From assembly GCA_963775465.1 (NCBI GenBank), contig CAVZIW010000003.1, forward strand, positions 32,001-96,000: a stretch of DNA of 64,000 bases. The letters are read 5' to 3'. The number at the start of each line of letters is the position of its first letter. The first letter of the stretch is position 1. The notes beneath the pieces were generated by a model. That model searched no databases, was not told where the DNA came from, and was given only the letters and a program-made list of their open reading frames with translations. The stretch comes from Candidatus Bathyarchaeota archaeon (lineage in GTDB: Archaea; Thermoproteota; Bathyarchaeia; Bathyarchaeales; Bathycorpusculaceae). Shown one piece after another: positions 1 to 64,000 of the stretch. The translations under genes and the position numbers were made by a program.

Positions 1-544
1 CTTCAATTTCTTCGAAGGTTTTAGGTCCCGAAATCAAGAATTGCAAAAGGGCCTCTTCATGACCCTCAGAGTGGGCAGGAAGGGTATCCACAAAATCTGG
101 AAAACAACCGAGTCGTTCTGTTAGGCGAATCCCAAAAGAGGAGGCATAATATTCTTCTCGCACTTCAGAAACTAAGCCAACTGCCATTAAAGGACGAAGA
201 TATTCTTCACTAATGGCAATTTTATCATGTTTATGCTTGCTTTTTCTTAATTCCCGCTGAAGCTGCTTTAGGGAAAAACGGCTGTTTTCAATTGTCTTTA
301 AAATCTGAAGCCTCTTTTCGCTTTTAAGAGCGTTGAAAAGGTCTCGAATGTAGTGGGGATTAGCCATTGCTTGTCCTAATCCACGCAGTTCATTTTTCAA
401 CTTGTAAACCTGACATCTGTTTATACATTGAAGAGGAGATATTGGAGAACAGTTTTTGCATTCAGCATCGAGAGAAGTAAGCACTCCAGATAGGGCGCAA
501 TTGTTTTCTTTTTTTCGAAGCAATGTTAAGACATTACTCATCAT
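1..544 (-). CDS. Partial (runs off window) winged-HTH transcriptional regulator with N-terminal Cys cluster
   Basis: My translation from ATG at 544: MMSNVLTLL...CKNCSPISPLQCINRC...LFNALKSEKRLQILKTIENSRFSLKQLQRELRK...YLRPLMAVGLV (ArsR-like wHTH); open to window edge; absent from the ORF track. Confidence 0.7.
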   Translation of the reverse strand, partial: MMSNVLTLLRKKENNCALSGVLTSLDAECKNCSPISPLQCINRCQVYKLKNELRGLGQAMANPHYIRDLFNALKSEKRLQILKTIENSRFSLKQLQRELRKSKHKHDKIAISEEYLRPLMAVGLVSEVREEYYASSFGIRLTERLGCFPDFVDTLPAHSEGHEEALLQFLISGPKTFEEIE

Positions 545-662
545 TCATTCGCCTTGATTACTTGAACGCACAATGGGCAGGCTTGAGAATGCCATCTACC
601 CATCCAGTCCGACAATTACAGAACCATATTTTTACTGTAAAAAGCGTTCTCGTAAAGAAACC

Positions 663-695
663 TTGACTAACCCTTAGTCAAACTTTCTTGACTAA
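663..695. promoter_or_regulatory. Operator-like inverted repeat TTGACTAA-ccc-TTAGTCAA plus a third TTGACTAA copy
   Basis: Perfect 8-bp inverted repeat 663-670/674-681 and direct copy 688-695 in the divergent intergenic region. Confidence 0.6.
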
Positions 696-763
696 AAAAT
701 GAACCACCTCATAACCCACCAAAATTTTTTAGGTGCACTAGCCATTATCTTAGAAGATATTTC

Positions 764-1348
764 ATGAAGAAGATACGTGTTTATCTTGCAGGCCCTGAAG
801 TTTTTCTAAAAAACGCAAAAGAAATTGGTCAAGCCAAAAAAGAACTCTGCAAACAATACGGATTTGAGGGTATTTACCCGTTGGATAATGAGATAGAGAC
901 TACGGGTAAAATCCCAATGCAGATAGGTTTTTGCATCAACACAGCGAATGAAGAGTTGATTAAAACCTGCGATATAATTGTTGCAAATATTACGCCCTTC
1001 CGTGGGCCAAGTGCCGATGTAGGAACTGCCTATGAAATGGGGTTTGCACATGGACTTGGCAAAAAAGTATTTGCTTACACTAACACTACTGAACTTTTTA
1101 CGGAACGGACAATAAGAACACTCAACTGCAAAGTTGACAGAGACAAGGACGGGAAACTAAGAGATTCGTACGGTATGTTAGTTGAAGAAATGGAGTTAAC
1201 GGATAATTTAATGCTTGACGGTTGTGTGCATGCAAGCAGCGATTGCTTAGTGGTTGAGCAGTCACCTGCAACTCAATTGTTCACTTTCCTTGGAGGATTT
1301 GAAAAATGTCTTAAAACCGCCCAAAAATTGTGCAAGTCAAAGGATTAG
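764..1348 (+). CDS. Nucleoside 2-deoxyribosyltransferase family protein
   Basis: VYLAGP N-terminal motif, D-x-G-T-A-Y-E-x-G-F-A-x-G-L-G-K motif, NLML. Confidence 0.85.
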   Translation: MKKIRVYLAGPEVFLKNAKEIGQAKKELCKQYGFEGIYPLDNEIETTGKIPMQIGFCINTANEELIKTCDIIVANITPFRGPSADVGTAYEMGFAHGLGKKVFAYTNTTELFTERTIRTLNCKVDRDKDGKLRDSYGMLVEEMELTDNLMLDGCVHASSDCLVVEQSPATQLFTFLGGFEKCLKTAQKLCKSKD

Positions 1349-1404
1349 CAAAATGATAATTTTTGATTACTTTGCGAGTTAGGAAAAATCGATAGAAAAA
1401 ACCG

Positions 1405-2154
1405 CTACGGATTAAATTTGTAAGTAGTCTCCGTTATGATAGCGTTTTGCATTTTACCCTGCCAAGATATCAGGACATCTCCAGTGTTCCAGTATTGCAT
1501 TGGCTTGTACTGTGCCTCTATTGTATAGATTGGATTTGGCGTCACAGGATATTGCATAGTGACGTTCCAGCCTGAACTTTGATAAGAGTAAAATTCAGAA
1601 CCCATCATACCCATCGGAGTCATTCTGCCGCCGATCCAAGTTAACGATTGCATGTACGGGTCGGTCTGATTGTGGTAAGCCTGTATATACAGCATAATTA
1701 AATCTCTAATTTGTTCCTGATCTAAACCTAATTGAGGGACATTATTGATAGTGTTGCTGGTTTCGGATATCAAGCCATCTTTGTAGGTTCCAACCCAATC
1801 GAAGACGCATCCATCTGATGAGTAATTGACAGATATTTTGTAAATTGATTTTGCAACCACAGGATTCTGTAACGAAATATCCCAGTTCCCGCTATGATAC
1901 ATATATGTCTTTGAACCAAGCAATCCAGAAGCTTCTCTGCCTTCGCTCCAAGAAAGGCTTTGCATTAGAGGAAAAGTCACCGTGTGATTAGCCGCAATGT
2001 ATACCATTACTTGGTCACGAATCTGTTCCATGAAAAAAACCGTGTTGCTTGAGTTATCATGGTTTTGAGCCAAAAAATATGTCAAACCCAAATATCCGCC
2101 TAAGACAACAAGAAACAAGGTTATTGCGAAAGCGGCGATTATCGTTTTTCGCAA
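1405..2154 (-). CDS. Membrane-anchored/secreted protein with tandem duplicated domain
   Basis: N-terminal hydrophobic helix; two copies of EQIRD..M.YI.A.H..T.P.MQSL.W..GR...Y.Y.S..W....Q.PV....IY.I. Confidence 0.7.
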   Translation of the reverse strand: MRKTIIAAFAITLFLVVLGGYLGLTYFLAQNHDNSSNTVFFMEQIRDQVMVYIAANHTVTFPLMQSLSWSEGREASGLLGSKTYMYHSGNWDISLQNPVVAKSIYKISVNYSSDGCVFDWVGTYKDGLISETSNTINNVPQLGLDQEQIRDLIMLYIQAYHNQTDPYMQSLTWIGGRMTPMGMMGSEFYSYQSSGWNVTMQYPVTPNPIYTIEAQYKPMQYWNTGDVLISWQGKMQNAIITETTYKFNP

Positions 2155-2232
2155 ATATTTTCACCTATTTGGTTTAGCACAGAATAACTATATAGAGCCT
2201 TTGGCTGAAAAAGCAGCCAAACAAAAAACTTG

Positions 2233-2529
2233 TTAGCCCATTAACGTCGGATGGGCATCTTCTTCATTGATGTGGTGCATCACGTGGATAGCTAAACCGG
2301 TAGCTGCACCCGCCGAAAGCCCGACAAGCAAATAGGTCAACCATGAATAGCCCCCAACTAACCCTACAACAGCTAACGCATCAAAACCCAATGCAACAGC
2401 AAGATAACCAACACACCACATTTTAACACTCATCCCGCGAGGCTTATTTATACCGATACCGCCGAGCATACCCAACATTATTAGAAAGCCAACTAACGCG
2501 TAAACCAAATCGTAACTCAATCTCATCAC
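2233..2529 (-). CDS. Small 3-TM membrane protein of unknown function
   Basis: 98 aa, three hydrophobic segments, GGTG Shine-Dalgarno-like sequence at the start. Confidence 0.65.
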   Translation of the reverse strand: MMRLSYDLVYALVGFLIMLGMLGGIGINKPRGMSVKMWCVGYLAVALGFDALAVVGLVGGYSWLTYLLVGLSAGAATGLAIHVMHHINEEDAHPTLMG

Positions 2530-2671
2530 CTAGTCTACAGGGGGCATTGTTCCCGTTGGACTTAATTAGTCTATCGAAATCCAATTAACCTTCAAAGTTA
2601 ATTGATCCTTTCCAACTACCTCACCGTTAACCTTTTTTACTTACAAAAAAGAATCTAAAGCCAAAAAGGGT

Positions 2672-4789
2672 GTGGATTCATTAACCAACTTTGACGTTAG
2701 ACAATGCCATAAATGGGCTCAACTTCTTATAGAGCGCAAACAAAAACTCGACCAAGCTTACGCAGACATTGACCGCCAAGATTTTGAAGCTGCGAAGCAA
2801 GCGTCCAATCAAATTTTCAATGGATCTCTTGGCGGAAAGCAGACAGACCCAGGAATGTCAGGTTCGCTCCTCTATCACATGGCTATGGTTACAAAAATGG
2901 AATCCGAAAGCAAAGTACTTCTCGAAGAGCTAAAGGTCAGCTTACCAAATATAGAACCAGATTTAAACAGGATCTACAGCGATTTCGAATCTGACGCCAA
3001 ACAACTAACAAAACCGTTAGGTTCAATTCCAAGGGCATTTCAAACAATCCAAACTAAACGATTAGCAACGGAGGAAAAAATATCACTCTTCACTAAGCTC
3101 AAACAGGAAACCAAAATCGCAGAAGATCTACTAAGAAAGAAAGACCCCAAAGCAAAAGCAGCACTTGAAAAAGCCTTCCTCGACTGGACCCAACACGTTG
3201 TACAGATGCGACTCATACAAGAATATGAAACAATTAAGGGACTACTCGTAACCACCGAACTTGCAAAAAAAATTGGTTTGCCCACGCTTGAAGCAGCCAT
3301 GAGTCGGGTTAAAGAAAAGTTCGGTCAAGAAACCGTCAAAATCGCTCTTGACGTGACGCTGAAAGTTGGCATGCGCCGCGAAAAACTACAATCAGTCATG
3401 TTAAGCGACCACTTCATCAACTACACAATGAGCACCCAAACCTTAGACGGGCACATGGAGTTTTTGAACTGCCCCATATACGGCAGCCATAAGTACGCTC
3501 AAGAAAAATATGGCACCCCCAAGGAAGTATCAGAACTATTTTGCCGCCAATTCTGCTTTGCCCACGCCAAAGCCATGCTTGACACAGTTTTACCATTCCC
3601 ATTCACTCTTTGGCAACCAAAACTAATCGCAAATGATAGCAAGTGCGAATTCTACCTAAAACTAGCATACTCGCCCATCGCAGACTTAACTCAACAGTTT
3701 GTGCCCCTTGTGATGTCTTGGAACGTAACGCGTGAATGCAACATGAAATGCAGCCACTGCTACATTAATGCCACAGATAAAAAGCTTGAAAATGAATTAA
3801 CCACCGAAGAAGCAAAAGCATTCATGGACCAAATCTGTCAAGTCAGTAAACCCTTACTTATTCTCAGCGGTGGCGAACCACTCCTGCGTAAAGACATCTT
3901 TGAACTCATAGAATATGGTGCAAGCAAAGGTTTGAAAATGGGCTTGGGAAGCAACGGCTACCTAATCGACGATTCTATCGCGAAGAAACTCAAAGATGCC
4001 GGAATCGCAACCGTTTCAATCAGCCTTGACTCAAACGTTCCAGCCCAACATGATGAATTCAGAGGTGTAAAGGGAGCATTTGAAAAAGCCGTCAACGCAT
4101 GCAAAGCTCTACGAAAAAACGATGTACTCGTACAAGTTAACGCCACATTAACACACCACAACTACGATCAAATCGACGACATCATGTCACTAGCCGAAGA
4201 TATCGGAGTCGAAAATTTCCATTTATTTTTCCTTGTCCCTACAGGACGAGGCGTAAAATTAACCGATATTTCACCTCAAAAATACGAGGACATGATAACA
4301 AAGACCTTTGCAAAGGTTAACAAGCACAGATTAAATGTAAGACCCTCATGCGCCCCGCAATTCATGCGAATTGCTAAAGGTATGGGTTTAGACATGCGAC
4401 AATGGATACGTGGATGCATTGCTGGATTGTACTATTGCCGTATTTACCCAAACGGAGATGTAACACCATGCCCCTACTTGCCAATAAAACTCGGCAACGT
4501 TCGAGAAAACACCTTCAAAGACATCTGGTTCAACTCAAAAGTCTTCAAACAACTGCGTGATTCAAATACATTAAAAGGCAAATGCGGCGCTTGTGAATAC
4601 AGAATTATCTGCGGGGGATGCAGAGCCCGGGCCTACGGATTGTCAAGCGACTTCATAGACTACTGTGGCGATTTGCATGTTCCATCGGAAATAAAAGGAG
4701 ATTACTTAGCTGAAGATCCGTGGTGTGTCTATGAACCAAAAAACTATTTAAGCAAAAGACGACTCTCAAAAACTTCAACAGGCAGTTAA
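2672..4789 (+). CDS. Radical SAM/SPASM protein (NirJ/AhbD-like C-terminal half) with ~340-aa N-terminal extension
   Basis: CNMKCSHC (CX3CX2C), SGGEPLLR, SPASM Cys set GCIAG..C..PCPY..KCGACEYRIICGGCRARA..DPWC. Confidence 0.85.
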   Translation: MDSLTNFDVRQCHKWAQLLIERKQKLDQAYADIDRQDFEAAKQASNQIFNGSLGGKQTDPGMSGSLLYHMAMVTKMESESKVLLEELKVSLPNIEPDLNRIYSDFESDAKQLTKPLGSIPRAFQTIQTKRLATEEKISLFTKLKQETKIAEDLLRKKDPKAKAALEKAFLDWTQHVVQMRLIQEYETIKGLLVTTELAKKIGLPTLEAAMSRVKEKFGQETVKIALDVTLKVGMRREKLQSVMLSDHFINYTMSTQTLDGHMEFLNCPIYGSHKYAQEKYGTPKEVSELFCRQFCFAHAKAMLDTVLPFPFTLWQPKLIANDSKCEFYLKLAYSPIADLTQQFVPLVMSWNVTRECNMKCSHCYINATDKKLENELTTEEAKAFMDQICQVSKPLLILSGGEPLLRKDIFELIEYGASKGLKMGLGSNGYLIDDSIAKKLKDAGIATVSISLDSNVPAQHDEFRGVKGAFEKAVNACKALRKNDVLVQVNATLTHHNYDQIDDIMSLAEDIGVENFHLFFLVPTGRGVKLTDISPQKYEDMITKTFAKVNKHRLNVRPSCAPQFMRIAKGMGLDMRQWIRGCIAGLYYCRIYPNGDVTPCPYLPIKLGNVRENTFKDIWFNSKVFKQLRDSNTLKGKCGACEYRIICGGCRARAYGLSSDFIDYCGDLHVPSEIKGDYLAEDPWCVYEPKNYLSKRRLSKTSTGS

Positions 4790-5012
4790 ATAGGCTTTGG
4801 CAGCCCGCAAACACAGCGTTTCAGTGCCTGTGGACCGCCAAAACAAAAAAGAAGGCGAAAAAATGAACGGAGTCCACACCACAATAAATTTAGCCAAGGC
4901 AGAAATAGAAAAAGCTCTACTCAATAAAACTAATACTTCGACAATCAAAAAGACAAATACTGTTTTTAAGTTGCACCACCTAAAAACAAGCAGACATTAG
5001 GAGGCACCCAGC

Positions 5013-6215
5013 ATTTCACATGCCGGTCTCTCTAAGAATTTCTTCGGAATGTTTAAAGAGGCCACCCTGTCTTGCGTGTTTGACATAGGCGGCTTAATCG
5101 CCGGTTTTGCAATAGCTCTCCAGCTCGGGATATTTCAACTCTCACCTTGGGCCATTGCACTTTATCCTGCAGTAGTTAGCGTCAAAGGAGTCACTACAGG
5201 TTTACTAACAGGGCGTCTAAGCACAGCATTACACCTCGGGACAGTTTACCCCAAGTTTTTTGGGAACACTCAAAGCTTCTATAAACTCATCGGAGCAATA
5301 GTGGTTCTAACTCTTACTACAAGCGCAACCATCAGCGTTATAGCCATACTCTTTGGAACACTATTTTGGGGAATAACATTAGCTGATTTTTCTGCTATCC
5401 TAACAGTTATGGTCGCCACCATGTCTTTGGGTTTACTCACAACCCTAATTACAACAAAAGTCATGTTCATTTCTTTTAGGAGAAGCCTTGATCCAGAGGT
5501 AATCGTTTTCCCAGCAATCTCTACGATGGCAGATATTGTAATAACTTTCATGTACATAGGGGTTCTAAACTTATACTTTTCAAGCGACCTCGGTCAGTGG
5601 ACTATCATCTTATTCGGAATCTTCAATGTCGGACTGGTATTAATTACACTATATAGGTTCATTCGAAAAGCAGATTTTCTGAGAATAATTAAGGAATCAT
5701 TGGCAACACTGCTTCTAATCGCTTTTGTCGTAAATATAACTGGCACGGCTCTGAGAGGCGTTAATGCTTTAGCAGGCATTCGAAGAGAAATCTTCATAGT
5801 TTATCCAGCAATTATTGACTTGATCGGAGACGTGGGTCTTATTGTTGGATCAGCCGCCACGACAAAACTTGCATTGGGGGCACTTGCTCCTTCTTTTTCA
5901 TCAATAAAAAGCCATGCCAAAAACATATTTAGCACATGGCTCTCATCAATTCTACTATTTGGAGTCCTCAGTGTTCTTGCATTAGCCATAAACAACAAGT
6001 TGTCTCTTCCAGGAATTTCGAGCCTTCTACCTACTCTTTTCTTAACTAACATAATTGCTTTCATTGGAATTGTTGTTATATCCTATGCAATTTCCATTGT
6101 TACTTTCAAAAGAGGCTTAGACCCTGACAACTTTGTCATCCCCGTCATAAGCACTTTAGCAGACAGCATAACAACCATAGCTCTATTTGCCGTCCTAAAT
6201 ATCGTGATTCTTTAA
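5013..6215 (+). CDS. MgtE/SLC41-type divalent cation transporter (duplicated membrane domain)
   Basis: GRLSTALHLG, LDPEVIVFP.....AD and GLDPDNFVIP.ISTLAD motifs; first ATG at 5049, but an in-frame ATT at 5013 follows AGGAGG. Confidence 0.8.
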   Translation: MSHAGLSKNFFGMFKEATLSCVFDIGGLIAGFAIALQLGIFQLSPWAIALYPAVVSVKGVTTGLLTGRLSTALHLGTVYPKFFGNTQSFYKLIGAIVVLTLTTSATISVIAILFGTLFWGITLADFSAILTVMVATMSLGLLTTLITTKVMFISFRRSLDPEVIVFPAISTMADIVITFMYIGVLNLYFSSDLGQWTIILFGIFNVGLVLITLYRFIRKADFLRIIKESLATLLLIAFVVNITGTALRGVNALAGIRREIFIVYPAIIDLIGDVGLIVGSAATTKLALGALAPSFSSIKSHAKNIFSTWLSSILLFGVLSVLALAINNKLSLPGISSLLPTLFLTNIIAFIGIVVISYAISIVTFKRGLDPDNFVIPVISTLADSITTIALFAVLNIVIL

Positions 6216-6279
6216 CGCCTCTTCGCCATAATTAAAATATAAGGAAAAGGTATCCTTTAGCTGGAGCGCTCATTTAACA

Positions 6280-7476
6280 TTGCCCCAATTTGAAAAAATA
6301 GAATATAAACCAGTCCCAGTTAGAGAAATTCTTCTTGAAATGAAAAATCTTTCTGAGTTAATGATTGACCTAGCATATTCGTCAGCATTATACAATGATA
6401 AAGATCTAGCGGAAGACGTGCTTGCACTAGAATCAAGAGTTGATAATTTATCTTACCTTCTAGAAATGGAAATAATGATTGCTGCCAGAGACGCAAAAGA
6501 TGCAGAGGCATTAATTGGTGTTTCAATTGTTGCAGCCTCAACCGATAAAATATCTGACGCCGCAGCCGATATAGCTGCGATAGTAACCCGAAACATAGGA
6601 GTTCATCCTATCGTGGGTGAAATCTTTGAAAAAGTACAAGAACGCTTAATGAAAGTCACAGTCAAACCCAATTCTTCAATCATAAACAAAAGAATTGATG
6701 ATTTGGATTTGGAAGTAAAGATGGGGGTAGACATCATTGCTATTCGTAGAAACAGCGACTGGTTACTAAACCCAACTAGCGAAGAAAAAGTTTTCCAGGG
6801 AGACATTCTAATAACTCGTGGAGCACCCTCGGGAGTTGAAGAGTTTAAAGATTTAGCAGAAGGAAAACTTGCAACATTAGACGTAGATAAACGAGCAAAG
6901 TTTGAAGAAATAGTTACAAAGTTCGTGGAGCTAAAAGACACCTCGGAGTTAATGCTGGATTTAGCTTACTCAGCGTTAATGCTAAACAGCAAAGAGCTCG
7001 CCGAAGAAGTAGAAGGACTAGAGGAACACATGGACCAGCTGCACACAAACGTTGAGTTACTTGCCTTAAACAGTGATTTCAAGAAGGAAGAAGCATCAGG
7101 CTTTCTCGGCTTAATTAGACTTGGCATTGCAACCGAGAAAATAGCTGACGCAGCAGCTGACATGGCAGAGGTTGTATTAAGAGGCATAGAACCACATCCA
7201 ATCTTAGAATTAGCAATAAGAGAAGCTGAAGATACTGTTGCTCAAGCCTGTGTTACTGCCGATTCGCTGCTTATAGGCAAAACATTGAAAGAAACGCAGG
7301 TGCATGAGGAAACCGGCATGTGGATTTTAGTCATAAAAAGAGATAATAAATGTGTTCGACCGAGGGCAGACACAGTAATTAAAACAGATGACATTTTAGT
7401 TGCTTCAGGATACGCTGAAGGAGCTGACGCTTTAAGAAAAATGGCTTCTCCTGCTCAAACCTGCGAAGATGAATAA
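6280..7476 (+). CDS. PhoU + TrkA-C (RCK C-terminal) tandem-duplicated regulatory protein
   Basis: Two repeats of E.K..SELM.DLAYS.L..+ TrkA-C (IIAIRR / ILVIKR); typical partner of archaeal MgtE-like genes. Confidence 0.85.
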   Translation: MPQFEKIEYKPVPVREILLEMKNLSELMIDLAYSSALYNDKDLAEDVLALESRVDNLSYLLEMEIMIAARDAKDAEALIGVSIVAASTDKISDAAADIAAIVTRNIGVHPIVGEIFEKVQERLMKVTVKPNSSIINKRIDDLDLEVKMGVDIIAIRRNSDWLLNPTSEEKVFQGDILITRGAPSGVEEFKDLAEGKLATLDVDKRAKFEEIVTKFVELKDTSELMLDLAYSALMLNSKELAEEVEGLEEHMDQLHTNVELLALNSDFKKEEASGFLGLIRLGIATEKIADAAADMAEVVLRGIEPHPILELAIREAEDTVAQACVTADSLLIGKTLKETQVHEETGMWILVIKRDNKCVRPRADTVIKTDDILVASGYAEGADALRKMASPAQTCEDE

Positions 7477-7570
7477 ACCAAGAATTTTTCTTTTCGCCCC
7501 CATCAAAACTATAAGCTAGTTAAATGTAACCAATCAAAAGAAAGCTACTTTAATTTGAAGAGGGGTTGAG

Positions 7571-7906
7571 ATAACGTTAACGTGCCAAAATCCTATTTGT
7601 AGAAGAACCTTTGCAACACCCCTAAAAACCGTTAATTTACGGGATATCTTTCCTGAACCGTACCTAGCCTGCCCTTACTGCTTAACCAAAATAGAAGACC
7701 CCGATACTAAAACTCGAATAGAAAAGAGGGCACCTGAAAAAACTGAATACAAAAACAAACAGCAAACAAAAGAGATATTGGAAAAGTCGCAAACATGTCA
7801 ACATCACCTTGGATACCTTAGTGAACGCACACAAAGTGATGAAATTCCTGAACCTTGTCTTGTTTGCAAAAATGTCATTGACTGCATGAAAAGAAAAAGC
7901 AGGTAA
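7571..7906 (+). CDS. Small multi-Cys zinc-finger protein (non-canonical ATA start)
   Basis: My translation: ITLTCQNPICRRTF...LACPYCLTK...CQHHLGYLSERTQSDEIPEPCLVCKNVIDCMKRKSR*; GAGGGG before ATA; in-frame TGA at 7556 and no ATG/GTG/TTG upstream of the first Cys pair. Confidence 0.7.
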   Translation: MTLTCQNPICRRTFATPLKTVNLRDIFPEPYLACPYCLTKIEDPDTKTRIEKRAPEKTEYKNKQQTKEILEKSQTCQHHLGYLSERTQSDEIPEPCLVCKNVIDCMKRKSR

Positions 7907-7988
7907 TATTTACAATTCTTCCTATAATAGCGGGTTAAAAATAAATCAAAAAAACTGAAAGGAAAATAAGAAAAAACTCAAGATACTA

Positions 7989-8360
7989 TTACTTTTTCTT
8001 TTCTACAGGTTTTTCTTCGGCTGCAGGAGCTTCTGACATGTTTTCTGGTTCAGTTTCTGCTTTGGGCTCTTCCTTCTTATCTTCAATTTCGGTTGTGATT
8101 TCTTCGATTGGTTTTGGAGGCGGGGTTGTTGCCATTGTCCAACCGATCCAGGCGCCAATGAAAAGAATAGCCACGAATGCAATGAAGACGGGTATTGCGA
8201 TAGTCCAGAATTGGGCGTTTTGCTTTGCAGCAGCCGTATTTGCGATTAAACCGATAGTGCTAAGCCAAGTCGGATAGAATAATGTAACCAGATAACCAAC
8301 AGCTACGACAACACAAACGACTAGTATTGCTCCACCTATACCTTGATCTTTGCTAACCAT
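7989..8360 (-). CDS. Small 2-TM membrane protein with acidic tail, DPM2-like pattern
   Basis: KDQGIGGAILVV..Y and WTIAIPVFIAFVAILFIGAWIGWTMATT followed by a Glu/Pro-rich tail. Confidence 0.65.
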   Translation of the reverse strand: MVSKDQGIGGAILVVCVVVAVGYLVTLFYPTWLSTIGLIANTAAAKQNAQFWTIAIPVFIAFVAILFIGAWIGWTMATTPPPKPIEEITTEIEDKKEEPKAETEPENMSEAPAAEEKPVEKKK

Positions 8361-8438
8361 TTAGTGATTCACCACTTTATAGCCATGTATCTTCTTAGAC
8401 AATTTAAAGTTTGTCATAATTTTCAATTGAGCCGTTGA

Positions 8439-9695
8439 TTAGGTGGTGCCCATTTCCCAAGTCGAAAGATATTTTTTCTGCTCTTCAGTAAGCTCGTCAA
8501 TTTTGATCCCCATGGAATGAAGTTTTAATTCAGCTATTTTTTCATCAATTTCTTTGGGAACACCATAGACTTTAGTATGGAGCTTATCTGACTTGGCTAT
8601 GAATTCTGCGCAGAGAGCTTGATTGGCAAAAGACATATCCATAACTTCGGATGGATGCCCTTCTGCTGCTGTAAGGTTTACTAGTCTGCCTTCAGCGAGC
8701 AGATATAATCGTCTCCCGTCGTTAAGGGAATATTCTTCCATGTTTGGACGCATTGTACGTTTAGATTTTGAGAGGCCTTCCAGGTCAGATATGCTAATTT
8801 CTACGTTAAAGTGACCACTGTTACAGAGGATAGCGCCATCTTTCATCTTCTGCATGTGTTCTTTGCGAATAACATTAAGATCACCTGTTGCTGTCGCAAA
8901 TATATCGCCTATCGGTGCTGCTTCAGACATAGGCATAACTCGTAATCCATTCATGGCTGCCTCCAATGCTCGAGTTGGTTGAACCTCAGTTACAATTACA
9001 TTTGCTCCTAAACCTTGGGCACGCATTGCTATGCCACGACTGCACCAACCATAGCCTCCAACAACGAAGTTTTTGCCGGCAAGCAAAACTGAAGTTGCCC
9101 GCAGAATACCGTCGATTGTGCTTTGACCCGTGCCATAGCGGTTGTCGAAAAGATATTTGGTAAATGCATCATTGACGGCTATTATGGGATATTTTAGAGT
9201 ATTATCACATTCCATGGCGCGCAATCGAACAACGCCAGTTGTTGTTTCTTCAGTACCACCCCTGATGTCTTTTATTTGCTCTTGCCGTTTGCTATGCAAC
9301 ATACCAATTACATCGGCGCCGTCGTCCATAGTCATGGTGGGCTTAAAGTCGAGAACTTTTTCAATACATCTATAGTAGTCTTCAGTATTTTGTCCTCTCC
9401 AAGCAAAAACGTGTACACCACTATCAGCTAATGCAGCAGCGACATCATCTTGAGTTGAAAGTGGATTGGAGCCACAGAGAGCGATTTTAGCTCCTCCAGC
9501 AACCAATACATTCACCAAAACAGCAGTCTCCTTTGTCACATGTAGACATGCAGCTAGAATATGGTTCTTTAGAGGTTTTTCCTTTTCAAACCGAGTTTTA
9601 ATTATATTAAGAACAGGCATATGTTTTGCTGCCCATTCAATCTGTAAATGCCCTTGAGGTGCAAGACTCTTATCTTTGATTTGAAATTGGTCCAT
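8439..9695 (-). CDS. ahcY: S-adenosylhomocysteine hydrolase
   Basis: [45 protein letters not shown]; likely start ATG 9695. Confidence 0.97.
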
Positions 9696-9828
9696 CTGAA
9701 ATCCTTCTTTTTCTGAAACATTGTATTCTCTACTTATTAGAATTTCCTCCCAATATGACCAAGCTTTAGATGTTAGCGCTAAAAAAACTTTAATTATGCA
9801 TTGTCCAGAGATACTCTGAGGGAGCATA

Positions 9829-10434
9829 ATGAAAGAGCCTTTTACATCGTTTGTAAGAAAAGAATTGGTCCCCAGAACTCTATTGATAACATGTGGGTTG
9901 CCTGCAAGTTATAAAACAGAAACTTCAGAGCAAGTTTCTAAAATAAAAGGATACCCTATTCTTCGAAGTGACTTAATTAGACTAGAAGTCCTCAAGAACG
10001 AAGACATTTTCGATGCCAAAGTCGCAGGAAACATGAACAAAAGACTGTCTGTCTATGATGAATTGTTTAGAAGGGCAAATGAACAGGCTGCAAAGGGTAA
10101 CGATGGCTTAATCCTAGACGCCACGTTTGTTACACAAGAACTTCGACAACGCGCCGCCGAAATAGCTGCGAAAAACAAAATGACCTTTGTTATTCTACAA
10201 ACTAATTGCCCCAAAGAAGTATCTCTTGCCAGAATTATGAGGCGAACAAAAGAAAAATACGAATCAAACGCTTTGACCGAAGAGGCATATATTGCTAACA
10301 AGAACAAATTCGAACCTGTTGACTTAGATGATCTAAATAGAAAATATCCATCACTTAATATGCTCCATTTAATGGTTGACACATGCCATGATGAAATTGA
10401 CCAATGGTATGTGGTTAACATGGATAAAAGGTAA
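9829..10434 (+). CDS. AAA_33 family kinase-like P-loop protein
   Basis: GLPASYKT (degenerate Walker A), RSDLIR, ILDATF..R. Confidence 0.8.
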
Positions 10435-10446
10435 GAGCAGCAACCA

Positions 10447-11313
10447 ATGAAAATAGACTTACACATCCACTCAAAAAGCTCGGACGGAAAGATGGATGTT
10501 CAAGATATTTTTAAAGAAGCCATAGATAGAAAAATCGACTTCATAGCAATAACAGACCATGATTCTATTGTTTGCCAACCCCAAGCCATAGAAGAAGCAA
10601 AACGAATCGGCATAAACTACGTTACTGGTGTTGAGCTAAACATAGCTTTTTCCCATCCCAAGTTCCTGAATGGCAAAACTGTTTCACTCGACTTATTAGG
10701 TTACCAATTTGACTCCAAAAACAAAGCATTATCGAACAAACTTGAAACACTTGCAAAATACAGAGAGGAAAGAGCAGCCAAAATCCTGAACAACCTAAAT
10801 GCTGAATTCCAAAAAGAAAACATTGTCGAATTGACCAAGGCAGATTTACGCCAGATTGAAGAAACAGTCGACGGTTCTATTGGAAGACCACACATAGCTG
10901 ATTATCTTGTAAAGAAAAATATTGTTAAATCACGCCAAGATGCCTTCGACAAATACCTAGTCAAATGCGATGTGCCAAAGTTTCCCCTGTATTTGGAAGA
11001 AGCTGCAAAACTCATAAAGGATGCAGGCGGAAAATTGGTGATTGCTCATCCAAACGACCCACATGGAACATCACTATCATCTCTAACCAATGTACTTACT
11101 GAGCAAACACAGATTATCGCGGAAAAAATGTTAACTTCTATTGATGGAGTTGAATGCTGGCATTCAAGGCACACCTTAGAAACCACAAATCACTATGTCG
11201 CTTTTGCCAAAGAGCACGGGTTGATTATGACGGGGGGAAGCGATTGCCACCAAAAACCAATTATTATGGGGACAGTCGATGTTCCGAGTTGGGTAAGAAA
11301 GCAGTTTTCATAG
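10447..11313 (+). CDS. PHP domain phosphoesterase (TrpH/YciV-like)
   Basis: DLHIHS..SDG, AITDHD, GVE, GRPHIA, AHP, TGGSDCH. Confidence 0.92.
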   Translation: MKIDLHIHSKSSDGKMDVQDIFKEAIDRKIDFIAITDHDSIVCQPQAIEEAKRIGINYVTGVELNIAFSHPKFLNGKTVSLDLLGYQFDSKNKALSNKLETLAKYREERAAKILNNLNAEFQKENIVELTKADLRQIEETVDGSIGRPHIADYLVKKNIVKSRQDAFDKYLVKCDVPKFPLYLEEAAKLIKDAGGKLVIAHPNDPHGTSLSSLTNVLTEQTQIIAEKMLTSIDGVECWHSRHTLETTNHYVAFAKEHGLIMTGGSDCHQKPIIMGTVDVPSWVRKQFS

Positions 11314-11384
11314 TTGTGTATATTTAGCTTTAATGGTTAGTTTTACCAATGTTTCTAAATATAGTCCACCCTTCATAGAAATAC

Positions 11385-11560
11385 GACAAGCTCCCCCATC
11401 CTCATCCCATCCAACCTAACCCAGCATAGATTACAAACAAAAAAACACATCTCCCATCCCAACAACAACTGAAAAACATTCAGAACCAAAAAAGCAAACC
11501 TCCCCGCCACCAAAAGATTGGATGGGAACACTTCAACAATAACCCATCCTCAAAAAGAAA
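11385..11560 (+). ncRNA. Candidate C-rich structured small RNA / repeat region
   Basis: G-poor tract with four CCCATCC copies, a 10-bp inverted repeat 11405-11414/11518-11527 and a TATA-like TTTCTAAATATA at 11352-11363. Confidence 0.35.
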
Positions 11561-11635
11561 AAAATTACGCCAAAACGAAGCAAAAATGTTGGCTGAAACA
11601 ACTCGAACTAAATACAGACTTATAGTTTTGTTTAA

Positions 11636-12643
11636 TTAGAGACTCTTAACATATTCATTGGCAAGCTTGAAGTAAGCTTGTGCCTCTTTAATTGCAGATG
11701 TTTTTTCCGTTTGTTCAATGTTAGTGTCATCTAGTTTGAAGCTTATTACTTTGCCACGTACATAGGCTCTGTAGCATTTATAAAATGCTAAAAGCTGCAT
11801 TAACTGTTTGTCCTTGGAATAAACCAGGTAGCGTTCTAAGAAATAGTTTGAGAGATCTGTTCTTTGTTGGAAGTCAAGGTCCATTGCTAGGAAGGCTACG
11901 TCTGCGGCGACGTCAGAGTAACGGAAGCGATCGTTAAATTCTATTGCATCAAATATACAAATCTGATCAGTTATGAAAATATTGCCCGAATGAAGATCTC
12001 CATGGCAGTCTCTAATTTTATTACTAACAATTCTATCCTCGAAAAGAGCCTTATTCTTCTCAATGAAAGTGTTAATTCCAGTTTGGATGAATTGAAAGGT
12101 TACTTTTGGGATTGTTTGATCGATATATTTTGTAGTTTGGGAAAAATTTTCATCCCAATTGGTCTTAATAATTTTAATGGTGCCAAATTGACTAATTTCA
12201 AGGTTTGTTTGTGCCTTCAAATGGAACTGAGATACAACTTTGGCTATATCGTCAATAGTTTCCTTGAAAACTTTGCCCTCTTTTAGTAAAATAGTCATTA
12301 TTCTTTCTTGAGGGAGACGCTTCATTTTTAAAGCGTACTCAATTATTTCACCTTCGCCCTTTATCTTAATCTTGTTTTTTTGGTTGATAGGAACAACCTC
12401 CAAGTATATTTTTGGACAAAGTCGCTTATTGATTTCCAATTCTTTCTGACAATAAAGATGTCGATTTTCAAGAGTTGAGAAATCCAGAAATCCAAAATTA
12501 ACTGCTTTTTTTACTTTGTAAACAAAGTTGTCTGTTACAAATACAAACGATATGTGAGTTTGAATGAGCTCTATTTTGCCTGTTTCTTCAGGGTAGGAAT
12601 CAGTTCTAAGTAAGGCGTCAACAACTTTGTTTTGAGTTTGCAT
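11636..12643 (-). CDS. Aminoglycoside phosphotransferase/kinase-like protein (COG2187-type)
   Basis: IQTHISFVF, YKVKKAVNFGFLDFSTLE, CHGDLHSGNI, FDAIEFNDRFR. Confidence 0.88.
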   Translation of the reverse strand: MQTQNKVVDALLRTDSYPEETGKIELIQTHISFVFVTDNFVYKVKKAVNFGFLDFSTLENRHLYCQKELEINKRLCPKIYLEVVPINQKNKIKIKGEGEIIEYALKMKRLPQERIMTILLKEGKVFKETIDDIAKVVSQFHLKAQTNLEISQFGTIKIIKTNWDENFSQTTKYIDQTIPKVTFQFIQTGINTFIEKNKALFEDRIVSNKIRDCHGDLHSGNIFITDQICIFDAIEFNDRFRYSDVAADVAFLAMDLDFQQRTDLSNYFLERYLVYSKDKQLMQLLAFYKCYRAYVRGKVISFKLDDTNIEQTEKTSAIKEAQAYFKLANEYVKSL

Positions 12644-12864
12644 TCGAAATCTTCCTTAAAATATAATTCTTTGAGTTAGCAACCAATAAAGGTTAGGGGT
12701 AAGTAAGTGATTGATTGGTTAAGTAGGCTTATGTTTCAGCAGGTTAAAAGTAAGTTTGCCACTTATTGGAATTAGAGGATAATTTGAAGAAAAAAATCAA
12801 TGACCATTGCAAAGGCGCTCTAAATAGCAATCGAGTAAGAAATGTAAAAACTAAACTTTCAAAA

Positions 12865-13488
12865 CTAAAAAGCTTGAAAGCTCTTAACATATTTTAAGAC
12901 TTTTTCTGCTTGCTCTTCTGATATATGCTTATCTTGGCTGAGGGAATGAACTATTTCAGTGATAGTAGCTAATGCATGGACTCTGTAGCCAAGTTTTTCC
13001 AAGTTTTCTTTGCCACCGTGCTGACGGTTAACCACAACCAACAAATGCTTTACGTTGGCACCAAGTTCGTGAAGAGGTTTTAGCCCTTCGATTTTAGAGA
13101 GCCCCTCGCTTACAACGTCATCAAAAAAAAGAATATTGTCTCCTTTCTTTACATCTGCACCGGCAATTCTGCCTGTGACTCCATAACCTTTCTCTTCCTT
13201 TCGTATAATAACACATGGCAAGTTTAGTTGGCATGCGATGCTGGGCACTATTAGGGCGCCTTTGAGCTCAATCGAAGATAACTTATCTATTTTTTCTTCT
13301 TTTGCTATTTCCATTATTTTTTCTGACGCAACCTCAGCGACAGTACACAAGTGTTTTGGATCGGATAGTACGCGTGATAGGTCAATGTAGTAAGGACTGC
13401 TTGCTCCAGATTTGATTTTGAAAGATCCAAACCTTAGGCAACCTGATAAGTATAAAGCGTTAGCAATTTTACTGATATTAGACGTCAT
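12865..13488 (-). CDS. pyrE: Orotate phosphoribosyltransferase
   Basis: FGSFKIKSGASSPYYIDL, RKEEKGYG, FFDDVVSEG PRPP loop; likely start ATG 13488. Confidence 0.9.
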   Translation of the reverse strand: MTSNISKIANALYLSGCLRFGSFKIKSGASSPYYIDLSRVLSDPKHLCTVAEVASEKIMEIAKEEKIDKLSSIELKGALIVPSIACQLNLPCVIIRKEEKGYGVTGRIAGADVKKGDNILFFDDVVSEGLSKIEGLKPLHELGANVKHLLVVVNRQHGGKENLEKLGYRVHALATITEIVHSLSQDKHISEEQAEKVLKYVKSFQAF

Positions 13489-13600
13489 GAAACTTTTCTC
13501 CTTAAATTGTGAATACAAACTAGTGAATTTAACCCTTGCCGATTGGCAATTACTCCTAAAAAAAATGCGCCAAGTCTCTTTCAAAATCGACGTAGTAGGG

Positions 13601-14575
13601 TTAAACGACTAAGTCCGCCATATCCACACTTCGCTCGTAAATCTGCTTCAGAAAAGAAACCGCTGCTAGAAGCTGAGGCAACAAGTCCACCGATAAGTCC
13701 TTAGCAACTCGCTCAACGGTAGAAGAACTCGCCTCCACTTTGCCATATAAGTCTCGGACTTGTTCAGCTAAAGATATGTCTTTAACCAAGAAAGCCTTGA
13801 AAGCGTGTTCGTTAGCTTCACAACAAATCAATTGCAATTCAACAAGTGATTTCTTCACCTCATCAGATAATTTTATACCGTTGAGGGCCAAAGTATTTTG
13901 AGCTATTTGAACACAAGAATCCCCGATTCCTTCAATTAAACTTGCAGCTAAACGGTAATCTAGACATTCAATCGGAGTGATGTCAAGCTTATCGCTTAGC
14001 CGCGGGTTCTGAATTATTGTACGCAAGATTCTAACAAGTAAAAAATATAGCCTATTGCTTTCATTATCTCTGGCAACTACGCTTTTTGCAAGCTCCAGAT
14101 CGCCATTGATAAACGAGTTTGAAACATCCCTAATCATTCCCGTAACAAGTCCATAGTTCCGTTGCAATATTTTTCCCGGCAAAAACCCGAAAGGTAGTTG
14201 AGAGATACTTTGCAAGGAAATTTTTGATATTGTTTCTTCAACGATTTCTAAACCTGCGAGAGAAATAGCTGTTGATTTAATGATGTTCCTTGCGTTTGCG
14301 TCAATGCGGTCTTTAGCTTCGATATTTATGGTATCATAGCCAAGAAGGTAACGACCAACAATTTCACGACCCAGAAATGGACCAACACCTAAAGTGGCAA
14401 TTTTAAGTTGAGGTTCAGTATCGTATTTGGGGTCGACAAGAAGTTTGCCGTCGCTTGTGGTCTCTAAATTAACCAGTGACCCCTTCGCAAGATTGTTCTG
14501 TTTTGCCCAGTCACGAGGGAGGCAAACAAAGAAGGTTCCTGTTGGCGTTTGTTGAACTTTGCGAGATTCACCCAT
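13601..14575 (-). CDS. phoU: Phosphate uptake regulator (AbrB/MazE-like N-domain + PhoU)
   Basis: RKVQQT..TFFVCLPRDWA, YLLGYD.I, D.E.NRLYFLL.R, LIEGIGD. Confidence 0.88.
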   Translation of the reverse strand: MGESRKVQQTPTGTFFVCLPRDWAKQNNLAKGSLVNLETTSDGKLLVDPKYDTEPQLKIATLGVGPFLGREIVGRYLLGYDTINIEAKDRIDANARNIIKSTAISLAGLEIVEETISKISLQSISQLPFGFLPGKILQRNYGLVTGMIRDVSNSFINGDLELAKSVVARDNESNRLYFLLVRILRTIIQNPRLSDKLDITPIECLDYRLAASLIEGIGDSCVQIAQNTLALNGIKLSDEVKKSLVELQLICCEANEHAFKAFLVKDISLAEQVRDLYGKVEASSSTVERVAKDLSVDLLPQLLAAVSFLKQIYERSVDMADLVV

Positions 14576-14805
14576 ATTCAGCTACCCCAAGTTGTAACAT
14601 ATCTAAACTATTTATGAATTATTTAAACGGAACCAAATTTAGCAGTTTGCAGAATTGAATCAAAGAAAAGGATAATTTTTCGTAAAAGGTTGGTACCCAC
14701 CCATCAATAAGTAAATTGCTAACCAAATAAAAAACAGTAAATAACTCCGAAGCATAAAAGCATAATCATAAAAGACCTCTTAGATGGGGCAGGCGCAAGA
14801 ACTAG

Positions 14806-16389
14806 ATGAGCTTAGAAAAACTTCAACAAGCAATAGAATCGATCATCATGGCGGGCTACCAAATAAATAGTGAAGCGTTTGAGTTCTTGTGCAAAAATTC
14901 TGAAAGCAATGATCCTGTCTGTATCGTAAGCCAGGCTTTGGAAAAAATCCAGGCGTTGCGGGAAAAACCAATGTTTATAGAAAAAGGCTTTCTAGAAACA
15001 CTTGTTCAAGCGCCAATTCTGGCGCCCCAAATGCAAGTTCCAGAACCGTCAGCTCAGAACAGATCACAGTCATATGTTCCTCAGCCTCAAATTCGACCTC
15101 TAGAAGAAATTCTAACAGGGAATCAAACCGAGTTTTATCCATATGCAAGAGACATCCCATCGGATCTGAAAATTCTCGATGATGCAACCAGAAAATTAAC
15201 CTCAAATGGCACGCTTGGCGAATATGTGCTATATTTCCAAGACCGCTTTAAGCGAATAGAGAGATTGTTAAGGCAAAGGATTGATGTAAAAGCAGCAACG
15301 CCTATTGCAGAAGCTTTAAAGTCACCACCGAAAACCAAGCTGAAAATCATTTGCATGTTGACTGAAAAACGTGACTCGAAAAACAACACTATTCTTTCAG
15401 TTGAGGATTTGCATGCAAGTGCAACCGTACTCGTGCCGCAGAAAGCCTCCGAAGACGTCAAAAAGAAAGCGTTAATGCTCCTACCAGATCAAGTTGTATG
15501 TATAGCCGTAGCAAAGACAAGGAGCAACTTGCTGATGGCAGAGGACATAATCTTTCCTGAAGTAGGAAAGAAACCACCTCAACGTGCCCAAGAACCCGTT
15601 TACGCCGTCTTCACATCTGACATTCATATTGGAAGTACAAAATTTACCAAAGAAGCTTTCAGGAGATTTATTCTTTGGTTAAGGGGGAAATATGGGTCAC
15701 TTGAGATGCGTGAAATTGCTAGTCGAGTCAAATACGTCCTAGTTGCAGGGGACATTGTGGACGGCGTGGGAATCTATCCTGACCAACAGAAAGAGCTAAC
15801 CATTCGTGATGTTCATAAACAGTACAATTACGCAATCAAATACCTAGAAAAAATACCTGAATATATAGAAATAGTGCTTTCACCAGGGAACCATGATGCA
15901 TCTCGGAAATCGCTGCCCCAACCCGCCATACCAGAAGGATATTTGGCTGCAATTCAAGGCAAAAAAAACTTTCATTCAGTCGGTAGCCCATGTTATCTTA
16001 GCGTGCATGGTGTTGACGTTCTCATGTACCATGGCAGAAGTCTAGATGATATTATTGCCGTAATCCCGGGTATGGATCATCAGCATCCAGAAAAGTCAAT
16101 GCGTTTACTTATGCGAGGAAGGCACTTGGCTCCCGTTTATGGAGGGAAAACGATGCTTTCTCCAGAAAACAGAGATTACTTGGTTATCGATAAGGTCCCA
16201 GACATATTCCATGCTGGACATGTGCATGTTAATGGATTATGTAATTATAGGGGGGTTCTCGTGGTCAACTCCGGAGGCTGGCAGGAACAAACTGATTATA
16301 TGGAAAAGTTGGGATTAGTTCCTACACCTGGCAAAGTGCCAGTTGTGAACCTGCAAACGATGGAAACGACAGTTATTTCATTTCTGTAA
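14806..16389 (+). CDS. polB: DNA polymerase D small subunit DP1
   Basis: YFQDRF, OB fold, SDIHIGS, AGDIVDGVGIYP, PGNHD, HGRSLDD, HLAP.YG, AGHVH. Confidence 0.96.
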   Translation: MSLEKLQQAIESIIMAGYQINSEAFEFLCKNSESNDPVCIVSQALEKIQALREKPMFIEKGFLETLVQAPILAPQMQVPEPSAQNRSQSYVPQPQIRPLEEILTGNQTEFYPYARDIPSDLKILDDATRKLTSNGTLGEYVLYFQDRFKRIERLLRQRIDVKAATPIAEALKSPPKTKLKIICMLTEKRDSKNNTILSVEDLHASATVLVPQKASEDVKKKALMLLPDQVVCIAVAKTRSNLLMAEDIIFPEVGKKPPQRAQEPVYAVFTSDIHIGSTKFTKEAFRRFILWLRGKYGSLEMREIASRVKYVLVAGDIVDGVGIYPDQQKELTIRDVHKQYNYAIKYLEKIPEYIEIVLSPGNHDASRKSLPQPAIPEGYLAAIQGKKNFHSVGSPCYLSVHGVDVLMYHGRSLDDIIAVIPGMDHQHPEKSMRLLMRGRHLAPVYGGKTMLSPENRDYLVIDKVPDIFHAGHVHVNGLCNYRGVLVVNSGGWQEQTDYMEKLGLVPTPGKVPVVNLQTMETTVISFL

Positions 16390-17610
16390 TTTATATGGAG
16401 TTTTGGGAGAATAGCTGAGCAATTGGTTAAAGCGGTTGTCGTCACCAAAGACGTCACGGATTAACCCCCGGGAAATTTCAAGGCGAATTTTTTTAGTTCT
16501 TCCGTATCTACCCATGCTTACGACTTTGGCGTTCACTAGCCCCATCGAGTCTAGCTCATTAACTAAGGTACCCAATCGTCTTTGAGTTAAAAGTCCTGCA
16601 CCCATCTCGCCACATAACTCATTGTAGACATCATAAATTTCACCAGTTGTGGCACTAGACTTGTTTAAGTGGTAAACACTCAAGACCACCAGTTTTGAAT
16701 GCAATGTCAAATTCTTTAACGCTTCCAGAACGCGATTGTGTTCAATGTGTTTCTCTGCTTGACGTACATGCTCTTCAGTAACTGACTTTGCATTCTCTCG
16801 TTCTGCCACTTCACCAGCTACACGCAGCAAATCCAATGCTCGTCTTGCATCGCCATGTTCTGCAGCTGCTAGGGCCGAAGAAATACTCAGGGCTGAATCA
16901 GATAAAACGCCCTCTTGGAAAGCTAGCCTTGAACGTTCGAGAAGGATATTACGAAGTTCACCTGCATCATAAGGTCTGAACACCAGCTCTTCTTCGCTAA
17001 GAGAGCTGAAGACTCTAGGGTCGAGAAACTCTTTGAGACGTAAATCGTTGGATATGCCAATTATCGAGACCTTGCTTTTGTTTAGTGTCTCATTTATTCT
17101 TGTAAGTTCGTACATGAAAGCATCTCCGCGTTCCTTGATTAAAGCATCAACTTCATCCAGAACTACTATAAAGATAATTCGAGATTGGTCAAGACATGAA
17201 CGGAACCGATCGAAGACTTCACCAACTGAGAGTCCTGTGAACGGTACTGCTAACCCCACACTTTGGCTTAAACTAGCAAAAACACGATATTCAGAACCAG
17301 TCATACGGCAGTTGATATAGCAGAATTTTATTTGTGCACCATATTCTTTGGCTTTGGATTCTAAATGGCTTAAAACATATTTTGCAACAGCTGTTTTTCC
17401 TGTTCCTGTCTTACCATATATGAATATGTTTGAACATCTAGCATTTTTTAAGACAGGTGCAACAGTTGCACCTAAGAGACGAATCTGATCTTCTCTGTGA
17501 GGCAGTTTTTCAGGAAGATAATCATGTCTGAGAACTTCGCGGTCTTTAAAGAGCTTAATACCATTAACAAAATTGTCGAATACATCATCTAATACGTTTG
17601 AATTCCCCAT
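16378..17610 (-). CDS. cdc6: Orc1/Cdc6 replication initiator
   Basis: YLPEKLPHRE, GKTGTGKT, VLDEVD, GISND, HGDARRALDLLR, GRYGRT wing; start 17610 or 17619. Confidence 0.97.
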   Translation of the reverse strand: MGNSNVLDDVFDNFVNGIKLFKDREVLRHDYLPEKLPHREDQIRLLGATVAPVLKNARCSNIFIYGKTGTGKTAVAKYVLSHLESKAKEYGAQIKFCYINCRMTGSEYRVFASLSQSVGLAVPFTGLSVGEVFDRFRSCLDQSRIIFIVVLDEVDALIKERGDAFMYELTRINETLNKSKVSIIGISNDLRLKEFLDPRVFSSLSEEELVFRPYDAGELRNILLERSRLAFQEGVLSDSALSISSALAAAEHGDARRALDLLRVAGEVAERENAKSVTEEHVRQAEKHIEHNRVLEALKNLTLHSKLVVLSVYHLNKSSATTGEIYDVYNELCGEMGAGLLTQRRLGTLVNELDSMGLVNAKVVSMGRYGRTKKIRLEISRGLIRDVFGDDNRFNQLLSYSPKTPYKLQK

Positions 17611-17636
17611 CTTACCCACCGCTTTTCTTCAGAGGT

Positions 17637-18222
17637 ACAACCGTTACTTCTTATGGAACAGATAAAGGATGTAGTACAAAAAACTGGTCTTAGAACACAA
17701 CAATCCTAAAAAAAATGAAAATACATCGGCAAAGACAAGTAAACAAAGGAAAAACACGCACCCCCAGGTTTCTATTGGAAAAAATGGATGCTATAAAGTT
17801 TAACACATTATTACTACTTATAATAATATACTCTGAGTTGTAAATACAAATTCTATATATTAATTATTGTTATCCAAGAAATTAAACTATTTTTCTTCAA
17901 ATATTTTTTTCTCTCTTTACAGTCTTCATTTTGCTCAAAATCCTCGAAAGGAAACGTAGGGGTGTCTCTTTAGAGCTTAATCCATCATAAAAAAATTAAA
18001 ATTGCTTATTGCATTGCTAGTCTATTCATACTCTTGTAATATCTTAATGTATGAACATCCAAGACACTTTTACGTGCAATTTTTCTTTTCTCTGCATTCA
18101 CAAAGCTGTGAATACATGTAAAATAATAATAAATTTGTCGCTTTAACAAGCCCCTTTTAGGATAATTTGTTTTAATTCTGTCTTTTAACAGTGAATAAGC
18201 CACCCCTACACTTCTACTGGAA
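17637..18222. other. Replication origin oriC with ORB elements and AT-rich unwinding region
   Basis: 22-mers TTCCAATAGAAACCTGGGGGTG (17759-17780, minus), CTCGAAAGGAAACGTAGGGGTG (17943-17964, plus), TTCCAGTAGAAGTGTAGGGGTG (18201-18222, minus) and a degenerate copy at 17637-17658 match the archaeal ORB pattern with G-string; directly upstream of cdc6. Confidence 0.85.
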
Positions 18223-18416
18223 AACCCAAACCAGGCACTAACTGAATTTATTTTACCATTTAATTATTATGTGAAGTTGGTAATCTCAAATACGCTCTAA
18301 AATTTAGGTATTTAATAATAAAAAGCTTTAATACAGGTTTTTTTCCTATCTGTTTTCACCATCACAGTTATATGAAGTGAAGCAATAAAGTTGTGAACAA
18401 CCTAGGTGTTCATCAA

Positions 18417-18848
18417 ATGCCGGCTCGGAAAATGCGCGTTGAGCTGTTCGATAGCGATGGGAATCGATATACCATAGCTTTTGAGGGTCAAGTAACCCGC
18501 GATAAAGCTCTGCGTCTTTTGGATCTTGTCGAATTGCTAGGCGGTACACCGAATGAAGGTCAAGTTGCAAATACAAATCCAAACATACCTAACCGTGTTT
18601 TATCTCGTTTGGAAAAGGTTAAGTCAGTCATTCAGAAGAACTTTCCATTAGTCTGGTTTTCGTCTAAGGATATTCAAACCGTTTATGAACAGGAACTTAA
18701 AGAGCCAGTTAGCCTGAGCACCATATCCACATACTTGTCCAGAATGACGACTAAGGGCTTACTAATGCGTACTGGTAACTCGAATAATCTCAAGTATAAA
18801 ACAGCTCCAAATATCCCTCAAACAACTTTAAAACAGCGAACGAAATAG
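18417..18848 (+). CDS. Uncharacterised protein with C-terminal winged HTH
   Basis: WFSSKDIQTVYEQELKEPVSLSTISTYLSRMTTKGLLMRTG....KY; ATG 18417 after AGGTG. Confidence 0.8.
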   Translation: MPARKMRVELFDSDGNRYTIAFEGQVTRDKALRLLDLVELLGGTPNEGQVANTNPNIPNRVLSRLEKVKSVIQKNFPLVWFSSKDIQTVYEQELKEPVSLSTISTYLSRMTTKGLLMRTGNSNNLKYKTAPNIPQTTLKQRTK

Positions 18849-18914
18849 TTTCAAAGCTACTTTATTTTTAATTCATAGAAATTAGTCTTATTAATCTCAA
18901 CCTTAACTTGAATT

Positions 18915-19691
18915 TCATGCAGTTTGGTTTTCGGTTTTCTGTAGAAGCGCTTCCATCTCTTTCTTGATGGTGTAGCGGAAAGGAATCTTTCCTGCTTCCC
19001 TCTCTAGATATCCTTCCTCATAGAGCTTTTTCATCAACCTAGCTGTATGTTCCCTGCTAAGACGTACTCTTTCTTTTATTTCGGGTGCCGTTTTCGCACC
19101 TTGTTTATGGAGCATTTCCAAAACTGTTATTTCGGTGTCAGTTAAGGCCGCTAACGCTTTATCTCGTTTTATTAGTAAGGGCGTTAACATGATTTCATTT
19201 TTATTTTCCTGCGGCGCTGGCGCAAAGGAAAGTTTCTGGATTTCCTCTTCAATTACTATTAATTTATTTCCCAAAGTTTCTTGGGTGGCTTCGATATCTT
19301 TAATTTTAGATTCTAATCCTCCCAATTCAGAGAGAAAGTTGGTGTTTTTTTGAGTGTTCTCTAAGAAGGTTTGCGACATCAATTCGATTGATTGACTGAG
19401 CGTACTGAGTTGTTGTTCAAAAGGCACTATTCTTTTTTCAAGGTTATCTGCCCTTCTGTAGCTAGCATCTGCAGTGGAGTAGCTTCCATCGACCTTGGAT
19501 GCCATCGATTCAAACCTGATAGATTCACGCTTTAGTTCACGGTCGAAGCTTAGTACTATATCTTCAACGAAGCCTCTAGCTTTTTCATATTCTATATGGG
19601 CCTTGCGTATTTGCTTATAGTACTCGAATGCAGCTAAAATTGTTACAGATAATAGAACACCAAAGACTATTATTGTGAAATCAACCGTGAT
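18915..19691 (-). CDS. N-terminally membrane-anchored coiled-coil protein with C-terminal MarR-like wHTH
   Basis: Frame open 62 codons upstream of ATG 19505 to ATC 19691 preceded by GGAGGAG; added N-terminus ITVDFTIIVFGVLLSVTILAAFEYYKQIRK is TM-like; C-terminus LTDTEITVLEML..GAKTAPEIKERVRLSREHTARLMKKLYEEGYLER. Confidence 0.8.
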   Translation of the reverse strand: MTVDFTIIVFGVLLSVTILAAFEYYKQIRKAHIEYEKARGFVEDIVLSFDRELKRESIRFESMASKVDGSYSTADASYRRADNLEKRIVPFEQQLSTLSQSIELMSQTFLENTQKNTNFLSELGGLESKIKDIEATQETLGNKLIVIEEEIQKLSFAPAPQENKNEIMLTPLLIKRDKALAALTDTEITVLEMLHKQGAKTAPEIKERVRLSREHTARLMKKLYEEGYLEREAGKIPFRYTIKKEMEALLQKTENQTA

Positions 19692-19983
19692 CTTCTCCTC
19701 CTTTGATGTATCCGTGACTCACACGTGATTTCCTCTGATTTAAGTTGTTGCATCACATATCACAGTATTTTCCATGGACTATTAAGTTTTATGGTGATCT
19801 TATCACATTATTAATATGACATCACACATCACAGTTCATTATTAACGATGCTTATCATGCTCGTGTATCTATAAATAGCCCTTATTTAGGCTTATTTTTA
19901 TAATTAGAACTTGAATATTGCGTTTAAGAGTATTTATATTTACTCCATGGAAATGCGAAAAAATATGTGATTTGTGACGTCAC
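19687..19983. repeat. GTGA/TCAC motif array 1
   Basis: 13 GTGA/TCAC tetramers; CATCACA(T/C)ATCACAGT at 19751-19766 and 19820-19835; palindromes GTGACTCAC, GTGATcttATCAC, GTGACGTCAC. Confidence 0.8.
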
Positions 19984-19994
19984 ACCTATCATTC

Positions 19995-20477
19995 TTAGGG
20001 GTTTGAAAGGCGTTTTAGGCTCGTTTCGAGCTCTATTCTGATGATTTCTATTACCTTTAGATGGTCTTTTAGTTCCTCTTCCTTACTAGGAATATCTTGG
20101 TGTGCCTCCACATATTCATGCAGTTTATTGGCTATTTCGAGGTAAGGGTCAAGAGTTGTTGTATCAAAAACACCCAAATAACCTAGAAGCAGTACTGTGT
20201 AAATGGACTTAATTACGTTTTCACGGGACTGTTTTAGGGTCCTATTAAAGGCGCCGCGGCTTATTTTAGCCTTTGTTAATCGTAAAGCAGCTTTTTCGTC
20301 GTACTTTAGCTGTTTCCCCGACAAATTTTCTGCTAAAACATCAATAAGAAGCGTTTCGAGCTGTGTTTTAGATAATTGGCTGTTTTTAGCCAAGATTTTG
20401 ACAATAGGGTCGTTTAAAGCGCCATTTAACCATGCTGTTACACTGTCTTTTAACTTCAAATTACTACTTATCTCCAT
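19995..20477 (-). CDS. Uncharacterised helical protein, probable HTH DNA-binding (Tfx-like pattern)
   Basis: LSKTQLETLL..YDEKAALR...ISRGAFNRTLKQSRENV resembles an HTH recognition helix; function inferred. Confidence 0.65.
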   Translation of the reverse strand: MEISSNLKLKDSVTAWLNGALNDPIVKILAKNSQLSKTQLETLLIDVLAENLSGKQLKYDEKAALRLTKAKISRGAFNRTLKQSRENVIKSIYTVLLLGYLGVFDTTTLDPYLEIANKLHEYVEAHQDIPSKEEELKDHLKVIEIIRIELETSLKRLSNP

Positions 20478-20836
20478 ATTATGAATGGATACAGTTTTGT
20501 ATACTAACTCCTGTTTTTAACCTTTATCCAACAATAAAAAGTACAATAGTTAATAATAAAACACCTAAAATTAAGATAAAATATAAAAACAAACCAATAG
20601 TTTGCCCAATTGCTGAGTTGGACGATGATTAGCTATATTTAACAAAAAATGGCTAAATCCTTGATTTATTATTCGAGCCAATAATTTAAAATTTAAATAA
20701 AAATGTACATTTATAATCAGCAGCCCTTTTTTTTAACATAGATTACGAAATTAAAACACACTTTTTTTAACGACAATCAAACGTCAAAGCATTAATTTCG
20801 ATCAAATACTTACCCGTGGTTACCTTGAAAGCCGTC

Positions 20837-20949
20837 GTGACGTCACTCCTCACAGCGAAATTACCGTGATTTTTGCATGAATCACTTGATATCACATAAC
20901 TGTGATCACCTTGTGATTTCGAACTCCACGGATTATCGCTTGTATGTGA
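20837..20949. repeat. GTGA/TCAC motif array 2
   Basis: 10 GTGA/TCAC tetramers in 113 bp, including GTGACGTCAC (20837-20846) and GTGATCAC (20902-20909). Confidence 0.8.
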
Positions 20950-20953
20950 CTTG

Positions 20954-21790
20954 TTAGAGTAATTCAGAATATTGCTTTAGTTTCTCGAAAAGTTCAGGTC
21001 GCAGATCTCGAAGGGTTGGAATAAATGCTTCAGCAGTCCTTAAATCAGCGTAATCCACTTCGCAGAGAACAAAGTCTTCCTCGTCATACTTTCCCTTTGC
21101 CAATACATCACCTGTTGGGCTTAGAAGACGACTTCCACCCCAGAATTGCAAGCCGTCCTCCACGCCAGATAGGTTAACGTAGGCAAGGTAAGCCGTATTC
21201 TCGAGTGCTCTGGCAGCGGTTAGTATTTCAAAATAGCTTCTGCGCACTGCCGGTGATGCGGAAATACAAACTAAGAGTTGCGCGCCCTTCAAACGGGATA
21301 GCCGAAACACTTCTGGAAAGAAAACATCGTAGCAAATCGTTAACCCGATATTGCCCAAGTCGGTTTGGAAGACAGCTGGTTCATGACCAGAACGAAAATA
21401 CCTCTTTTCTTCAAACACGCTATGGGTCGGCAGGTACATTTTGCGATATTTGCCGATTAAACCCCTGGGGCCAATTATAACGCTGGTGTTGTAGATGGTC
21501 GCTTTGGTATTCTCGCATAGCTCAGGCATCCCAAAAATTATGTGCATCTTTGTTTTCTTTGCTAAATTCTCAATCTGTTGGACTGATGATCCTGTAATTG
21601 GTTCTGCTAATTCGTAGACTTGATCGTGAAGTACGTATCCTGTTAGTGACATTTCAGGGAAGATCGCTAGGGCTGCTCCTTTTTGCTTAGCTCTTTTTGT
21701 TAGCTCCTCGATTTTCTGCAGATTAGCCGCTTTGTTTTCTCTTTTGCTGCTTATTTGACAGAGAGCAAGTTTGATTTTATCTTTCATCAA
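20954..21790 (-). CDS. Carbon-nitrogen hydrolase (nitrilase superfamily)
   Basis: FPEMSLTGY, KYRKMYL, ICYDVFFPE (Glu-Lys-Cys triad), ARALEN. Confidence 0.92.
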   Translation of the reverse strand: MMKDKIKLALCQISSKRENKAANLQKIEELTKRAKQKGAALAIFPEMSLTGYVLHDQVYELAEPITGSSVQQIENLAKKTKMHIIFGMPELCENTKATIYNTSVIIGPRGLIGKYRKMYLPTHSVFEEKRYFRSGHEPAVFQTDLGNIGLTICYDVFFPEVFRLSRLKGAQLLVCISASPAVRRSYFEILTAARALENTAYLAYVNLSGVEDGLQFWGGSRLLSPTGDVLAKGKYDEEDFVLCEVDYADLRTAEAFIPTLRDLRPELFEKLKQYSELL

Positions 21791-21798
21791 AGTCCTCT

Positions 21799-22641
21799 CT
21801 AGTAGGTGTGTCTAGGGAGCCTAAAATCATTTCCCACCGTTCGAAAGCCTAGCTTCGCAGGAAGAGGCATTCGTCTTTTATGTTCGTTTGATATCCAACG
21901 TTTTTTGATTTTGTCAACGATTGTGAGATCGAGATCAAGTTGGTTAGCAATTTCTTTACTCTTCATAAATCGTTCGAGTCCATACAGAATAAGGTCAAGT
22001 GTTTCGTAATTGATTTTAAGCTCTGACTCGGCTAACTGGTTTGGCCAAAGTGCTGGTGTAGAGGGTTTTAACGCAAGTTCTTCTGAGATTCCAAGATGAC
22101 ACGCTAGCTTTCTTACCTGAAGCTTGTAGAGGTCGATTATTGGGGCTATATCAGCTGCGGCGTCTCCCCACTTAGTAAAGTAGCCCATCATTGTCTCCGA
22201 CTTATCAGAGGTTCCACAGACTATGCGGTTTTGCTTATTAGCATAGAAGTATAGTAAAATCATCCTTGTTCTTGCTTTGATATTTCCTTTGCAAAGACGG
22301 TCAACAGGATCAAACGCAGGGATTCTCTGATAGAAGCTTTTCAGGACGTCTGTCATGTCGATGGTTTGAGTTTCTAATTGGAATTGATCGGCAATTGTTT
22401 GGGCGTCTTCTATATCTTTGCGTTTAAAGGTCTCTTTCTCCGGAAGCATAAGTGCTAAAACATTTTTTCCGCCTATGGCTTTGCTTGAGAGTGCGGCTGC
22501 TGTTGCACTATCCACTCCACCGCTAAGTCCCAAAACGATGCCTTGAGCACCTGCTTTTTCCACGTATTCTTTGATGAAACGGCAGACTCTTTTTTCTACC
22601 GTTGAAAAATCCATGTCTAGTACATTAGGCGTTAACTTCAC
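21799..22641 (-). CDS. nadE: NH3-dependent NAD+ synthetase
   Basis: GLSGGVDS, GNIKARTRM, GYFTKWGD, KPSTPALW, EHKRR. Confidence 0.95.
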   Translation of the reverse strand: MKLTPNVLDMDFSTVEKRVCRFIKEYVEKAGAQGIVLGLSGGVDSATAAALSSKAIGGKNVLALMLPEKETFKRKDIEDAQTIADQFQLETQTIDMTDVLKSFYQRIPAFDPVDRLCKGNIKARTRMILLYFYANKQNRIVCGTSDKSETMMGYFTKWGDAAADIAPIIDLYKLQVRKLACHLGISEELALKPSTPALWPNQLAESELKINYETLDLILYGLERFMKSKEIANQLDLDLTIVDKIKKRWISNEHKRRMPLPAKLGFRTVGNDFRLPRHTY

Positions 22642-22738
22642 GTTTTACGCAGCCTCACTGTCAAAGTTTGTAGGCAAGTATTTAAGAACAAGCGTAAATA
22701 TTTAATGACCATTATCGAAAGATGAAGAAGGTTAAAAG

Positions 22739-23008
22739 ATGGGGCGAAGAAGGAAAAAAGTTGTTCACATTCCAAAGAAACGTTTACCTAAATTCTTCTC
22801 TTGCCCTACATGCGGAAAAGAAACCGTGCGCGTGGAGATAAATAGAGAAGATGGAGGTCGTTCAATTGCACAATGCAGCAGTTGCGGACTTCAGGAAGAA
22901 TTTCAAATTAAACAAGCTCAAGGTGAAGTTGACGTTTACTGTATGCTGACCGATAGAATCTACGGATCACAAAAAAGGACACCTGTAACAAACTCTAAAG
23001 AAGAGTAA
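22739..23008 (+). CDS. elf1: Transcription elongation factor Elf1
   Basis: MGRRRKK..LPKFFSCPTC..CSSCG..VDVY. Confidence 0.9.
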   Translation: MGRRRKKVVHIPKKRLPKFFSCPTCGKETVRVEINREDGGRSIAQCSSCGLQEEFQIKQAQGEVDVYCMLTDRIYGSQKRTPVTNSKEE

Positions 23009-23788
23009 TTGAAGGATATTACTGCCATGGTAGGGCATATAGAAAAGTACTTGATTGAAAAAATTAAGAAAGACGGCTCAATTCACATAACCCTTATTGA
23101 CCCAGAAAAAGTTACAGCAGAAGGGGCCGCTACTATTTCTGAAAACTCCAAGAACAGTGGAACAACGGCAATAATGATTGGAGGATCAACCTTTTCCTCA
23201 CAAAGCCACCTTGATGATGTAGTTAAAGCAATAAAATCCAAAATAGACATCCCTGCTATACTCTTCCCAAACAACGTCACAGGTATCAGTTGTCACGCTG
23301 ACGCTATTTGGTTCATGTCCCTGCTAAATTCAGTTGACCCATATTTCCTCATAGGAGCTCAAATTCTTGGTGCTCCACTAGTTAAAAAATATGGTGTGGA
23401 GCCAATTTCGATGGGATATATTATTGTAGGTGACGGAGGAGCAGCTGGCGTAGTAGGAAAAGCAATCTCAGTTCCTTATAACAAGCCTGACCTTGCAGCT
23501 GCACATGCTTTAGCTGGGCAATATCTTGGTATGCGATTCATCTACCTAGAAGGGGGCTCAGGCACTGCTATTCCCGTACCGACAGAAATGATTAGAGCAG
23601 TTAAACATTTGATCGATGTTCCTCTTATCGTCGGTGGAGGGATACGGACCAAAGAGCAAGCTTTAGCAGCAGCGTCCTCAGGTGCCGACGTAATTGTAAC
23701 AGGAAACGTAACGGAATCCAGTGATGCGACGCAAAGAATTGCAGAAATGGTAAGCACAATTAAAGGATCAAAGAAAACTCAGGCTTGA
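23009..23788 (+). CDS. Geranylgeranylglyceryl phosphate synthase
   Basis: TLIDPEK, IMIGGS, ILFP, SLLNS, YLEGGSG, VGGGIR, VTGN. Confidence 0.93.
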   Translation: MKDITAMVGHIEKYLIEKIKKDGSIHITLIDPEKVTAEGAATISENSKNSGTTAIMIGGSTFSSQSHLDDVVKAIKSKIDIPAILFPNNVTGISCHADAIWFMSLLNSVDPYFLIGAQILGAPLVKKYGVEPISMGYIIVGDGGAAGVVGKAISVPYNKPDLAAAHALAGQYLGMRFIYLEGGSGTAIPVPTEMIRAVKHLIDVPLIVGGGIRTKEQALAAASSGADVIVTGNVTESSDATQRIAEMVSTIKGSKKTQA

Positions 23789-23874
23789 TAATAAAGTCAA
23801 GGCTGAATTTTTCAGGATAGTTTAGAAAGCCAAAATAACCTATTCATTATTATTCGTTCAGGTGTGCTGTAGAT

Positions 23875-26800
23875 TTGAACATTAGCAACGGCTATAAAAA
23901 TTATATAGACACATTAGATGAACTACTAAAGGAATTATACACCATTAGCGACAGCACTCGATCCAGAGGACTTGATCCCGCCCTAAGAACTGAGTGTATA
24001 CGCGCTCAAGACATTGCAGACTTAGTCGAGGGTTTAGTTGGACCAAAACACGTCGCTCTTAGCATCCGCCAACACAGTTCGAAGATGCCCAGAGAAGAAG
24101 TTGCTTTTAAGGTTGCACAAGAAATTGCTCAAGGCAAATTCGCTCAAGGCGAGCAAGGGCAAGAACAATTAGCTGAACAAGCGATTAGAACTGCACTTGC
24201 AATTTTTACTGAAGGCTTAACTGCAGCACCAATTCAAGGTATCGCTCAAGTAAAAGTAAAAACAAACGCTGACAGAACTCGTTACCTAGCAGTATATTTC
24301 GCTGGTCCTATTCGTTCAGCAGGAGGCACTGACCAAGCCTTAACACTAGTCGTGGGGGATTATGTGCGACGTGAACTTAATCTTGATAAATATAAACCCA
24401 CCGAGGAAGAAGTCTCCCGCTTTATTGAGGAACTGCGTCTGTACGAACGCTCCGTTGGACGATTTCAATATCACATTCCGGATGAGGAGCTGAGAAAAGC
24501 GCTTAACCTAATTCCAGTTGAATGTACAGGTACTGAATCAGACCCGGTTGAAGTTTCCTCCTACAGAAATTTGGAAAGAGTTGAAACAAACCGTGTTAGG
24601 GGAGGCGCTCTAAGAGTTGTCAACGACGGAATTGTTGGGCGCGCCCAGAAAGTGTACGTAATCATTGAAAAGTTAGGTTTTCAAGGTTGGGAATGGCTAA
24701 AAAACTTCAAGAAGAAATCTGAAAAAAAATCCGGAGGGTTTATGGATGATGTTATTGCAGGTCGGCCAATTTTTGCTTTTCCATCTACTCGTGGTGGTTT
24801 CAGACTGAGATATGGTAGGTCAAGAAACACTGGGCTCTCGGCTGTAGGTATTCATCCTGCAACAATGTTGGTAGTTGAAAGGTTTCTTGCTGCTGGCACA
24901 CAAATGCGTTTGGAACTACCCGGTAAAGGCGGGGTTACGATGCCTGTAGATAGCATCGAGAAGCCCGTGGTTTTGCTCAAAGATGGTTCTGTAGTTCGGG
25001 TATCACTTCAAAATTATCCAGAAGTTAAAGGCAAAATTCAAAAAATACTCTTCTTGGGGGACATACTCATAGATTTTGGAGATTTCCTCTATTGCAACAA
25101 AACGCTTCAACCGTCTGGTTATGTTGAAGAATGGTGGGCAAAAGATCTCAAGAACGCAATTAACTCAAAATTTGAAGATAACATTAAAAAAGCTTCAGAT
25201 TTGTCTACTTTATCTATAGAGACTTTGGAGGCTTTCATATTTGATCCCTTCCAAAACAAGCCAACTGTAAAAGAGGCAATTGTTCTTAGTCAAAATTTGG
25301 GTGTTCCACTATCTCCTAACTGCACATTTTTCTGGACAAGTTTAACCAGTTCTAAGGAAGTTGAAGCGCTGCAAAAATGGCTGGCTTGCTGTGATGTCAC
25401 CGTTGAAAATGGAGTTGCTTCCAAAATAGCTGGTCCCGATAATAATGAAGTCGTCAAGGCGCTCCGAAAAATTTTAGCTCCACATAGAATCGTAGATGGA
25501 AAAGTGGTGTTATACGGTGAAGATGCTGCTGCCTTTGGGTTTACTCTTGGTTTTGGTACATCACGACTGACGCAACCTTTGCCAGCAGTTACGGTTTTAG
25601 AGGCACTGAATCTATTATCGGATGTTCAAATCAAGGATAAAGCGCCAACTTATGTGGGGGGACGCATGGGCAGACCCGAAAAAGCAAAACACCGCGAAAT
25701 GAAACCCCTAGTTCACGTCCTTTTTCCAGTCAGTTTGAAGGGCGGTTCTCACAGAGATTTGATGGAAGCTGCTCGGCAAGGACCAGTGTTTGTTGAATTA
25801 GCTAAACGTAAATGCCCAACCTGCAAAACTTATAGTCTAAAGATTCATTGTCCAAACTGTAACTGCGAAACTATGCCAGAGAAGAGTTGCCCGCGCTGCG
25901 GCAGAAGCGTAAAAGACGCAGGGTGCCCAATATGCAAAACCGATGGAGTCATGTATCATAAACAACCTGTAAATTTTAAGGAAATGTTGGAAACCGCCGC
26001 TAACGTTCTCGGTTGTCAGCTTCCCAAGATGTTGCGTGGTGTTAAGGGCTTAACTAATCAGGATAAGACTCCGGAAATTATCGAAAAAGGGATCCTAAGG
26101 GCAAAGCATGGTCTATCTGTTTATAAAGATGGAACTATACGTTTTGACGCAACCAACGCGCCCTTAACTCATATTTCACCAAGCGAGATTGGTGTCTCTA
26201 TAGAGAAAATGCATCAGATGGGCTATTTGTCAGACATTAATGGCTTGCCCTTAACTGATCTTATGCAAATTTGCGAATTAAAGATACAAGATGTTGTGAT
26301 ACCTTGGCGGGCAGGCGAATATTTTGTTCAGATAGCTAACTTCATCGATGATCTTTTGACTCGGGTCTACAAGCAACCAGCATTCTATAATGTAAAAGAT
26401 GCGTCGGACATGGTTGGGCAACTTATTTTCGGGTTAGCGCCTCATACCTGTGCTTGTATCTTAGGTCGAGTGGTTGGATTTACTGATCGTAATGTTATCT
26501 ATGCTCACCCAGTTTGGCATTCAGCCAAACGCAGAGATTGTGATGGTGATGAAGATGCAATAATGCTTGGTCTTGATACTCTCATCAACTTTTCTAGGGT
26601 CTATCTTCCAGCTCAAATTGGGGGAATCATGGATGCCCCAATCTTGCTCATTCCTTTCGTGAACACTAAGGAAGTACAGCGACAAGCTCACGACTTTGAC
26701 GTTAGCTCTAGTTATCCAATAGAGTTCTACCACAAGACTTTGGAAAGGTATGATGCTCGACCAGCTAGCGCCCTTATGGATGTTGTCGGCCATCGATTAG

Positions 26801-27291
26801 GTACTGAAGCACAGTTTGAAGGCTTTCAATATACCACGCCATGCACTAACATCAATTTGGGAAACGCCAACAGTTCCTACAAGGAATTCAAATCTATGAT
26901 TGACAAGCTAGATATGCAGTTGGCGTTAGGAGAAAAAATCGATGCGGTTGATGCTAGGCGTGTTGCTCTTAAGGTTCTTAATACGCATTTCATGCGTGAT
27001 ATTGCAGGTAACATGCGAGCCTTTTCAACACAGGGATTTCGCTGCAAATCATGTAACAAGAAATTTCGTCGTTTACCCCTTAAAGGAAAATGTCCTTTTT
27101 GCGGTGGAAACTTGACGCTTACGGTATATCGTGGAGGTATCGAGAAGTATCTTGTTGCTGCCCAGCAACTTGTTGATAAATATGGTTTACCCAAGTATTA
27201 CACGCAACGAATGGATTTGATTAAAGAAGAGATTGCAGCTATGTTTGATAATAAGAAACCCAAACAATCAACCCTTTTTGACTTTAAGTAG
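23875..27291 (+). CDS. polC: DNA polymerase D large subunit DP2
   Basis: AGPIRSAGGT, GGFRLRYGRSRNTG, GRMGRPEKAK, AKRRDCDGDED catalytic motif, C-terminal Zn finger and PIP-like QSTLFDF; no intein. Confidence 0.98.
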   Translation: MNISNGYKNYIDTLDELLKELYTISDSTRSRGLDPALRTECIRAQDIADLVEGLVGPKHVALSIRQHSSKMPREEVAFKVAQEIAQGKFAQGEQGQEQLAEQAIRTALAIFTEGLTAAPIQGIAQVKVKTNADRTRYLAVYFAGPIRSAGGTDQALTLVVGDYVRRELNLDKYKPTEEEVSRFIEELRLYERSVGRFQYHIPDEELRKALNLIPVECTGTESDPVEVSSYRNLERVETNRVRGGALRVVNDGIVGRAQKVYVIIEKLGFQGWEWLKNFKKKSEKKSGGFMDDVIAGRPIFAFPSTRGGFRLRYGRSRNTGLSAVGIHPATMLVVERFLAAGTQMRLELPGKGGVTMPVDSIEKPVVLLKDGSVVRVSLQNYPEVKGKIQKILFLGDILIDFGDFLYCNKTLQPSGYVEEWWAKDLKNAINSKFEDNIKKASDLSTLSIETLEAFIFDPFQNKPTVKEAIVLSQNLGVPLSPNCTFFWTSLTSSKEVEALQKWLACCDVTVENGVASKIAGPDNNEVVKALRKILAPHRIVDGKVVLYGEDAAAFGFTLGFGTSRLTQPLPAVTVLEALNLLSDVQIKDKAPTYVGGRMGRPEKAKHREMKPLVHVLFPVSLKGGSHRDLMEAARQGPVFVELAKRKCPTCKTYSLKIHCPNCNCETMPEKSCPRCGRSVKDAGCPICKTDGVMYHKQPVNFKEMLETAANVLGCQLPKMLRGVKGLTNQDKTPEIIEKGILRAKHGLSVYKDGTIRFDATNAPLTHISPSEIGVSIEKMHQMGYLSDINGLPLTDLMQICELKIQDVVIPWRAGEYFVQIANFIDDLLTRVYKQPAFYNVKDASDMVGQLIFGLAPHTCACILGRVVGFTDRNVIYAHPVWHSAKRRDCDGDEDAIMLGLDTLINFSRVYLPAQIGGIMDAPILLIPFVNTKEVQRQAHDFDVSSSYPIEFYHKTLERYDARPASALMDVVGHRLGTEAQFEGFQYTTPCTNINLGNANSSYKEFKSMIDKLDMQLALGEKIDAVDARRVALKVLNTHFMRDIAGNMRAFSTQGFRCKSCNKKFRRLPLKGKCPFCGGNLTLTVYRGGIEKYLVAAQQLVDKYGLPKYYTQRMDLIKEEIAAMFDNKKPKQSTLFDFK

Positions 27292-27338
27292 CTAAAGCTT
27301 TTCAAGCCAAACAGCATCTTCTCTATCGGTGAGTAAAA

Positions 27339-27599
27339 ATTAATCAAACATGTCATCCTAACGCCTACCTTAAGAACATAAGGAACGTAAAGAGTGGAAT
27401 TGCTGCCCGAAGCAAAATCCTCATGTTGCTGGATGAACAAGGGTCTAGTGCAATCAATATTGCCGAAAAAGGTGCTTTAACCTATAGTATTGTATTATAC
27501 CACCTTCATCTTTTAAAAAACGAAGGTACAGTGGAACGGAAAGGCAGAAGGCGGTATGTTTGGCTTTCGTCTGGTTATGGTCAGAAACGTCTAAGTTAA
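27339..27599 (+). CDS. Small ArsR-like winged HTH protein (ATT start)
   Basis: My translation INQTCHPNAYLKNIRNVKSGIAARSKILMLL...YSIVLYHLHLLKNEGTVERKGRRRYVW...GQKRLS*; GGTGAG upstream; missing from ORF track. Confidence 0.75.
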   Translation: MNQTCHPNAYLKNIRNVKSGIAARSKILMLLDEQGSSAINIAEKGALTYSIVLYHLHLLKNEGTVERKGRRRYVWLSSGYGQKRLS

Positions 27600-27883
27600 A
27601 AAGTGCATGAGCATGGTAAGCTTTGGCATTTTGGACATTTATAGCTGTACTTGTCAGCGGTCGCTTTTTCTAAGTCAATTCCCATTATGTTGGCAAGGGA
27701 TGCAAGCCAAGCAATGACGTCTGCAAACTCTTTTTCTGTTGCTTCACGGTTACACCCTTTGAGTTCTTCACCCAATTCAGCGACTTCGTCAACAAGCCAA
27801 TTAAATGTGCCCTCTACTCCTCTCTTAGAATCTCTTTTTAAGTAGAGTTGTTTCATCATTTCTTGAAATTCTCGGATTTGCAT
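27596..27883 (-). CDS. MazG-like nucleotide pyrophosphohydrolase
   Basis: WLVDEVAELGE, EFADVIAWLASLAN, C-terminal CPKC..PC.C. Confidence 0.9.
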   Translation of the reverse strand: MQIREFQEMMKQLYLKRDSKRGVEGTFNWLVDEVAELGEELKGCNREATEKEFADVIAWLASLANIMGIDLEKATADKYSYKCPKCQSLPCSCTF

Positions 27884-28118
27884 TGAAATTCACTGTTTAG
27901 GGTTAATTTCTTGGGCGTTATAAAGGTTAAAACTGTTTAGGCTATTCTTATTTGACTGATGCTTTTGTATACCGACACTCTCAAAGTTGACCTGCTGACT
28001 TCCAAAAAAAATGCCCCTTTGTTGAGTATTTTGGGTTTATTGGGTATGTCGGCGCAAGATTAATTAGTGCAAGCAATATTAGGCATGTATCAAAATAATC
28101 TGTTATAGGGATGTTAAC

Positions 28119-28292
28119 GTGAGCCGACGCAAAAAGAAAGAAACAGGGCCGATGCCTGCTGCTAGTGCGGGATTGTTGCGTTTCTTCGAGGAAGAAACTG
28201 AAGGTGTAAAAATTAGGCCTGAGCTACTTGTGGTTCTTTCTGTTTCGTTGATAGTTGTCTCTGTTTTAGCTAAAATCTTCTTTGGAGGCTAA
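28119..28292 (+). CDS. Preprotein translocase subunit Sec61beta/SecG
   Basis: My translation MSRRKKKETGPMPAASAGLLRFFEEETEGVKIRPELLVVLSVSLIVVSVLAKIFFGG*; SAGL.RFF.E motif plus C-terminal TM. Confidence 0.92.
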   Translation: MSRRKKKETGPMPAASAGLLRFFEEETEGVKIRPELLVVLSVSLIVVSVLAKIFFGG

Positions 28293-28299
28293 TTTTTTA

Positions 28300-28590
28300 T
28301 TAGCGTCTTGGCGCTGCAGTGTGCAAGACTTCTATTCTCTGAACAGAGTTTAAATGTAGAAATAGTTCGCTTCTTTCTTCTCGACTAGCAATCTGAGGAA
28401 TAGGTTGAGCTATGGTTGATCTTAGAACGATTGCTTCAGCATCAGATAGCCATATTCCAGAAGGCTCATGCGTAACTGCAGCTAATGTACCTTCAAAACC
28501 GTAGGCGGGATCTAAAATAACTCTAATTTTATTGCCCACATTTCGTTCCAGCATGTGAAATATCGATGGAGGCAAATTTTGGTCTGGCAT
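28300..28590 (-). CDS. Sm/Lsm-like RNA-binding protein (divergent)
   Basis: VGNKIRVIL....FEGTLAAV....IWLSDAE (Sm1) and ELFLHLNSVQRIEV (Sm2-like). Confidence 0.7.
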   Translation of the reverse strand: MPDQNLPPSIFHMLERNVGNKIRVILDPAYGFEGTLAAVTHEPSGIWLSDAEAIVLRSTIAQPIPQIASREERSELFLHLNSVQRIEVLHTAAPRR

Positions 28591-28844
28591 AAGCCTAGCA
28601 AATTAATATGATTGTGCATCTAAAGATAAAACAGTTCCCCTATCGCTGTATGTTGCTTTCTTCGGTCATGAAGATTAAAGATCCTTTGAGGACCTTGCCT
28701 TTTGATATTTTCATGATAAATGGTTGCCTTGTCTGTTTTGTGTTATAGAAAAAAATGTCTTTAATGTGCAGCAATCGTAGTCTAATCTAGCTAAAATTTA
28801 ATAGTTAAGGGTCCTTCCTTAAAAGACGAATTTAAGGTGGAAGA

Positions 28845-30653
28845 ATGGAGAATGATCGTTCCCTAAACACATCTTTGGACAGCGCTAAGAAACACTATTC
28901 CTCTATGTTCTCATTGCCATCATTAAAAAAAGCGCTTTTAGCTATTGGTGTTATCTGTGTTGCGGGGGTAAGTGTTGTTGCTTTTGCGCTCTTCCCATCC
29001 ATCATGAGTCTTTTAGTTGGGATTTCCCTCTTCGCTGTTACTCTTTTGGCTGATTCAGCAGTAAGCCAACTTGTTTTAAACAGTGATCCAATTTTTACAA
29101 TGAGACGAACTCTTGTACTCTCCTTAGTTGGCTGGCTTTTTTGGTTTTTGCTCCTATCTTTGGGGGGCGGGTTAAGCCTATGGTTCGGATGGTTGGTTTG
29201 GGTCAAGTTTTCCCTCTTAGGATATGCGACGGTTTTAACTCTTAGAGTTCTTGTATTCACTGCAACATCTAATGCGGCAAAATGGCGCCAGTTGGTTTCA
29301 ATTTTTCTTCAGCCAACACTTTGCATTTTGGTTTTTCTTGTTTTTTGGATAAGTATAGCCTCAGCTTTCTTTCTGCAAGTTTTTCTTTTCATAGTATTAA
29401 CTCCCATAATCTCCTACACCGCCGTGTATTTGATGCTGAATTCAATAGAGCGACTGGGGAAAAGCAAGTATTCTTTGGCTGCACTACCTTTGTTTAGGGC
29501 TTTTTTACTCAACTGGGTAACCGACTTAAACCAACCTCTCGAGAAATTTCTTGAAGAAATGGGTGAAGACACAAACATTGAAGTGGCTCTTCTCAAGTTT
29601 GATTCATCTAAACCTAAGGCCGCCATTATTCTTCCTTTGGTTCACCCTGGTCCTTTCAAGAACATTGGAAGCAGCCTTCTCCCGTCGATTTTGAAACATT
29701 GTTTCGAAAAAGAGTTCAATTGTGATGCGTGTGTGCCTTTAGGGATTCTCGGCCATGAACTTGATTTGGCTTCTCAAACACAGAATTACAAAATTATTTC
29801 TCAGGTGATTGCTTCGGCAAACTTTTCACCAACAAATGCTTTGGCTTCGCCATCTGTAAGAGTTCAGGAAGGGGTCGCAAACGCAATCTGCCAGATTTTT
29901 GGGGACACTGTGTTCGTTTCTTTTTCACTTGCGCCTAAAACGACAGAGGATTTGCCTCAAGAATTAGGACACATGGTTAGTGAAGAAGCCAGAAAATATG
30001 GATTAAAACACGCAATTGTAGTTAACGCACACAATAGCTTAAACGACATAATTGATACAGAAGAAAATATTGCTGCCCTGCAAGTTGCAGCATCTAAATG
30101 TCTCCAAAAAGTGGCGTCACTTCCAACTTCACCTTTTATGGTTGGCTCGGCAACTGTTTACGCTAAAGAATTTACTTTAAAGCAAGGTATGGGTGCAGGT
30201 GGAATTACTGCAATAGCCTTTGAAGTAGGCAAGCAGAAAACCGTTTATGTGGTAATTGATGGTAATAACATGGTTTCGGGTTTACGTGAGAAAGTTCTTG
30301 ATCATTTGTTTTCTTTGGGGTTTGACCAAAGCGAAGTTTTCACAACAGACACTCATTCAGTTAGCGCTTTGGTAACTGGGCGGCGTGGTTATCATCCTAT
30401 TGGCGAAGTGATAAATCACGATGTTCTGTTTAGATATATTGATGAGGCTGCCAAGAAAGCTATGGATAACTTTGAAGAAGCTAAGGTAGGCTGCAAAAGC
30501 TTCAGTGTACCGCAAGTTAGGGTGATAGGCAAGGAGCATCTAAACTCAATTTCCACCCTTGTCGACAAATCAATTGCCAAAGCAAAGCAGATGGCTATTC
30601 CACTATTTGGATTAGAAAGTTTGATTCTGCTCTTGCTTTTACTGCTATTCTAG
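28845..30653 (+). CDS. DUF2070 family membrane protein
   Basis: N-terminal TMs, VHPGPF..IGSS.LP, HELD, NAHN, DGNNM, TTDTH. Confidence 0.88.
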   Translation: MENDRSLNTSLDSAKKHYSSMFSLPSLKKALLAIGVICVAGVSVVAFALFPSIMSLLVGISLFAVTLLADSAVSQLVLNSDPIFTMRRTLVLSLVGWLFWFLLLSLGGGLSLWFGWLVWVKFSLLGYATVLTLRVLVFTATSNAAKWRQLVSIFLQPTLCILVFLVFWISIASAFFLQVFLFIVLTPIISYTAVYLMLNSIERLGKSKYSLAALPLFRAFLLNWVTDLNQPLEKFLEEMGEDTNIEVALLKFDSSKPKAAIILPLVHPGPFKNIGSSLLPSILKHCFEKEFNCDACVPLGILGHELDLASQTQNYKIISQVIASANFSPTNALASPSVRVQEGVANAICQIFGDTVFVSFSLAPKTTEDLPQELGHMVSEEARKYGLKHAIVVNAHNSLNDIIDTEENIAALQVAASKCLQKVASLPTSPFMVGSATVYAKEFTLKQGMGAGGITAIAFEVGKQKTVYVVIDGNNMVSGLREKVLDHLFSLGFDQSEVFTTDTHSVSALVTGRRGYHPIGEVINHDVLFRYIDEAAKKAMDNFEEAKVGCKSFSVPQVRVIGKEHLNSISTLVDKSIAKAKQMAIPLFGLESLILLLLLLLF

Positions 30654-30667
30654 CCTACTGACGTTGT

Positions 30668-31210
30668 CTATCTTTTGATCTGCTTTCGAGGTTTTCTTTT
30701 CAATTCAGTGCCGCAAACTTTGCATTCTTTCGATTTAGTGCTGGCAGGATATTCTTTGTAACATGCGGGGCAATACCTAATCCACTCTAAGGCATGTTTA
30801 ATGCCAAGTGTTGCGAGAGCTACAAACTCTATATCCATCTGCTTTACCACGTTCTGGATTGAGTAATCATCTGTCACAACTTGCGGAATGGCGCCTTCTG
30901 TGTTTAACTGCATAGCCAACGCTAAAAGCTGCATATCCGTTTTAGATAGCTTAAACGAGTCCCCAACTTTGCATGCAACTGATTCAACTTTTTGGGAGAA
31001 CTCTTCTGAAGGTAACTGAACTTTTAGTTTGCCGCTTTCAATGGCTGTTTCAAAACGCGTTTTTACAATCGAATTTCTTAGAATTTCCTCTTCAACCTTG
31101 GGTACAGTCACAAACTCTCCCCAGAATGAGAAGGGGTCAAACCCAGCCAAAAAAGCTGAAGTATCTAAAACAATCACGCGATTGTGTTTAGGGTTTGGCT
31201 TAGTTTTCAT
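30668..31210 (-). CDS. nob1: Nob1-type PIN endonuclease with Zn ribbon
   Basis: VLDTSAF, LSKTD, VTDDYSIQNV, CPAC..CKVCG. Confidence 0.92.
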   Translation of the reverse strand: MKTKPNPKHNRVIVLDTSAFLAGFDPFSFWGEFVTVPKVEEEILRNSIVKTRFETAIESGKLKVQLPSEEFSQKVESVACKVGDSFKLSKTDMQLLALAMQLNTEGAIPQVVTDDYSIQNVVKQMDIEFVALATLGIKHALEWIRYCPACYKEYPASTKSKECKVCGTELKRKPRKQIKR

Positions 31211-32046
31211 TCTGTTCCCTTAAAAAGCAATCTATTGCGAAGCCTGTCGTAAAAGTCACTTTCAAAGCGGATAAATGAGGTCACGTTTTTTGATTTTGTC
31301 ACGTTAATGGCCATTTTTTGGGAGTTAATTAGTCTGCGGTAGTTTCCATCGATTAGAATAAGTGTTTCTTTTGGTCTAATTATGTTAAAGGTGATTTTGG
31401 CATCCGTTGGAAATACCAACGAACCTAACGTTGTCAAGGAACAAATGGGTGTTAGCACAAAGGCGTCGACTTCTCGATCCAGAACTGGACCGCCCGCGGA
31501 AAGGGAATACCCAGTTGAACCTGTTTGGGTCGCCATAATTAAGCCGTCGGCTTGGCATCTTAGGATTGGTTTGCCGTTTTTGCATATCTGGGCGTAAAAT
31601 ATCTTTGAGGGTTCTCCTGCGGAAATTACAACATCATTTAAGCTGTCAGGAAGGGCTTCGTTACCGATTGAAACAGATAGTTTAGTGCATTTTTCTATTC
31701 TGAAATCGCCCTGGAGAATTTTTTCTACTGCTTCGCAAGCGTTCTTTGGTTCGACTTCGGTTAGAAATCCCCGTACACCCATGTTTATAGCTAAAATTGG
31801 TGGTTCAGGTTTAGACACTGATATTGAAGTGCGCAATATTGTGCCGTCGCCACCGATCGTTATTATAAAGTCAGTGTTAATTTTAGAAAGTGGAACAAAG
31901 CTTCTATTATGTGTGACCTTGCCTTTGAGTGTGTCTTCGATGTAAACCTTCAACCCCTTGCTTTTGAGGTACTCTGCTAGTTCTTCCGTAAGCTTTAGGG
32001 CTGGTTTTTTGTCGTATCGTGCCACTATTCCAACATTTTTGTACAC
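31207..32046 (-). CDS. nadK: NAD(+) kinase
   Basis: IGGDGTIL, GFL, LNDVVI, ADGLIMATQTGSTGYSLSAGGP. Confidence 0.95.
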   Translation of the reverse strand: MYKNVGIVARYDKKPALKLTEELAEYLKSKGLKVYIEDTLKGKVTHNRSFVPLSKINTDFIITIGGDGTILRTSISVSKPEPPILAINMGVRGFLTEVEPKNACEAVEKILQGDFRIEKCTKLSVSIGNEALPDSLNDVVISAGEPSKIFYAQICKNGKPILRCQADGLIMATQTGSTGYSLSAGGPVLDREVDAFVLTPICSLTTLGSLVFPTDAKITFNIIRPKETLILIDGNYRRLINSQKMAINVTKSKNVTSFIRFESDFYDRLRNRLLFKGTE

Positions 32047-32137
32047 TGTTCCACCGCTGAATAATTAGCTAAAACCTTAATCTATATATGGGTGTTGTTC
32101 AGAATGAAGAGAGTAAGAATAAAATTGTGGTGAATGT

Positions 32138-32530
32138 ATGAGCAGACCTACAGATGTCGGAAGTTTACGCGTTGGTGGTTATATGATGATTGACGGAGAT
32201 CCATGCCGAATCGTAGACATTGCAAAATCAAAGCCCGGAAAACATGGGGCGGCAAAAGCCAGAATCGTAGCAATTGGCGTTTTTGATAATCAAAAAAGGC
32301 AATTTGTTAAATCAGTGGATGGTAGTGCAGAAGTGCCAATAGTTGACAAACGTGCAGGTCAAGTTTTTGCAGTCAACCCAACAGGAGTCCAAATCATGGA
32401 TTTGGAAACATATGAATACATTGATGCTCCCTATCCCGAGGAGGAAGACCTTAAAGCAAAACTCGTTGCCGGTGCAGAGATCGAATATTGGAAGATCCTT
32501 GGTAGAGTAAAAATCGTTAGAGCAAAATAA
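32138..32530 (+). CDS. eif5a: Translation factor aIF5A
   Basis: KSKPGKHGAAK hypusine motif. Confidence 0.97.
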   Translation: MSRPTDVGSLRVGGYMMIDGDPCRIVDIAKSKPGKHGAAKARIVAIGVFDNQKRQFVKSVDGSAEVPIVDKRAGQVFAVNPTGVQIMDLETYEYIDAPYPEEEDLKAKLVAGAEIEYWKILGRVKIVRAK

Positions 32531-33049
32531 CTCAGCGATTAGTTCTTTCCTTTCTTTATTAAATATCTGAATAAAAGTTATCTTTGTATTTATTTATTTT
32601 AGATCATGCAAAATTCTGATGGATTATTTATTTGCGTTATTTTGTTTGTCTGCTAGAACTTCAACACTTAACAATTCTTGTTGTTATTCTACCAACCTCT
32701 TCCGTGCGTAGAGGGAGAGCAGTTTTTGGACCTCGTTGTTGCAAAATTTTTCTCGGGATTTTTTGCTATTCTTATAGATAATGTGGATGGCTTAGTTTTT
32801 GGGTAATTTAAAAGAACTCTACGGTATTGTTTTTTAACCCTTAATCTGCAAGAACTCTGACTGCTCTTGGTTGTCCATATCTTGGGATGTCCGTCTTTTT
32901 TTATTCTTTGGTGCACTTGCTTTATTGACTAAAAGTCTGACAGTTTCATTGGCTTTCATGAAGATGAAAAGGCGCTAACTGGATTAGAAATTATACACAC
33001 TTCTATTTAATTAATTAAAGTTTATTTTCTAGATCAAAGCTTTCTGCTC

Positions 33050-33118
33050 TGAAGCCAATGATGCATGAAGAGCCGTCTGAATTGTGAAGAATACTCAAAT
33101 GGGGAAACTGAGGCTTCA
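33050..33118 (+). ncRNA. Box C/D sRNA (2'-O-methylation guide)
   Basis: 7-bp terminal stem TGAAGCC/GGCTTCA; C box ATGATGC 33058; D' CTGA 33077; C' GTGAAGA 33084; D CTGA 33108; AT-rich TATA-like sequence about 25 nt upstream. Confidence 0.8.
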
Positions 33119-33215
33119 AAAAACCTGGTAACTTAGGCAATAACCGAAATACCTTTTTTTTGAATGTAATCTTTATTTAAAAGAATTAACGAATGTTAAA
33201 GCGCTGGAGAATCTG

Positions 33216-34562
33216 ATGGCACTCGACAAGTTAGGCTCCTCGTTAACCTCGGCTATAAAGAAACTGTTTAAAGCCGGCTTAGTAGACGAAGCGGCAGTTA
33301 AAGAACTGGTCCGTGACATCCAACGTGCACTTTTACAGTCAGACGTAAACGTGCAACTTGTCTTGGAAATCTCTAAACGTATTGAAGAACGCGCTCTGAA
33401 AGAGAAAATGCCGCCAGGTATCTCACGACGAGAACACGTTATCAAAGTAGTTTATGAAGAGTTAACCCGCTTTGTTGGTGATAAACCGGTTCCACTCAAA
33501 GTGGAGCCAGGAAAAAAGAAAATTATAATGCTTGTCGGCATTCAAGGCTCAGGAAAAACCACACACTCTGCAAAACTAGCTAGATACTTCCAAAAACGTG
33601 GTGTAAAAGTAGGTTTGATCTGCGCAGATACCTACCGTCCAGGCGCCTTTGCTCAACTTCAACAACTAGCAGCGAGAATTAACCTACAAATCTTTGGTGA
33701 TGCCAAAGCTAAAGACCCAGTCAAGGTGGTTAAGGAAGGTCTCAAACAATTCAATGACAAAGACCTCATAATTGTAGACACAGCTGGTCGTCACAAAGAA
33801 GAGAAGGACTTAATCAAGGAAATGAAAGACCTTGAAAAACACATCCATCCCGACGAAGTTATAATGGTTATCGACGGTACTATAGGTCAGCAAGCCCTTA
33901 TCCAAGCTAGAACTTTTCACGAAGCAACTCCAATAGGAGCAATTATAGTAACTAAACTTGATGGTTCATCTCGTGGAGGTGGTGCTCTCTCTGCGGTTGC
34001 AGCGACTGGTGCACCTATCAAGTTTATCGGTACAGGCGAAAAAATCGAAGACCTTGAAGCCTTTATCCCTTCACGATTCGTTGGTCGCCTCTTAGGAATG
34101 GGCGACTTAGAAACCTTGTTGGAGAAAGTGCATGAAGCTGAAATTAAAGTCCCCCCAAAGAAAGCTAAGGAAATCATGAGTGGAAACTTCACGTTAACTG
34201 ATATGTATGAACAGTTTAGTGCAGTTAAAAATATGGGACCATTCGGTAAAGTTCTCAAGATGTTGCCTGGCATGTCCTATGATATTCCTGACGATATGCT
34301 AAACTCAGCTGAAGGGCGATTGGATAAATGGCGAGTTATTATTCAATCCATGACTGTTAGAGAAAGAGAGAATCCCAAACTGCTAAATTCTTCGCGAGCA
34401 AGGCGGATCGCTCGTGGGTCAGGAACAACTGAAAAAGACGTCAAGGAACTTCTTAAGCAGTACGTTATGATGCGTAAAATGCTAAAGATGTTTAAACGCA
34501 AAAAGAAGCTGCCCTTTGGCTTGGGGGGCAAAGGAATGGGTATGCCGTCAGGCTATAAGTAG
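33216..34562 (+). CDS. srp54: Signal recognition particle protein SRP54
   Basis: GIQGSGKTT, DTYRPGA, DTAGRH, TKLDG, Met-rich M domain RIARGSG. Confidence 0.98.
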   Translation: MALDKLGSSLTSAIKKLFKAGLVDEAAVKELVRDIQRALLQSDVNVQLVLEISKRIEERALKEKMPPGISRREHVIKVVYEELTRFVGDKPVPLKVEPGKKKIIMLVGIQGSGKTTHSAKLARYFQKRGVKVGLICADTYRPGAFAQLQQLAARINLQIFGDAKAKDPVKVVKEGLKQFNDKDLIIVDTAGRHKEEKDLIKEMKDLEKHIHPDEVIMVIDGTIGQQALIQARTFHEATPIGAIIVTKLDGSSRGGGALSAVAATGAPIKFIGTGEKIEDLEAFIPSRFVGRLLGMGDLETLLEKVHEAEIKVPPKKAKEIMSGNFTLTDMYEQFSAVKNMGPFGKVLKMLPGMSYDIPDDMLNSAEGRLDKWRVIIQSMTVRERENPKLLNSSRARRIARGSGTTEKDVKELLKQYVMMRKMLKMFKRKKKLPFGLGGKGMGMPSGYK

Positions 34563-34572
34563 GCAACGGATA

Positions 34573-35901
34573 ATGGGTGTTTTAGAAAAAGCCTTCGAGA
34601 TGCTCAGTAGATATCCCCTTTGTGACCACTGTTTGGGTAGACAATTTGCGCAGCTTGGTTATAGAATGGAGAATAACGTTCGTGGTCAAGCGCTAAAAAT
34701 TAGTTTGACCATGCAAGCCAACGATCGCGCTAATGAAAATGATGATGAAGGTATTAAACAGCTCAAAGTTTTAGCTACCAATGGCTATTCAATGGAAGCT
34801 CAAGAAACCCTGAAAAATCTTAAACATCTTCAAAAGTATGACAAAGAAACTAACTGTTTCCTCTGTGAAGACAAATTCAAGTCAGTTGAGAACTTAACCC
34901 TAAAGGCTCTTCAAGTGATCGGAAACCACGAATTTACCACCTTCCTTGTAGGTATTGAAATGCCTGCTGAAGTTGAGGAGCGCGAAGATGAGTTTAAAGC
35001 TAGATTCAATGTAAACTTCGGCGAAAGTATGCGTCACGAATTTGGTCGAATCTTTGGTAAAGCAATTGCCAAAGCTACATGCAAAGAGGCTGAGTATTTA
35101 ATTCCTGATTTGGTAATAGTTGTTAATCCTTTTTTAGAAAAAGTTCGCCTCCAAATTAACCCCTTATTCATCGCAGGCAGATACCGCAAATTCTTGCGGG
35201 ACATTCCTCAATCCACTTGGTTCTGCTCAGACTGCCGAGGTAAAGGCTGCAACAAATGTGGTAAAACAGGGAAATTGTACCCTGAATCAGTAGAATCGTT
35301 GTCTTCCAAACTGCTTCTAGAAGCTTTACAAGGTCACGAAGTATTTTTCCATGCTTCAGGTCGCGAAGATATTGATGCACGAATGTTAGGAAACGGACGA
35401 CCATTTGTGATTGAAATCTCCAAACCAAAAAAACGTTTTTTGAATCTGATGGCTTTAGAGAAAAAAGTTAATGTTAGTGCTGTCGGAAAAATTGAAGTTT
35501 CAGGGCTTCATTTCACAACTAAGGAAGTTGTTCGACGTCTCAAGAAAGGCGAGAATGCTCAGAAAGAGTATGCATTACTTGCTGAATTTGAAAGAGATCT
35601 CACCGACAGAGATCTGGGTATAATTCAAAAGGACTTTTCTGAAGTCACGATTAAGCAGCGGACCCCCTTGCGTGTTGTGCATCGAAGGGCAGATATTGTA
35701 CGGGAAAGGTACATATATAAGGTTAAAGTTAAGAAGGTGTCGCTTAAGAGGGCTCTGCTGGAAATTCGTTGCCAGGGCGGGCTCTATGTGAAAGAATTGG
35801 TATCTGGAGATGAAGGACGCACAATCCCAAACGTGTCAGATTCACTCGGAAACCCCGCTAAGACGCTTAAGCTTGACGTTATCAACGTAATGATGGAATA
35901 A
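34573..35901 (+). CDS. pus10: tRNA pseudouridine(54/55) synthase Pus10
   Basis: LCDHCLGRQF, GRYRK..R.IPQ, SGREDIDARMLGNGRPF, GGLYVKELVSGDEGRT; start ATG 34573. Confidence 0.96.
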   Translation: MGVLEKAFEMLSRYPLCDHCLGRQFAQLGYRMENNVRGQALKISLTMQANDRANENDDEGIKQLKVLATNGYSMEAQETLKNLKHLQKYDKETNCFLCEDKFKSVENLTLKALQVIGNHEFTTFLVGIEMPAEVEEREDEFKARFNVNFGESMRHEFGRIFGKAIAKATCKEAEYLIPDLVIVVNPFLEKVRLQINPLFIAGRYRKFLRDIPQSTWFCSDCRGKGCNKCGKTGKLYPESVESLSSKLLLEALQGHEVFFHASGREDIDARMLGNGRPFVIEISKPKKRFLNLMALEKKVNVSAVGKIEVSGLHFTTKEVVRRLKKGENAQKEYALLAEFERDLTDRDLGIIQKDFSEVTIKQRTPLRVVHRRADIVRERYIYKVKVKKVSLKRALLEIRCQGGLYVKELVSGDEGRTIPNVSDSLGNPAKTLKLDVINVMME

Positions 35902-35916
35902 ATAGGTGAAAATTAG

Positions 35917-36213
35917 ATGAGAGGTTCAAAAGGCTACTACACTGGAACTCGCAGTTTGCTGCGCAAGCCAACTCGCGAAAAAGGAAAACCAAATATTGGA
36001 AAAATTCTTCAGGATTACGCTTTAGGTTCCCAAGTTATTATTAAAATGGATTCCAGTATGCAAAAGAGTATGCCCCATAAACGTTTCCATGGCAAAATCG
36101 GCACCATAAAAGAGAAACGCGGCAGAGGATATGTTGTTAGCGTTCCGCAAGGAAACAGCATAAAAGATATAATCGTACGACCCGAACATATAGAACCTTA
36201 CACGGGTACTTGA
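35917..36213 (+). CDS. rpl21e: 50S ribosomal protein L21e
   Basis: SKGYYTGTRSLL, MPHKRFHGKIG, IVRPEHI. Confidence 0.96.
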   Translation: MRGSKGYYTGTRSLLRKPTREKGKPNIGKILQDYALGSQVIIKMDSSMQKSMPHKRFHGKIGTIKEKRGRGYVVSVPQGNSIKDIIVRPEHIEPYTGT

Positions 36214-36223
36214 GGAAAAAAGC

Positions 36224-36562
36224 ATGAGTAAGAGAGAAGTCAGTGAAACTCGTCTAACGATTCCACAGGTCAAGAAGCTTTTGGAAACCGTCGGTGAAGA
36301 AAACCTTGATCAATTCCAGCGGCGAACCCTCGATTATGCGTGTAAATTCGCTAAAGTTGACGCTGTAAAAGCTGAAGATCTCTTGCAAACCCTCATTAAA
36401 GAATACGAGCTTAACGAAGCTGAGGCAGTGCAAATTATTAATTGCATGCCAGAAACAGTGGATGAGCTTCGAGTTTTCTTAGCAGGAGGCAAAAAAATTA
36501 TCGAGACCTCTAAACTACATTCAATTGTAGAACTTTTAAATGAAAACAGGATCCTCAAGTAG
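36224..36562 (+). CDS. rpo4: RNA polymerase subunit Rpo4 (RpoF)
   Basis: QRRTLDY..KF, AVQIINCMP.TVDELR; conserved position after rpl21e. Confidence 0.92.
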   Translation: MSKREVSETRLTIPQVKKLLETVGEENLDQFQRRTLDYACKFAKVDAVKAEDLLQTLIKEYELNEAEAVQIINCMPETVDELRVFLAGGKKIIETSKLHSIVELLNENRILK

Positions 36563-36626
36563 AGGAAAGCAAACAAGTATTTTTAAGCAGAAAGCGAGAA
36601 TACAGTTAGAGGACTCTGTGATTGTT

Positions 36627-37193
36627 ATGGAAAAGCGGTATGAAGAGCATGCTTACGTAATAGATTTTCTGCCCCATGGTAAGGCAGGTTTTCGTCCAAC
36701 TGGACGTGCAGGTTACCGAGCAGGAGCTCTCATTCAATGTGTAGGGGAAGAATTCTTTACCCTTTTGGAAGCTTTAGTTAAAGAGGGTTTAATGTTAAAA
36801 CCCGGTGACCGCGTTTACGTGGGTAAGGATTCTCGGGACGAAGTTACCTACATCATTGGTCGTGTAGGCTATGAGGAATTAACAGCTTCGGCAAGAGCAG
36901 AACTATCCGCTGTTATTAGTAAGATTGTACAGAACCGCGAGAAATGGTTTGTCCACTTCTTCAACACCACGCAAGCAATTACTCCCCGTATGCATGCCTT
37001 AGAGCTTGTTCCCGGCATTGGCAAAAAATATATGTGGCAAGTTATAAATGAGCGACAACGCAAACCTTTTGAAAGCTTTGAAGATTTGCAGAAACGAACA
37101 GAATTGCCAAATCCTGTAAAGTTGATTACGAAAAGAGTGCTGGAAGAGCTCGAGGGTGACAGCAAGTACCGTTTATTCACGCGAACGCAGTAA
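36627..37193 (+). CDS. DUF655 family putative RNA-binding protein
   Basis: YEEHAYVIDFLPHG, GEEFFTLLE, ITPRMHALELVPGIGKK HhH. Confidence 0.92.
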   Translation: MEKRYEEHAYVIDFLPHGKAGFRPTGRAGYRAGALIQCVGEEFFTLLEALVKEGLMLKPGDRVYVGKDSRDEVTYIIGRVGYEELTASARAELSAVISKIVQNREKWFVHFFNTTQAITPRMHALELVPGIGKKYMWQVINERQRKPFESFEDLQKRTELPNPVKLITKRVLEELEGDSKYRLFTRTQ

Positions 37194-37203
37194 GGCATAA
37201 AAA

Positions 37204-38022
37204 ATGAGTCTTGAGGAAATCAGGCGGTTACTCTATGCTCATCATATAAACCCCAAAAAATTTTTAGGGCAAAACTTCCTGATTGAGCCTTCACTATACC
37301 AAAAAATGAGTACATATGCCGAATTGAGCAAGTTTGATGTAGTTTTAGATGTTGGAGCCGGTTTTGGGTTTCTGACATGTTTTCTATCTGATAGATGTAA
37401 GAGTGTAATTGCTGTAGAGAAAGATCAACAGGTTGCAAAAATTCTCAAAGAACAAACTAAGGGCTTGGATAATGTGCTTATAATCGAAGGAGATGTGTTA
37501 AAAGCGGAATTGCCACCGTTCAATAAAGTGGTTGCGGTTCCCCCTTATTATCTGTCTTCTAGATTGGTAACATGGATTTTGGAAAAAAGAGTTGACCTTG
37601 CAGTTATGATTTTACAGAAAGAGTTCAGCCACAGGCTTGTTGCAACTGTTGGTAGTGAAGAGTACGGCTGGTTAACCGTTGTTGCTAGTCAGTGTACAGA
37701 AGTTGAGCTTTTGGATGCAGTGCCCAAAGAGATGTTCCATCCCTCTCCTGAAGTGGACTCTGTAATTCTTTGTTTAAAGCATCAAAATATTAGACATTTC
37801 GAAGTGAAAAATGAAGTATTATTTGTACGATTAGTTAAGTGGCTTTTTACTCAACGTAACAAAAAACTTGCCAAAGCACTCGTACCCTACATAAAAACAT
37901 ATTTCAAGTTTTCTAAATCAGATGCCGAAGAAATTGCCTTTAATATTCCATTCCATAATAAAAGAGTTAGAGAGTTGTCACCTCAAGATTTCGGAGTAAT
38001 AGCAAATGCACTGCCCGACTAA
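37204..38022 (+). CDS. rsmA: 16S rRNA dimethyladenosine transferase KsgA/Dim1
   Basis: KKFLGQNFL, LDVGAGFG, VEKD, PPYYLSS, QKEF, F.PSPEVDS. Confidence 0.95.
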   Translation: MSLEEIRRLLYAHHINPKKFLGQNFLIEPSLYQKMSTYAELSKFDVVLDVGAGFGFLTCFLSDRCKSVIAVEKDQQVAKILKEQTKGLDNVLIIEGDVLKAELPPFNKVVAVPPYYLSSRLVTWILEKRVDLAVMILQKEFSHRLVATVGSEEYGWLTVVASQCTEVELLDAVPKEMFHPSPEVDSVILCLKHQNIRHFEVKNEVLFVRLVKWLFTQRNKKLAKALVPYIKTYFKFSKSDAEEIAFNIPFHNKRVRELSPQDFGVIANALPD

Positions 38023-38620
38023 ACGTGTGCACTTTGAGAACCTTATTTTTGATGTATGTGATGAAGTTTACGAGCCAGCTGAAGATACCTTTCTTTTCGC
38101 CGAAAACCTTGATGTCAAAAAAGATGAGTGGGTTTTGGATTTGGGTACTGGTTGTGGTATTCTTGGAGTGTTGGCGGCAAAAATAGCTGATTTTGTATTT
38201 GCAGTTGACCTGAATCCGATCGCCGTTAGTTTTGCAAAACAGAATTCTCTACTCAATAATTTGCGTGAAGGGATGGCTTTTCTTCAAGCTGATTTGCTTT
38301 CAGCATTTAGTGATAAAGCGACCTTTGACTTGATTTTGTTCAATGCACCTTATTTACCCTCTGGCTCGGATGAGTTTACTTCTTGGATAGGACGTTCATG
38401 GGCAGGAGGCTTTGATGGGCGGCATGTTGTCGACCGATTTATTACTAAAGTGCCTCCACATTTAAAACCGGAAGGCAGAGTGCTTTTAATGCAATCAACC
38501 CTTACTGGGGTCGAAGAAACTCTCAGAAAATTTGATGAAAATCGTCTTACGGCAAAAGTTAAAGCTGAAAAGAAATTACCTTTCTTTGAAACTTTGACAC
38601 TTATTGAAGCTAAACGATAA
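38006..38620 (+). CDS. HemK2/PrmC-type methyltransferase
   Basis: VYEPAEDTFL, LDLGTGCG, FNAPYLP, WAGG.DGR. Confidence 0.9.
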   Translation: MHCPTKRVHFENLIFDVCDEVYEPAEDTFLFAENLDVKKDEWVLDLGTGCGILGVLAAKIADFVFAVDLNPIAVSFAKQNSLLNNLREGMAFLQADLLSAFSDKATFDLILFNAPYLPSGSDEFTSWIGRSWAGGFDGRHVVDRFITKVPPHLKPEGRVLLMQSTLTGVEETLRKFDENRLTAKVKAEKKLPFFETLTLIEAKR

Positions 38621-38674
38621 TCTGGCAAAGAAATAATTTAAAGCAGAACCACCTCAATATTATCTGGTGTTTAT

Positions 38675-39004
38675 ATGACCATTTGGTTTTACGTTAAAAC
38701 TGATGATGATCCAAAAGTTGTGGGAGATATTGTCTGCGCCTTCAACTATACGGAGGGCAAACATCCTGGAGATAAATACTCTTGGATTATGGAAGTAGGT
38801 AAAGATGAGCCTGGATATTGGGATATTAAGGGCAAATACGCTGGTTTAAAGGATCTGACTGAAATAGGGATTGTTTACAGAATCGGTGACTCCGTGGTCT
38901 TAGCAGAAATTGACGATAATTTAGCGCCTGCCTTTATAGACCCTTTAATTTCCAAATACGGGTTTAATAATATTAAATGGATTGTTGTCCCTGAAAAGAA
39001 ATAG
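38675..39004 (+). CDS. Hypothetical protein
   Basis: 109-aa ORF with GGTG SD, upstream TATA-like TTTAAA and downstream T-tract. Confidence 0.7.
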   Translation: MTIWFYVKTDDDPKVVGDIVCAFNYTEGKHPGDKYSWIMEVGKDEPGYWDIKGKYAGLKDLTEIGIVYRIGDSVVLAEIDDNLAPAFIDPLISKYGFNNIKWIVVPEKK

Positions 39005-39085
39005 TTGCTTTACTCGGCTTTTTTCAATCTTTTTTACATTATTTTTATTTTCAAAAATTAAATAAAAAACTTTTTCCGTTTATAT

Positions 39086-39571
39086 TTATTGTTTATCATA
39101 TTTTTCGACTTCATCATTAACGATGGTCAGTTCAATTCCTGCTTGCTTAAACATCTCAATGGTGTCTGAATCTGCATGATACCGTTTAGCACAAACAACT
39201 CGCCTGATCCCCGCATTAATTATCATCATCGCACAGGTTCGGCAAGGCGTCATCTTGCAAAAAAGCGTGGAGCCTTCCAGCGAAATTCCAAACCGCGCTG
39301 CTTGAATAATCGCATTTTGTTCTGCATGTAAGGTTCGAACGCAATGTTGGGTTACTTCTCCATTCGAGTTGAAGACTTTACGCAAATCGTGCCCAGATTC
39401 GTCGCAGTGAGGCAACCCTGCTGGCGCGCCAACGTACCCAGTGGTCATTATACGCTTATCTTTAACTATTACGCAGCCGCTTCTACCGCGATTACACGTC
39501 GCACGTCTGGCTACGGCCTCGCATAAATCTAGAAAATACCTGTCCCAATTCGGTCGAAAATTAGTCTCCAC
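39086..39571 (-). CDS. dCMP deaminase (ComEB-like)
   Basis: RPNWDRYF, RATC.R, HAEQNAI, PCRTC. Confidence 0.93.
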   Translation of the reverse strand: METNFRPNWDRYFLDLCEAVARRATCNRGRSGCVIVKDKRIMTTGYVGAPAGLPHCDESGHDLRKVFNSNGEVTQHCVRTLHAEQNAIIQAARFGISLEGSTLFCKMTPCRTCAMMIINAGIRRVVCAKRYHADSDTIEMFKQAGIELTIVNDEVEKYDKQ

Positions 39572-39646
39572 GTATTTTGCCTTCTATATGTTTCTTAGAA
39601 AAATAGTTCATCAAACGAATTAATAAATTCTACATGCCGTGAAAGT

Positions 39647-40951
39647 TTATTTTTGGAGTATATGGATTTCTCTGCCTACTTTGTGACGTTCATCCATTTC
39701 AATTAGAGAAACAGTATTAACTAATCTGCCTACATCTAGCCCTTTAGCAAAGAGATCATTTGAGAAAACATAGACTCGCTTAAAACCGACATTTCTTAAT
39801 GTTTCGTCGATGGGCATAATTGTTGTTTGTCCTGAGCGGGTTTTAATGAAGGGAGTAGCAAGTACTAGTCGACCATTTGGCTTTAGAACTCTGTATGCTT
39901 GTTCGATAAAATCGTTAAATAGAGGCTCGAGTTTTTCAATAATCTTTTGCGCGTACGGCTCTGTGGGAAACTGTTTTAATGCTGGTCCTAAGTCGGGTTC
40001 TGATGCTATGCAGTCTATAGTTTCCAACCCAACTTTTTCAGCCAATCTGTCAATATCTCCTTGTATAACTCGAAAATCGCTATTGTTGAGCTCGTATTCT
40101 TGGACTATCCAGCCGAGGTTTTCACTAGCTGCTTTCACGCACCAGGAATTAACGTCTATGCCAACTACTGCTGCTCCCTCTAGCAAGGCTTCTTGGAGTA
40201 TAGTGCCTACTCCACAGAAGGAATCCAGCAGAGTTTTTCCAGCATTGCAGGAAGCCAAGTTTACCATAATTCTTGCTAGCCTAGGTGGCATGCCAAAAAT
40301 TGCACGTTGGTTTGGCTTGTAAATATCTCTTTTCTGGAAGTCGAAAGGGTTATGCACCGCTATTGTTGTTGCTATCCATGTTTCATTTTTTCCTATGCAG
40401 AAGAGAACTTCAGATAGTTTTTCCACTAACTCCTTTTTTATTACTTCCACGTGGCTCAGTTGGACATGTTTTTTGTCTCTAAACCCCATAAACTGCGATT
40501 TTTTCCCTAATTCCGCCAACCTTTCCTTTACGGCTCTTCCGACAAACCGTTGAATGTTTCCAAGCGATGATTGCAAATAATTGTTTGTACAATAAACGCT
40601 TACGCCAAAAAATGGTTTCTCAGCTGAATTTGCTATCCTGTCTGCTGCTTCGCTTGAGGCTATTTTTTCGCTTATTTGTTTTTGAGCTTGTATGTTTTTT
40701 TCTCCAAAAGCGTCTTTAATGATTTGAGTTGCTAAGATTGTTTTTATTTCACCGATTTTTATGGTTCCGCCCAAATCAGCAATTATTGATGTGTCAAGTT
40801 TTTGTTCAAAGTTGATTACGAAGAATTCTCGGCTAAAATATTGAATTGCGAAATTGATTTTTCTCGTTTGGAAATACGCGGATAGTTCTGCTAAAGAGAG
40901 GATCCAGTTTTTTCCCGAAATAAACGAGTAGGATAACATCTCGGAAATCAA
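39647..40951 (-). CDS. Trm11-like SAM-dependent RNA methyltransferase
   Basis: GGTIKIG, MPPRLARIMVNL, LLDSFCGVGTILQEA, SEPDLG. Confidence 0.82.
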   Translation of the reverse strand: MISEMLSYSFISGKNWILSLAELSAYFQTRKINFAIQYFSREFFVINFEQKLDTSIIADLGGTIKIGEIKTILATQIIKDAFGEKNIQAQKQISEKIASSEAADRIANSAEKPFFGVSVYCTNNYLQSSLGNIQRFVGRAVKERLAELGKKSQFMGFRDKKHVQLSHVEVIKKELVEKLSEVLFCIGKNETWIATTIAVHNPFDFQKRDIYKPNQRAIFGMPPRLARIMVNLASCNAGKTLLDSFCGVGTILQEALLEGAAVVGIDVNSWCVKAASENLGWIVQEYELNNSDFRVIQGDIDRLAEKVGLETIDCIASEPDLGPALKQFPTEPYAQKIIEKLEPLFNDFIEQAYRVLKPNGRLVLATPFIKTRSGQTTIMPIDETLRNVGFKRVYVFSNDLFAKGLDVGRLVNTVSLIEMDERHKVGREIHILQK

Positions 40952-41110
40952 ACGTAATCTAAGTATTTAAGCAGATAACAGGTTGCCTTTAGAATAAAAT
41001 ATTTTAAGGATACAATTGGAATTCAAAAAAACACGGCAGCATTTACGTTTATTTACAAATCGTTTAAATATCGCTAAAGATGAGAGTATGCTACGCAAGG
41101 GGACTTTCCT

Positions 41111-41653
41111 ATGCATGCAAAAAACTACCGGCACGTGAAGAATAGAGCCTACACGCGGAAAGAATATGCAAGAGGCTTTCCGCCACCAAAAATCGTAAAG
41201 TTCACAATGGGTGACACTAAAGGCGTTTTTGAAGTTCAAGGGCAACTCATCGCTTTAGAGCGGGCCCAGATACGCCATAGCGCTTTGGAAGCAATGCGTG
41301 TGGCAACCAACCGTATTTTGATGGACAAAGTTGTCAACGATTACCTTATGGTTGTTCATCCGTATCCGCATATCATCTTGCGTGAAAATAAAATGATTTT
41401 CGGAGCGCATGCAGACCGTCTTCAACAGGGTATGCGACGCTCATTTGGGTCAGCAATCGGCACTGCCGCCAAAGTGGAAGCTGGTCAACCCATTATAACA
41501 GTGCGTGTTAAAACAGGTCAAGCTGAGGTGGCTAAAGAATCCCTTAAACGAGGAAGCGCAAAACTCCCCATACCTTGCAGAATTGTAATCTCCAAGATCG
41601 AAGCTTCTCCAAGCCAGACAGAGAATGCCCAGCCGGAGACGGAGACGATTTGA
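41111..41653 (+). CDS. rpl10e: 50S ribosomal protein uL16 (L10e)
   Basis: YTRKEY, QIRHSALEA.R, YPHIILRENK...A.ADRLQQGMRRSFG. Confidence 0.97.
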   Translation: MHAKNYRHVKNRAYTRKEYARGFPPPKIVKFTMGDTKGVFEVQGQLIALERAQIRHSALEAMRVATNRILMDKVVNDYLMVVHPYPHIILRENKMIFGAHADRLQQGMRRSFGSAIGTAAKVEAGQPIITVRVKTGQAEVAKESLKRGSAKLPIPCRIVISKIEASPSQTENAQPETETI

Positions 41654-44070
41654 GCGTCAAAGAGAAAGCGCTGGTCTTATGGTTTGATAATTTAAGAAAT
41701 ACTGATGTATCCATTGTTGGCGGTAAAAATGCTAGCTTGGGTGAAATGATTAATGCGGGTCTACCTGTCCCTTTTGGTTTTGCAGTGACCGCTTATTCAT
41801 ATGAACGATTTATTTTAGAGAAAAAAATTGCTGAGCAGATTTACAGAATTATTAATGACACAGTAACGGATCCAAATGATCCCAAGCAGTACGACTCAGC
41901 GTCAAAGAAGATTCGTGAACTAATCGAAAAAACTCCGATGTCCAAAGACCTTGAAAAAGCTATCAGAGAAGCTTATGCTAAATTAAACAAGCGGTTCGGT
42001 TTAAAAGGAACTTTTGTTGCAGTAAGGTCAAGTGCGACAGCTGAAGACCTGCCGGATGCATCATTTGCCGGTCAACAAGAGACTTATCTAAACGTTAAAG
42101 GCTCAGACGACTTGCTTGATAAAGTAGTGAAATGCTGGTCAAGCCTTTTTACTCCACGTGCCATCTTTTATAGAAATGAAAAAGGTTTTCCACACGAGAA
42201 AGTTTTCATAAGTGTTGGCGTTCAAAAAATGGTTAACTCACGCGCAGCTGGGGTTATGTTCACGATAAACCCTGTTACAGGAAACCATGAGGAAATCGTT
42301 ATCGAAGGCAACTACGGTTTGGGTGAAACCGTGGTTTCAGGTGCTGTTAACCCAGATGATTTTGTGGTTGACAAAAACAATCTTCAAATTAAAGAGCGTC
42401 GAATTGCCCGCAAAACAATCAAATACATCCGCGATTCGAAAACAGGCAAAACGGTGCATTTAGAGATTCCTGAAGCTGAGCAAAAAGAAGTTTGCATAGA
42501 TGACAAAGAAATTACCGCTCTAGCAAAGCTTGCCAAGAAAATAGAAAAGCATTACGGCAAACCTATGGATATTGAGTGGGCAATTGACCAAGACCTATCT
42601 TTCCCCGAAAACATGATGTTAGTTCAGGCCCGACCAGAAACTGTTTTCGGATCAAAAACAACGGAAGAATCTAAAATGGAGGAAAACAAAGCTCAAGACC
42701 TTAAGGTAGTTGTTCGAGGGATCTCCGCTGGAAGACGAGGCTATGGAATAGGTAAAGCTAAAGTTGTTCTGAACCTTGATGATGCGAACCGTGATATGAG
42801 CAAAGGAGATATTCTCGTAACAGGAATGACTGATCCTGATTTCGTTCCATTCATGAAGATGGCAAGCGCTATAGTTACTGACAAGGGTGGAATTACCTCA
42901 CATGCAGCTATCGTAAGTCGAGAACTTAACATCCCCTGTGTGGTGGGCACCGAAAACGCTACTCAATTAATGAAAACAGGTCAAGAATACACTGTGGATT
43001 CCAGAAACGGCGTTATATATGAAGGTATAATGGCGCAGGCAGTTCAACCAACTTCATCGAATAACGGCAGCTTATCTATGCAAGTTGCTGAAGCTGCTCC
43101 AGTAACAGCCACAAAAATTTACATGAACCTTGGAACCCCCGAGATGATTGAGCAGTATAAGAATCTGCCTTTCGAGGGCATCGGTTTAATGCGTACCGAA
43201 TTCATCTTAGCCAGTGCTATAGGTCAACATCCAATGGCGTTTGTCGATGCAGGTCAAAGTCAACAATTCGTCGACAAACTCGCCGACGGCATAGCTACCG
43301 TAGCAAGGGCAATCCAGCCAAAACCCGTGGTTGTTCGTTTAAGCGACTTCAAAACTAATGAGTACCGCGGCTTAAAAGGCGGCGAAAAATACGAAATTAT
43401 AGAAGAAAATCCAATGTTGGGTTGGAGAGGATGCAGTCGCTACATAAGCAAATGGTACGACAAAGCATTTCGTTTGGAATGTCAAGCTATCAAGAAATGC
43501 CGCACTGAATGGTCGCTCAAAAACGTTTATGTCATGCTACCCATGGTACGAACGCTTTGGGAAGCCAAAGCTGTCCTTCAAATAATGAAAGAAGAAGGTT
43601 TAGAGCGCAACAGAGACTTTAAGGTTTGGTTCATGGCAGAAACGCCCTCAATAGGGATCATGGCTGATGAATTCAGCAAACTTGTCGACGGTTTTAGCAT
43701 CGGCTCAAATGACATGACCCAAGGAATTTTGATGATTGACCGCGACTCTGAACGCTTAGGGCAAATGGGGTACTTTGACGAACGCGACCCAGCAGTCAAA
43801 CGCATTATCGCACATCTGATAAAAGCTGCCCACGAAAACGGTTGTACTGTAAGCATCTGTGGTGAAGGTCCATCAAACCTTCCTGATTTTGCAGAATTCC
43901 TAGTTCGTGTTGGTATCGATAGCATCTCTGTCAACAATGACGCTGTGATACAAACAAGAAAACATGTTGCCAGTGTGGAGCAAAAGATAATTCTTGAACG
44001 TCTAGCCGAGCAAGCCGCAATAGCGAACGGTCAACCTCTCAAAAAGCCACCCCAAGATTGGGAATGGTAA
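41650..44070 (+). CDS. ppsA: Phosphoenolpyruvate synthase
   Basis: VGGKNASLGEM, VRSSATAEDLPDASFAGQQETY, GGITSHAAIVSRE, GIGLMRTEF, FSIGSND; TTG start 41650 after GGAG. Confidence 0.97.
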   Translation: MSVKEKALVLWFDNLRNTDVSIVGGKNASLGEMINAGLPVPFGFAVTAYSYERFILEKKIAEQIYRIINDTVTDPNDPKQYDSASKKIRELIEKTPMSKDLEKAIREAYAKLNKRFGLKGTFVAVRSSATAEDLPDASFAGQQETYLNVKGSDDLLDKVVKCWSSLFTPRAIFYRNEKGFPHEKVFISVGVQKMVNSRAAGVMFTINPVTGNHEEIVIEGNYGLGETVVSGAVNPDDFVVDKNNLQIKERRIARKTIKYIRDSKTGKTVHLEIPEAEQKEVCIDDKEITALAKLAKKIEKHYGKPMDIEWAIDQDLSFPENMMLVQARPETVFGSKTTEESKMEENKAQDLKVVVRGISAGRRGYGIGKAKVVLNLDDANRDMSKGDILVTGMTDPDFVPFMKMASAIVTDKGGITSHAAIVSRELNIPCVVGTENATQLMKTGQEYTVDSRNGVIYEGIMAQAVQPTSSNNGSLSMQVAEAAPVTATKIYMNLGTPEMIEQYKNLPFEGIGLMRTEFILASAIGQHPMAFVDAGQSQQFVDKLADGIATVARAIQPKPVVVRLSDFKTNEYRGLKGGEKYEIIEENPMLGWRGCSRYISKWYDKAFRLECQAIKKCRTEWSLKNVYVMLPMVRTLWEAKAVLQIMKEEGLERNRDFKVWFMAETPSIGIMADEFSKLVDGFSIGSNDMTQGILMIDRDSERLGQMGYFDERDPAVKRIIAHLIKAAHENGCTVSICGEGPSNLPDFAEFLVRVGIDSISVNNDAVIQTRKHVASVEQKIILERLAEQAAIANGQPLKKPPQDWEW

Positions 44071-44138
44071 AACAACAAATTAACCGTCTAACCTATTAGT
44101 TTCTTTTCTTTTTATTGTTTTTAACCCGAGGGTAGATT

Positions 44139-45140
44139 ATGTTAGAGTTTGATTTTGAGGAAGAGCGAATCAAATATGAAATAACCAGGCTTGCTGCGAA
44201 ACGTGTTTTACTGCAACTTCCTCAGGGATTAAAACCTCAGGCTCCTAAGATAGCTGAAAAAATACAAGAAACTGGTGCTTTGCCCATAATTTCTGCTGAC
44301 CCATGTTATGGTGCATGTGACTTGGAAATAAGCGAAGCTGAAGGTTTATCAGTTGATTTGATTGTCCATTTTGGTCACGCACCGATGATCAAACACACTC
44401 GTGTTCCAACTTTATATGTCGAAGCCCGGGCAAACTTAGCTGTCGATTCCGCTATTTCGCAGGTTTTGCCGTTTTTATGCAATTATAATCGAGTTGGGTT
44501 AGCCACTTCAGTTCAACATATCCAAGACCTCGATAAGGCAAAACAAATTCTAAGTGACGCTGGAAAAACCGTAGTCATAGGCGATGAGGGTTTAATGGAG
44601 TATGCTGGACAAGTTAGTGGCTGCAACTACAGCAACGTAAAAACCATCGCTGACAAAGTTGATGTCTTTATTTTTCTAGGTGGCGGGTTGTTTCATGCTT
44701 TGGGGATCGCTTTGAATACTTCCAAACCCACAGTAGTAGCCGACCCATATGATAATAGAGCTTACCTGATTGACGACGAAGTTCACAAGATCCTCAAACA
44801 ACGTTTCGCCAGTATTCAAGAAGCAAAAAGCGCCAAAGCTTTCGGGGTACTAATTGGAATTAAGGTAGGGCAAAAACATTTTGATGCTGCTTTGAGGGTT
44901 AGAGAGATGGCAGATAAACATTCATTTGCGGCTTTCTTGCTTGCAGGGCGGGAGATTACTCCTGAAACGCTCTTAGAGTTTCCAACTCTTGATGCATACG
45001 TAAACACTGCGTGTCCGCGAATTTCGTTGGATGCTCCTGGAAAATTTCAAAAGCCGATTTTGACAGTTAACGAGTTTTTGGTTGTTTGCGGCGAGGTTTC
45101 ATGGGAGAGTTTGCTCAAAAAAGGCTTATTCGAAAACTAG
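44139..45140 (+). CDS. dph2: Diphthamide biosynthesis enzyme Dph2
   Basis: LQLPQGLK, PCYGACD, HFGH, GQVSGC, GGLFHA, NTACPRI. Confidence 0.95.
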   Translation: MLEFDFEEERIKYEITRLAAKRVLLQLPQGLKPQAPKIAEKIQETGALPIISADPCYGACDLEISEAEGLSVDLIVHFGHAPMIKHTRVPTLYVEARANLAVDSAISQVLPFLCNYNRVGLATSVQHIQDLDKAKQILSDAGKTVVIGDEGLMEYAGQVSGCNYSNVKTIADKVDVFIFLGGGLFHALGIALNTSKPTVVADPYDNRAYLIDDEVHKILKQRFASIQEAKSAKAFGVLIGIKVGQKHFDAALRVREMADKHSFAAFLLAGREITPETLLEFPTLDAYVNTACPRISLDAPGKFQKPILTVNEFLVVCGEVSWESLLKKGLFEN

Positions 45141-45802
45141 ATTTGGAACGGTTTCTTTCTAAGGTTGTGCCTCAGCCTTCGCCGAAGGTTGAGCTTGAGC
45201 AGTACACAATCTCAGAACATATTGCAGCTAATATGCTCTATATTGCTGCTTACTCAAACGGCGATATTTTGGACAAAAAAGTGCTGGATTTGGGTTGCGG
45301 CACAGGAAGGTTTGCTTTGGGTGCTGCTTTTTTGGGCGCAGGAGAAGTTGTGGGAATTGACATCGATAGGTCCGCTGTAGAGACAGCTTCTAAAAACTCA
45401 AAGGCCTCTAATTTAAAGAGTAAAGTCCAGTGGGTTCTTGGTGATATTAGTTCAATTACGGGTAAATTCGATACTGTACTGCAAAATCCCCCTTTCGGGG
45501 TTCAAAGACGTGAAGCTGATCGTCCCTTCTTAGTGAAGGCTCTAGAAGTTGGTTCTTCAGTGTATTCCCTCCATAGTCATCCTGAAGTTGATGATCGGTT
45601 AATCAAGCGGCTAAAATCCAGTGAAGGTTTTCTATCTCTGCAAGCGGCTCCTTTTCTTGAGCGACTTGTTGAAAAGAATAATGGCTATGTTGAATCGGTG
45701 TACGCTATGTTGATGACTATTCCACGACTGTTCGACTTTCATAAGAAGATAAAACATGACTTTGTCGTCGACTTATATGTCATAAAAAAGAAGCATCATT
45801 AA
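45101..45802 (+). CDS. METTL5-family methyltransferase
   Basis: PKVELEQY, VLDLGCGTG, QNPPFG, F.FHKK. Confidence 0.92.
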   Translation: MGEFAQKRLIRKLDLERFLSKVVPQPSPKVELEQYTISEHIAANMLYIAAYSNGDILDKKVLDLGCGTGRFALGAAFLGAGEVVGIDIDRSAVETASKNSKASNLKSKVQWVLGDISSITGKFDTVLQNPPFGVQRREADRPFLVKALEVGSSVYSLHSHPEVDDRLIKRLKSSEGFLSLQAAPFLERLVEKNNGYVESVYAMLMTIPRLFDFHKKIKHDFVVDLYVIKKKHH

Positions 45803-45924
45803 CCTTTTTTTTGTTTGATGGTGAGCTAGCTGTTTTTTGTTTATTTATCAAAAGGTTTATTGCGAGGGTTGGAAGATAAGGATATGCGCTTATTAAAATT
45901 AGGCTAATTTACAAGGGAATTAGT

Positions 45925-46506
45925 ATGTCATTGAAACCTGTGGAACAAAAAAGCGGTCACTTAGTACTTCCTGGAGAACGTTTAGGTGTTATTGAAGAGT
46001 TCAGTCCTGACTCAGGAACATACGTTAAAGACGGAATTATATACTCCGAGATTGTCGGGCGCTCACTAGTGGACCTACAAAACAGACGCGTATCGGTCTA
46101 CCCCGTGGTTGAAGGCGTAATTGTACCCAAAGTAGGCTCAATAGTGCTTGGGCAAATCGGCAATGCGCAATCCGATAACGTTTTGGTTAAAATTTTTATG
46201 GTTGGGCGAAAAAAAATCAGCGGCACCTTCGGCGGTGTTTTACATGTTTCTGACGTCTCTGACAGGTACGTTGATTCAATGAGTGATGTTTGCAAGCCAG
46301 GTGACATCGTCAGAGCCAAAGTTATCAGCGCAAAAAATCAGGCTTTCCATTTGTCTACCAATGATAAGAGCTTAGGCATTTTGCATGCTTTCTGTTCAAG
46401 GGATAGCACTCTACTTGAGCAGCAGCATTATGATCTTAAATGCCCCAAATGTGGTAATATTGAAAGACGTAAACTAGCTCCAGATTATGGGAAAGAACCA
46501 TTATAG
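45925..46506 (+). CDS. csl4: Exosome complex RNA-binding protein Csl4
   Basis: VLPGERLGVIEEF.P..GTY, S1 domain GDIVRAKV, CSRD..CPKCGNIERRKLA. Confidence 0.95.
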   Translation: MSLKPVEQKSGHLVLPGERLGVIEEFSPDSGTYVKDGIIYSEIVGRSLVDLQNRRVSVYPVVEGVIVPKVGSIVLGQIGNAQSDNVLVKIFMVGRKKISGTFGGVLHVSDVSDRYVDSMSDVCKPGDIVRAKVISAKNQAFHLSTNDKSLGILHAFCSRDSTLLEQQHYDLKCPKCGNIERRKLAPDYGKEPL

Positions 46507-46519
46507 AGAGGGAAGTAAA

Positions 46520-46801
46520 ATAAAAGTTAAAGTGTTAAAGAAATCAGAAAATGAGCTAAAGATCGAAATCCAGGGATCAAGCCACGGACTTTGCAATCTA
46601 CTTCAGAAAAGACTACTTGAAGACAAACGAGTTGACTTTGCTGGTTATGATGTGCCGCATCCTTTGGCGTCAAGCCCAATTATCTATCTTCGGATGAAGG
46701 GTGCCAACAAGCCAGAAGATGCATTGATTGAAGCCGTCGAAAAAGTAAAAGAAACCAATAGCGCGTTCGGTAAAGAACTTGAACGTGCAATGAAGGCTTA
46801 A
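46520..46801 (+). CDS. rpo11: RNA polymerase subunit Rpo11 (RpoL)
   Basis: KVLKKSENELKIEI.G.SHGLCNLL, FAGYDVPHPL; likely ATA start at 46520 after GAGGGA. Confidence 0.93.
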   Translation: MKVKVLKKSENELKIEIQGSSHGLCNLLQKRLLEDKRVDFAGYDVPHPLASSPIIYLRMKGANKPEDALIEAVEKVKETNSAFGKELERAMKA

Positions 46802-46892
46802 TGCCTTTTAGTTTTTGTTTAATTGTTAACGTTTATTTAAATTATAGAGTGGTTTTAAATTAGAAACTCTGTATTATAGTTAGGTTAGGGTT

Positions 46893-47504
46893 TTGACTAC
46901 CAACTCTAGACTTTTCCGTGTGATAAAACCAGAAATTCGGATTCTTGGAATTGACGATGGAAAATTTATGCCCCATACCAATGGAACTGTAATTGTTGTA
47001 GGTGTAGTTTTTCGTGGCGGTTTGTGGCTTGAGGGGGTAATGCATACTACCGTAGACATAGATGGCTCAAATGCGACTGAGCAGTTGGCTAAAATGATTA
47101 GCAATTCCCCTCATTGTCGGCAGCTGCGTTTGGTTATGCTCAATGGAATAACTCTAGGGGGCTTCAATTTAGTAAACATTAAGGTGCTTCATTTAGCAAC
47201 TTCCCTTCCTATTTTGGCGTTAACTCGGGACAAACCCAACTTGGACGCAATTCGCAGTGCATTGACGCATTTACCCAAAAGTGATGAGCGGTGGGGAATC
47301 GTTGAAGCGGCAGGGGAAATTTATGAAATCACCAACAAAGGTGTCCATCTTTACATGGAAACAGCGGGAATTTCCTTAGAGGATGCAAAAAAGATTGTTG
47401 AATTGGCATCTACAAGGAGCAGTTTTCCGGAGCCGCTTCGGGTTGCCCATTTAGTTGCGTCTGGAGTTTCCAATATAGATGAGTTTAACTTGGACAAAGT
47501 TTAA
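46893..47504 (+). CDS. DUF99 family (endonuclease V-like fold) protein
   Basis: IKPEIRILGIDDG, DG..AT, LNGITLGGFN, PEPLRVAHLVASG. Confidence 0.92.
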   Translation: MTTNSRLFRVIKPEIRILGIDDGKFMPHTNGTVIVVGVVFRGGLWLEGVMHTTVDIDGSNATEQLAKMISNSPHCRQLRLVMLNGITLGGFNLVNIKVLHLATSLPILALTRDKPNLDAIRSALTHLPKSDERWGIVEAAGEIYEITNKGVHLYMETAGISLEDAKKIVELASTRSSFPEPLRVAHLVASGVSNIDEFNLDKV

Positions 47505-47557
47505 AAGCTACTGCGCTATGGATTCCCAAAACGGAACAATATTTGGAGTCACTAAAC

Positions 47558-47911
47558 ATGGAATTTTGCCCTAGATGCGGTTCCCGTCTTGAGCCCAAGA
47601 AATCAAAAAGTGGAAAAGAAGCAACGCTGATTTTAGCTTGCCCTAAATGTGGTTATAAGAAGACAGATGGCGACAAGGTCGAGCCCAAAGTTGCCCAAAA
47701 AGTTATTCAGCATAGTCCCCAGCAGTTTGTAGCAGTAATCGGTAAAGAAGAGCAGAAGCTTAGCACTCTTCCAACTGTTCGAATTGAATGCCCAAGATGC
47801 GGTAACAATAATGCATATGTTTGGCAAGTTCAAACCCGAGGGGCAGATGAGTCTTCAACTCAGTTTTTGCGTTGCACAAAATGCAGCTACACATTCCGAG
47901 AATACAGCTAA
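47558..47911 (+). CDS. tfs: Transcription factor S (TFS)
   Basis: MEFCPRCG..CPKCG, CPRCGN..QTRGADE..FLRCTKC..FRE. Confidence 0.95.
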   Translation: MEFCPRCGSRLEPKKSKSGKEATLILACPKCGYKKTDGDKVEPKVAQKVIQHSPQQFVAVIGKEEQKLSTLPTVRIECPRCGNNNAYVWQVQTRGADESSTQFLRCTKCSYTFREYS

Positions 47912-47957
47912 CGCTCACTTTTTTCTTTAGCTTTGATGTTGCACATTCTTTTTAAAA

Positions 47958-49025
47958 TTGAATCCACACTTCTATAGTGTGCACCTCTTGAACCCACTGT
48001 ATTTGCTGAGAAATAGAGTCTCTTGGCATGCTCTTATCAAAATTTTGCCGCTAGCTGCTTTTGTTGCTCCGATAGTTTTGTTATTTGTTCTAAACCCTGT
48101 TGATCCGTTTTTGAAACTGTCGGCGCAGGATTCTTTCCAGTTAATGTGGAAAGGTAGAACTTTCCAGTTGTTCTTTGTTTGGCTGCTATCTTTAGAGTTA
48201 ATTCTTAGTTGGGAAACTATTAAGCTAAGAATTAGCAAACACAACAAAGCAGTAGTTTTCTTCTATGTAATTGGTCTTTTGCTTCCTTCTCTTTATGTAA
48301 TTGGAGAGAACTATTTTGGTTTCAATAACGTAATCGCGAATTGGGCATCTCAAAGCGGGGTTGTTTTTTTTGAATCTATGCCTCTTGCGGTTGAATATCT
48401 TGTTTTTGCGTTTTTCTTCTGTTTTTTGACTTTTGCAATTTTTGGGCGAAAGGGTTTGAAGATTTTTGCTTTACCCGCTTTGTTTGTTAGTTTAGTTGGT
48501 GCCTTGTATACTGTCGATAATGTATTTCCTTACGGGCAGTTTACGCCGTTTCAGCTTCTAGTTCCAACCACTGCATTGTTAGCTTCCAGCGTGTTAGGCA
48601 TCATTGGTTATAATACGGTTTTTGGTACCGAAAATGGTATGCCCACCTTGCAGGCTTCCGGGTCTTTAGGTACGGCAAAGTTTGCAATAGCTTGGCCTTG
48701 TGCCGGGGTTGAAAGTCTTTTAATTTTTACAGCTGTGACTTTGCTATTTCTTAAGCGCTTGCCCGTTTCATGGAAAACTAAACTGGGTTTATTTGCGTTT
48801 GGGGCAGCCATTACCTATCTAATAAATGTTTTACGAATAGCAACAATCTTTACAATCGGAATGCAATTTGGTGCTTCCTCTAATCAAGTTCAAATGTTTC
48901 ACTTCTACTATGGACCCCTCTATACAATGGCGTGGATTGTGTCATACCCTTTGATTTTGCTGGGAACTCATAGGTTATGGACGAGAACTAGGACACCTCA
49001 ATCAACACCGCTAACCCCTGTTTAA
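47958..49025 (+). CDS. Exosortase/archaeosortase family transpeptidase
   Basis: Multi-TM; IAWPCAGVESL (Cys), INVLRI (Arg), FHFYYG (His). Confidence 0.85.
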   Translation: MNPHFYSVHLLNPLYLLRNRVSWHALIKILPLAAFVAPIVLLFVLNPVDPFLKLSAQDSFQLMWKGRTFQLFFVWLLSLELILSWETIKLRISKHNKAVVFFYVIGLLLPSLYVIGENYFGFNNVIANWASQSGVVFFESMPLAVEYLVFAFFFCFLTFAIFGRKGLKIFALPALFVSLVGALYTVDNVFPYGQFTPFQLLVPTTALLASSVLGIIGYNTVFGTENGMPTLQASGSLGTAKFAIAWPCAGVESLLIFTAVTLLFLKRLPVSWKTKLGLFAFGAAITYLINVLRIATIFTIGMQFGASSNQVQMFHFYYGPLYTMAWIVSYPLILLGTHRLWTRTRTPQSTPLTPV

Positions 49026-49581
49026 CCAGAATCTGTGCGTTAAGTGTTGGCAACGAAGCAACATCTTCAGCGTTAAATGGACCATAAGATTTCATGTCTG
49101 CTCCCATAATAGCGGGAATGTTTTTTGTGAAGCGAATAGTCAAACGTTTTCGAGCTGGGATAGTTTGGGTTGCAGTTAGTTTGGTATCTGATTCTATTGT
49201 AACTTTGATTGGTGACGGTGGTGCTAGTTGTCCTTGCTTTAAGTCTTCTTTGAATTTTTGGTATTCCGCTGAAAAAGTTGCAAACGTCTCAGCCATCTTG
49301 CCTTCTTCGACCGTTAACAATTCAAGGGGAATCTTTTGATTTTTAGTGACAATTTTTATGATTTTTTTGTACCTTAACTCTAATAATTCTGCAAGCATCA
49401 ACTCAACGTTTTGGGCTTCATGCTCAAGCAGATTTAGTTTTATAGTTTTTTGGTCGAGTTCGTTATCTTCTTTGATGCATCGCATATACTCTGCGATTTT
49501 GCCATAGAAGTCAGGTGGTAACCCTCCTATTGAGGCATCTTCAATTTCTCTTCGCCAAGCCGCAAAAAGCTGATCGTACAC
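48988..49581 (-). CDS. GINS subunit Gins51 (Psf1-like)
   Basis: LPPDFY, L.LRYKKI, LLTVEE, IRF...PAIMGADMKSYGPF..EDVASLP..NA..LVKQG; GTG start 49581 overlaps the priS stop. Confidence 0.9.
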   Translation of the reverse strand: MYDQLFAAWRREIEDASIGGLPPDFYGKIAEYMRCIKEDNELDQKTIKLNLLEHEAQNVELMLAELLELRYKKIIKIVTKNQKIPLELLTVEEGKMAETFATFSAEYQKFKEDLKQGQLAPPSPIKVTIESDTKLTATQTIPARKRLTIRFTKNIPAIMGADMKSYGPFNAEDVASLPTLNAQILVKQGLAVLIEVS

Positions 49582-50846
49582 TATTGCGCCACCTCTGCTC
49601 TTCTTTTGCAAATTAACATTACTGCCGCGGCAACGGGTAACGTAACTGTTTGGTTCTTATATGGACCCATTGTTTTTCCATCCAACCTAAACTCTGGTGC
49701 ATCAGAGATCAACACTTTGATCTCGCCCTTTTTAAAAGCTACCGCTTCAGTGAAAGGGTCGAAATCCTGCAGTTTCTTGGCTGGAAACTCGAGTTTCTTT
49801 AGTCCAGTTTTGCCGTGCAGGGTTCCGTTCATGCGAATTAAGCGGTGAATATCGGTGGTAACTACGGTGTCGATTTTTGAACTTTGTTTTTCCTTAATGC
49901 ATTCTGCAAGTTTTAGCCATGTTGCCACACTGACACCGTTGATGCTTTCCCATTTTCCCTCCTGTATAGCTCGTTTAATGATTGTGTCCTTATTTTCTAG
50001 AAGGGCTTTATTATTTATTCCAACAGCTTTCAGGTCGTGCATGTTTGCATTTAATAGAAGATCCTGCATCCCTATCTTTATTCGCCTGTTCCAGCCAAAA
50101 TTGTGGAGATTAAACTTTTTTGCTCCGCTACGGCGTTTGCGCTTTTTTTTGTTCTCTTTGTCTAAGATTGCTAACCCTAGTCCAGTTACGTAATCAACGA
50201 TTTCTTTACGTGCCATTGCATCCAGCGATCGTACTGTTTCGTTTTCAATATGTACGTGGTAGCCACGATGCCCAGAAAAAAACACGCGCAATTCATTTTG
50301 AGAAAAGCCAAAGTCGTTTTCCAGTATGTCCAGAAGTTTTTCAGCTTCTTCACGAGCGGATTGTATGCATAGGTCACATGCCCAAATTTTGTTATCAAAT
50401 TTTGATGCTTCGCAACATGGACAAGTTTCGGGTGTGATTCCGCGCCCACTAAAGCCGCATTTGACACATCTGAATTCATCGTGAATTTTGTTGCATGAGG
50501 TAGGAATGTGGTCAGCGTCTATGTCAAAGACAAGGTCTGAGCCGAGCCAACCTTTTTTGTCCATGTCGTAGTCTGGATTCTTATAATAGGCACATGAATG
50601 GTAAACATCTGATGGTACGGTCTCTGCAAGCACAGCCCTAAGGTCGGTTATAGTGTTGAAACGTCTATGTCTAACCATGAAGCGCTCTTTGAACATTAGG
50701 TAGCCGAATTCCCGTTGCTCAGTGTTTGGCGGTGATGGAACCTTTGCGGCGGGATCTTTATAATATTCAGAAAATTTTTGGTAAACCCATTCCCTAGAAG
50801 TTTCCATGATCCCTTGCCCCGTTTTGATGTGATAGTATTGTTCCAC
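49581..50846 (-). CDS. priS: DNA primase small (catalytic) subunit
   Basis: REFG, DVYHSCAYY, DLVFDIDAD, FSGHRGYHVH, IDTVVTTDIHRLIR..TLHGKTG; start may be ATG 50807. Confidence 0.96.
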   Translation of the reverse strand: MEQYYHIKTGQGIMETSREWVYQKFSEYYKDPAAKVPSPPNTEQREFGYLMFKERFMVRHRRFNTITDLRAVLAETVPSDVYHSCAYYKNPDYDMDKKGWLGSDLVFDIDADHIPTSCNKIHDEFRCVKCGFSGRGITPETCPCCEASKFDNKIWACDLCIQSAREEAEKLLDILENDFGFSQNELRVFFSGHRGYHVHIENETVRSLDAMARKEIVDYVTGLGLAILDKENKKKRKRRSGAKKFNLHNFGWNRRIKIGMQDLLLNANMHDLKAVGINNKALLENKDTIIKRAIQEGKWESINGVSVATWLKLAECIKEKQSSKIDTVVTTDIHRLIRMNGTLHGKTGLKKLEFPAKKLQDFDPFTEAVAFKKGEIKVLISDAPEFRLDGKTMGPYKNQTVTLPVAAAVMLICKRRAEVAQ

Positions 50847-50883
50847 CTCAAATTTAACTATATATAGACAAAAAAACTAATTG

Positions 50884-52554
50884 TTAGATTCTAAGTAAAA
50901 CCCTAAAAGTATCCCAAATCTTCAGAGGGTCAAAGGCGGCGCTGCCAAATGAAAGTGTTGCCACCATGAAGATTAACCAAATAATTGTTGCTTCAGTTTC
51001 TTTTCGGCGTTGAGGAATCAAAATATATACGAAAATGAACGGGAAATACCAATTTTGAAAGTATGGTAATGTGAAACTGGGTAGCAAGAGAAGAAGCGCT
51101 GAAAGCGAAAGTATGTTGTTCTTGTTTAGCATGTAAAAAGTATAGACTATTGTTGCGCTCAGGGTGAGAATGACTGAGAATGCTTGCAGGTTCCATGAGA
51201 TTTGAGCGTGAGGCGAGAAGGCGTTGATGCCGTTCATTATGAATTCTGGTTTAGTTTGGGTAAGGTACGGCAAGCTTGAATAGGCAGTTGCTCCACTGAT
51301 GGCTATCAACAAAGCGCTAAAGGCAAGTCCCCTGTTTCCCTGCAAACTTTTGAATCGATTTTTCCCCAAAATTTTTAACATGCCAAAAATGATCAGGGGT
51401 AAGAAGAAGATGCCTGCTGAATATTTGAAAAAGATTGAAACCGATGTAAGTAAAAAGAACTTGTCGTAACGTTCAATTACGAACATTATTATTGCAAAAA
51501 GTGAAAAAAGGAACGCGACTGAATCAAACATGCCGTTTGCTGCGTAAACTACCAAAACATCGTAAATTATATAGACGCCGATTAACTTCAAGAACAAATT
51601 CATATCTTTCTTCAAGAAAACTTTCAAGAATAAGTAGAGGCAAACGTGGGCAACAACAAGAAAGAGTCCAATTTCCAGTTTGTAAATCAATGTGGCGTCG
51701 AAACCGTTTTTCAACAAAGTGCCGAAAGGCAAAAACAAAAAGATGCTTCCTAAAGGATATAGGTGTGGCATTTCTGGCCAAGTTACAAACATAAAGTGCG
51801 AATTGTCAAGGCTTGAAAGAGTTCCTAAGGGTTGACTGAAAACTGAAAAGCCGTTTTTAATGAATAAGTTTGAAACATATGTGTGTCTTGCATGGTCGGT
51901 GTACCAGTTCTCAAGGGTTGCCAGCGGATTTGAGTTTATTGCCAAGAGTAAAAGCCATAAAGCCAGCGAGGCTAACACAAATGCTAAGAGCCGTCGGTTA
52001 AATTGGTTTAATTGTATTGAAAAATGATCTTTTTTAATTGGGTTGGTTTGTTTGAAAAGTTCAACTTTAAGGAATGCGAGTACTGCCAAGGTTAGGCCCA
52101 TTAAGAACGATATTTTCGCTGGTGTAGTTAGCCACGAATAAGGCGAGTTAAGTAGTGTTTTTTGGACTGAGACTTTAAAGTTAACCCAGCTTGCGTTTGG
52201 TGAGTTTGAGTAGAAGGTAGCCTCATAATAGACTGTGTTTGCAGTAAAAGTATGTAAAATGTTCTGTTTTGAAGAGTTGACGTATATGGGGCCGTTATAG
52301 GTTATTATTGAAACTTTTTTCATAAATGTGGTTGGGCATTGTACAGTAAGAGTTATGTTTTCTCCTCCGTGGAAAGCGCCCAGGCCTTGTCTGTAAATCT
52401 CGTTCTGACGTAGTCTAAAAGAATTGTCAATTATGCTTTTTGACTGAATGCCGTCGGTTGAGTTGGAATATAAACTTGTAAGCGACAGGCTGATGCTTAG
52501 CACTAGCAGAATTATGGCTGATAGTAAGAGAATTTTGTATGAGCCAAACTTCAT
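50884..52554 (-). CDS. Multi-TM membrane protein, putative GT-C fold glycosyltransferase
   Basis: N-terminal anchor plus soluble domain, then YTDHARH, YPLG...F.P, NGMFD, FFKY, WYF motifs typical of lipid-sugar-dependent transferases. Confidence 0.6.
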   Translation of the reverse strand: MKFGSYKILLLSAIILLVLSISLSLTSLYSNSTDGIQSKSIIDNSFRLRQNEIYRQGLGAFHGGENITLTVQCPTTFMKKVSIITYNGPIYVNSSKQNILHTFTANTVYYEATFYSNSPNASWVNFKVSVQKTLLNSPYSWLTTPAKISFLMGLTLAVLAFLKVELFKQTNPIKKDHFSIQLNQFNRRLLAFVLASLALWLLLLAINSNPLATLENWYTDHARHTYVSNLFIKNGFSVFSQPLGTLSSLDNSHFMFVTWPEMPHLYPLGSIFLFLPFGTLLKNGFDATLIYKLEIGLFLVVAHVCLYLFLKVFLKKDMNLFLKLIGVYIIYDVLVVYAANGMFDSVAFLFSLFAIIMFVIERYDKFFLLTSVSIFFKYSAGIFFLPLIIFGMLKILGKNRFKSLQGNRGLAFSALLIAISGATAYSSLPYLTQTKPEFIMNGINAFSPHAQISWNLQAFSVILTLSATIVYTFYMLNKNNILSLSALLLLLPSFTLPYFQNWYFPFIFVYILIPQRRKETEATIIWLIFMVATLSFGSAAFDPLKIWDTFRVLLRI

Positions 52555-52634
52555 TTTTTTGATTTCTCGTTGCGAAAAATAGCACTTAGGACCTATTTAA
52601 TTCTGCTACAGCAGTCAAATACAACTTGGTATCT

Positions 52635-53387
52635 CTAATTCATGACTGCTTTTAAAGTGTAGGATAAATAACTTTTAACTTCAGTCCATGTTAGCTTGGA
52701 TTTACCTCTTTTTCTGTTCACAAAAACTATAGGCGTTTCCTTTACAACGAACTTTCTTAGATATGCTTGCCTAATTGTCTCTATCTGAATTTCGTAGGTG
52801 TGGCTATGCAAGGTGTCTACCGCTTCACGTAGAAATTCTGTGGAATAACACCGGTAACCGCTGGTGCAATCGTGCATCTTTAGACCCAACGAAGCTCTTG
52901 CTATGAAGTTGGCTGTTTTACTGATTACTTTTCTTGTGGTTGGCCAACCTAAAATTTGCCCGCCTTTGCAGTACCTGCTTCCAATGACAATAGCGCATTT
53001 ATCTTTACTTATGGTGGATAAAAGGTTTGGCAGTTCTTGTGGATTGTGTGAAAAATCAGCATCCATTGTGACGACATATTTTGGTTGGTGCTGACCTGAA
53101 AGGAAGATTTTAAAGCCATCCGTAATTGCCGTTCCCAATCCTGATTTAGAGGACCTAATAAGTAACTCTACATTTTTGTATTCTTTTTGTTTTTGGCGGA
53201 CGATTTCTGCTGTTCCATCGGGGCTCGAATCATCGATAACAAGGATGGTTGCATCAATATTTAGGTCTTCGAGGGCGTTGATTAGTTTAGAAATGTTTTG
53301 GGCTTCTCCATATGTCGGTAGGATTATTCCAATTTGAGAGTTGTTAAATTCGTTGTTGTTCTCTGGTCGGTAACCCATGAAAACCAT
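52635..53387 (-). CDS. Polyprenol-phosphate mannose synthase (Dpm1-like GT2)
   Basis: ILPTY.EAQNI, IDDSSPDGT, GLGTA, MDADFSHNP, GSRY, DCTSGYR, F.NR.RG.SKL. Confidence 0.93.
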   Translation of the reverse strand: MVFMGYRPENNNEFNNSQIGIILPTYGEAQNISKLINALEDLNIDATILVIDDSSPDGTAEIVRQKQKEYKNVELLIRSSKSGLGTAITDGFKIFLSGQHQPKYVVTMDADFSHNPQELPNLLSTISKDKCAIVIGSRYCKGGQILGWPTTRKVISKTANFIARASLGLKMHDCTSGYRCYSTEFLREAVDTLHSHTYEIQIETIRQAYLRKFVVKETPIVFVNRKRGKSKLTWTEVKSYLSYTLKAVMN

Positions 53388-53428
53388 TTCTATATTCTGT
53401 AAAGTGACCTAATAAAGGTTGACAACGG

Positions 53429-54451
53429 TTAACTTGGCTTTAGTGCAGCTTGTTTTCTTGTGTAGTATTTAAGCGGATGGTAAATACGGCTGCATAGGTC
53501 ATCTTTGTTCTTGCATACCCCGTGAGTTTGGAGCACGGAACATTGTGGACACGTATATTTAGTTCCTGAACCTCGTTCTCCTGCAATGTGCTCAATTTGA
53601 TATCGGGTTAAGCGCTCATTGTAGTCTGAGAAGGTCTTGAAGAGTTCGTTTAATCCTTCAGGCGTCATTCCTATGTTTACTAAGAAAGAAGTTAGTGTGA
53701 ATCGGCCAATGTGTGAGAGATGATGTGCTTGGGATGCATCACTGTATAACGCGTTAATACATGGGGGAAAAGCTGACTGTACCACAACTTTTGGCATATC
53801 ATCCATTTCTTCACCTATCTGGTCTTGAGCTAACTTCAGTAGATCATCCACGATGAGGCTGATTTCTTCAGGTAGATTTCTGATTTCCGCAACATCCAAC
53901 CTCTTTTCCACGCGGTTTTTTACTTCTTCTTGAAGCAAACGAACTGCTTTGGCGCTATTCAAAAAAACGTTTCCTTTATCCATAATCTGGTTGACCAGTT
54001 TCCATTCCGATCCATGTATATGTGCGGCATTTTTCAAATAGAAATTGAACCCCAAACGAAAATCCTTGTACGGCATCCCATCACTAATATCCCAGTCAAA
54101 ATCTCTTGCGATGGCGACAATTTTTTCTTTTTTTTCTTGGAGCATCTGAACCTGAGCAGTTTTTGCCACAGCGACCGCATACCTTTTTTTTATCCAAGAA
54201 TTTTTGGTAGCTATAACTAGAATAAGTGATGCTGCGAAAGATGAAATTTCTGTGGTTTTATCCTTTACCATTTCTCCCGTATTTAATTCCAAAATCGCTT
54301 TTTCTACGCGGTTTTTGCCTCGGTCAAAAATTGGTTCTTCTGAAGATAAACCTGCAATCGTAAATTCTAGTTCTGCTATTTGTTTTGAGGCTTGTTTTAA
54401 AAAAGGATATTTGGCAAAATCTTCCGAAGATAATGCCGATTCAAACTGCAA
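53429..54451 (-). CDS. priL: DNA primase large subunit
   Basis: AKYPFL, WKLVN...G.V, FPPCI, LSHIGRF, YQIEHIAG, YTCPQC...C...C (Fe-S). Confidence 0.95.
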   Translation of the reverse strand: MQFESALSSEDFAKYPFLKQASKQIAELEFTIAGLSSEEPIFDRGKNRVEKAILELNTGEMVKDKTTEISSFAASLILVIATKNSWIKKRYAVAVAKTAQVQMLQEKKEKIVAIARDFDWDISDGMPYKDFRLGFNFYLKNAAHIHGSEWKLVNQIMDKGNVFLNSAKAVRLLQEEVKNRVEKRLDVAEIRNLPEEISLIVDDLLKLAQDQIGEEMDDMPKVVVQSAFPPCINALYSDASQAHHLSHIGRFTLTSFLVNIGMTPEGLNELFKTFSDYNERLTRYQIEHIAGERGSGTKYTCPQCSVLQTHGVCKNKDDLCSRIYHPLKYYTRKQAALKPS

Positions 54452-54461
54452 TTTGACTTCC

Positions 54462-55217
54462 TTACTCTGTTTCGATTCTTGGAGCCAAGAAGAAGACTAA
54501 CTTTCCTTCTTTGGTTTGTTGGAAGTCGATTCTGATTGGCATGTCACTTGAGAACTCTAGGGTTGCGATATCAGAAGTTGCGGAAGCTGCTTTAATGATT
54601 TCAGAGAGGTAGCTTAGACTAAAAGTTGCTTTAGCGTTCTCTTTAACTTCTAAGTCGAGGAGAGCATCGCTGCCTTTCTGTAGCGTGATTGTTGCACCCA
54701 TCAAATCACCTGAAGCAGACAAGATCATTTTTTCTGGTTCTGCTTCTATGCGCACATGATCGCTGACTAATTGTGCATCTTCTATTGCTTGGCTTAAGCC
54801 TTGTGTTGTGGTTTTAGCTTTGACGTTGAAACTTATTTTTGGTGTAGGCACTTCTTCTTCTGAGGCTTCAAGTGTTGGCATAGTGAAGTTTCGATTGTAT
54901 TTGCCTGATATTACTACTAATAAACGTCCGGTTTTGTCGTCTATGGATAGTTCAACGGATTCGTCTTTGCTTGCACGTTTGAGTAGTTTTAAAAGTTCGC
55001 TTATGTTAAGGCAAACTTTGGTCGGCTCATTGCAGACATATTCTTGAAATATTGTTTTTGGCCATTCGAAATCAATCATAGCAACACGCGACGGATCCAT
55101 GGCGCGGAGTTTTAAGCCTTCAGGGTCGATTTTGAATGTTGCTTCGTCGACAAGAATTGAAATGGCGTTAGCCATATCTCTTAATAGTTTAGCGTCAGAC
55201 ACTTTAAGCTTGAACAT
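54462..55217 (-). CDS. pcn: PCNA sliding clamp
   Basis: LVDEATF, RAMDPSRVAMID, FSLSYL, FFLAPRIE. Confidence 0.98.
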   Translation of the reverse strand: MFKLKVSDAKLLRDMANAISILVDEATFKIDPEGLKLRAMDPSRVAMIDFEWPKTIFQEYVCNEPTKVCLNISELLKLLKRASKDESVELSIDDKTGRLLVVISGKYNRNFTMPTLEASEEEVPTPKISFNVKAKTTTQGLSQAIEDAQLVSDHVRIEAEPEKMILSASGDLMGATITLQKGSDALLDLEVKENAKATFSLSYLSEIIKAASATSDIATLEFSSDMPIRIDFQQTKEGKLVFFLAPRIETE

Positions 55218-55494
55218 ATCCTTCTATTCCTCGCAATATCCATTCAGGTAGTATGCTAAACATTACACTCTGAGTTAATAAATTTAGTCGCTGGTTTTTG
55301 TCTGGTTGTAACGTTTTTGTGAAGGGTTATTTTCTAGCAATATTTAGTGGTTAGAGGCCTTTAATTTCTGATAGCACTTCTTTTTGTTTTTACTGCATGA
55401 GCTGCCGTAGCGATTCCTCGTGCAAGTTGTTGATTTTTGTTGTATATGTGAAAAGGTATAAGAGACTGTATGTTTCTTTTATGCAAAGCTGGTA

Positions 55495-55779
55495 GTGAAC
55501 AACGTGAACGTTCCCAAAGAAATCAATACGTACTGTCCCAAATGTAAAGCTCACAGCATTCACACTGTATCCCTCTATAAGGCTGGTAAACGCCGAGCGC
55601 TCGCTAGAGGCGAAAGACACCACGAACGCGAAAAGGAAGGGTACGGCGGACAAAAATACCCCTTACAGCATGAATTTGCCAAAACAACCAAGAAGCAAAC
55701 TCTGCGCTTAAAATGCAAAGTTTGTAGTTATATGTACCACAAAGATGGTATCCGTCTAAGAAAATTAACAATCCAATAA
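55495..55779 (+). CDS. rpl44e: 50S ribosomal protein L44e
   Basis: TYCPKCKAH, GYGGQKYP, KTTKK..LRLKCKVC. Confidence 0.96.
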   Translation: MNNVNVPKEINTYCPKCKAHSIHTVSLYKAGKRRALARGERHHEREKEGYGGQKYPLQHEFAKTTKKQTLRLKCKVCSYMYHKDGIRLRKLTIQ

Positions 55780-55801
55780 ATTATAGGGAGATTAAGAAAA
55801 A

Positions 55802-55999
55802 ATGTCTGAATGGAATAAGCTTATCCCCAAGCCACGAAGCGTCTTTCTCCGCGTAAAATGCCCAAAATGCAACAACGAACAACTAATCTTCAGTAATACA
55901 ACCAACATCATAACATGTAACGTCTGCGGTGAAAACTTGGCGCAACCAACTGGTGGAAGAGCAATAATCAACGGCGATGTCCAAGCGGTACTCGAGTAA
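55802..55999 (+). CDS. rps27e: 30S ribosomal protein S27e
   Basis: PRSVFLRVKCPKC..CNVCG..LAQPTGGRA. Confidence 0.96.
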   Translation: MSEWNKLIPKPRSVFLRVKCPKCNNEQLIFSNTTNIITCNVCGENLAQPTGGRAIINGDVQAVLE

Positions 56000-56014
56000 G
56001 CGGAGACCCGTTAG

Positions 56015-56800
56015 ATGGCTGAGCGTAAGCCTAACTGGCCTGAAGTCGGCGACTTAGTTATCGCCACTATCGAAACAGTTACTGATTACGGTGCTTATGC
56101 TAGGCTTGATGAATATGAAAAACGTGGGCTTTTACACGTTTCTGAGATTTCCTCTTCGTGGATTCGGAACATTCGTGATTTTGTGCGTGACGGGCAAAAA
56201 CTTGTTCTCAAAGTCCTTCGAGTTGACATGGAAAAAGGTCATATTGACCTTTCGCTGAGACGTGTAGCCAAGCGGGAACGTATCGAGAAAGTTCTTTCAT
56301 GGAAAAAAGATCGTAAAGCCGACGCGCTTCTTCGTGGAGTTGGAGAAAAACTTGGCTTAACAAGTGACGAAGTTTATCAGAAAGCAGGTGCAGTCGTGGA
56401 GCAGAAGCTTGATTTATATGAGGGTTTTGAGAAGGCAGCTTTCGAAGGACCTGAAGTCTTGATTGAGATTGGCGTACCAGAGATTTTTGCAAAAGCTTTT
56501 TCGGAAGTTGCACAGGAACGCATTCACGTAAAAATGGTTAAAGTTAAGGGTATTTTGGAAATGCGTGTGGTGAAGCCCAACGGTGTCAAGGTAATCAAAG
56601 AAGCTTTTCATAAAGCTAAAGCCGAAAAAATTAAAGATGTCAAAATTACTTTCTATGTTATTGCTGCACCAAAATATAACATTGAAGTTCAAGCCGAGAA
56701 CTACAAGCGTGCTGAAGAAGTTATGCAGAAAACCGCCGAGACTGTTATCGCAAGCGTCGCCAAAGCTGGTGGACAGGGTAGTTTTAGAAGGGAAAAGTAG
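56015..56800 (+). CDS. eif2a: Translation initiation factor 2 alpha subunit
   Basis: PEVGDLVIAT, LLHVSEISSSWIRNIRD, KGHIDLSLRRV, APKY. Confidence 0.96.
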   Translation: MAERKPNWPEVGDLVIATIETVTDYGAYARLDEYEKRGLLHVSEISSSWIRNIRDFVRDGQKLVLKVLRVDMEKGHIDLSLRRVAKRERIEKVLSWKKDRKADALLRGVGEKLGLTSDEVYQKAGAVVEQKLDLYEGFEKAAFEGPEVLIEIGVPEIFAKAFSEVAQERIHVKMVKVKGILEMRVVKPNGVKVIKEAFHKAKAEKIKDVKITFYVIAAPKYNIEVQAENYKRAEEVMQKTAETVIASVAKAGGQGSFRREK

Positions 56801-56967
56801 TGGTTTGGCAATTACGCAAGTGCGTGAACTGTGGTGCATACACTTTACATAAAGATACTTGTCCGATTTGCGGTGGACCAGTTAAAATTCCACATCCCGC
56901 AAAGTTTTCTCCAGATGACAAGTACCTGAAATATCGTATGGCACTGAAAAGGAGTCAAGAACAATGA
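56800..56967 (+). CDS. nop10: H/ACA RNP protein Nop10
   Basis: My translation MVWQLRKCVNCGAYTLHKDTCPICGGPVKIPHPAKFSPDDKYLKYRMALKRSQEQ*; canonical position after eif2a. Confidence 0.94.
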   Translation: MVWQLRKCVNCGAYTLHKDTCPICGGPVKIPHPAKFSPDDKYLKYRMALKRSQEQ

Positions 56968-57734
56968 AGGAAACATACATTAAAGAATTTGAAGAAATCC
57001 AGCCCAATAATCCCGTTTTAATTGAAGGGCTGCCGGGACTTGGGTTAGTGGGCAAAATTGCATTACGCTATTTAATCAAGCAACTTAAAGCTAAAAAGAT
57101 CGCTTATCTTTACTCGCCTCATTTTCCCTATTTTGTGCTCGTTAACAAGAAAGGTAATGTGCGTTTGCTCAGAGGAGTGTTTTACTATTATCAGAACCCC
57201 AAAGGCAACGATATACTTCTCTTCACTGGCGATAGCCAAAGTCAAACCATCGAAGGACAATATGAAATCGCCGACCGCATGCTTGACTTCTCAGAAAAAC
57301 ATGGGGTCAAAAGCATCGCGACCATTGGTGGCTACCGTATGGAACCAGAAGATAAACCCAAGGTGTTCATTGCTGCAACCAATCCTGAACTGCTAAACAA
57401 GGCTCTACAATCAGGTGCGATTCTGAGTTCAACTGGAAGCCCCATTGTGGGAACCGCAGGCTTAATTCTTGGCTTGTCTAAATTCAAAAAGATGGAAGCG
57501 TTATGTTTACTTGGAGAAACTCGTGGTTACCTTCCAGACCCGCTTGCTGCCAAGAGCGTGCTTGAGGTTTTGAAATCGACTTTCAACTTTGAATTAGACT
57601 TATCTGGCTTAAACGAAGAAATTTCCAAAGCCGAAACAATGGCTACAAAACTTCAGCAAATAGAAGAAAAACGTGCCATTCAAGCTGAGGAAACAAAGAA
57701 GGAAGAAGATAAGAAAACCACGTATATCTCTTAA
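56964..57734 (+). CDS. PAC2 family proteasome assembly chaperone
   Basis: LIEGLPGLGLVGKIA, GDSQ, TIGG, IVGTAGL, LLGET.GY.PDP.AAK. Confidence 0.92.
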   Translation: MKETYIKEFEEIQPNNPVLIEGLPGLGLVGKIALRYLIKQLKAKKIAYLYSPHFPYFVLVNKKGNVRLLRGVFYYYQNPKGNDILLFTGDSQSQTIEGQYEIADRMLDFSEKHGVKSIATIGGYRMEPEDKPKVFIAATNPELLNKALQSGAILSSTGSPIVGTAGLILGLSKFKKMEALCLLGETRGYLPDPLAAKSVLEVLKSTFNFELDLSGLNEEISKAETMATKLQQIEEKRAIQAEETKKEEDKKTTYIS

Positions 57735-58819
57735 GAAAAGTTTTTCTTTATTATTTCCACAGTTTTTTGAGCTGCTGTTCCGTCTCCGAAAGGAGATACA
57801 GACGGTAAAACTTCCTCTTTATTAATTGCTTCTTTTAATGCGCTTAAGATAGTGCTATTGTTGGTTCCAACAATTTTAGCAAAACCAGATTCAACTGCTT
57901 CCTGACGTTCAGTCGACAAGCGGATAACAAGTACTCTTTTCCTGATGGCAGGTGCGGTTGCTTCCTCTTGAATGCCGCCTGAATCCGTAAGAATCAAACA
58001 ACAATTTCTCATCAATAATAAAAAGTCTAAATAACCTAACGGTGGCAAAATCAACACATTTTTGAGTGCTTCCATCTTTGAGAGCATGTTGTTTTCTTGT
58101 AAGCGCTTTTTGGTTCTCGGATGCATCGGGTAAACTACAGGAAGTGGAGATTTTGAGAAAACCTCAACAAAGGATTCTAGAACTTCTGTGTTGTCCACGT
58201 TTTCTGCTCGATGAGCTGTTGCCAAAACAAATTGTTTGAAGGGCACATTCTTCATTATTGTTGATTTTTTTTCCGCAATAGGTAAGTGTTCAACAACTGC
58301 GTCGATAGCAGTGTTACCTGTAATGAAGATTTTTCCCCAAACGTTTTCTTTGATGAGGTTAGCTTCTGCACGTTTCGTTGGAGCAAATAGGTATTCGGAT
58401 AGGTGATCAGTCAATCGTCGGTTGTGCTCTTCGGGCATTCGCAAATCAAAACTTCGAAGTCCAGCTTCCACGTGTCCAATTGGTATGACTCGCTTGTTAG
58501 CAGCTAAAGCTGTTGACAGGACTGTGTTGGTGTCGCCTTCAACCAAGACAACAGAGGGATCAACCTTTCCGATAAGTTGATCCATCTTCATCATGATTTC
58601 CGCAGTTTGTTCTCCAGGCGAAGAATTTTCAATCTTCACAGAGTAGTCTGGTGTCGGTAGTTCAAGGTTTTCAATAAATTGTTGAGCCATGTTGTAGTCA
58701 TAGTGTTGTTCGCAATGTACAAATGATAAGGGAAGGCGGGCTTTTTTTAGGGCTCGAATTATGGGTGCCATCTTTATTATTTCAGGGCGGGTTCCCGCAA
58801 CCACAACGATTGGTTTCAA
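57731..58819 (-). CDS. wecB: UDP-N-acetylglucosamine 2-epimerase (non-hydrolysing)
   Basis: GTRPEIIKMAP, QHYD, VEGDTNT, HVEAGLRS, HRAENVD, TDSGGIQEEA. Confidence 0.95.
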   Translation of the reverse strand: MKPIVVVAGTRPEIIKMAPIIRALKKARLPLSFVHCEQHYDYNMAQQFIENLELPTPDYSVKIENSSPGEQTAEIMMKMDQLIGKVDPSVVLVEGDTNTVLSTALAANKRVIPIGHVEAGLRSFDLRMPEEHNRRLTDHLSEYLFAPTKRAEANLIKENVWGKIFITGNTAIDAVVEHLPIAEKKSTIMKNVPFKQFVLATAHRAENVDNTEVLESFVEVFSKSPLPVVYPMHPRTKKRLQENNMLSKMEALKNVLILPPLGYLDFLLLMRNCCLILTDSGGIQEEATAPAIRKRVLVIRLSTERQEAVESGFAKIVGTNNSTILSALKEAINKEEVLPSVSPFGDGTAAQKTVEIIKKNFS

Positions 58820-58829
58820 AGCATTTCCT

Positions 58830-60866
58830 CTAGGTTTTCTTTAAGGACCCTTCTCGAGGTTCATAAATAGTACCCTCGCGTAATAACTGGGATATCATTC
58901 GTTCTACTTCGCCTCTTGGAATCTTGTGTTTGGTTTCCAATTCGTTGACGAGTGTGTCTCTTTCAACGATTCCGGTGACTTTTTCCAGCTCCATAATTGT
59001 GGCAATAACTGTGCCGAGTCTATCTCTGATGCTCTTGGGTCTGCCCGTCATTATTAAGTCGATGTCAACTTTATAGGACGACAAATCGATGCCGACTTCT
59101 TCAAGTGAGCGTTTCATTATGGCAATTGCTGCTTCCGCATCTTCAGCGGTTACTTCTTTTCGCAATGCGACACGTGCTCTGGCTTCTGCTATTCGGACAA
59201 GTGATTCCAGTTGACGGGCTGTGATTGCTACTGGGGAACCTTCGGTTTCGCTTGCGTTACGCATAGCTAAGTAGAAATCGCTGAGTCGCTTAAGGGCGTC
59301 GTTGCTAAGTTCCGGTTTGACGCCTTTGGCGTAACTAACGTATTTGCGTAAAAGTTCGGCGTCGACTTGTGCTTCAACGGGGCTTGTTCCTCTTCGGTGA
59401 ATTTCTAGGATATGGCGTGACATTTTGCCGTCTGATTCCTTGTTTGGTACGTCTCGGAGCACAAAAATTAGGTCGAAACGAGAGAGGATTGTAACTGGTA
59501 GTGAGATGTTTTCAGCAACGGTTCGATTAGGTTCATATCTTCCAAGAGATGGGTTAGCGGCTGCAAGAACTGCAGTTCGGGCGTTTAGGGTTGCGACGAT
59601 TCCTCCTTTGGCGACTGAGACTGTATGCTGTTCCATGGCTTCGTGGATCGCAACGCGGTCTTCGGGTCTCATTTTGTCCATTTCGTCGATGCATGCGATG
59701 CCTTTGTCTGCCAAGACAAGTGCGCCTGCTTCTAGACTCATGCTTCCGCCTTTTTCTCTAACTACGGCTGCTGTTAAGCCTGCGGCTGTTGTTCCTCTGC
59801 CTGAAGTGTACAGGCCTCTTGGTGCTATTCTTGAAACGTACTGTAACATCTGGGATTTGGCTGTACCTGGGTCACCTATGATGAGGGCGTTCATTTCCCC
59901 TCTTACGTTAACGTCTGGGAGGCTTTTTGAGACTCCGCCAAAGAGCAGATACATGATTGCTTCCTTTAGGTGTTCCAGACCGAAAATTGAGGGCGCGATC
60001 GAACTCATAATTTTTTTATGTACTGCGGGATCCCTTGATAGTTCGAGAATTTTTGCTTCTTCTTCGGGTGTTGGGGGTGATGTTTCGGGTTCTTTGCCTA
60101 AAACTTCGATAGAGTTGCCGTCTAATTGGAGGATAAAGGTGCGTAGTTTTCCCATACCCATTAGAGAAGGTGCAAAAGCACGTACAATACCTACGATAGA
60201 AACGTGGTCTCCGGGTCTTGCAATATCCACGATTTCGTCTCCAACCAATTTCACGGCTAATGTTCGAGGTAGTTGTCCAGGTGGGAGGTCTTCAGGTTTT
60301 TCTTGTAATCTTAGGTCTTGTGAGTCTATGAATGTTGACTCTTCTTGGGAAAATTCAAAAGGGCCATCTCTGCCGCAGTCTGGGGCGATGCATACTGATG
60401 GAGCTTTAAGGAACTGTCCGGTTTGTTCGACCAAATTTAGAGTGCCGCAACGTTTGCATTTGAATGCTCCCTGTTGAACCATTGGTCGTACGGGGGTTGC
60501 ACGGACAACGATGCCTTCTACCATAACTAGCTTTGTCATCTGTTTGCTGCCGAGTTTGCGAAGTTGCTCTTTACCTAGTAGTTGTACGATTCGAACTATT
60601 ACTTTCTCGATTTTCTCAGCATATTCGACGTCCTCTATTCTCAGTTGTTCATAGGCACCTTTACCTGCATGTTGGAGGAATTCTTCAGGTTTGTTTAACA
60701 GACGTTCAGCTAATGCTTGATCAAAGCCGTAAAGCTCCTCAAAATCGATTCTTAAGCTACCTTTACCGTTGATGGCTAACTGAGCGATTCTTTGGCGGTA
60801 CTTTTCTTTTTTAAAGAATTCTTGGAATCGCTGCTGGGGATCGATGGTTTCTAGTTTATTAGCCAG
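58830..60866 (-). CDS. mcm: Replicative helicase MCM (probable CTG start)
   Basis: GDPGTAKSQ, IDEMDKM, SRFD, ITARQLES; frame open 109 codons upstream of 60539 (FQEFF..YRQRI..SLRIDFEEL..FD..LAE.L) to CTG 60866 preceded by GGGGAG. Confidence 0.95.
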   Translation of the reverse strand: MANKLETIDPQQRFQEFFKKEKYRQRIAQLAINGKGSLRIDFEELYGFDQALAERLLNKPEEFLQHAGKGAYEQLRIEDVEYAEKIEKVIVRIVQLLGKEQLRKLGSKQMTKLVMVEGIVVRATPVRPMVQQGAFKCKRCGTLNLVEQTGQFLKAPSVCIAPDCGRDGPFEFSQEESTFIDSQDLRLQEKPEDLPPGQLPRTLAVKLVGDEIVDIARPGDHVSIVGIVRAFAPSLMGMGKLRTFILQLDGNSIEVLGKEPETSPPTPEEEAKILELSRDPAVHKKIMSSIAPSIFGLEHLKEAIMYLLFGGVSKSLPDVNVRGEMNALIIGDPGTAKSQMLQYVSRIAPRGLYTSGRGTTAAGLTAAVVREKGGSMSLEAGALVLADKGIACIDEMDKMRPEDRVAIHEAMEQHTVSVAKGGIVATLNARTAVLAAANPSLGRYEPNRTVAENISLPVTILSRFDLIFVLRDVPNKESDGKMSRHILEIHRRGTSPVEAQVDAELLRKYVSYAKGVKPELSNDALKRLSDFYLAMRNASETEGSPVAITARQLESLVRIAEARARVALRKEVTAEDAEAAIAIMKRSLEEVGIDLSSYKVDIDLIMTGRPKSIRDRLGTVIATIMELEKVTGIVERDTLVNELETKHKIPRGEVERMISQLLREGTIYEPREGSLKKT

Positions 60867-61419
60867 GTTGTTTCTCCCCGCTTTCTAAGATTTTGGTTTT
60901 CCATTCAGAGATGATTTTGAATAGTTGGTCATACATGATTTTTTCTTCATTCGTGAATTTTTTTAAAACCTGCTCGCTTTGTATTGGGGCAGATGAGATC
61001 GCGACTATTTTCTTAAGTCGTGAGTTCACTATATCGCGGGCTAACTGTTTTGCGCGGTCGTATTCTTGATATTTTTCGGATTGTTTCTGAGCTTGTTTTT
61101 TTAACTCTGTTATATATCTGCGTAGTTTAGGGTAGAAATCATCGGGTAGTTCACCGATTTGGCCTGGAATCTGTACGCCTTCCTTCCACTGAACTTTGAA
61201 AAGTTTGGTTGAATCTAAAAGTTCGTCCTCTCGGAAATGTGCCATACCGGCTGAAGCAAGTTCTTTTGCTACCCAGAAGTAAACTTCGTATTCATTGCCT
61301 TCATCAAATGGACCTACTGACATCCCAGAGAGCTTAATTTCGGGGCAGTTTCGGTTAGCAACAATTTTAACCATTGAGTTCTCGTAGTAAAAGTCTATTG
61401 TGCATATTTTCGCTGCCAA
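60859..61419 (-). CDS. GINS subunit Gins23 (Psf2/Psf3-like)
   Basis: B-domain first (GPF.EG.EYEV.FWVA..L), LPDDFY.KLRRY, R..KI, FTNEE; upstream of mcm. Confidence 0.88.
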   Translation of the reverse strand: MAAKICTIDFYYENSMVKIVANRNCPEIKLSGMSVGPFDEGNEYEVYFWVAKELASAGMAHFREDELLDSTKLFKVQWKEGVQIPGQIGELPDDFYPKLRRYITELKKQAQKQSEKYQEYDRAKQLARDIVNSRLKKIVAISSAPIQSEQVLKKFTNEEKIMYDQLFKIISEWKTKILESGEKQPG

Positions 61420-61564
61420 ACCCTCTCAATCTCAACACAGTTTACCCAACTAGGGATTCAAAACATATGACAGGAGAATTCTTAAGGGTTTGCATAGAAA
61501 GGTTGAGTATTTGAAAAAGGAAAGTAGGGTTTAATTTGGCTCAAAAAACCTTTTTAGTAAGGTG

Positions 61565-62815
61565 TTATGGCCAGAGTCCTAATGTTTTTATGGCGTTTGC
61601 TACTCTTCCGACCCCGAGCATTAGGGCACCTGTTCGCATGTCGCTCTCTTCTTTGGTGACGATCGCTTCGACATCGTTGAAGGCTTTTGTCATCTTTGTT
61701 TCAAGTTTTTGGTTTACGAGCTCAAGAGGCCACTGTTCACGGGTTAGGTTTTGGACCCACTCAAAGTAGCTGACGGTGACTCCGCCACTGTTTGCAAGAA
61801 TGTCTGGGATAAGGCAAATTTCCTTTTCATACAGGATTTTGTCAGCTTCTGGTGTGGTTGGTCCGTTTGCGGCTTCAGCGACCATGTGGGTTTTGATTTG
61901 GTCGGCGTTCTTGCGCGTGATTTGGTTCTCCAATGCTGCGGGTATTAGTATGTCACATTCAAGTTCCAGAATTTCCGTATTAGTGACATTTTTGCAGTCT
62001 TTGTATCCTTGTACAGAATTGGTTTTTCCTTTGTGAATCAGCACGTCAATTGGGTTTAAGCCATCTGGGCAATATATGCCTCCTGTTGAATCGCTAACTG
62101 CAATTACTTTGCAGCCGATTTCTTTTGCTGCTACTGCAGCATTGTAGCCAACGTTGCCAAAGCCTTGGATGACTACTGAGGCATTCTTAAGTTTCAAGCC
62201 ATTGTTTTCTGCAGCTTGCTTAACGCAATGAATGACTCCTCGTCCCGTGGCTTCAGTTCTGCCCCATGAACCGCCGATTTCAACGGGTTTTCCTGTGGCG
62301 CTTTCAGGGATTCTGTATCCTTTTAGTTGGCTGTAGGTGTCCATGACCCATGCCATGGTTTGTGCGTCTGTGTACATGTCAGGCGCTGGAATGTCACGTT
62401 GTGGACCAAGATACTCAAAAATCATGCTTACGTATCTTCGTGTTAAGCGTTCGAGTTCGTGGTTGCTTAATTTTTTTGTATCGACGCATATGCCGCCTTT
62501 TGCTCCGCCAAATGGGACGTCGGCTATGGCACATTTCCAGGTCATAAGCATTGCGAGTGCTGTGACTTCATCGAGGGTTATATTTTGATAGAAGCGGATT
62601 CCTCCCTTGAAGGGTCCACGTGCATCCCAATGTTGCACCCTGACGCCGTTGAAGACGCCTACAGAGCCGTTGTCGAGGCGGATGTCGATGCTGACTAAAA
62701 TTGAGCGTTTAGGTTGGCTTAGCATTTTTTGTATGCCATGGTCAAGCCCCAGTTTTTTTGTGGCAAGTTTGAGTTGGGATAAAGTTACTTCTAATCCTGA
62801 ATGTTCTTCAGACAT
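61565..62815 (-). CDS. gdhA: Glu/Leu/Phe/Val dehydrogenase (glutamate dehydrogenase)
   Basis: GPFKGGIRF, MTWKCA, GGAKGG, DIPAPD, ATGRG, QGFGNVG, EAANGP, NSGGVTVSYFEW. Confidence 0.96.
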   Translation of the reverse strand: MSEEHSGLEVTLSQLKLATKKLGLDHGIQKMLSQPKRSILVSIDIRLDNGSVGVFNGVRVQHWDARGPFKGGIRFYQNITLDEVTALAMLMTWKCAIADVPFGGAKGGICVDTKKLSNHELERLTRRYVSMIFEYLGPQRDIPAPDMYTDAQTMAWVMDTYSQLKGYRIPESATGKPVEIGGSWGRTEATGRGVIHCVKQAAENNGLKLKNASVVIQGFGNVGYNAAVAAKEIGCKVIAVSDSTGGIYCPDGLNPIDVLIHKGKTNSVQGYKDCKNVTNTEILELECDILIPAALENQITRKNADQIKTHMVAEAANGPTTPEADKILYEKEICLIPDILANSGGVTVSYFEWVQNLTREQWPLELVNQKLETKMTKAFNDVEAIVTKEESDMRTGALMLGVGRVANAIKTLGLWP

Positions 62816-63071
62816 TAATGAACCCTTCAATTACTTTTGTTAAGTTTGCGAATGGTTAGATAAGAATTGCCGTGCTTTTTTGTGTGTTTTGTTGATGCTT
62901 TTGTATACCGTATTGACCTGTCTTCTAGAAGTTAGTTCTTTCTACACTTGTTATTGTCAATTTGCACAAAATTTGGTATTATTAGTGTCTTTTGATAAAA
63001 TTTATGTTAGTAATATTGAAATGTATGTGATATTTTTGTTTGGATAATGTGGGAGTAAGCAGTTTAGCTAT

Positions 63072-63416
63072 TCAACCAAGGTTAAGACTTGTTTCTTCGA
63101 AATGTTTTTTATCGCTTAAACACCGCGGACACACACAGTTGAATGGAAGATTCTTTGTTGTACATAATTCAATGTAACTGCATCCATTGCATTGGAAATC
63201 TTTTCCGCAACGAATGCAGCTTTGCAGAAAAACCACTTCACTTCCCAAGATGGCACTCACAGCTTCCATTATTTTTTCAATGTTGTTACAGCTTTTGATT
63301 GAAAAAAGGGCAATGTCTCGGTTATAATCCAGCCCCAAACGCATAAGGTTGACAAATTTATCTTTATCCATCCGAGGCAATTTGAAACCGTTCTTATTCA
63401 AAACAATAACCATCAA
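63072..63416 (-). CDS. Hypothetical protein with Cys-rich C-terminus
   Basis: CIRCGKDFQCNGCSYIELC....CVCPRC; starts 1 nt after the RFC stop. Confidence 0.7.
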   Translation of the reverse strand: MMVIVLNKNGFKLPRMDKDKFVNLMRLGLDYNRDIALFSIKSCNNIEKIMEAVSAILGSEVVFLQSCIRCGKDFQCNGCSYIELCTTKNLPFNCVCPRCLSDKKHFEETSLNLG

Positions 63417-63417
63417 A

Positions 63418-64000
63418 TCAGAACCTACTCATTTTAGCTAAAAAGTCAACTTCTTCTTGTGTAAACTTGAACCAATCAACAAGACCGCTAGATTTTTTCT
63501 TCTGGAGAATTACTTTGATGAATGGGATAAAATCATTTTTAGCAGTTTCTTTAGATACGTGGCATTGAGCGCCAATTTTTAGGCAGATGTTATTTAGCAT
63601 TGTTCTTTTTCCTTTCGTCCAGAAGAGAGTGATGATGCGTATAGGAGGTGAGATGAATTCAAATGGTTTGTAGGATTCGTGGTTCACCGAGGCGGCTTTT
63701 GCTAGCTCATTATAGAAGTATTTTAGCAAATGCCAGTTCTCTGTGCCAATCCTTCCACGGAAAACATCGGCTTGCGAAATGAGATTGTATGCTTTGGCCA
63801 GCTCATTTGGGTCTAGATATCTTTTTGGCAGATTGTCGCTGACGGATAGCAGAAAATCGTCGTAGTCAACATTTGAATAGCTAAATAAACGGGATGCTTC
63901 GGCGATTGATTCTGCTGTGAAGAAGCCTCTAAGGGTTTCGTCCATGCTTAAGGCTTTGTTTCGAGAGCGTAACATCATAGTGTCTTGTAAAGTTAGGGTA
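63418..64000 (-). CDS. rfcL: Replication factor C large subunit, C-terminal part (partial)
   Basis: AY..ISQADVFRGRI..ENWHLLKY, I....HVSK....DFIP.IK pattern; frame open to the window end. Confidence 0.85.
   Translation of the reverse strand, partial: TLTLQDTMMLRSRNKALSMDETLRGFFTAESIAEASRLFSYSNVDYDDFLLSVSDNLPKRYLDPNELAKAYNLISQADVFRGRIGTENWHLLKYFYNELAKAASVNHESYKPFEFISPPIRIITLFWTKGKRTMLNNICLKIGAQCHVSKETAKNDFIPFIKVILQKKKSSGLVDWFKFTQEEVDFLAKMSRF

Follow-up and report, generated by a model that had tools for sequence, protein, structure and literature searches.

Bathyarchaeia and Thaumarchaeota are among the most abundant archaea of sediments, soils and oceans, and to our knowledge no mechanism has been described by which their single origin is placed in the cell, segregated or timed. 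The question is raised by a locus of assembly GCA_963775465.1, where arrays of short sites surround three genes next to a predicted origin. Does this cassette hold the origin at the membrane, or does it mainly regulate itself? A window of 64 kb was analysed (contig CAVZIW010000003.1, 32,001-96,000), and positions are numbered within it. Whole-genome counts cover 2,417,524 bases.

The predicted origin and the linked cassette

The Orc1/Cdc6 initiator gene lies beside an AT-rich stretch with inverted ORB-like repeats, the arrangement of a predicted Orc1/Cdc6-adjacent oriC (Table 1). The GC profile shows 24-31% across 17700-18300, and the repeats are located at about 17757-17786 (-), 17941-17966 (+) and 18199-18226 (-). 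We take them to be ORBs from a comparison by eye with the ORB consensus. They are kept in 25 sequences of the genus and are visible in 7/7 inspected loci of other families. A second Cdc6 paralogue, 30% identical, is encoded on contig C6. A search of 17500-21100 against Rfam gave 0 matches at E<=1. As the initial annotation had claimed, three uncharacterised genes are found beside the ORB cluster. g1, g2 and g3 are open frames directly past oriC, conserved and placed between oriC/cdc6 and the remainder of the replication island.

Table 1. Genes, arrays and sites at the origin-side locus (positions within the window)
Feature	Position	Strand	Remarks
PolD small subunit gene (DP1)	14806-16389	+	Pfam
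Orc1/Cdc6 initiator gene	16378-17619	-	Pfam Cdc6_C 3.2e-24, Cdc6_lid 8.9e-24, AAA
oriC-type spacer	17620-18392	no strand	three ORB-like repeats with G-strings around 24-31% GC DNA
Palindrome TTCACA-N4-TGTGAA	18097-18112	no strand	between second and third ORB; genome-unique
Site cluster, g1 promoter and 5' end	18355-18398	no strand	TTCACCATCACAGT, GTGAAG, GTGAAC; 4 half-sites; genus-conserved
g1, 143 aa	18417-18848	+	conserved N-terminal beta-beta-alpha module, C-terminal winged helix
g2, 258 aa	18915-19691	-	membrane helix at the N-terminus, then a conserved juxtamembrane segment and a variable coiled coil; MarR-type winged helix at the C-terminus
Array 1, g3-g2 spacer	19687-19984	no strand	13 half-sites; repeats D14 and I6
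Array 1, proximal GTGA repeats	19687-19728		
Array 1, site A	19751-19766		CATCACATATCACAGT
Array 1, site B	19820-19835		
Array 1, site C	19966-19984		TGTGATTTGTGACGTCACA
g3, 160 aa	19995-20477	-	all-helical protein, uncharacterised family; AF2 pLDDT 76.9, seven helices
Palindrome GGATAC-AGTTTT-GTATAC	20487-20504	no strand	between TATA-like box and g3 start codon; genome-unique
Array 2	20837-20949	no strand	10 half-sites; GTGAT/ATCACA sites
Array 2, composite	20837-20854		GTGACGTCACTCCTCACA; mirror image of site C
Array 2, further site	20892-20905		TCACATAACTGTGA

Synteny was compared in 40 loci of the host's order and in 38 g3 loci outside it. The order Cdc6, oriC, g1, g2, g3 is found in 36/40 order loci, the remaining four being cut by contig ends. 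Outside the order, Cdc6 adjoins g1-g2-g3 in at least 19/38 g3 loci, including 4/4 from Nitrosopumilaceae. The expected conservation near cdc6 therefore holds for the order, other classes and the Nitrosopumilaceae, but the linkage is lost in some lineages: the cassette lies away from cdc6 in f20, f26, f31, f41 and f43. Moreover, synteny extends over the entire DP1...DP2 replication island, and the cassette may thus owe some of its linkage with cdc6 to inherited gene order. The outer neighbours vary and include a C-N hydrolase, NAD synthase, an aminotransferase and NurA/HerA. In relative L045, NurA (28.1 bits, cut-off 21) and DUF87/HerA (E 5e-13) are encoded by adjacent genes, and relative L037 has a HerA match without NurA. 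PADLOC gives a weak domain-level HerA match for the relatives' ATPase. Homologues of NurA/HerA were not found in this genome (tblastn, 1e-5).

The repeats might also be iterons, and the genes what is left of a plasmid or virus replicon that was integrated and captured beside cdc6. Direct repeats with about 11-bp phasing beside a small winged-helix gene would suit such a history, and archaeal origins are thought to derive partly from captured extrachromosomal elements (PMC4010727). Nevertheless, this history is highly improbable. The place of the genes is constant in 40/40 order loci (four cut by contig ends) and in other classes, their position is universally chromosomal, and nearly all genomes carry just one copy of g2. 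The locus has no conspicuous integrase, tRNA target or compositional break, and a PADLOC scan returned only weak domain-level matches.

Genome-unique arrays conserved throughout the order and beyond

The genome contains 12,590 GTGA/TCAC half-sites (5.2 per kb), and the window mean is 5.3 per kb. At the cassette, 13 lie in 19687-19983, 10 in 20837-20949 and 4 in 18350-18400. The first two counts are exactly those given initially, and the mini-cluster noted at the same time consists of the four sites at 18350-18400. Only two 120-bp windows genome-wide hold at least 7 half-sites, both at the cassette arrays. All three genome copies of TCACANATCACA are located in the g2-g3 spacer, and both copies of GTGACGTCAC at the cassette locus; 100 shuffles gave expected copy numbers of 0.00 and 0.03, respectively. 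Both genome copies of TCACANNNNTGTGA lie at the locus as well, at 18098 in oriC and at 20892. Dense windows and composite sites are thus confined to the origin-side locus rather than spread evenly through the genome. As for the short word CATCACAGT named initially, it proved unspecific, with 2/17 genome copies here. Other places dense in RTCACA (C1:320018, C1:320449 and C1:22063) were discarded as a tandem repeat in coding sequence and a cluster due to chance, the latter within a long open frame of ~812 aa.

The sites follow a clear grammar. A 17-bp composite, GTGAnnTCACnnnTCAC, occurs within the cassette in 39/40 order loci and nowhere else in 622,289 bases. Five genomes yielded 8 matches to it, all at the cassette locus, and 1 match to the reversed control pattern. 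The consensus drawn from 66 composites is T-GTGA-YR-TCAC-AAA-TCAC-A. Half-sites of the same orientation are spaced by 7 bp in 105/241 cases and by 10-12 bp in 81/241, and the GTGA..TCAC spacing is 6 bp in 56/114. Arrays were looked for at orthologous loci and are present in all 40 g2-g3 spacers, with 6-17 half-sites each. The footprints of array 1 are kept in 25 genus sequences. Array 2 is kept within the genus, and clusters are also present at orthologous loci; its composite forms with site C the inverted repeat I6, the two copies lying 853 nt apart. In the four sequencing runs kept as contigs there are no joints, hence no sign of an inversion of the g3 segment. The composite is even found inside the aminotransferase reading frame, ~470 bases in, at 7/9 loci having that gene. 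The idea that array 2 is a relic of the aminotransferase gene in which other families have the composite found no support: tblastn of three aminotransferases against the spacers upstream of g3 gave only E>=0.17, and such short resemblances as there are come from translation of the motif. Taken together, the arrays are genome-unique here and conserved throughout the order and beyond. In four complete Nitrosopumilaceae genomes, matches to the spaced GTGA pattern were as numerous as those to the reversed control, and the locus was not set apart by them. None of the adverse outcomes open to computation (broken gene linkage, missing orthologous arrays, even spread through the genome) occurred.

A single class of sites had been pictured initially, but at least three classes were found, one of which lies within oriC as well as at the promoter of g1. 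TCACA-N4-TGTGA occurs in the Cdc6-g1 spacer of 24/24 genus loci, with variable N4, and in 0/12 loci of other families. The other families inspected have GTGAA direct repeats upstream of g1 and within oriC. The palindrome in front of g3 is strongly conserved in the genus, similar ones occur upstream of g3 in L045 and L095, and it is presumably a promoter element of g3.

Sites within oriC could point to control of initiation without any role in segregation. Proteins bound there would block or license Orc1/Cdc6 or unwinding by sequestration or titration, like E. coli SeqA and datA. The unique palindrome between inverted ORBs in the AT-rich region, the GTGAA repeats in oriC of the other families inspected and the tight linkage to cdc6 are all consistent with this. 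There is a haloarchaeal precedent too: a review describes an archaeal origin under negative control from a cluster of initiator sites next to it (PMC4010727). Most half-sites, however, are found outside oriC around g2 and g3, at a distance of 1.3-2.8 kb from the unwinding region, and nothing at the locus ties the proteins to Orc1/Cdc6. Pure initiation control is therefore considered unlikely, and it overlaps the best explanation, an origin-linked nucleoprotein module, from which sequence cannot separate it.

The arrangement of the sites also recalls a self-contained circuit of transcription factors, in which the arrays are operators and g1, g2 and g3 act through them as repressors or activators of one another, and possibly of cdc6. 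Its output would be cell-cycle or stress-dependent expression, and the position at oriC would reflect no more than gene dosage or inherited synteny. Indeed, g1 and g2 both have sites overlapping their 5' ends (18355-18398 and 19687-19728, respectively), a conserved TATA-like element is flanked by sites A and B, g3 has its separate palindrome between TATA-like box and start codon, and the winged helices of g1 and g2 are of types common among repressors. Since sites occupy such operator-like positions, simple autoregulation explains part of the pattern. As the full account, a circuit is the main rival of the best explanation, possible but on balance doubtful. The composite has no other target in the five genomes searched, so a pure regulator would regulate itself alone. 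Furthermore, a circuit does not call for sites between the ORBs of oriC, ~470 bases into the aminotransferase frame (7/9 loci) or at the 3' end of g3 (site C). About 25 half-sites far exceed operator needs, and a membrane anchor without a sensor domain is left unexplained.

The three proteins

g1 had been described as a winged-helix protein, which agrees with the present results. The AF2 model (pLDDT 73.3) has its best Foldseek matches in the DNA-binding domains of Fur, RosR and MecI, at E 5e-3 and weaker, and Penicillinase_R matches below threshold in 36/39 orthologues. Strong arrays are kept in three genomes of f13 in which g1 was not found.

The architecture proposed for g2, a membrane segment followed by a coiled coil and a MarR-like winged helix, was borne out by Pfam, hydrophobicity, heptads and alignment. 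The MarR family (PF01047) matches residues 186-236 at the extreme C-terminus with 34.1 bits (cut-off 24.6), and the last 60 residues, which pass this cut-off, resemble Lrs14 and Sta1 below theirs. PADLOC adds weak domain-level matches of CARF-associated HTH models to the winged helix. MarR/Lrs14 regulators are small soluble dimers, MarR proteins having about 140-170 aa and a dimer interface of N- and C-terminal helices. g2 does not fit this description: it lacks the MarR dimerisation helices, and besides its winged helix it has a membrane helix and roughly 130 residues of coiled coil. Residues 1-25 reach a Kyte-Doolittle 19-residue mean of up to 2.37, and the middle part is heptad-rich. The N-terminal helix is strongly hydrophobic and followed by basic residues, with only a few residues outside and no extracellular domain. 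In an alignment of 39 sequences, the coiled coil varies in sequence and length yet is always kept. Genus-wide, the open frame starts at a conserved Ile codon, and no ATG, GTG or TTG precedes the membrane helix. One RNA library (a metatranscriptome) has a 323-base contig over g2 (19344-19666), a weak hint; the rest of the locus is without RNA cover, from which nothing follows.

g2 is present in 54/61 related genomes and was not found in f14, f17, f41 and f43. Its recognition helix, SREHT[AS]RLMKKL, hardly differs between Bathyarchaeia and Nitrosopumilaceae, both of which have GTGA arrays; exceptions to this association are f30, f40 and f49. Across 78 loci, TCAC density does not sort cleanly with the presence of g1 or g2. 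It is not raised in f22, f29, f31, f40, f44 and f49 despite g2, and is moderately raised in f17 without it.

Proteolytic release is known for other membrane-bound regulators. g2 might likewise be a membrane-sequestered transcription factor freed by regulated proteolysis, its helix being a switch instead of a tether. A single N-terminal helix with few residues outside, followed by a conserved juxtamembrane segment, would be compatible with such a switch. The conserved cassette holds no protease gene, however, a long coiled coil that varies but is always kept is more in line with a spacer arm than with a linker to be cleaved, and in the five genomes searched there are no composite targets beyond the locus for a released factor. 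This scenario seems very unlikely.

As for g3, the earlier label "HTH-like" found no counterpart in Pfam, PDB sequences or Foldseek. The best Foldseek match against the PDB has E 0.66, with none at E<=0.001, and the best PDB sequence profile match has E 0.25. Pfam assigns no family: 39 members gave chance-level matches only, and 10 distant or long members were uninformative. A Sigma-70 region 4/DUF134-like HTH was considered and kept as a lead only, with DUF134 in 2/39 members (best E 0.032). An Atlas cluster with Sigma70_r4 in 14% of its members scores only 0.79. The family itself is widespread, with g3 in 146/301 sampled genomes of the phylum and 320 representatives (50% identity) at E<=1e-3. 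P0256, a protein of 362 aa with the g3 core, a membrane helix and a coiled coil, was not treated as a g3-g2 fusion because a profile comparison showed no likeness to g2 (hhalign probability 0.5%). A complex prediction for g2 (residues 25-258) and g3, run without controls, scored 0.00, a value that counts neither for nor against a complex.

Known systems and the proposed role

ParABS and SegAB systems have iterated sites beside the operon of their binding protein, are autoregulated and lie close to the origin in many bacteria. The cassette likewise has iterated, specific sites next to its genes, in arrays that are genome-unique (18355-18398, 19687-19984 and 20837-20949). No ParA/SegA-type gene is present between Cdc6 and the C-N hydrolase, and the earlier statement that the window has no such ATPase was confirmed by a CbiA (PF01656) search of the genome, whose six matches all fall outside it (nearest C3:135185). 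The HerA-like ATPase at the same spot in some relatives, not found in this genome, belongs to another superfamily than ParA/SegA. Furthermore, no ParB-type or ribbon-helix-helix domain was detected in g1-g3, for which Pfam gives winged-helix families or nothing.

In Bacillus subtilis, RacA, an HTH on a coiled-coil arm, binds a cluster of about 25 origin-proximal ram sites and ties this part of the chromosome to the cell envelope. RacA is soluble, reaches the membrane via DivIVA, has an N-terminal HTH of another type and uses sites scattered over hundreds of kilobases. A cluster of origin-proximal sites and an HTH on a coiled-coil arm are common to both, judging from sequence only for g2; in contrast to ram, the cassette sites are gathered within 3 kb, on the flanks of the cassette's own genes. 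Membrane-anchoring origin binders such as RacA and RicO, a functional class and not a homologous family, bind origin-proximal sites and the membrane at once; g2 has parts that might do so, a membrane helix and a winged helix, next to the arrays. According to the preprint, RicO/ricS of Staphylococcus aureus works without a dedicated ATPase, and the bacterial RicO has an N-terminal DNA-binding domain and a C-terminal amphipathic helix (bioRxiv 10.64898/2026.03.06.710092). g2, in which a long coiled coil joins a transmembrane helix at the N-terminus to a MarR-type winged helix at the C-terminus, differs from RicO as described there; a sequence relation is not expected, and the likeness is one of predicted parts only. 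Among archaea, WhiP/oriC3 and Orc1/Cdc6-ORB are replicator-initiator pairs, which the g1 locus resembles in that a winged-helix protein is encoded directly beside an origin with its own repeats (PMC4010727). g1 differs from WhiP and Orc1 in that it consists of one small winged helix and an N-terminal module of a novel kind and is neither Cdt1-like nor AAA+, and its locus already has a normal Orc1/Cdc6 with ORBs. g1 would thus be an accessory factor rather than an initiator.

The best explanation, to which we give somewhat less than an even chance, is an origin-linked nucleoprotein module: the arrays would bind the cassette's own proteins, g2 would attach origin-proximal DNA to the membrane, and autoregulation would be a side effect. 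The arrays are candidate binding sites of the cassette's DNA-binding proteins, with g2 as the most likely reader of the GTGA(Y) arrays and g1 as that of the GTGAA-type repeats in oriC and in its own promoter. g3 may be controlled via its own promoter palindrome and act as a partner or third binder. g2 is pictured as a coiled-coil dimer with its N-terminal helix in the membrane and the MarR-type winged helix in the cytoplasm. Anchored in this way and bound to about 25 half-sites, all less than 3 kb from oriC, it could hold origin-proximal DNA at the membrane, whether for segregation, for sequestration or to control initiation. Autoregulation, as in par operons, would follow as well from the sites that overlap g1 and g2 at their 5' ends.

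A bolder claim, held only tentatively and with more doubt, is that of an unrecognised archaeal origin-anchoring, centromere-like system extending from Bathyarchaeia to the ammonia-oxidising Nitrosopumilaceae, in which g2 and its small partners g1 and g3, the latter of a fold without known relatives, would assemble on the genome-unique arrays in and beside oriC and so fix newly replicated origins to the membrane. No paper describing g1-g3 or the arrays was found in the literature searched, which comprised articles as distinct from supplementary gene-neighbourhood tables. Even if the module were merely a regulatory circuit, g3 would stand as a widespread family without known fold or function. 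The arrays are a rare case of cis-elements held in place across classes, even within neighbouring coding sequence. If the claim of an origin-anchoring system is true, the job of RacA/ram or RicO/ricS in Firmicutes would be done here in lineages without SegAB or ParABS at the origin. With a defined three-gene cassette, exact sites of clear grammar and homologues in cultivable Nitrosopumilus, the question becomes directly testable.

A replication island with two site arrays

The host genome comprises 2.42 Mb in 15 contigs, and the window corresponds to C3:32001-96000. Close relatives of its proteins carry the source label Candidatus Bathyarchaeia. The cassette genes g1, g2 and g3 stand there beside Cdc6, between the genes for the small and large subunits of PolD (DP1 and DP2; see the table), and each has one copy in the genome according to tblastn. 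A second Orc1/Cdc6 paralogue with 30% identity to the window copy lies outside the window (C6:79931-81031).

The Cdc6-g1 spacer (773 bp, 24-31% GC) looks, from its sequence, like an archaeal origin. Within it are three repeats with G-strings that resemble ORBs (origin repeats of Orc1/Cdc6 type). Sequence comparison showed that these repeats are kept in relatives. The palindrome TTCACA-N4-TGTGAA, unique in the genome, is located between the second and the third. With a variable spacer it occurs in all 24 loci of the genus and in none of the 12 loci from other families, where GTGAA direct repeats occupy the corresponding stretch of oriC and the g1 promoter. One Nitrosopumilaceae genome has many GTTAAC hexamers in its origin spacer (L113:9650-10145), and such hexamers also stand beside GTGAA repeats in several Bathyarchaeia families (Cdc6-g1 spacers of L051, L058 and L060). 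They may represent another origin element under conservation.

Features of the cassette locus and of related loci (coordinates in the window unless a locus is named)
Feature	Position	Strand	Remarks
PhoU-domain protein	13601-14575	-	
PolD small subunit (DP1)	14806-16389	+	
Orc1/Cdc6	16378-17619	-	
ORB-like repeats with G-strings	~17757-17786, 17941-17966, 18199-18226		origin spacer
g1	18417-18848	+	
g2	18915-19691	-	
Array 1	19687-19984		g3-g2 spacer; sites A, B, C
g3	19995-20477	-	
Palindrome GGATACAGTTTTGTATAC (GGATAC-AGTTTT-GTATAC)	20487-20504		between TATA-like box and g3 start
Array 2	20837-20949		
C-N hydrolase, NAD synthase, Elf1-like protein, PcrB			between g3 and PolD large subunit
PolD large subunit (DP2)	23875-27291		
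NurA/HerA-like insert	L045:5397-7977		Pfam: NurA and HerA domains
NurA/HerA-like insert	L037:5467-8011		
GTGAnnTCACnnnTCAC in aminotransferase frame	L045:9948, L047:10012, L048:10078, L050:10042, L052:10095, L053:10180, L056:4685		loci oriented with g2 on the minus strand

The initial annotation had counted 13 and 10 GTGA/TCAC half-sites in two stretches of the locus and described a mini-cluster in a third. These numbers were reproduced exactly, and the third stretch has 4, over a window background of 5.3 per kb. The genome contains 12,590 half-sites (5.2 per kb), and just two 120-bp windows in it hold at least seven of them, namely array 1 and array 2. All genome copies of the composites TCACANATCACA (3/3), GTGACGTCAC (2/2) and TCACANNNNTGTGA (2/2, one within the origin spacer) fall at this locus; window shuffles predict 0.00 copies of the first and 0.03 of the second. 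The short word CATCACAGT, previously put forward as a motif of the locus, proved unspecific, with 2 of 17 genome copies here. Other RTCACA-rich spots of the genome were rejected: one is a tandem repeat in coding sequence, and another is a cluster put down to chance within a long open frame. Outside the window, C1:320000-320620 carries a 36-bp tandem repeat containing GTCACA, in about 17 copies within a long open frame; translated on one strand, it gives a Ser/Pro-rich, SPSPSPSVTP-like repeat.

Conservation and grammar of the sites

Of 61 related genomes, 54 have a g2 gene; among the 43 with completeness of at least 90% and contamination of at most 5%, the number is 40. In the roughly 16 kb fetched around 40 g2 matches of the order, g3 is present in every locus and g1 in 39. 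The expected conservation beside cdc6 was borne out, as Cdc6 is adjacent in 36 of the 40 loci and the other four end at contig borders. The arrays likewise recur: each g2-g3 spacer has 6-17 half-sites in 147-532 bp, and clusters of five or more are confined to the surroundings of oriC, g1, g2 and g3. The cassette zone of 39/40 loci contains the 17-bp composite GTGAnnTCACnnnTCAC, in direct or mirror form, which occurs 0 times elsewhere in the 622,289 bases fetched. Five whole genomes gave eight matches to GTGAnnTCACnnnTCAC, all of them at this locus (reversed control, one). The arrays are confined to this locus in the genome. We regard the feature as real, far from random and conserved over long evolutionary distances; its anatomy, the uniqueness of the sites and their conservation are shown.

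Judged by gap size, 11 of 39 order loci appear to have a NurA-like and HerA-like (FtsK-HerA superfamily) pair between g1 and g2. The pair is present in all five loci whose open frames were checked (L045, L037, L040, L048 and L054), two of which were run against Pfam. Since it was found neither in this genome nor in loci outside the order, it is regarded as an optional insert and not as core.

The half-sites follow a strict grammar. The consensus of 66 composites reads T-GTGA-YR-TCAC-AAA-TCAC-A. Half-sites of the same orientation are spaced by 7 bp in 105 of 241 cases and by 10-12 bp in 81, and facing ones by 6 bp in 56 of 114. Phylogenetic footprints of 25 genus sequences show that sites A, B and C are conserved in the g3-g2 spacer and that GTGA repeats extend into the beginning of the g2 coding sequence. 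On either side of g3, at a distance of 853 nt, site C is mirrored by the first composite of array 2. The palindrome GGATACAGTTTTGTATAC upstream of g3 is unique in the genome and recurs in other Bathyarchaeia families. On sequence grounds it is a separate, operator-like element unlike the GTGA arrays, and the locus holds more than one class of site. The stretch upstream of g3 (20400-20836; 24-27% GC) is without a long ORF and gave no Rfam match; it includes two moderately conserved blocks (~20650-20665 and 20692-20712).

In the reading preferred below, the genes would be autoregulated through sites at their 5' ends. A self-regulating transcription-factor circuit is the main rival account of the cassette and only somewhat less probable. 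In 7 of 9 loci with an aminotransferase gene (class I/II type) between g3 and the hydrolase, GTGAnnTCACnnnTCAC lies within the reading frame, always at an equivalent place, spanning the peptide V-T-S-L-I-T-E-K-S-R-V. A putative binding site thus appears to be retained inside coding sequence, where an operator of a promoter would hardly be expected. Comparison of array 2 with the aminotransferase gene gave no support for a relic origin.

The three proteins and their candidate sites

In the predicted fold of g1 (pLDDT 73.3), a disordered linker joins a beta-beta-alpha module to a winged helix, which has a generic likeness to the DNA-binding domains of Fur, RosR, MecI and BlaI (best Foldseek E 5e-3). 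Penicillinase_R matches below threshold in 36/39 orthologues. The initial annotation's reading of g2 as a membrane helix, a coiled coil and a MarR-like wHTH agrees with the protein. Residues 1-25 are strongly hydrophobic, with basic residues after them. Then come a juxtamembrane segment that is conserved, a heptad-rich middle whose length and sequence vary, and a C-terminal winged helix with hardly any variation. The latter matches MarR above the Pfam cut-off, and Lrs14 and Sta1 below theirs. A membrane-bound regulator released by proteolysis is a very improbable interpretation of this build. In most members of this genus, no ATG, GTG or TTG precedes the membrane helix. The open frame starts with an ATH (Ile) codon, conserved as part of K-I-T-V-D (window 19620-19700), which overlaps a GTGAT half-site, and other families have ATG at that position. 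Translation of g2 may start non-canonically in this genus.

The label HTH-like, given earlier to g3, was not borne out by the searches. The protein is predicted to be all-helical (pLDDT 76.9), and neither Pfam nor the sequences and folds of the PDB gave a match; hints of a sigma-70 region-4-like HTH (DUF134 in 2/39 members, Atlas cluster score 0.79) are a weak lead. Its family is large and counts at least 4078 proteins with E<=1e-5 among 8000 candidates scored, and 320 representatives at 50% identity. Among the best 120 relatives, source names, where given, are all 'hypothetical protein' save one MazG-like label. In the 362-aa database protein P0256, a g3 core is combined with a coiled coil and a hydrophobic helix. 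This protein shows no detectable similarity to g2 and may be either a separate fused form or an artefact of gene calling.

As reader of the GTGA(Y) arrays, g2 is the likeliest candidate. Its recognition helix SREHT[AS]RLMKKL is nearly alike in Bathyarchaeia and Nitrosopumilaceae, both with GTGA arrays. Lineages with the REH[VIL]SR helix are mostly without TCAC enrichment. This correspondence between helix and arrays has exceptions (f30, f40 and f49), and related genomes do not count as independent. The GTGAA repeats would most likely be read by g1. No g1 was found in three near-complete genomes of family f13, which retain g2, g3 and strong arrays. Searches for g2 in f14, f17, f41 and f43 found none.

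Distribution in the phylum and possible roles

Of 301 genomes sampled across the phylum, 146 contain the g3 family according to a profile search. Outside the order, Cdc6 lies within 6.5 kb in at least 19 of the 38 g3 loci fetched, and two more cases were seen separately. The supposed linkage to cdc6 in other TACK genomes stands for family f18, where the order DP1, Cdc6, g1, g2, arrays, g3, PcrB, DP2 is kept in 4/4 loci and sources name the proteins Nitrosopumilus or Nitrosopumilaceae 'hypothetical protein'. It fails for f20, f26, f31, f41 and f43, in which the genes form g2-g3 or g1-g3 pairs away from cdc6. Origin as a captured mobile replicon is considered highly implausible.

Binding, membrane topology and cellular roles of g1-g3 we infer as follows. 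Our preferred, still tentative reading is a nucleoprotein module linked to the origin. Here g2, anchored in the membrane, would keep the array-bearing DNA next to oriC in place there; the role of g1 would lie inside oriC, and the genes would be autoregulated. The computable predictions made for the cassette came out as expected, and its parts are compatible with the tethering proposed initially. Initiation control without segregation, which overlaps this reading, is improbable as a separate explanation.

In its proposed logic, the cassette comes closest to RicO/ricS of S. aureus (bioRxiv 10.64898/2026.03.06.710092) and to RacA/ram of B. subtilis. In contrast to ParABS and SegAB, the window has no ParA-type ATPase, as noted initially and confirmed by domain search, and Pfam finds no ParB or ribbon-helix-helix domain in g1-g3. 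Literature searches, which covered texts outside supplementary material, found no description of the cassette. Its kind is known, that of origin-side site arrays with dedicated binders, and here it would be built from unrelated, largely uncharacterised proteins.
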